Source of the DNA: Octopus sinensis
Taxonomy: Eukaryota
NCBI RefSeq assembly: GCF_006345805.1
Contig: NW_021831889.1
Span: 1-34,394 of the forward strand
Reading direction: 5' to 3'
DNA length: 34,394 nucleotides
How positions within the stretch are numbered: the stretch's first letter is position 1; each line of letters begins with the position of its first letter. Shown in pieces: positions 1 to 34,394 of this stretch. Made by a program: the position numbers and the translations under genes. The notes beneath the pieces were generated by a model, which did not search any database, was not told where the DNA came from, and was given only the letters and a program-made list of their open reading frames with translations.

Positions 1-258
1 AAACTATGAGGATAACGATCATAATCAAAGTATCACACACACTCATGTACAGACACACACACACACACACTCAAACCCACAACCGTCCATTTAATCTCAG
101 TCATAAAAGTTCATGCCCTCACGTTACGTATACCTTCCTCCAGTTGTAGAGAGGTTATGCACCTTCAGCCATTTCAGTCTGACGAGTCGCTTACACTGCT
201 AAGCGCTTGATAGGTGCCTAACGGATGGTTACTCGTTGATCACAACTTTTAATTTTTC

Positions 259-318
<60 letters not shown>

Positions 319-344
319 ACACACACATATACACAGATGATTTT

Positions 345-486
345 TAAGACTCTGGCACATATTCTATCGGCCACCATTTTCTATCGAGCTGCTAGTTACC
401 GGGACGTATACAATCCAACAAAGGTTTTAAAGTGCTGTGTGTGTGTGTGTGTGTGTGTGCAGCAGCTATCGACACAAACAGACACA

Positions 487-530
<44 letters not shown>

Positions 531-708
531 ACACACGCACAAACACACACAGACATGCGACAAGCACCCACGCAGATTCCGTCTAGTGCTTTCACTCAAA
601 AAGCATTGGTTGAGCCGGAAATATAAGAGAAGACATTCGCCCAAGGTGGAACCGAACCCGACACCACGTGGCTGCTAAGCGAGCTTCTTAACCACACAAC
701 CACGCCAG
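345..708 (-). mobile_element. Decayed tRNA-derived SINE, family A, with internal (CA/TG)n microsatellite
   Basis: 555-708 is the reverse complement of the head seen at 9672-9840. 345-430 matches the tail region at ~9915-10010. The internal microsatellite lies at the same relative position. Confidence 0.65.
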
Positions 709-1246
709 GGAAGATTTTCACGACAGCATAGAACCGATTGAGATAATACAGAACAACGTAAACGACACATTTTGCTCGTGGCGCATAATGGATCGCTAGC
801 AGCAAAATTTGAACTTACGAAAAGTTGGTATAGGAAATACTTTTATCGCACATTGGAGCACATTCTCAGGTCATCAGTTGTCATATGACACATCATCATG
901 TGCTGGAAAGACCTCGAGGGACTTCACTGATATCCACTATAGATTATATCGACCGCTACTTTGATATTTTGCCAGCGGCTATGGAACTGGATGTTACAGG
1001 ACACGTACACATATGTACTATGCATATATGCCACAGAGAAGCTCAAACACACCCTACACACAGATATATATATATATATATATTATATATAATAGATGTA
1101 TATATATATATATAATATATTATATATATATATATATATATATGTTATATGTATATAAATATGATAAATATATAGTGTGTATGCATACATTCATAAAATT
1201 TATATGTACTGAGATACATACATACACATACACTTAATATATAATG

Positions 1247-1680
1247 CAGTGATACCTCGCAGTGCGAGTTTAGTTCGTTCCACTACCGATTTGCTCGTTT
1301 TACTAATCAACTTTCGCCATTGAAATTAAATGAAATATAATTAATCCGTTCCATTCCACCAAAACCACCAAAAAATCATTTCTTTTTTGTATGGGCTTTA
1401 AAACAGAGATGGTGAAGTTTTAAGGAAAATGACTTTTATAAAAAATATAATAAAGGAGAATGCAAAAGAAATATGTAAACTGGTTTTATTAATTGAATTG
1501 CCTTAAAGATGGGGCGATTTGTGTGCGAGGAAGACGATGGAGGGGTGGGGAGGAGGATCATTGTTTGCGTTGCTTGGGGAGCCTGGAGGCACCCTTTACT
1601 TTTGTAACAGCCTTGATCTCGTCCTTTTTCTTCAGGATGGCGCAGATCGTCGACGTGCTTCGGTCGTACTAACGTGCAAT
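1247..1680 (-). mobile_element. Tigger/pogo-type DNA transposon remnant (terminal region plus transposase HTH fragment)
   Basis: Minus strand 1680-1561 reads IAR*YDRSTSTICAILKKKDEIKAVTKVKGASRLPKQR, resembling the N-terminal CENP-B-like HTH of Tigger/pogo transposases. 1247 begins CAGTGATACCTCG...AGTTCGTTCC, which resembles a pogo/Tigger terminus. Confidence 0.6.
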
Positions 1681-1752
1681 GTAAGTATATATACATGTAT
1701 ATGTAGGTATGTACATATATGTATGTTTATATGCATATATTTATATATTATT

Positions 1753-1812
<60 letters not shown>

Positions 1813-1869
1813 ATACACACACACACACACCACATACATGCATGTATGTATTATGTTTATATACATTTG

Positions 1870-3110
1870 CAAGGTTGAGCCAAAAGTTTTTTTCGGATTT
1901 CAGGTTTTAATTAACAGTTGAAACAAATTATATACGAAAAGCATTTTTTCATCAACAGATATTCCATCATATTCTATTGTCTGTTACCATCGTTGAGTCA
2001 GAAGCTCAATTCCACGCTTATATCATTTTGCTGGTCCAGAGGCAAAAAAACTCCCACACTGCTGATCCTTCGTCCATGTAAGAAACGACCCATGACTCGA
2101 CAAAGGCGGTAATCTGAAGGTGCAAGGTCTGGACAGAGGGCAGGCTGAGGCAGCATTTCCACAGCACTTCAAGGTCTTCAAGTTTATCCTTGGTCGTATC
2201 GGTAGTGTGTTGGGGACATTGCCATGCTGTAGGAGTGCGTGTCTTTGATAGACGAATGCCGTGTAGTAGGATTTTAAAGTGTCATATACTCGTAGCAGTT
2301 GTTGAGTATAAAGGTCAGCGTTCACAGGATGACTATCCGAAGCTGGATCATAAGTGTACCAGCCCTTCGAAATGCCACCAAAAACACAACATGACCTTCT
2401 GTTCAAATTTGGAAAGAGGTTCTGAAACCTGGTCGGAACGAAGTCACTGATTTTTCTTATTAGGATTACGAAACGAAAATATCAATAGATCCATCCTTCA
2501 CCCCCAGTTACAGCCGGACCCCAAAAACGGGTATCTCCAGGATCTGGCACCAGTTGCTTGCAAATGTTCACTCACCGTTGAGCCTGGTCATTGGTCAGTT
2601 TAGAGTTTGTTCACTGGACCGAGCTTATGGAGGTATCGATTGGTGTTGGTTTGTGAAGGACCAAGCATTGCCGACGATGTTCAAATGCTTGTGCTTGACT
2701 GTTTCAAACACAGCCTCATAATCCGCAACAAAAGGTTTCCCTGACCTTGGTTTGTCTTCGAGGATAATGTCCCCTTCGTTGAAACATGTGGACCAATTTT
2801 GTGTCACGTGTTCGTTGATAGATTCTGCGTTTTCCACATCATTAATTTCTTTTGTCGCTGCCATAGCATTCAGTCCATTTTTTCCCCCACAGGAAACTAA
2901 AATGGCTCTAAAATGTTTTTCACCACTCATTATCAAAACCGTAAACTAAAGAATAAACACTTAATGTTTACATGTTATTTATGACAATAAAGAACAAACA
3001 ATACAGCAATGATTGGACCACAAGGTGTATCAAAGTAATGACGTAACATGGAGATACAAGCTGACCAAAAATCGTCGGAGAAAATCTGAAAATCTCTTGT
3101 CGCAACCTAG
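1870..3110 (-). mobile_element. Near full-length decayed mariner (Tc1/mariner, D,D34D type) with pseudogenised transposase
   Basis: Minus-strand pieces: N-terminal EKHFRAIL...LEDKPRSGKP (ORF 2625-2936), VTGGEGWIY (degenerate TGDEKW), VNADLYTQQL...LLQHGNV (degenerate QHDNA) and CPDLAPSDYRL (YSPDLAPSD motif). Degenerate TIRs at ~1870-1900 (AAGGTTGAGCCAAAAG...GATTT) and ~3080-3110 (reverse complement TAGGTTGCGACAAGAG...GATTT). Total ~1.24 kb. Confidence 0.85.
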
Positions 3111-3121
3111 AATATGTAAGT

Positions 3122-6100
3122 CTTGGACACGCATGTAGACTACGTGGGTAGAGATAGGAATAGACGGGGATGCAAATGCCTCAGAGACCTGCTCAGACGC
3201 TTTCAACTGTCTGACAGGTTTCGACTAGACCACCCGAATGCGCCAACGTGGACATGGAGCAACCGCATCGGGTCGTCGAGATCGTATCTAGATAGGATAC
3301 TGTGTAGGACAGTAGATAGAGATAGCATAGGATGTCCACAATTCCACATAGTCAGCTACACGGATCACAAACTTGTGACATGTACGCTAGACTTAGGTAA
3401 GACACTTAGGCAGGGTCCCGGATACTGGAAACTAAACGCGTCTTTCCCATCGAGACAAGTTTTCAGAGACCGGATTAGCACACTAGTAAAGAGGGCTTTG
3501 ACGGGAGCCATCATCAACAACAAATGGTGGTTTGCCCTCAAGAGAGCAGTAAAAGCAGAGCGATTAGGTACAGCAAAGCACTAGCCATAGATAGAAATAG
3601 AGTAGAGGGTGAGCTAGTTAAGAAGCTAGAAGAGGCAATAGAAGCGGCATCGCATCCGACGTTTTGGCGGCGAGGTTGCCCTCGACCAACACTTCAACGC
3701 CAAACACGAAGGATGTGCTGTCAGAGCTAGGATGCGTGCTCTAAGGAACGAAGGTGTTGGAGCCGCGAGGAGGCCCGGGTGGCAGAGGCGCAACAGGGCA
3801 ACCAACGCCACCATCGGTCACTGGTAGATGAACAGGGGCGCGAATTGCTCGAGCCAAGTAAAATGTGTGAGGCCTTTCAGCAGCATTTGCCCCGACTGTT
3901 CGGAACGAGTGGAGGGCAAGAACGTAGGGTGGACTTCAGTGCCTACCTACATAGCCTACCACGAACTCTCGACAAGAAAGGCAGGGTGCTGCACGAGGTG
4001 CATAGGCGGCCAGAGTGCGGCGGCGGAAAGGGGAAAGCGATGCAGAAGCTCGAGGGACAAATCCCGGGTTTGGATGGTCTACCCTACGAGCTTTACAATT
4101 GTATGCCAGACTTGTGGAGATCTCTTGGCGGCGGTGTACTGCAACTGGCAGCAAACGGGAGCATTCCTGGTTTTGTGAGCCGAGGAGCCGTAACACTGCT
4201 GAAGAAAGATCTAAACAAGGGAAATGTAATAGATAACTTTAGGCCCATCACTCTGCTTAATGCAGACTTGAAATTTTGGCCAAGGTGCTAGCCAAGAGGT
4301 TGGCGCTTGTCATCGAGAAACTGGTCGACAAGCGCAAACATGCGCCGTGCCAGGCCGGACCATCCATGACAACCTCCATCTGATGCGCTACATCATAGAC
4401 AGGGTAGTTAACGAACCTGGCATGGGTGGGGCCCATGATCAACTTGGATCAATCAAAAGCCTTTGATAGGGTAGACCATCGATACTTGGAGGCAGTCCTG
4501 AGAGCGGCTGGTTTCGGTCCCGTCTTCCGCGGCTGGATAGCTGCCTTGTACAGAGGCATCCTCGGTAATGTCGCGTAAATGGACACCTATCGAGACCTTT
4601 CGACATGCACGGTCGGTCCGTCAGGGATGCCCCCTCTCGGCGCTTCTATACGTATTGACTCTTGAGCCACTACTGCGGAAGCTGGCGACTCTAAGGGGCA
4701 TCCCGCGAGAATTGGGATGCGGGACGAGCGTGTCTGCATACGCGGACGACGTCACCGTCATAGTGTCTAGCCACGAGCACATCGAGCTGGTCGGCGAGAC
4801 ACTGAAAAAAACTACGAAGCGGTGACAGAGAAAAATCAACCGGGAAAAAGTCAGTGGCTTGCGACTAGGCACCTGGAGAAGCAGCCCATGCCGTCCACCA
4901 GCGCCTCCGTCGTGGGGACGCTGGACCGACGGCCCGGTTGAGTTGCTCGGGGTCTGGTTTGGTCCGGACCCTCAAGTGGAGAAGAACTGGAACGAGATAA
5001 CGAGTAGGGTGGTCCTCTCGCCCGGCAATGGGCCGAGAGGAAACTGTCCCTAAAAGGTCGAGCGGAGGTGGCGAACACGTACATCGCGTCCGTCATCTAC
5101 TACCGCCTGACCGTCGTACCTTGTCCCGACCCTACCATCACCAAACTACAACGCATCCTCTTTCGCTTCTTGTGGAAAGGATGCGTCCCGATGGTCAGGC
5201 GATCCATTTGCTGTCAACACCCGTTAAAAGGAGGGCTGGGCATGCCGTGGTTGATGATGCGCAGACACGCGCTGAGACTGCGACATCTCTGGCTCTATGT
5301 AGACGACGGTGAAACAGGTGTGGTCGCCGTTTGTGAGGCACGCTTTCCCGCAGCTCGTCTCCATGACCGAACTGCAGTCGTGGATCAAAAAGAGGCCGAG
5401 GAAGGGGTCGAATGGCACCGCGAGTGTCGCGTTGCTCTCAAGCAACTCTGCCGTCCTGGGTCTCGACCTTAAGTGACTTCACAACAACCAAAGCATTCTA
5501 TAGGGGTTTAGTGGGAGGGGAGGTACGACGACGAGCTCGGGGCGAACCTGGACGTCGACGAGGAGTACCTGACCCGCCTGTTCGGGACGACTTCGGGCCA
5601 GGGCCCATGGACAACTTCCAGAGATCCCTGGCCTGCAGTGCTACGAGAGAAGCGCTACCCGTCGGGATAAGCTCTACAGACACGGCTCGAGCAAACACGG
5701 GGCCGACCTGCCCGAGATGCGGTCAGAGCGACGAAACCGTTCTGCACGCACTCGTTCAGTGTCCAACAATTTCCGACCTGTGGGCTTATGTCGAACAACT
5801 GCTGTCACGGTGGGACGGTCGGTTTATCAGCTGAGTCTATCGTCAATATTGTCACGCCTCCTTCCTCAAACGGGAAGGAAGAGCTATTTTTCATCATCCT
5901 TGTGGCTATGGCGAAGAATGTATCTGGTGGACGCGTCTGAAAGGATTGGAGACAAACACTTTCCTCTCTGGTCAATCTCTCATCAACTTCTTCAAGTACC
6001 ACTTGAAAAGGAAAGTGAGAGTAGAGAGCAAGTTTTGTCTAGCGAATGTTTTAAAAAAAGATGGGTGAATGTAGCAAGAATGGCACGTATGAATGACGAA

Positions 6101-6514
6101 GCCACCTGAGCATAGTCCTATGAACCCAGAAATCGAAAACAGAGAGTTGCTTATTTGCAAAAAAAAAAAAAAAAAAAAAAAGAAATATAAAAGTGACTTC
6201 ATTGACCGAGGTTACCGTGGTCTTTTCCGCAGGCTTTTTTTCCACGGGTAAACCTCACCTGTCCTCCCCTTACACTTCATATTGACATTCTGTGATAACG
6301 ATCCCTATTGATCATTTTTTTTTCTCCTCCCCCCCCCCTTTTTTTTTTTTTTTTAACCCCCCTTATTTTTGTCCTCTTTCTCTCCTTTTACGATCCTTTG
6401 ATCGAACCTCCCCTTCCTTTTTTTTTTTTTTTTTTTTTTAATACCTTCAAAAGAAAAGCTCTACCTTGTAATTTGTTCTATCTGTGTGCAGCCCTGTGTG
6501 GCTAATAAAGAAAC
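3122..6514 (+). mobile_element. 5'-truncated, frameshifted Tx1/L1-clade non-LTR retrotransposon (end of APE, RT, CCHC, 3' UTR)
   Basis: APE C-terminal motifs SYLDRI, SYTDHKLV and GYWKLN. RT motifs FRPITLLNADLK, RQGCPLSALLYVLTLEPL and YADD (4739-4750), then KRRAGH/GGLGMP region. C-terminal CPRCGQSDETVLHALVQC zinc knuckle. ORF ends ~6109 and the 3' UTR ends AATAAAGAAAC followed by (AT)n. Many frameshifts. Confidence 0.93.
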
Positions 6515-6529
6515 ATATATATATATATA

Positions 6530-6825
6530 ATCAAAATAAGCAACAAGAATAACTCCGGTAATTTGGTACGATCGTTTCGCACTACATCATTTTATTAAAT
6601 GTTGTAAGTATTACAACAGTTTTAAAATGCTGAGCACTCATCAGCCATTAATAGAAGTATTCCATTAATATATAATTTTCATAGCAAGTGGTAACATTAT
6701 AGAGAAGGTAGATATATAGACAAAGATGTGGATTTAAATTTTAAGAACATTCGAGGTAGTGGAGCTTATCAACTGACTAAAATTCAGTTGCTCCAAACTA
6801 TTGTAAGGTCTGAGAGGAAAGGATA
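6530..6825 (-). mobile_element. Short ORF-less element carrying a hammerhead motif, flanked by (TA)n; Penelope-like terminal repeat suspected
   Basis: Unique ~300-bp block between two (TA)n tracts containing the HHR at 6559-6650. PLE affiliation is inferred from the known association of minimal HHRs with Penelope-like elements; no PLE ORF is seen here. Confidence 0.45.
6559..6650 (-). ncRNA. Type I hammerhead ribozyme motif, complete core
   Basis: Reverse complement: TAATGG CTGATGA GTGC...(long stem II with perfect TGTTGTAA-TAC-TTACAACA tip)...GTGC GAAA C GATC G TA / CCAAATTA. It has a G-C closing pair in stem II, a palindromic ACGATCGT stem III, a GUA triplet, and stem I TAATGG:CC(AA)ATTA. 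Confidence 0.75.
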
Positions 6826-6833
6826 TATATATA

Positions 6834-6895
<62 letters not shown>

Positions 6896-6984
6896 ATATA
6901 CACATATAATATATAAATATATGCATATATACATAATATATGTACATACCTACATATATATTATATATATATACAAGCATATAT

Positions 6985-7308
6985 GGGTACAGGACATAAA
7001 AACACGTTGAACACAATGAGAAACGAAAACATAAAAACAAAAACATAGAAAACGAACTTTTGTTTTTGTTTTTTATGTTCTCGTTTCTCCTGTCTACGTT
7101 CTTTTGATGTCCCGTAGCAATATATGCACATATATACACACATACATGTACATACCTACTTTTATATGTATATATACATTAATATATGGGTACGGGACAT
7201 CAAAAGAACGTAGACAGAATGAGAAACGAGAACATAAAAAGCAAAAACATAGAAAATGGACTTTTTTTCGAACAACGAAAAAAACCCCAGAGAAACGAGA
7301 CGTGCAAT
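6985..7308. repeat. Three copies (+,-,+) of one ~70-120 bp element terminus
   Basis: GGGTACGGGACATCAAAAGAACGTAGACA...GAGAAACGAGAACATAAAAA occurs at 6985-7058 (+), 7059-7118 (-) and 7188-7308 (+), embedded in (TA)n. Confidence 0.8.
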
Positions 7309-7326
7309 TATCTATTTGTCTGTCTG

Positions 7327-7396
<70 letters not shown>

Positions 7397-7410
7397 GTCT
7401 GTCTATCTAG

Positions 7411-7884
7411 GCAAGTTTTGTCTAGTGAATGTTTAAAAAAAAGATGGGTGAATGTAGCAAGGATGGCACGTATGAATGACGAAGCCATCTTGACTATGAT
7501 TCTATGAACCGTAAAAATTAATACAGAGAGTTGCTTATTTGTAAAAAATATATATATATATAACATGTGACTTCATTGACCGAGGTTACCGTGGTCTTTT
7601 CCGTAGACTTTTCTTTCCACGGGTAAACCTCACCTGTCCTCCCCTTTACACTTCATATTGACATTTCTGTGATAACGATCCCTATTGATCAAATTTTTTT
7701 CCTTTCCCTTCCCCCCCACTGTTTTTAAAAATTTTATTTTATCCCCCCCTTTTTTGTCCCCTTTCTTTCCATTTACGATCCCTTTTGATCGAAAACCAAA
7801 CCCCCTTCTTTTACCCCAAAAGAAAAGCTCTACCTTGTAATTTTGTCCTGTCTGTGTGCAGCCCTGTGTGGCTAATAAAGAAAC
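7411..7884 (+). mobile_element. Second, severely 5'-truncated copy of the Tx1-like LINE (last ~30 codons plus 3' UTR) inside (TCTA)n
   Basis: Matches 6027-6514 (QVLSSECxKKRWVNVARMARMNDEA and the 3' UTR to GCTAATAAAGAAAC). (TCTA)n lies on both sides (7316-7395 and 7885-7972). Confidence 0.92.
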
Positions 7885-7885
7885 A

Positions 7886-7973
<88 letters not shown>

Positions 7974-7984
7974 CATTTATCTAT

Positions 7985-8135
7985 CTGTGTCACGCTGAAT
8001 CTCCCCTGGGAACTACGTTAAGGTTGCACGTGTCTGTAAAGTGCTCAGCCACCTGCACGTCAATTTCGCGAACAGGCTGTTTCGCCAATCGGATCAACTA
8101 GAACCCTCGTCGTCGTAACCGACGGAGTACCACCA
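7985..8135 (+). mobile_element. 3' half of SINE family C
   Basis: CTGTGTCACGCTGAATCTCCC...AACTACGTTA matches the reverse complement of 18232-18325. Confidence 0.6.
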
Positions 8136-8547
8136 ATTATATATGTGATATGTATTATCATTTATAAAACAAATATGTATTATATATAATGCACTCATTA
8201 AATACGTAACAATAAAATTATATATCACGCACAACATTATATTTTGTTATGCACGTTATTTTGTTTTGTCTCTACTCAAGGAAAAACCATTGCACGGTGC
8301 TAAAAGGGTTGGAAACTACTGATATATAGAGTTTATTCCAGACAAATTATTTCCATTCATTTGATTTATGTAAACTTCTGTGATAGCCTTTGGCAATATA
8401 ATTAGTATAAGAGCAGCGTCAAGAACAAAAGTCTCAGACCGAATCAAGATGCACTTTGCAACGATATGAAGCGCTTCGAGATAGAGTTTCTCCTCTCATG
8501 AACACACACACAATTGTAAGTATATATGTGCATATGTGAGTGAATAT

Positions 8548-8580
<33 letters not shown>

Positions 8581-8959
8581 TATAATATACATACATGTTA
8601 TATATATATATTATTATATATATATATATATTATATATATATATATATATTACATTATATATATATTATATAAATATTATATATATATATAATATATATA
8701 GTATACACATATATATATATATTTAAATATATATATGTATATATATGTATGTATATATATATATATATATATATATGGGTGTATATCGATGTATGTGTGA
8801 TAGTATTGAATTATATATGAGTGAAGTCTGCTGACCTGTTGTCGATGAAACGATCAATCAGAATAAGCGAATAAATCACGTGAGACCTCGCCATATCCGC
8901 CTTAGAAGAAGATGAATGTCCTGAATGTTACTTACCATCTTTCTCTCTCTTTCTCTCCC

Positions 8960-9040
<81 letters not shown>

Positions 9041-9089
9041 ATATCTCTCTATCTATCTATCTATCTAGCTAGCTAGCTAGTTATATATG

Positions 9090-9282
9090 TTGGATCGTTA
9101 GCCCCTACACGCAATTTTTTTTCTCTCCCTGTTTCTTTTCTGTGTATCTTTCTGTCGAAGAGCGTAGGCTCGAAACGTAAAAGACTTGTTTTATTTCTAT
9201 TCCTGATCGCCATACTAATACATTGTTTGTTTGTATTCCACCTGCCTTCGTCTTTTGTTTATTTTCGTAAACCTTCCCGTTA
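9090..9282 (+). mobile_element. Short repeat element with hammerhead-like motif; inverted sibling at 11348-11510
   Basis: 9120-9282 aligns to the reverse complement of 11348-11500. It ends in (TA)n. Confidence 0.75.
9147..9184 (+). ncRNA. Minimal type I hammerhead-like motif with an A6>U core variant
   Basis: TCTTT CTGTCGA A GAGC-GTAG-GCTC GAAA CG TA / AAAGA gives a 5-bp stem I, a 4-bp stem II, a palindromic ACGT stem III and a GUA triplet. The core is CUGUCGA instead of CUGANGA. Confidence 0.5.
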
Positions 9283-9671
9283 TATATATATATATATATC
9301 CCAAATTAAACCGCTGGAGATTCGATCGAAAATGCGTGGAAAGCACAGGCACAGAGTTAGAGAAAGAAGGGAAATCATATAAGTGAAGAAATATTTTATG
9401 GGAGTGGGTAGATATCTATTCGAAAAAGAAAAGAAGAGGTACACCAGGAAGGGAAAAAATATGGTTTTATTAAAGCTGGCTAGGTAAATGTCTTTATGAA
9501 TTTAGACTGGAGTCATTTACTTATTTATTCTACAGTAGACCCAGCCTAAATTCACAAAGACATCCCACCCCCTAGCCAGCTTCAATAATACCAAACTTTC
9601 CCCTTATTCTTGTGACCCTCTCCCTTTGTTTTTCGTATCCTCACTCTTTCCTTTAACAAATTTAGACATTA

Positions 9672-9842
9672 GGCGCAGGAGTGGCTGTGTGGTAAGTAGC
9701 TTGCTTATCGACCACATGGTTCCTGGTTCAGTCTCACTGCGTGACACCTTGGGCAAGTGTCTTCTACTATAGCCTCGGGCCGACCAATGCCTTGTGAGTG
9801 GATTTGGTAGACGGAAACTGAAAGAAGCCCGTCGTATATATG

Positions 9843-9882
<40 letters not shown>

Positions 9883-10089
9883 CGTGTATGTTTGTGTGTC
9901 TGTATTTGTCCCCCTAGCATTGCTTGACAACCGATGCTGGTGTGTTTATGTCCCCGTTACTTAGCGGTTCGGCAAAAGTGACCGATAGAATAAGTACTGG
10001 GCTTACAAAGAATAAGTCCCGGGGTCGAGTTGCTCGATTAAAGGCGGTGCTCCAGCATGGCCGCAGTCAAATGACTGAAACAAGTAAAA
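9672..10089 (+). mobile_element. Full-length tRNA-derived SINE, family A (head, CORE-like box, internal (TA)n(TG)n, tail)
   Basis: A-box-like TGGCTGTGTGG, B-box-like GGTTCAGTC, CCTTGGGCAAGTGTCTT (similar to the MIR/CORE motif), and a tail ending GCAGTCAAATGACTGAAACAAGTAAAA. Multiple copies occur in the window. Confidence 0.85.
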
Positions 10090-10178
10090 CAGTGAAAAAA
10101 GGGAGAGATTTACATACTTCAATTTAATATTTCTTCACAAACACGCTATCCTTTTCTCCTCTATCTCTGTTATCCACG

Positions 10179-10354
10179 TATACATATATACGACGGGCTT
10201 CTTTCAGTTTCCGTCTACCAAATCCACTCACAAGGCTTTGGTCGACCCGAGGCTATAGTAGAAGACACTTGCCCAGGGTGCCACGCAGTGGGACTGAACC
10301 AGGAACCATATGGTTGGTAAGCAAGCTACTTACCACACAGCCACTCCAGCGCCT
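10179..10354 (-). mobile_element. SINE family A head/body, inverted relative to 9672
   Basis: 9 mismatches and no gaps against 9658-9847 by manual alignment. It ends at the internal microsatellite. Confidence 0.9.
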
Positions 10355-11034
10355 AATGTCTAAATTTTCGATCCAATCTGGAAGTTTGCTTGGAGATCCC
10401 TTGTCGGCAATGTCAGCTTCATTTGATCAAGGTGTCTTTGGCCCGACGGTTAGCTAGCGGATCACCTCCCGTTTGGGTAATTGTTTCTTCCGAGCGTCTT
10501 TCTGCTAGCTACGAAGCATATGGAGCTTGGACTTTATTTATTTCAATCCCCAATTTGGGTTTTTTATTCGCATACACAGCAGCCTTAGCTGCTAACCGTA
10601 GACAACAAAATAACTTTTTTCAGTTTATCGAACTTCGATAGGGGGAAAATTTTACAGCCTTCCTCGTCAGTAAAGCATTATTGATCCTGAAAGTTGACGA
10701 TTATACTTTCTAAGGACTGCTACACCTTGATCCTTGGATCTTACCTTTACACACGCACGCGCGCGGGGGGGGGGGTGAGAGCACATACATGTATATATAT
10801 GCGTATATATGCATAAATACATACATTTATACAGATATATGCTTATATATACATTAGCATGCATATATATATCTGTATATATATATATATGTGTATATAT
10901 AATATATATATATATAATATATATATATATATATAAATTAACAGAATAAGATAAAAAATGTTCACAGCCTTGGATTTTATATAATTCCTTCTGTTAATTT
11001 TTTATATATACATATATATATATATATAATATAA

Positions 11035-11074
<40 letters not shown>

Positions 11075-11089
11075 TGTGTGTGTTTATGT

Positions 11090-11258
11090 GATACGATGGA
11101 TTTTCATTTACCGTTTCCGTGACCCAATTCACTTATGAGGCATTGGTCACCTCGAGGCTACAGTAAAAGACACTTACCAAGATGGCAGGCAACAGGGCTG
11201 ACCAGAAAGTAAGTGTTTGCAAAGAAAGCTTCTTTACCAACCAGCGACTCCTGAGCCT
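11090..11258 (-). mobile_element. Decayed SINE family A head
   Basis: Degenerate match to 10190-10354, truncated at the (TG)n/(TA)n tract. Confidence 0.6.
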
Positions 11259-11347
11259 ATATATAAGAATCATATAATATAATATAAGAATAATACGACA
11301 TAAAAATGCATAACATACCTATATAATATATATGTATATATATATAT

Positions 11348-11510
11348 AAAGGGGAAGTTTACGAAAATACACAAAAGACGAAGGCAGGTGGTGTACAAAT
11401 AAACAGATGTATTAGTATGGCGCTCAGGAATAGAAAAAGTCTTTTACGTTTCGAGCCTACGCTCTTCTACTGACAGGTACACAGAAAAAACAAAGAGAGA
11501 AACAAGGATA
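11348..11510 (-). mobile_element. Inverted copy of the 9090-9282 element; hammerhead core disrupted
   Basis: The reverse complement keeps GAGC-GTAG-GCTC GAAA CGTA AAAGA, but the core reads CTGTCAGTAGA (insertion). It is flanked by (TA)n. Confidence 0.7.
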
Positions 11511-11544
11511 TATATATAAATAAGGATATATATATATATATATA

Positions 11545-11711
11545 TAAAATTATAATTTAGGGTATCTATCCAGTAATTTTTTGCTAGTTTATTTTGTCTT
11601 TTTGTCTTCTCTCCTGGTGCTGTATGAACATTTAATGTGGTTTTAGAGTCAGGTTTTGGCTGCTATTTCCAGCACAGCGGTATCTCGTAGATACCCTAAA
11701 TTATAATTTTA
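11545..11711. repeat. Perfect 24-bp inverted repeat with a 119-bp spacer
   Basis: TAAAATTATAATTTAGGGTATCTA (11545-11568) and TAGATACCCTAAATTATAATTTTA (11688-11711). Confidence 0.85.
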
Positions 11712-11790
11712 ATAATTATTATTACCTTTTGAAGGTTCTTATTCCCATGCTGGCCACTTGATAAGATCGATCTTTAAATTAACGATCTTG

Positions 11791-11864
<74 letters not shown>

Positions 11865-11939
11865 TAAATTAGAGATAAAACCACTATTAGGCAAATCAAC
11901 AGTGAAAAACATAAACCAAAACATAAAAATAAAAATAAT

Positions 11940-12121
11940 TATATAATATAATATAAATAAAATAAAATAAATAAAATAAAATAAAATAAAATAAATAAAA
12001 TAAATAAAATAAATAAAATAAAATAAAATGAAATGAAATAAAATAAAATAAAATAAAATAAAATGAAATAAAATAAAATAAATAAAATAAATAAAATAAA
12101 TAAAATAAATAAAATAAAATA
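11940..12121. repeat. (AAAAT/AAAT)n microsatellite
   Basis: Direct reading. Confidence 0.9.
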
Positions 12122-13159
12122 TGTCAGAAGGTGATCTTTATATCCAACTTAACATGGATGTCTTGTTGGGACATCGAATACTACGTTGCTAGCCCTGAGA
12201 GATCCTCTCGTACAAGCGCTTGGTGAATAATATTTATAATATGATATATTATAATATATAAAATTAATATGGTTATATAACACTATAATAAATAGTTACT
12301 GCTGAGAGACACTGGGAAATAAAATTAACATACTCTAGAAACAAACGGAAGAGAGTGAAAAGCATAATGTGTACAGAAATATTATATAAAAAAATAATAT
12401 AAAAATATAATTCAAAATAAATGCGGGAATATTCTACATTATCAACAGAAAATCAGATTGAAGGAATACAGGTAGATTAAAACAGTAACACAATTTGAAA
12501 TAATATAAATAATGTCATTATCCACTGAAAATGGTGAAAAATTACAGAAAGTATAACTGATTAAAACGAATTATAGAAAACCATGAACGAATAGCTGAAC
12601 AATATCAAAGGCATACAAAGGAAATGATATAGTTTTGTGTAGATTATATATTATTTTTTCACTGTCATTGTTCTGTCATAGTTTTTGGAGCTGTTATTTT
12701 TCTCTCATTTAATTTATTTTTATTAATTAATTACATTTTAGTTTCTACTATTTTCTGTATAGATGATGAATGCAAAAGTTTATATAATGCATAGAAAGCT
12801 ATATATGATAAATGCAATATATTATATAATGAAAAGGAAATTTAATAGAGACTAGAGTATAATTAAGTAACGAACGCCTGTTGAAAAATTGTCAAAAAAA
12901 CCCCATCAAAACCACCACTGCCATCACTATTACTACCACCACCACCGCCATCACGAACAAATATGGCGAGCATGATAACAATGACATAATATGAAATAAT
13001 AATGTGGAAATATAAAATAAAAAAAAAGAAAAGAAAAAATATATGAATATTATGTATAAAATGAATATTGAAAAATTTCTAGAAAAATTTAAATGTGACT
13101 AATTAAGGAAAACAGATCCAAAATGAATTTAAAATAAACACACACACACACACAGTGAC

Positions 13160-13162
13160 ATA

Positions 13163-13194
<32 letters not shown>

Positions 13195-13221
13195 AATGAT
13201 GATGATGATGATGATGATGAC

Positions 13222-13265
<44 letters not shown>

Positions 13266-13369
13266 CGTTGGCAATGATGATGATGATGATGATGATGATG
13301 ACGACGACGACGATGAGGACGATACTGATGATGATAATGATGATGATGATGATGATGATGATAATGATT

Positions 13370-13400
<31 letters not shown>

Positions 13401-13543
13401 CGATGATGATGATGATGACGTTGGCAATGATGATGATGATAAATGTTGCTATTGTTGGCTGCAGTGGTAGTGGCTGTGGTGATGAGGATTAGTGATGGTG
13501 GAGGTGATGGTGATAGTGATGGTGGTGATGGTGGTGGTGGTGG

Positions 13544-13589
<46 letters not shown>

Positions 13590-14052
13590 GATAGTGGTCG
13601 TGGTGAGTATTATGAATTATGAGGACAATGAAGTTGACGATGACAATGTCGATGATATTGATGATGATGGTGGTGGTGATGATGATGATGATGATGAGGA
13701 GGAGGAGGATGATGAGGACGGTTATAATAAAAGATAACCATCTGAGAGGTTTAAAGGGAAGACAAAACTGAGAAGAAAGAAACATTTAGGTAGCTTGTTA
13801 TGTTACCGTTGGTATCACTGGTGATGACGCTGATGATGGTGTTGTTGTTGTGATGGCGGAGGTGGTGGTAGTGGTAGTACTGGTGGTGGTAGTAGTGGTG
13901 GTGGTTATTGTTGTTGTGATGGCGGTGGTGGTGGTAGTGGTGGTAATGGTAGAGATGTTAGTGGAATGAGTAGTAGCATTAGTGGTGATTGTGGTTAAGG
14001 TAGAGGTGGTGTTGATAGTGATGAACTGCTAGTAGTAGTAATATTAGTAGTA

Positions 14053-14103
<51 letters not shown>

Positions 14104-14270
14104 TGGTAGTACTGGTGGTGGTAGTAGTAGTAGTAGTGGTGGTTGTGGTAGTGGTAGTTGTAGTGATGGGAGGTTGTGGTGGTTGTGGTAGTGGCAGTGG
14201 TAGTAGTAGTAGCAGTAGTTGTAGTAGTAGTGGTACTGGTGGCGGTGGTGGTGGTGGTAGTGTTGGTGTG
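13160..14270. repeat. Compound trinucleotide microsatellite field (GAT, GGT, AGT)
   Basis: Direct reading. It produces spurious poly-M/poly-H/poly-V ORFs. Confidence 0.95.
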
Positions 14271-14294
14271 AAAAAAATATTGAAAAAGTCTCAC

Positions 14295-14333
14295 CAAACA
14301 CATTGGAATGTATTTCATTGAGTGACAATCATC
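14295..14333 (-). CDS. Candidate 39-nt phase-0 micro-exon (DDCHSMKYIPMCL) of an unidentified gene
   Basis: On the minus strand a ~140-nt T-rich tract ends TTTTTTCTTAAG|GAT, and the donor is TTG|GTGAGA. Only the phase-0 frame is open. No homology was recognised. Confidence 0.3.
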
Positions 14334-14495
14334 CTTAAGAAAAAAACAAACAAAAAGACAAATACAGAAGGAAAAGAAAACAAAGAATAATTGGAAGGAA
14401 AAAGAAGAAAAATGGAATAAAATAAAGAAAGCAAATAAAGAAAATACAAAAACTAAAATGAAAACAACAAAAGGAAAAGGCTTCAATTTCTTCTT

Positions 14496-15452
<957 letters not shown>

Positions 15453-15455
<3 letters not shown>

Positions 15456-15665
15456 AGAGCGTAGGACAAAATGCTTAGTGTTTCGTCGGGTTTTACGTTT
15501 TGGGCTCAAATTTTGTTCAGATCCACTTTTGCCCTTCATCCTTTCGGCTTCAATAAAACAATTAAAAACAAGCCGAGCACTGCGATTTATATAACTGACT
15601 GACCCTATCTCCAACCCCAACCCCTGGGAAATATCAGGCCTGTGTGCCTATAATAGAAAACATTA
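15453..15665 (+). mobile_element. Decayed tRNA-derived SINE, family D
   Basis: AAATGCTTAG...TTACGTTTTGGGCTCAAATT...CATCCTTTCGG...TCAGGCCTGTGTGCCTATAATAGAAAACATTATT matches the copies at 34007 and 30201 (reverse complement). Confidence 0.65.
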
Positions 15666-15768
15666 TTATCTGAATGTCTCGGGCCCGTCTGGAGTATCAA
15701 AACATACACCACCACAGGGTAAAAAAAAAGTTATGGCACGGTAGACGCAAGACGCCCGACATAAGAAC

Positions 15769-17110
15769 GTGATGCATCTTGTTAACCACCATTAGGTCCG
15801 GTCTGTTGTGCTCTAGTACCTTGATCTGTTTGGATTGAGAAGTCCTAGAGAATATTTTAAGTCTCCCTTTCCGTCCGTCCCTCTCTGCGGTTTGTAGTCA
15901 TGCCACGTCTGGCCTCTCTCTAGCCCCCATTTTTCGTATGGATTGAGAAGTCGCAGATAATTTTTTAAGTCTCCCTTTCAGTCCGTCCCTCTCTGCGGTT
16001 TGTAGTCATACCACGTCTGGCCTCTCTCTAGCCCCCATTTTTCGTATGGATTGAGAAGTCCCAGATAATTTTTTAAGTCTCCCTTTCCGTCCGTCCCTCT
16101 CTGCGGTTTGTAGTCATACCACGTCTGGCCTCTCTCTAGCCCCCATTTTTCGTATGGATTGAGAAGTCCCAGATAATTTTTTAAGTCTCCCTTTCCGTCC
16201 GTACCTCTCTGCGGTTTATAGTCATACCACGTCTGGCCTCTCTCTAGCCCCCATTTTTCGTATGGATTGAGAAGTCCCAGATAATTTTTTAAGTCTCCCT
16301 TTCCGTCCGTCCCTCTCTGCGGTTTGTAGTCATACCACGTCTGGCCTCTCTCTAGCCCCCATTTTTCGTATGGATTGAGAAGTCCCAGATAATTTTTTAA
16401 GTCTCCCTTTCCGTCCGTCCCTCTCTGCGGTTTGTAGTCATACCACGTCTGGCCTCTCTCTAGCCCCCATTTTTCGTATGGATTGAGAAGTCCCAGATAA
16501 TTTTTTAAGTCTCCCTTTCCGTCCGTCCCTCTCTGCGGTTTGTAGTCATACCACGTCTGGCCTCTCTCTAGCCCCCATTTTTCGTATGGATTGAGAAGTC
16601 CCAGATAATTTTTTAAGTCACCCTTTCCGTCCGTCCCTCTCTGCGGTTTGTAGTCATGCCACGTCTGGCCTCTCTCTAGCCCCCATTTTTCGTATGGATT
16701 GAGAAGTCCCAGATAATTTTTTAAGTCTCCCTTTCCGTCTGTACCTCTCTGCGGTTTATAGTCATACCACGTCTGGCCTCTCTCTAGCCCCCATTTTTCG
16801 TATGGATTGAGAAGTCCCAGATAATTTTTTAAGTCTCCCTTTCCGTCCGTACCTCTCTGCGGTTTATAGTCATACCACGTCTGGCCTCTCTCTAGCCCCC
16901 ATTTTTCGTATGGATTGAGAAGTCCCAGATAATTTTTTAAGTCTCCCTTTCCGTCCGTCCCTCTCTGCGGTTTGTAGTCATACCACGTCTGGCCTCTCTC
17001 TAGCCCCCATTTTTCGTATGGATTGAGAAGTCCCAGATAATTTTTTAAGTCTCCCTTTCCGTCCGTCCCTCTCTGCGGTTTGTAGTCATACCACGTCTGG
17101 CCTCTCTCTA
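15769..17110 (-). mobile_element. R4/Dong-like (RLE-type) non-LTR retrotransposon fragment whose 5' part is tandemly amplified
   Basis: The last unit continues (with frameshifts) as IL*DFSIQTDQ-VLEHNRPDLMVVNK, the WDFxIQTD...HNRPD motif opening the restriction-like endonuclease of R4/CRE/NeSL-type elements. The upstream EKWGLERGQTWYDYKP matches the region just before it in such elements. Confidence 0.8.
15831..17110 (-). repeat. 108-bp minisatellite, 11 full units plus 1 partial, nearly identical
   Basis: The period was measured directly (GCCCCCAT at 15923 and 16031). One minus frame reads (ERGQTWYDYKPQRGTDGKGDLKNYLGLLNPYEKWGL)n until a GGA>TGA change at 15978-15980. Confidence 0.97.
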
Positions 17111-17162
17111 CTACTACTACTACTACTACTACTGCTGCTACTACTACTACTACTACTACTGT

Positions 17163-17251
<89 letters not shown>

Positions 17252-17398
17252 TTACTACTACTACTACTACTACTACAACCACCATCACCACTACTACTAC
17301 GACTACTACCACCACCACCACCACCACCACCACCACCACTACTACTACTAAATAATAATGATAATAATAATAATAATAAATATTATTTATTATTATTA

Positions 17399-17492
<94 letters not shown>

Positions 17493-17508
17493 CATCATTA
17501 TTATTATT
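17109..17508. repeat. Compound microsatellite (TAC)n-(ACC)n-(AAT)n-(ATT)n
   Basis: Direct reading. The AAT-to-ATT polarity switch is at ~17380. Confidence 0.95.
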
Positions 17509-17850
17509 AAAGGCAAGGAAGAAAATACTTGTAGACTAATGGATGTAAATGTTCCCACTGATAAAAGTGTATCTGTCAAGGAATTTGACAAATTAAGTAA
17601 AATACAAAGATCTGGAAATTGAAGTACAAAAGATGTGGCATCTCAAAGCAGGAATTGTTCCTGTTAGTGTAGGTGCCCTAGGCGTGATAAAAGAGGGATG
17701 TCAGAAACAACTAAGCAACATCCCAGGAGAACCATGTCACAAAGAAATCCCAAAGATTGTGCTGACAGGTGCTGCCCATATGTTTCGAAAAACCCTGTCA
17801 GTCTAACAAGGTACCTCAACTTAAGTACCTAGTTCAACTGAATCTTAATG
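17509..17850 (+). mobile_element. 3' end of an R4/Dong-like RLE-type non-LTR retrotransposon
   Basis: KGKEENTCRLMDVNVPTDKSVSVKEFDKLSK(+1 frameshift ~17602)YKDLEIEVQKMWHLKAGIVPVSVGALGVIKEG...LTGAAHMFRKTLSV* (stop 17804-17806). This carries the RLE signature D-x-x-x-P-x-D, K..K..KY..L and VPVxxGALG. Confidence 0.85.
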
Positions 17851-17862
17851 TATATATATATA

Positions 17863-17901
<39 letters not shown>

Positions 17902-17904
17902 AAA

Positions 17905-18205
17905 TATTGAATTTCTAAATCTCTCGTAGAGACATGTACGGTGGTGGGGCGATAGAATGGTTGTATACTGTCAATCTAACAAGAACGTGACAGTAGGGGG
18001 TACACCACCGTTGTATAGCCCTAGGAGGTATCGAACGCCTCCTGACAGCTTCAACACATTTTTTCCCTGTTTCCTTATATACATATACGAAGGGGAGACA
18101 AACACCCCCAACCGCCGGAACCGCATCTAGGGACACCGTGTTTCAGGATCATTGTCCTTCATCGGCCTAGAGTAGCAGACACCGGTCGGCTGGTGATATT
18201 TGCCT
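17905..18205 (-). mobile_element. Short GC-richer ORF-less element carrying a hammerhead-like motif
   Basis: Unique block after (TA)n with several hairpins and the HHR-like motif at 18126-18171. Confidence 0.45.
18126..18171 (-). ncRNA. Type I hammerhead-like motif with a U4>C core variant
   Basis: Reverse complement: TCTAGG CCGATGA AGGA-CAATGA-TCCT GAAA CA-CGG-TG TC / CCTAGA. It has a perfect 6-bp stem I, a 4-bp stem II, a short stem III and a GUC triplet. Confidence 0.6.
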
Positions 18206-18231
18206 GGACTTCGTATCTGTATATATGTAAA

Positions 18232-18494
18232 CTCAGTGAAAATTAGCGTGCTAGTGACTGAGCAATCAACAGACACACGTACCTCTAACGTAGTTCACAG
18301 GGAAATTCAGCGTGACACAGAGTGTGACAAGGCTGGCCCTTTCAAATACAGGAACAACTCACTTTTGCCAGCTGAGTGGATAGAGCAACGTGAAATAAAG
18401 TGTCTTGCTCAAGGACACAACGCGTCGCTAGGAATCGAACTCACGACCTTACAATCGCGAGCCGAATGCCCTAACCACTAAGCCACGCGCCTTC
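18232..18494 (-). mobile_element. tRNA-derived SINE, family C
   Basis: Reverse complement head GAAGGCGCGTGGCTTAGTGGTTAG...GAGTTCGATTCC (A and B boxes), then CCTTGAGCAAGACACTT. The tail is shared with 7985-8135. Confidence 0.8.
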
Positions 18495-18540
18495 TATATA
18501 TATATATATATATATATCTTTACTAAGCCAATCGCCTTCC

Positions 18541-18576
<36 letters not shown>

Positions 18577-18583
18577 ATATTTA

Positions 18584-18659
<76 letters not shown>

Positions 18660-18663
18660 ATAT

Positions 18664-18830
18664 TTACGACGAATTTCTTCCAGTTTCCGTCTACCAAATC
18701 CACTCACAAGGCTTTGGTCGGTCCGAGGCTATAGTAGAAGACACTCACCCAAGGTGCCACGCAGTGGGACTGAACCCGGAACCATGTGGGTGAGAAGCTA
18801 ACTTCTTAACACACAGCCACATCTGCGCCT
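18664..18830 (-). mobile_element. SINE family A head, truncated at the internal microsatellite
   Basis: Matches 10190-10354. Confidence 0.85.
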
Positions 18831-19448
18831 ATGAGTAAGAATTTTAAGATTTTGTAAATAGAGAGCAGGTAAAAAAATATATATATGTTGTACGACTTTT
18901 CCTTCTTGTTCTTCGGTTTACTATTCCAGCTTCTAATCAAACCACGATTGATCTTGAAATGATTATCTCCCTTACAATTACTGGCCACCAGGGAACACTA
19001 TCTTTTCTTTTCTTTACGTTATCAGACAAATCTTATTCTGTATTAGAATCGATAGCCATATTGTAGGTGTGTAAAAGTATGGAAAAATAGAAAATTTAAT
19101 AGAAAACTGACTTTCTAAAACTCAATATAGCAGTCATTGTATTTCGGTGAATGTGATATTCGCCGTCTTTATTTTCAATATTTCATGTGCACGGACTTAG
19201 AGGAAATGTTATAATTGTCTTAATTTGGTTTTTCTTCGAAACACGTCCACCTCATCTGATTACAAAATTCTGCTGGTATTTTCAAGAAATATCTGCCAAA
19301 GTTATGTTCCGTCTTTATTTATTATTTTCCGCAAATCAAATCGTTTATTTTTTCCGTTCCATAGCCACATCACTAAAGCCACAAACCGCTTTGCTGTTTT
19401 TCGAATAATCCTCAATTTTCTGCTATCGTCGCTGCTTTCATCTTTGCT

Positions 19449-19590
19449 TTCTGAGCTCAAATACCGCCGAGGTCGACTTTACCTTTCATTCTTTCGGAGT
19501 TGATGAATTAAGTACCAGTTAAACACTGAAGTCGTCTAGTCTTCTCCCTCCAAATTTCAGACCTTCTGCCTCGCGTAGAAAATATTATTA
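19449..19590 (+). mobile_element. SINE family D, 3' part
   Basis: CTGAGCTCAAATACCGCCGAGGTCGACTTT...AGTACCAG...GTAGAAAATATTATTATT. Confidence 0.7.
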
Positions 19591-19699
19591 TTATTCATGT
19601 ACACTCATCAGATTAAACGGTTGGAAAAGCAAAACATCGGGCTACAACATGTTGCCTTAGATGCCAAGAACACTCCTATCGAGTTACAGCAAATAACCT

Positions 19700-21360
<1,661 letters not shown>

Positions 21361-21448
21361 TAGGACTATAATTACTTATCAAATCTGTTTTCTCAAATTT
21401 TCGTAAACACGATGATATAGATTATTATATAATACTATGTTATCTTAT

Positions 21449-21767
21449 TCTTTTATTGGTGTCAGTCATGTGACTGCGGTCAAGCTGGAGCCTCGCCTTG
21501 AAGGGACTTAGTGGAACAAATCGACCCCAGGACTTATTCTTTGTATCAGTCTCTTTATGTCGAGCTGCTATGTTTGGGGGGAAGGGGTATGAGTCGATTA
21601 CATCGACCCCACCCCCCACTTTTCAACTGGTTCTTGTTCCATCGACGCTGAAAGGATTGAAAGTCGAAGTCGACCTCGGCGGAATTCGAACTCAGAACTC
21701 AGCGACGGGCGAAATACGGCTAAGCATTTCCTGCAGTGGGCCAACGATTCTGCCAACTTGCTGCCTT
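21449..21767 (-). mobile_element. SINE A tail fragment (21449-21572) abutting a SINE D copy (21573-21767)
   Basis: Matches the reverse complement of ~9950-10089 and of 34007-34290 respectively. Confidence 0.7.
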
Positions 21768-21777
21768 AATGATAATA

Positions 21778-21824
<47 letters not shown>

Positions 21825-21921
21825 AATAATAATAATAATAATAATAATAATAGTAATGATGATGATGATGATGATGATGATAATGATGATGATGATGATA
21901 ATGATGATGATGATGATAATA

Positions 21922-21978
<57 letters not shown>

Positions 21979-21998
21979 TAATAATGATGATGATGATG

Positions 21999-22061
<63 letters not shown>

Positions 22062-22108
22062 TAATAATGATGATGATGATGATAATAATAATAATAATAA
22101 TAATGATA

Positions 22109-22149
<41 letters not shown>

Positions 22150-22258
22150 AATAAAAATAATAATAATAATGATAATGATGATGATAATGATGAAGATGAT
22201 GATGATGACGACGACGACGACAACGACGACAACAACAACAACAACAGCAACAACAGCA
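21768..22258. repeat. (GAT)n/(AAT)n/(AAC)n microsatellite field
   Basis: Direct reading. Confidence 0.95.
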
Positions 22259-22418
22259 TCGAAAACTACCTTAGGAATGGGAACCCAGGTTCGAAATTTC
22301 CCCGAGACACCTGATGAAGGCTGGAGGGTATATCAGCCGAAACGTTGTGTTAACAACAAACAAGATGAGGACAAATATCCTTCAAATGTAAATAATGTAA
22401 ATAATGTGCCTACTGTCA
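22259..22418 (+). mobile_element. Short ORF-less element with a hammerhead motif, ending in (TGTAAATAA)2
   Basis: Starts immediately after (AAC)n and contains the HHR at 22306-22351. The tandem 9-nt tail resembles a retroposon 3' end. Confidence 0.55.
22306..22351 (+). ncRNA. Minimal type I hammerhead ribozyme motif, complete core
   Basis: GACAC CTGATGA A GGCTG-GAGGGTATAT-CAGCC GAAA CG TT / GTGTT gives stem I ACAC:GTGT, a 5-bp stem II, a palindromic ACGT stem III and a GUU triplet. Confidence 0.75.
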
Positions 22419-23287
22419 CGCAAAGGACAAATTCGGTTATTAGCTGAGTCCATTTTCAAACTCAACCGCCGCCTTCCTTTGACCAGGAAGGAAAGGCTGC
22501 ATTTATCTACTTAGTGGTTTTACCGAAAGAGGGTTTTACCAAAAGAGATTATGCGATGGTCCAGTCTGAAAGGACGGACGATGGATACCTTTCCTGTTGG
22601 TCAATACCTCATCAACTGAGGGAAAAAAGTGCTGAATTGGGGTGAGAGGTGAAGAAGAGAGGCTTGCGTGGTCCGAGTGAACTGCCTGTAAACTGAGGTG
22701 TCGTGTATGGAGAGAGGGTATTTTCCAGAGTGATCAGGATCAGTGGCGTTTATCGGAGGACTTCTTCGATCAGATCTCGGAAGTCTCCCCACTTTTGGGG
22801 AATTATTTCTTGCTTCTAATATTTATTTCTTCTTTTTCTTTCTTCATCACATTTTACTGCTTACATGCATTTACGTTTGAACAGATGGTCAGAGAAAATA
22901 GGCATGAACCCTAGTTTAGTGCAGCACCAGAAAAGTGATATTTGGTACAACTAGGATACCTTAAGAACAGTAGTATCACTAGGGGTGGGAGCATGTGCCC
23001 CGGGCGCCGATTGAAGGGGACGCAGAATTGACCATAATACAATAAGCTTGAACTCCTTTCATAAAATTGCAATTGTAAAGATGGATCTCCAGCTTATTGT
23101 TTTATGCTGTTATTGAAGGTAAACACAATAAAATGGTTGCCTATATTCATGTCTGGACATTTTTACAAAGGGTGTCAAAAAATTACAGGTGGTACCGAAC
23201 CGGCAGGTAAATGAACCCTGGTAAAGTATTTACTCCTAAAATATTGCTTTAAAATATTAATTACTTGTAACAAATAGGAGGAGGAGG

Positions 23288-23782
23288 AGACCCCCTTCGG
23301 TCATGAATGACCATGGGATTGCACCTAGAAAGTTACCCTCCGAGGCACAAGTCCGGGAAAGGTTGTTTACGGAAGACAAGTAGTCGCTCATGCATACCAG
23401 CCTCCGCTCTCCTTGCCATTATATGTGCAGAGAGTAAAAGGCTAAAGAGGCCCTTCAGGCATGAATGACCATGGGATTGCACCTAGAAAGTTACCCTCCG
23501 AGGAACAAGTCCGGGTAAGGTTGTTTATGGAAGGCCAGCAGTCTCCCATGCATACCGGCCTGCCCTCTCCACACCACTGATGTTATCCAAGGGAAAGGCA
23601 AAGGGGCCGATACAGCTTGGCACTTGTGACATCGCAACTCGTTTCTACAGCTGAGTGAACTGGAGCAATGTGAAATAAAGTGTCTTGCTCAAGAACACAA
23701 CATGCAACTCGGTCCAGGAATCGAACTCACAACCTCAAGATCGTAAGCTCGACGCTCTAACCACTGAGCCATGCGCCTTCAC
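23288..23782 (-). mobile_element. tRNA-derived SINE, family B (23448-23782), plus a tandem extra tail copy (23288-23417)
   Basis: Reverse complement head GAAGGCGCATGGCTCAGTGGTTAG...GAGTTCGATTCC and CTTGAGCAAGACACTT. The ~125-bp tail CATGAATGACCATGGGATTGCACCTAGAAAGTTACCCTCCGAGG is present twice. Confidence 0.85.
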
Positions 23783-23949
23783 TTGCAGCAAATAAGTACT
23801 ATATAAAATCGTGTAATTGAGGCGAGGGTTGGCATTTTTGCGGGTTGCCTCGGGATGCGGTTTACCCTCTCTATGCCATTGCTTACGAAAGTTCTTGGCA
23901 TCTAAAGTTACATATTGTAGCCCGATGTTAGTGCAGTGTAGTGTATCGG

Positions 23950-24043
23950 CGATCTCGGCGGGATTTGAACTTAGAACGTAAAGACGGATGAAAAGACGCG
24001 AAGCGTTTTGTCCGGTGTGCTAACGTTTCTGCCACCATCGCCA
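23950..24043 (-). mobile_element. SINE family D head fragment
   Basis: CTCGGCGGGATTTGAACTTAGAACGTAAAGACGG...GTGCTAACGTTTCTGCCA. Confidence 0.7.
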
Positions 24044-24079
24044 CTTTAAATTAATTTTGTATTAATTATATTGCTGTCA

Positions 24080-24327
24080 CCCGGCGACGGCAACGTGTGT
24101 GTTGTGTGTACGTGTGTGTAATGTGTGTACGTGTGTGTGTGTGTGCGCGCGTATGTGTATGCGTGTGCGCATGTTGTGGCTGTGAGTGTGTGTACCTGTG
24201 TGTATGTGTGTGCGTGTGTGAGGTTGTGTGTGTGTGTGTGTGTAGGGCAAGCGTGTGAAAAGTGGGTAGATAATGACATTAAAAGATATTCACATAATCT
24301 AATGGTATATTGCATGATGGTGGCTGC

Positions 24328-24375
<48 letters not shown>

Positions 24376-24693
24376 AGCTGACATTTATTGTTGCTAATAT
24401 AGTTGTTATTATTGCTGTTGTTTGTTTTTCCATCTCAACTACTTTCCTACGCGTCCCTCTTCCTCATCTACCTTCTGTTTCTTTTTCTTCCACACTTTCT
24501 TCTTCTTCTTCTTCTTCTTCTTCTTCTTTTTCTTCTTCTTCTTCTTCTTCTTCTTCTTCTTCTTCTTCTTCTTTCTTTTCCTTCTTGTTCTTTTTCTTCT
24601 TCTTTTCCTTCTTGTTCTTTTTCTTCTTCTTCTTGTTCTTTTCCTTCTTGTTCTTTTCTTCTTCTTCTACTTCTCCTCGTCCTCATTCATCTC

Positions 24694-24725
<32 letters not shown>

Positions 24726-25614
24726 CTTCTTCTTCTTCTTCTTCTTCTTCTTCTCATTCATCTCTTCTTCTCCCCATTCATCTTCTTCTTCTTCTTTTCC
24801 TCCTCCTCTTCCTTCTTCTTCATCTTCTTCTTTCTTTTCCTCCTCTTCCTTCTTCTTCTTGTTCTTCTACTTCCCCATTCTTCCCCTTCTTCCCTTTCTT
24901 CTTTTTCCTTCTTTCTTCGCCCCCTTCTCCTTCTACACTTTTTCCTTCTTTCTTCGCCCCTTCTCCTTCTTCTACACTTTCGTCTCTTCCCGCTCCCCTT
25001 TCTCACACTCCTTCTTCAGCATTTCATGCTGGTGCTTACTTTGATTAAAATATCTTTAATTAGTTTTAATTAATTATCTATTTCGCTTTTGCAACTTAAA
25101 TTAAATTGCAAATGAAACATGTACACATGCATGTTTATAAGTATGTGTATATACAAATGTGTGTATATGCACATACATATATATGTCAGCGTATACATAT
25201 ACATATAGGTACATACATAAACAGTGTATTTATATATATATATATATATATATATGTGTTTGTGTCTGGTTGGTAATATAATTATATGTGTGTGTGTGTA
25301 TTATATAGGTATATACACACACACACACACGCATGCACACACACACATATATATTATACAACTATATATATACATATATACACTCCTACCTATATATATG
25401 TATATATATATATAGCATATACATATACACACACAGATACATGTTTGTAGGACTAATCTCACACACAAAGGAGAGCAAAAAAGATATATATATATATATA
25501 TTGAATATACATACATATAAATACTTGCATTTGTACATACATTTATGCTTATATACGAACGTATATATACTTATTTTGCAATTTACCTATCAATCCATAT
25601 TATATGTATATATG

Positions 25615-25655
<41 letters not shown>

Positions 25656-25754
25656 TATATATATAATATTTTTTTATATATATGTATGTATATATATATA
25701 TTATATATATATATATATATATGTATAATGTTAATATATATATATATATATACA

Positions 25755-25794
<40 letters not shown>

Positions 25795-25880
25795 TGTGTG
25801 TGTGTGGTGTAGTGTGTGTGTGTGTGTGTGTGTATAATGCAGGAAGAGGAGAGAGGGAAAGAGAGAGAGAGAGAGAACAC
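24080..25880. repeat. Microsatellite field (TG, GCT, TTC, GTT, TA, GA)
   Basis: Direct reading. Confidence 0.9.
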
Positions 25881-26204
25881 ACCTGCATATGTGCATTGAT
25901 TACATAAAAAGAAATAAACAATTATACGCAATACATATTGTACAGTATAATTATTTAATCTGTTTTGTGGTGCCATCAAGTTTCGCTGTTTGGAATTTTC
26001 GCGTTTTCGCGTTGTCGCTTCTTTATTGAAATAACTGATAAAATGTATGACTTCCAAGAAAAGGTGGTAGAGAACTTTGAATTCGATACAGAAAACGTAA
26101 AATAAGCTAAGAGCCATTTAATTTAAGTCCGCCGGATGTAATTTCGGATGGGAGACGAAGTTTGGTTCTCACGTTAAACGACTTCCGGTCTTAAATATTT
26201 GTGA

Positions 26205-26405
26205 TTTCGCTTTCGTTTGTTTCAGTCATTGGACGGCAGCCATGAGGGGTGTGTGTAGGTGTGGGGTGTGTTGGGGGGAGGTTCCCTGCCTTGAAGGGTT
26301 TTAGTCGAAGAAATAAAGAACACAACGCAATGCTCCACCTGGGAATCGAACCCACGATCTCGTAATCATGAGCGCAACGCCATATCCACCGAGCCATGCG
26401 TCTTC
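26205..26405 (-). mobile_element. Internally deleted SINE: B/C-type head joined to an A-type tail
   Basis: 26310-26405 matches the heads at 18400-18494 and 23680-23782. 26215-26300 matches the A tail (TTTCAGTCATT...GCCATG...GCCTTGAAGGG). Confidence 0.55.
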
Positions 26406-26679
26406 ATATATATTCATAATATACGTAAGTGTTTGCCAGTGGGTGTGCATGCATTTGTGTGTGCGCCCGAGTGTGTGTGCGTGTGTGTTGTGTGTGTATG
26501 CAAATGAAAATCTCTTGTCAAAGAGGCCGGGGTGGGTCATCATGACCAGCTGACAAAACGCTACAGGGAAGATCAGGATGATGTTAACCTTTTCTACAGG
26601 CGAAACTCAGAGAAATCTCAAAGATCGCAAAATATAACGTACACCCCCATCTCTATCCTTGTATGCATTCTACGTATAC

Positions 26680-26769
<90 letters not shown>

Positions 26770-26975
26770 ATATATATATAATATATAATATATATATGTA
26801 TATCATAAGCAAAGTAGGTGTTTAGAAAACATCTATAATAGATGAAAACAGTAATTATACCAAGAAGTAATGTTTATCTCGCCACTTCAACATAGCTGTC
26901 CCGTAGGTACGGACGTTACTAGCATTTCAGTCCCAGGAGGATGCCTTCTTCAGCTGGTTGTCGATATATATACAT

Positions 26976-27032
<57 letters not shown>

Positions 27033-27164
27033 ATGCGTGTATGTATCATGTATGTACATATATACATACACTACATATGCATATATATATACATATATAA
27101 ATATGCATGTATGCATATGCATATATATAGATAAATATATATTGATATATATATATATATACAT

Positions 27165-27207
<43 letters not shown>

Positions 27208-27329
27208 ATATATATATATTATACATAGTATATATATACATACACACACACTATATATATATTGTCCTTATATATTTATGTATTCATTTATTCATATGCA
27301 TATATGTGTGTGTGTTTATGTATACATGC

Positions 27330-27360
<31 letters not shown>

Positions 27361-27614
27361 TGTATGTATTAAGCAATGAACAAAGAAAATAACACAATGC
27401 TACACGCGACGAACAAATGTCTGCTGACTGAAACAAAAGGTTGTGGCGAAGAAAACAAAAAAGAAAGAGAAAATGTTAAGGTCCCACGAGGCAATGTGGT
27501 GCTATGGGAGATTTGTGAGTGGAACAGGTGTAGGGACGGTGTGTAGATGAATAGGAGGCTCTCCGCGAATAGAGACTGGCATAGTGCATAGCGTGTACGT
27601 ATGTGTATGTATGT

Positions 27615-27662
<48 letters not shown>

Positions 27663-28158
27663 TGTGACAGTAGTGTCAGATCGATGTGTGCATCCGTGGG
27701 GAGGTGGGGGCTGCTGTAGTAGTAGTGTAATCGTGTAGCAGAATGGAGGAGAGGGAAGAAATGGAAAGATGATGTTTAGGTGTAATCGTATATTTTCATG
27801 TAAGAGAAAGAGCTGGGGGCGGGGGTGGGGTGGGGGGGAATGGGAGGAGAAGAGAGCAGTGGTGGTTGCAGGCGTGATTGTGAGGTTAAAAGGGGAGAAG
27901 GTAGGTGGAAGATGGTATTTTAGAAAATGACATTAATGTAAAACAAAAAAAAAAGAAAACTGTAAATAACAAAAATGTAACAAAGAATAAATGATAACAA
28001 TGGTGAATGTCGGGAGGTTATCTAACCGGCACAATGTCTCTTTCTCTCTCTCTTCTCTCTCTCCTCTCTCTCTCTCTCTCTATATATATATACTATATAT
28101 ATATATATACTATATAAACATATATATTTACATACATACTCGCATATATATATATATG

Positions 28159-28207
<49 letters not shown>

Positions 28208-28225
28208 CTACATATCATGCATACA

Positions 28226-28260
<35 letters not shown>

Positions 28261-28415
28261 TTATGTACATATATGTATTAATATGTATATATATGAATGC
28301 ATATATTATATGTATATATATGTATATAGATATGTGTGTGCGTATGCTTTCTAATTATCTTCAGAAAATGGCCAGTAGGGATATATATAACAAGTAGAAC
28401 GTATGTGCATGTATG

Positions 28416-28465
<50 letters not shown>

Positions 28466-28600
28466 TATATATATATATTGGTATCTGTATACATACATTT
28501 AGGTATATATATATATATAAATAAGTTTTGTGTGTATGTATGTCAATATATATGTATGAATGTGTGTATGTATGTATGTATATGTGTATGTATGTATGCA
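26680..28600. repeat. Microsatellite-rich region (TCTA, TA, TATG, TG, CT) with short unique spacers
   Basis: Direct reading. Confidence 0.85.
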
Positions 28601-28623
28601 TTTATGCATCTGCGGACGTATAC

Positions 28624-28889
28624 TTTCTAAAATATTGTCAGAAAAATGGCCGGCGGAAGTTGCTGCTAGCGTAATTTCTAATGAACTTCCTGCTTCTATC
28701 AGTTCTACTGATGTTCTTAATACAACAGTGACATCTCTCGGCGAGAAAGGATTAATCGCAATCAATAATTTACTATTACTGATGCATTCACCAATACGTG
28801 TCCAAACATAGAAAACGTTATTTGACAAGAAAAAATCGATGGCGAAAATTTTTAATAATTGATCGTCAGCGAATGGAATTAATTTCGTG
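28624..28889 (-). CDS. Candidate 266-nt coding exon of an unidentified gene (TKLIPFADDQLLKIFAIDFF...AATSAGHFSDNILE)
   Basis: Unique complex sequence between microsatellites. On the minus strand a (CT)n tract precedes ATTCAG|, there are 88 open codons, and the donor is AAA|GTATAC. The plus strand is also open (28642-28811), so strand is ambiguous. No homology was recognised. Confidence 0.3.
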
Positions 28890-28912
28890 CTGAATGTTCC
28901 AGGAATGTGACG

Positions 28913-28959
<47 letters not shown>

Positions 28960-29194
28960 AGAGAGAGGGAGGGAGAGAGAGAGAGTGACTGAGGGGTATG
29001 GGGAAAAGAGTAAGTGTGAAAGGTGGGACAAGAGGTGTAAAGGAGAAATAAAAACAACTGTAAAATAGAAAGGGTGATAACACAGAGTGAAAAAGTGGAT
29101 TTTTACATAATGATGCACATACTTCGTTCTCTATCTCCTAATAACTATATGTGTATCTCTACGCGTGTTGCATGTATGCTTTTCCGATATGAAT

Positions 29195-29237
<43 letters not shown>

Positions 29238-29900
29238 CATATACATGCAATTGTGTGTGTGCTATATATATATAAAGTTGTATTTATATATGCATATGCA
29301 TATGTATAAATGACTATATGCCCTGGTGTTATTAACTGCATGTCAGTGATCGAACGTATGGGTTCGGGTGCGGGCGCGGGCGCAAATTATAGAAAATTTT
29401 AAAATTTTCGATCAATTCTATTGAATATTATGTCCAGGTAAATAGCAATTTTCTAAAATCGAGAAAACAAATACGATGGAAACGTGGTTCGAATTTTTCA
29501 TTTATCGTCCAGGTTTTTTTTTCATCTCTTTTGTTTACATTTCTGTTTTCGTGTAAAACAACGGAATGATATTTCGCAAAATATTGTATACATGTTTAAC
29601 GCTTATTATTACTTCAGTATCACGGTTTTAACGAAATGTTTTCGGTTTGGATACAACGTTATTCAAAGGGTTTCGTGATTGTGGGTAAGCAAAATGAAAG
29701 CTGGGACCACGTAATGTGATGTCTTCCTTAGCAGTGCATTGTCTGTCTTCCTAAATGGCGATAGAAAGAATTACAAGCTTTACTGACAATTGGTTTTTAT
29801 TTTGGTTCCTTATCTATATGGAATAAATTATATGGCGTTTTTTGGTTAAGCTTTGGTTTCAGTATTAGTACCGTAATACGATATACTCTTTTACTCTTTC

Positions 29901-29952
29901 ACTTGTTTCAGTCATTTGACTGTATGGTCGCAGTCCAATGACTGAAACAAGT
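29901..29952. repeat. 22-bp near-perfect hairpin made of two inverted SINE A tail ends
   Basis: ACTTGTTTCAGTCATTTGACTG - TATGGTCG - CAGTCCAATGACTGAAACAAGT (21/22 paired). The arms match 10063-10086. Confidence 0.85.
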
Positions 29953-30200
29953 AAAGAAAATGAAAGAAAGTACTCACGGTATACACTGAAAAAGAAGGGA
30001 CATATGCATGGCATAGAAAGGTTTAAAAAAAAGTGTCAGGGAGGTTAACAGAGATGTGGCCCTTCTGATATGGGAAGGCCTCTAGAGATAATCGAGGAAC
30101 CCCACTGTCCGAGATTTCCCTGAAACCTCCAGAGCCGGTGTCCTCTCCAATTCCTTCTCTCCGACTCACAGGTTTACACTTAGAGAGGTACCATCCAGTT

Positions 30201-30414
30201 CCTTTCTACTAAAGGCACAAGGCCGGAAATGATGGCTGGAGTGGACTAGGCGATTACGTCGACCCCCAGTATTTCACTGGTACGTAATTTATCGGCTCCA
30301 AAGTCATGAAAGGCAAAGTCTACATTGGCAAGATCCGAACTGAGAACATAAAAACAGACAAAATACCGCTAAACATTTCGTCCGGTGTGCTAACGGTTCC
30401 GCCAGCACGCCGCC

Positions 30415-30480
<66 letters not shown>

Positions 30481-30719
30481 TAATAATAATAATAATACTT
30501 TCTTTGTAATCTCAAGTTTTAAAACAAACAATTTTCGTATGGTTTTTTAGGCATTCACTAGTACAACACTAAGTACAAAACCAAATATATGGCACCCTCG
30601 GCATAACGCCAGCATGGACTTCCAGCTTGTTGTCTCTTGAGGTCTCTGGGTGAGACTTGGAGCCAGCTTGTAAAGCAAAAGTCAAACATAGAATAATAAT
30701 AATAATAATAATAGTAGTA

Positions 30720-30773
<54 letters not shown>

Positions 30774-31023
30774 TAATAATAATAATAATTATAATAATAA
30801 TGATAATAAATATTATTATATAATTTCAAATTTTTGCCACAAAGGCAGCTTGAGTGTGGTGGGGATGAGTCGATTACAACGGCCCCAGTGTTCAGCTGGT
30901 ACTTATTTTATCGATCCAGAAAAGATGAAAGGCGGAATTTGAACTCAGAACGTTGCGATGGGCAAAATACCGTTAAATAATTTGTCCAGCATGCTAACGA
31001 TTCTACTAGCTCGCCGCCTTAGT

Positions 31024-31054
<31 letters not shown>

Positions 31055-31284
31055 ATAATACTAATAATAATAATAATAATAATAATAATAGCTTCAAATT
31101 TTGGCACAAAGACAGCCATTTTGGGGGAGAAAATCAAACGATTACATCGACCCTTGAACGCAGCTGGTACTTAATTTATCGACCCCAAACGGATGAAAGG
31201 CACAGTCGACCTTGATGGAATTTGAACTCAGAACGTAAACTCGGACGAAATACCACTAAGCATTTTTGTCCGGCTCGCTGCCTT
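30201..31284 (-). mobile_element. Stack of three SINE D copies (30201-30416, 30824-31020, 31091-31284) separated by (AAT)n/(AAC)n
   Basis: Each contains ATCGACCCC...GATGAAAGGC...ATTTGAACTCAGAAC...GCCGCCTT. Confidence 0.88.
30495..30690 (+). mobile_element. ~195-bp unique insert inside an (AAT)n tract; possibly the 3' end of an RLE-type element
   Basis: Flanked on both sides by (AAT)n. It begins ATACTTTCTTTGTAA (ILSL*), resembling the ORF end at 17795-17806 (TLSV*). Family assignment is inference. Confidence 0.4.
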
Positions 31285-32002
31285 ATAAGGCGGTAATATT
31301 GAATTGATAAATTAAGGGGAAGATTTAAGCGATGGTCGAGAAAAATTAGATTTGAAGTTAAGAAAGTATTTGAAGTTGTTTGAGGAGTCGGTGACACGTG
31401 AGAACGATACGGTTAGGGCAGGCGGACTGTGGGAATAGGAAATACAGTTTAGATAGGGAGGGCGATGGAGAATTCATACAGGTTTGAATGGGTGTACGCG
31501 AGTGGGGAAAGGACTGGAGTTGTGTCCATTGAAGTTAATAAGGATGATAGCTTCAACATCATTACACAAATTCACAATTCACACTCAGGCACACATATAT
31601 GTGTATATGTATGTGTATGTGCATTTGTGTGTATTTGTGTGTATATTTGTGTGTGTCTGCGCGAATGTGTTGGTGCTCCTCTTAATTAATACGCTCGAAC
31701 AAATATATTTACACTGCTGTAGTTGGGCCAATCCTAATTGTGTTTGCATTATTCATAAAGTAATGGCCGTTACGCTCGCTCACCGATCAGAGGACACTAA
31801 TCGAATCCTGGTAATGGCTGGAACAAAAGTCAAAATTAAACAATGAGTCGACCTGATATTTATCTCCGCTTTCTGAGAGCCCCATAGCTTCAAACTGGGT
31901 GTATTTTCAGGGCAGATAAAAGTGCATTATATATATATATATAAAGATTAAGTAATGTGCAAAATAATAAATGAAACGTATATATATACATACATATACA
32001 AA

Positions 32003-32458
32003 ATGGTTCCCAATCATATGATTCTGGGTTCAGTTCCACTGCATGCCACCTTAGGCAAGTGTTATATCTACTATAGCCTCGGGCCGACCAAAGCCTTGAA
32101 AGTGGATTTAGGAGACGGAAACTGAGAGAAACCCGTCGTATGTGTGTGTGCGTGTATATATGCATATATATATGTGTATATACATACATACATACATACA
32201 TGCATGCATGAATGCATACATACATAAATACATATGTCTACACATATATAATCATGTGTGTGTTTTTCTCCCATCATCGCTTGGTAACCGTTGTTGGTGT
32301 ATTTATGTCTGCGTTCGTAATCTACCTGTTCGGAAAAAAACAACCAATCGAATAAGTGTCAATCTTAAAAAATAACAAGTAATGGGATGGATTCGTTAGA
32401 GTAAAATTCTTCAAGTTAGAGCCCCAGCATGGCCGCAGTTTAATGACCTAAACAAGTA
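32003..32458 (+). mobile_element. Decayed SINE family A with an expanded internal microsatellite
   Basis: Matches 9700-10089. The internal (TG/TA/CATA)n spans ~32140-32260. Confidence 0.8.
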
Positions 32459-32545
32459 GAATTTGAACTCAGAACGTAACGGCAGACAAAATACCGCTAC
32501 GCATTGCGCCCGGCGTGCTAACGTTTCTGCCAAGCTCGCCGCCTT
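32459..32545 (-). mobile_element. SINE family D head fragment
   Basis: ATTTGAACTCAGAACGTAACGG...CGGCGTGCTAACGTTTCTGCCAAGCTCGCCGCCTT. Confidence 0.8.
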
Positions 32546-32837
32546 CCGCTTGACACATATAATACAATCTATATGATTATATTTTCAGACATACTTATTC
32601 ATTAACAATATTCCTTGAAATCATTAATACAATAGTATGTTTTATTGTCATTGATTTATAATAATCTTTTCCGTGTATTTGCATAAGCATTTCTCATGTT
32701 CCATGGCTTGGATTACTGACGGCTGTCAGTTGCTGTGAAACTGGCAACGGTTTTAGCTAAACCCATGTGACCTTATAATATGGATGGTGTGTGTATGAAA
32801 GGAGGTGTTCGATTATAACTACATATGAATCGAAAAC

Positions 32838-33118
32838 TGGTTTCTAACTTTGGCACAGGGCCAGAAAATTTTGGAGTAGGGGTAAGTCGGTCACATCGAC
32901 CCTAGTATTTAACTGGTACTTAGTTTATCGACCCCGAAGGGATGAAAGGCAATATCGATCTCGGTGGAAATTGAACTCAGAACGTAATGACGGATAAAAA
33001 GCCGATACGATTTCATTTTTTCCCAGCAAGCTAACTATTGGGTTGTCCGGAAAGTTCGTGCCGATTTATAGTAGCTTAACTTTCCGGACAGCCCAATATT
33101 TTGCCAGCTCGCTGCCTT
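32838..33118 (-). mobile_element. SINE family D copy interrupted by a MITE
   Basis: The SINE D sequence resumes (TTTTGCCAGCTCGCTGCCTT) after the 33038-33096 insert. Confidence 0.8.
33038..33096. mobile_element. 59-bp mariner-type MITE with TA target-site duplication
   Basis: TA | TTGGGTTGTCCGGAAAGTT ... AACTTTCCGGACAGCCCAA | TA. The 19-bp TIRs are 18/19 identical around a 21-bp core. Confidence 0.85.
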
Positions 33119-34006
33119 AGCGGTTTTATATACAGCGATTGTATCTCTTTGTTTTTTTTCCCTTGACGAATTCTATATTTTAAATATCCGAGCTTTGATA
33201 TTGTGCTCTCGCTTCGCTGTTTAAATGCCTAAAATGCATCTATGGTTGTTCGTCCTTATGTCCAGACGACCAAATTGATTACAGTTTCATTTAAGCATCA
33301 GATCTAATTTATTTCGGTTGCATCACATTTGATTTGCTTGGCTAGAAAGTATCCTATAGAGACAAGTACTATTGTCGAACGTTAATTTTCGGCAATTAGT
33401 TCAAATATGATGTAACGTCTATATGAGAGAAATGCATAGCTACCATCTGAAACATCGCTGTAGACATGTCTTCTTGTCTCCAGTGTAAACAGCGTTTTCA
33501 AACAGCGTTTTCAAACACCTACATACGTTTCCAGTTAAGTTCGCATGCAACACCGCTTTATTCAGGGAAGTATAATATATATTATAATATTATAATATAT
33601 TGATTGTATTAATAAATCTCTGAACAAGATGTAAACAGTAACCGCTCGACAACGTAAAGTGTACTAGCCATCTGAATGTGGCTAGCCACTGGGGGTGGGT
33701 GTTACTGGCGCTTTTAGCCCCAGGAGATCGACGTCTCCAGCTGGCCTTAGACACAATTTCAGTGTCCTTATGATATTTGCAAAGGGAGGTCATCCTCCCT
33801 CGAAAACCTAAGTGATACATACGGACTATCAGGAAACAGTAGGCATGAAAACTCCCCGTTGCCGTACAGAATAAGTACTTTGATGCTGTTACGTTCGATG
33901 CATTTTTATATAAACTGTACGAAAAATTTGCAATCGTGTAATTAGTTAATTTAAGTCTGAATCCAAAGGTGGAAACATGACACGTGATAATATGACACGA
34001 ATAGTA

Positions 34007-34394
34007 AGCCGGCAAGCTGGCAGAAACGTTAGCACGCCGAACGAAATGCTTAGCGTTATTTAGTCTGTCTTTACATTCTGAGTTCAAATTCCGCCAAATT
34101 CTGGGGAGGGGGCCCAGTCGATTAGATCGACCCAAGTACGCAACTATTACTTAAGTAATCGCCCCAGAAAGGATGAAAGGCTATGTCTGAGTTCAAATTC
34201 CGCCGAGGTCGACTTTGCCATTCATCCTTTCGGGGTCGATTAAATAAGTACCAGTTACGCACTGGGGTCGATGTAATCAACTTAATCCGTTTGTCTGTTC
34301 TTGTTTGTTCCCTCTATGTTTAGACCCTTGTGGGTAGTAAAGAAATAGGTATTTCGTCTGCTGTTACGTTCTGAGTTTAAATTCTGCCGCAATA
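34007..34394 (+). mobile_element. SINE family D with an inverted internal insert (34096-34185) and a further head fragment at the window end
   Basis: Head GCAAGCTGGCAGAAACGTTAGCACGCC...GAGTTCAAATTCCGCC. The 19-bp TCTGAGTTCAAATTCCGCC is duplicated at 34077-34095 and 34186-34204. Confidence 0.8.

What the first reader, a model, noticed from the sequence alone, without database searches (positions are those of the whole stretch)
15831..17110. 108-bp minisatellite born from a retrotransposon RLE coding region and still open as a 36-aa tandem repeat
The unit is a slice of R4/Dong-like ORF sequence: EKWGLERGQTWYDYKPQR in the ancestral frame, with WDFSIHT hidden in the shifted frame. The last unit runs on into the unamplified DFSIQTDQ-VLEHNRPDLMVVNK. 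About 12 near-identical units give 10+ uninterrupted 36-aa repeats, joined in frame to upstream microsatellite codons (537-aa ORF with no ATG start). This captures satellite genesis from a TE ORF. A unit length divisible by 3 with one open frame can arise by chance, so coding function is not claimed.
Basis: partly seen in the sequence, partly recalled or inferred. Interest (0 to 1): 0.7.

Follow-up and report, generated by a model that had tools for sequence, protein, structure and literature searches.

The report
Minisatellite made from dead Dong-like retrotransposon
A 108-base piece of a broken, long-dead Dong/R4-type jumping gene has been copied head-to-tail about twelve times, giving an ordinary non-coding minisatellite whose open reading frame is most likely an accident.

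Summary
Positions 15831-17110 are 11.9 head-to-tail copies of a 108-bp unit (98% identical, no indels), and one minus-strand frame is open. The unit alone matches a profile of one retrotransposon family (24.5 bits; best of 2000 shuffles 7.1), and the array runs into unamplified ...DFSIQTDQ/VLEHNRPDLMVVNK of the same protein.

Full-length relatives have a reverse transcriptase, a CCHC knuckle and a C-terminal restriction-like endonuclease. They have no AP endonuclease, their closest solved structures are R2 proteins, and all five related copies examined end in (TAA)n.

"Still open" needs correcting. The open frame follows the ancestral frame for only about 18 of 36 codons, and every unit carries a frameshift and a TAA stop in the ancestral frame. 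An open frame is expected by chance. A nonsense change lies in unit 2, no protein like it was found, and the predicted fold is poor. In-frame ATGs do exist, inside microsatellite.

A second Dong-like fragment lies on the plus strand at 17509-17806. It belongs to another subfamily, so a single inverted insertion is rejected. Transposon-derived tandem arrays are well documented, so this is a new example of a known kind and of low interest.

The parts
15831..17110 (-). 108-bp tandem array: 11 full units plus one unit cut at position 92. The unit derives from the linker between the CCHC knuckle and the RLE 'RPD' motif of a Dong/R4-like LINE protein.
   Evidence: TRF; in-register comparison of units; unit against the family profile, 24.5 bits, 0 of 2000 shuffles
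15778..15830 (-). Unamplified continuation of the same element fragment: (DFSI)QTDQ, a frameshift, then VLEHNRPDLMVVNK. Homology ends here, so the rest of the RLE and the 3' end are missing.
   Evidence: Translations; tblastn against L001 copies; profile alignment to positions 48-98
15981..17642 (-). Stop-to-stop open stretch of 554 codons. It runs antisense over the neighbouring element tail, then through I/Y/V runs read from microsatellites, then 9 complete and 2 partial 36-aa units. In-frame ATGs occur only inside microsatellite.
15978..15980 (-). TGA stop that ends the open frame. It arose by a G>T change on the minus strand (window 15980) in unit 2.
17108..17509 (.). Microsatellite block that truncates the array and separates it from the second fragment: (CTA)n 17108-17350, (AAT)n 17351-17379, (ATT)n 17381-17509.
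   Evidence: TRF; sequence. The junction reads ...GGCCTCTCTCTA|CTACTA..., where the unit would continue ...TCTCTA|GCCCCC.
17509..17806 (+). Second, independent Dong-like fragment. It is the C-terminal RLE part (KGKEENTCRLMDVNVPTDKSVSVKEFDKLSK / YKDLEIEVQKMWHLKAGIVPVSVGALG...RKTLSV, then stop) with one frameshift near 17600 and a TAA stop at 17804-17806. It belongs to a different subfamily from the array's source.
   Evidence: tblastn E about 1e-28; profile positions 98-193, 82.5 bits; identity by subfamily
17807..17899 (+). Short 3' UTR remnant and (TA)n tail (17851-17899) of the plus-strand fragment.

Best explanation
This is a single-locus, non-coding minisatellite. An old, already inactivated fragment of a Dong/R4-type non-LTR retrotransposon lay beside a trinucleotide-microsatellite block, which is the usual landing site of such elements. 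A 108-bp stretch of that fragment encodes the linker between the CCHC zinc knuckle and the RPD motif of the restriction-like endonuclease.

That stretch was duplicated once and then expanded to about 12 copies by replication slippage and/or unequal sister-chromatid exchange (inferred). The interior units stay nearly identical through recent expansion or continuing exchange, while the edge units drift. Growth of the (CTA)n microsatellite later cut the far end of the array.

The 36-codon open frame is a by-product. Part of it is the old element frame and part is a shifted frame that happens to lack stops.

Shown: the array, its homology to the element, its continuity with unamplified element sequence, the RLE-type identity of the family, and the broken ancestral frame. 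Inferred: the order of events and the amplification mechanism.
For: - Array: 11.9 copies, 98% identical, no indels.
- Homology: the unit alone scores 24.5 bits against the family profile, best of 2000 shuffles 7.1. Unit plus flank scores 45.8 bits, E=2.5e-13, aligned to profile positions 48-98, which lie between the knuckle and the RLE core. It is 53-57% identical to relatives such as P0105, P0119 and P0085.
- Family: 39,042 relatives at E<=1e-3, full length 1100-1300 aa. RVT_1 in 30 of 30 and zf-RVT in 26 of 30; none has Exo_endo_phos or an N-terminal zinc finger.
- Solved structures: the family profile hits R2 proteins at E=7e-71, with separate matches to the CCHC (5e-6) and the RLE (1.3e-3). 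L1 ORF2p matches only over the RT.
- Tails: 5 of 5 related copies end in (AAT)n, matching Dong's (TAA)n target (PMC7998251).
- Amplification after decay: every unit shares the same frameshift and the same TAA in the ancestral frame, yet interior units differ by 0-3 bases. Edge units 1 and 2 carry 4 and 2 private changes.
- Open frame: expected by chance.
- Protein evidence: no Pfam family, no protein with the repeat among the candidates of a search of 5.8 billion proteins whose query held 28 aa of the unit, and pLDDT 49 for six units.
- Precedent: transposon-ORF-derived tandem arrays are documented (PMC9659126).
Against: - Four of the five distinct substitutions among interior units are synonymous in the open frame (P about 0.008 to 0.03). 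That is not expected for neutral DNA, though the sample is tiny.
- Uniqueness of the locus could not be tested, because no genome of the source organism was searchable.
- Copy number rests on the assembly alone.
- No clear microhomology was seen at the founding duplication junction.
Confidence: 0.8

Rival explanations
1. The array is, or is becoming, protein-coding. A 36-aa tandem-repeat protein or exon was born from transposon-derived DNA and is kept open by selection.
For: One frame is open through 9 complete and 2 partial units. Four of the 5 interior substitutions are synonymous in that frame, against 1 of 5 and 0 of 5 in the other two (binomial P=0.008; 5 of 10 with the edge units, P=0.037).
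Against: - An open frame is expected by chance (81% of shuffles).
- The frame is a chimera of ancestral and shifted frames, and a nonsense change sits in unit 2.
- The only ATGs lie in microsatellite, and the upstream 'protein' is runs of I, Y and V.
- No Pfam family, and no similar protein among the candidates.
- No exact product on record.
- The AlphaFold model is poor: pLDDT 49, pTM 0.28.
- The synonymous excess rests on five events and a post-hoc split into interior and edge units.
Confidence: 0.04
2. The array was not born here. It is one copy of a dispersed satellite, or the internal tandem region of a non-autonomous mobile element derived from Dong, and it arrived by transposition or segmental duplication.
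For: Transposons often carry and spread internal arrays (PMC12628747, PMC9659126). The genome could not be searched, so this is untested.
Against: At one edge the array runs without a break into the next residues of the same element protein, as expected for amplification in place. No second copy lies in the 34-kb window. A 27-mer of the unit has no match in the metagenome collection, which is a weak test.
Confidence: 0.1
3. The tandem copies were made by the element's reverse transcriptase during integration, through repeated template jumps or slippage, not by later DNA slippage or exchange.
For: R2-type reverse transcriptases are known to jump between templates (my own knowledge, not tested here). 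The array lies at the 5' end of the fragment, which is the last part to be copied.
Against: All units share a frameshift and a stop that disable the element's frame. They are 98-100% alike, while about 165 bp of the source fragment carries three disabling lesions. This points to amplification long after insertion. Edge units are more diverged than interior ones, as in arrays that evolve by exchange.
Confidence: 0.03
4. The array fragment and the plus-strand tail at 17509-17806 are two halves of one insertion whose 5' part was inverted, either by twin priming or by a later inversion.
For: The two pieces lie in opposite orientation and meet at the same element coordinate. The minus piece covers profile positions 48-98 and the plus piece 98-193, which is the topology of a 5'-inverted LINE insertion.
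Against: They belong to different subfamilies. The minus piece is 53-57% identical to P0105-type relatives and 33% to P0001-type. The plus piece is 57-62% identical to P0001-type and 31-37% to P0105-type. About 400 bp of microsatellite lies between them.
Confidence: 0.03

Closest known systems
Tandem arrays derived from LINE coding sequence (PROsat and Pvc20 from L1 ORF2; chicken HinfI/SCR1 from CR1 ORF2 and 3'UTR), and the roughly 7,000 human minisatellites derived from transposons (PMC9659126)
   Same: A slice of a retrotransposon, here coding sequence, is amplified head-to-tail. Unamplified element sequence survives at the edge.
   Different: The source is an RLE-type (Dong/R4-like) element rather than L1 or CR1. 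Only one short array of about 1.3 kb is known, so it is a minisatellite, not a demonstrated genome-wide satellite.
Dong/R4 clade of RLE non-LTR retrotransposons (Bombyx Dong, nematode R4, fish Rex6; Dong-R4 families of Octopus vulgaris, PMC13282606)
   Same: RT, CCHC knuckle and C-terminal PD..D..K endonuclease, with no AP endonuclease and no N-terminal zinc finger. Relatives have (TAA)n tails, and the fragment sits among trinucleotide microsatellites.
   Different: The window holds only about 55 codons of one copy, heavily mutated and amplified, and about 100 codons of another. Clade placement by RT phylogeny was not done. The plus-strand copy ends in (TA)n, not (TAA)n.
R2 retrotransposon proteins (PDB 9nl2, 9nl3, 9dou, 8gh6)
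   Same: These are the closest solved structures to the family. Homology runs through the RT, the CCHC knuckle and the RLE.
   Different: [quoted passage not shown] This family has no detectable zinc finger, and its copies end in (TAA)n.

Membership tests
RLE-bearing non-LTR retrotransposons (R2/R4/NeSL/CRE/HERO group) | Reverse transcriptase closest to that of R2-type elements | tested here: met
   Tested on full-length relatives of the window fragments. RVT_1 in 30 of 30. R2 proteins are the best PDB hits, E=4e-28 for a single sequence and 7e-71 for the profile, against 1e-7 and 1e-33 for L1 ORF2p. The window itself holds no RT of this element.
RLE-bearing non-LTR retrotransposons (R2/R4/NeSL/CRE/HERO group) | CCHC knuckle (CX2-3CX7-8HX4C) after the RT, followed by a C-terminal PD-(D/E)XK-like endonuclease | tested here: met
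   Relatives read CRFCdqydetidHlvsgC, that is CX2CX8HX4C with R after the first C (motif as in PMC5678591). The profile aligns to the R2 knuckle (i-E 5e-6) and to the R2 RLE, RPDI..iiDvavP..EK..KY (i-E 1.3e-3). In the window, RPD lies on the minus fragment and MDVNVP...KEFDKLSKYKDL on the plus fragment.
RLE-bearing non-LTR retrotransposons (R2/R4/NeSL/CRE/HERO group) | No apurinic/apyrimidinic (AP) endonuclease domain | tested here: met
   No Exo_endo_phos hit in any of 30 full-length relatives at E<=1.
Dong/R4 clade | Placement inside the clade in an RT phylogeny with reference R4, Dong, Rex6, HERO, NeSL, R2 and CRE sequences | not testable with these tools
   No Repbase or Dfam reference sequences were available.
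Dong/R4 clade | Insertion into (TAA)n microsatellites (Dong) or rDNA (R4) | tested here: met
   Five of 5 related copies (L001 x3, L002, L003) end in a 70-150-nt 3'UTR followed by (AAT)n, as PMC7998251 describes for Dong in molluscs, insects and cnidarians. In the window the fragments flank an (AAT)n/(ATT)n/(CTA)n block, but the plus-strand copy ends in (TA)n and the repeat orientations are not canonical.
Dong/R4 clade | No N-terminal zinc fingers; at most a diverged SANT/Myb-like domain | tested here: inconclusive
   No zinc-finger or Myb family hit in the N-termini of 30 relatives, which fits the description in PMC7998251. The Myb-like domain itself was not detected at Pfam sensitivity. The alignment consensus shows spaced W/Y residues only.
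Transposon-derived minisatellite / satellite DNA | Head-to-tail units homologous to a transposon, with unamplified transposon sequence at an array edge | tested here: met
Transposon-derived minisatellite / satellite DNA | Presence at many loci or high abundance (satellite), or copy-number polymorphism (VNTR) | not testable with these tools
   No genome, reads or population data of the source organism. There is one array only in the 34-kb window.
Protein-coding tandem repeat | Intact ORF with a credible start, homologues or expression, a foldable repeat, and purifying selection | tested here: not met
   Stop in unit 2, and ATGs only in microsatellite. No Pfam family and no similar protein. pLDDT 49. 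The only positive hint is the synonymous excess, P about 0.008 to 0.04 on 5-10 events.
5'-inverted LINE insertion (twin priming) | The inverted and direct segments come from one element and are contiguous in element coordinates | tested here: not met
   They are contiguous in coordinates but come from different subfamilies.

The most novel reading that the evidence does not exclude
The 36-aa repeat frame is under purifying selection. Under this reading the array is a young protein-coding, or at least translated, tandem repeat recruited from a frame-shifted retrotransposon endonuclease linker, which would explain why 4 of 5 interior substitutions are synonymous.
Probability: 0.03. Interest if true: 0.6.

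Novelty: new member of a known kind. Interest (0 to 1): 0.2.

Why it matters
The locus is a tidy worked example of how a minisatellite starts from a dead transposon fragment. The founding sequence, the amplified slice and the untouched continuation are all still readable, and the source is an RLE-type (Dong/R4-like) element rather than the usual L1, CR1 or Alu. It does not change what is known about the origin of satellites. Its practical value is for annotation: the 537-554-codon open frame should not be called a gene, and the array is a candidate variable-number marker in this genome.

Tried and rejected
1. Twin priming or inversion of one insertion. It looked attractive because the minus and plus fragments meet at profile position 98. 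I rejected it because the two pieces belong to different subfamilies.
2. Pfam on the bridged fragment and on the whole open stretch: no family.
3. PDB search with a 362-aa C-terminal relative alone: only a chance anti-CRISPR hit. The full-length profile was needed.
4. Exact look-up of the 537-aa product in public assemblies: nothing on record.
5. Scan of metagenome contigs for a 27-mer of the unit: 0 matches. This is a weak test for an animal genome.
6. tRNA and Rfam scans of the window: nothing at curated thresholds. The permissive scan gave only a 20-bit tRNA-like hit in a neighbouring SINE-like repeat, plus low-complexity noise.
7. The bacterial promoter/terminator scan is irrelevant to an animal genome and was not used.
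8. AlphaFold on six units: low confidence, so no fold search was run.
9. The original Dong paper (PMC309301) is not held. Dong's (TAA)n target is cited from PMC7998251 and PMC3774820 instead.
10. The source organism could not be identified with the tools. A cephalopod origin is my recollection of the SINE-like repeats only.

Full report
**1. The observation**

Tandem Repeats Finder reports one array at 15831-17110: period 108, 11.9 copies, 98% matches, no indels, score 2455. It is the only long-period array in a window that is otherwise crowded with di-, tri- and tetranucleotide microsatellites.

Cut in register, units 3, 5, 6, 7 and 11 are identical to the consensus. Units 4 and 10 share two variants, and unit 9 has those two plus one more. 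Unit 8 has two variants. Edge units 1 and 2 have four and two private changes. Unit 12 stops at position 92, where (CTA)n begins.

No other copy of the unit lies in the window.

On the minus strand one frame reads YEKWGLERGQTWYDYKPQRGTDGKGDLKNYLGLLNP in each unit, and the +1 frame reads KIIWDFSIHT. The last minus-strand unit runs into DFSIQTDQ, and after a frameshift into VLEHNRPDLMVVNK.

The ORF tool lists 15978..17591, 537 aa. The stop-to-stop open stretch is 17642..15981, 554 codons, with nine complete and two partial units.

Two details in the finding are inexact:
- In-frame ATGs do exist (17498, 17495, 17441, 17402, 17285), all inside microsatellite.
- The frame is closed by a substitution-made TGA in unit 2.

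**2. What the unit is**

A conceptual translation of the fragment and its neighbour found eight short proteins from large eukaryotic contigs (E down to 8e-39). One of them, P0001, begins with a CX2CX8HX4C knuckle and continues ...EKWYEHK...ILWDFPINTD...NRPDIVIKD....

A locus holding that protein (L001) carries three related copies. One reads CEKGGFERASKWYEQKLEGVLENEDYKLLWDFTIQCDRMVEARRPDIVFVDK, which lines up residue for residue with the window's EKWGLERGQTWYDYKPQ / EGRTERET*KIIWDFSIQTDQ / VLEHNRPDLMVVNK.

I built a profile from 61 family C-termini and scored the window pieces against it:

| Piece | Bits | Note |
|---|---|---|
| Unit plus flank | 45.8 | E=2.5e-13; profile positions 48-98 |
| Unit alone, bridged over its one frameshift | 24.5 | best of 2000 shuffles 7.1 |

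The unit is therefore a piece of this element's coding sequence. It covers the stretch between the zinc knuckle and the RPD motif.

**3. What the element family is**

A 362-aa relative found 981 proteins at E<=1e-10. A 626-aa relative found 39,042 cluster representatives at E<=1e-3, with full-length members of 1100-1300 aa.

Thirty full-length members were scanned against Pfam. All have RVT_1 and 26 have zf-RVT. None has an Exo_endo_phos domain or an N-terminal zinc finger.

Their profile hits the solved R2 retrotransposon proteins at E about 7e-71. There are separate matches over the RT, the CCHC knuckle (i-E 5e-6) and the restriction-like endonuclease (i-E 1.3e-3; RPDI..iiDvavP..aeKiekYkeL against R2 KPDL..vvDVTV..AEKVRHYKDL). 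L1 ORF2p matches over the RT only. This is an RLE-type non-LTR retrotransposon.

The literature divides such elements into the CRE, R2, R4, NeSL and HERO clades (PMC4640811). [quoted passage not shown]

All five related copies I examined (L001 x3, L002, L003) end in a short 3'UTR followed by (AAT)n. A tree with reference elements could not be built here.

Dong-R4 is also reported as the most abundant recently active RLE LINE in Octopus vulgaris (PMC13282606). That matters only if my unverified impression is right that the window comes from a cephalopod.

**4. Why the open frame is not special**

The ancestral frame changes within the unit. EKWGLERGQTWYDYKPQ lies in the open frame, but EGRTERET*KIIWDFSI lies one base over and holds a TAA where relatives have Tyr. 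Only about half of the 36 codons are read in the element's own frame, and the element's frame is broken twice in every unit.

Chance and the other tests point the same way:
- Shuffled units have at least one of six frames open in tandem 81% of the time, and a given frame 11%. Divisibility by three adds a factor of 1/3.
- The long 'N-terminus' is I, Y and V runs read from (ATT)n, (AAT)n and (CTA)n.
- The repeat matches no Pfam family.
- No similar protein appeared among the candidates of a search of 5.8 billion proteins whose query held 28 residues of the unit.
- No such product is on record.
- Six units give a poor AlphaFold model, pLDDT 49 and pTM 0.28.

One observation goes the other way. 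Four of the five distinct substitutions among interior units are synonymous in the open frame, where 21% is expected. That gives P=0.008, or roughly 0.03 with a transition bias. With the edge units it is 5 of 10, P=0.037. The sample is tiny, the split into interior and edge units is post hoc, and the edge units carry a nonsense and three missense changes. I record it as unexplained and not as evidence of coding.

**5. Order of events (inferred)**

All units share the same frameshift and TAA yet differ by 0-3 bases, while the roughly 165-bp source fragment carries three disabling lesions. Amplification therefore most likely followed the decay of the element copy.

Edge units are more diverged than interior ones. 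Unit 1 even turns the family's invariant Trp codon into TAG. This is the usual pattern for arrays that grow and homogenise by slippage or unequal exchange.

The far end of the array is cut at ...CTCTCTCTA|CTACTA..., that is by growth of (CTA)n. I found no convincing microhomology at the founding junction.

**6. The neighbour and a rejected idea**

Just beyond the microsatellites, on the plus strand, 17509-17806 encodes the next part of the same kind of protein, KGKEENTCRLMDVNVPTDKSVSVKEFDKLSK / YKDLEIEVQKMWHLKAGIVPVSVGALG...RKTLSV*. It has one frameshift and is followed by a short UTR and (TA)n (82.5 bits, profile positions 98-193).

The two fragments thus meet at the same element coordinate in opposite orientation, which is the topology of a 5'-inverted (twin-primed) insertion. 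However, they differ in subfamily:

| Fragment | Identity to P0105-type relatives | Identity to P0001-type relatives |
|---|---|---|
| Minus (array source) | 53-57% | 33% |
| Plus (17509-17806) | 31-37% | 57-62% |

They are two different elements. The likeliest reason for their proximity is the family's preference for the same microsatellite target. L001 likewise holds three different copies side by side. The coincidence of the break points remains unexplained.

**7. Comparison with what is known, and verdict**

Tandem arrays derived from transposons, including from LINE ORF2 (PROsat, Pvc20, chicken HinfI) and thousands of human minisatellites, are well documented (PMC9659126, PMC12628747).

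This locus is a clean new instance with an RLE-type source. It is not a new kind of thing. Uniqueness of the locus, copy-number polymorphism and expression could not be tested with the tools available.

Interest is low.

Noticed in passing
window 17509-17899 (+): A second Dong-like fragment (C-terminal RLE part, one frameshift, stop at 17804-17806, then (TA)n) from a different subfamily. It begins at the same element coordinate (profile position about 98) at which the array's source fragment ends, and it lies in the opposite orientation. The coincidence of the break points is unexplained.
   Followed up: yes
window 15831-17110 (-), unit positions 37, 45, 60, 63, 75: Four of the five distinct substitutions among interior units are synonymous in the single open frame (P about 0.008 to 0.03). 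The edge units carry a nonsense and three missense changes. The sample is too small to interpret.
   Followed up: partly
window 13100-25000: A very dense run of long trinucleotide microsatellites: (ATG)n, (GTG)n, (TAG)n, (TAT)n, (TTC)n, (CAC)n, (CAT)n, (CTA)n, (AAT)n, (ATT)n, (CCA)n, (ATA/ATG)n, (GCT)n. GC skew is strongly positive in 13-15 kb and negative from about 15 kb to 22 kb. (TAA)-type repeats are the known target of Dong elements.
   Followed up: no
window 3123-5834 (+): A G+C-rich stretch (50-56%, against 25-45% elsewhere) with broken ORFs of a different LINE. Exo_endo_phos is only a sub-threshold hint (E=0.045, 13.9 bits), there is a zf-RVT match (E=8e-5), and the RT-like motifs are by eye only. 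It may be an AP-endonuclease-type LINE remnant.
   Followed up: partly
window 18240-18515 (-); also 23648-23780, 7984-8066, 26339-26423: An interspersed SINE-like repeat (76-80% identity between copies). Its head gives a full-length but sub-threshold tRNA match at 18421-18490 (20 bits, E=0.86). From memory it resembles abundant octopus SINEs; this was not tested.
   Followed up: partly
window 15457-15730 (+): A probable retroposon that ends in A9 at 15722-15730, lying about 50 bp from the point where the array's source fragment loses homology. A 37-bp piece recurs at 34214-34250 (81%).
   Followed up: no
L001 2710-6642 and 9756-10613: In a related locus from another organism, three Dong-like copies of different subfamilies sit head-to-tail within 4 kb, each with its own (AAT)n tail. 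This is consistent with repeated insertion into one microsatellite target. A separate 32-bp tandem array (26.9 copies) lies 3 kb downstream.
   Followed up: partly
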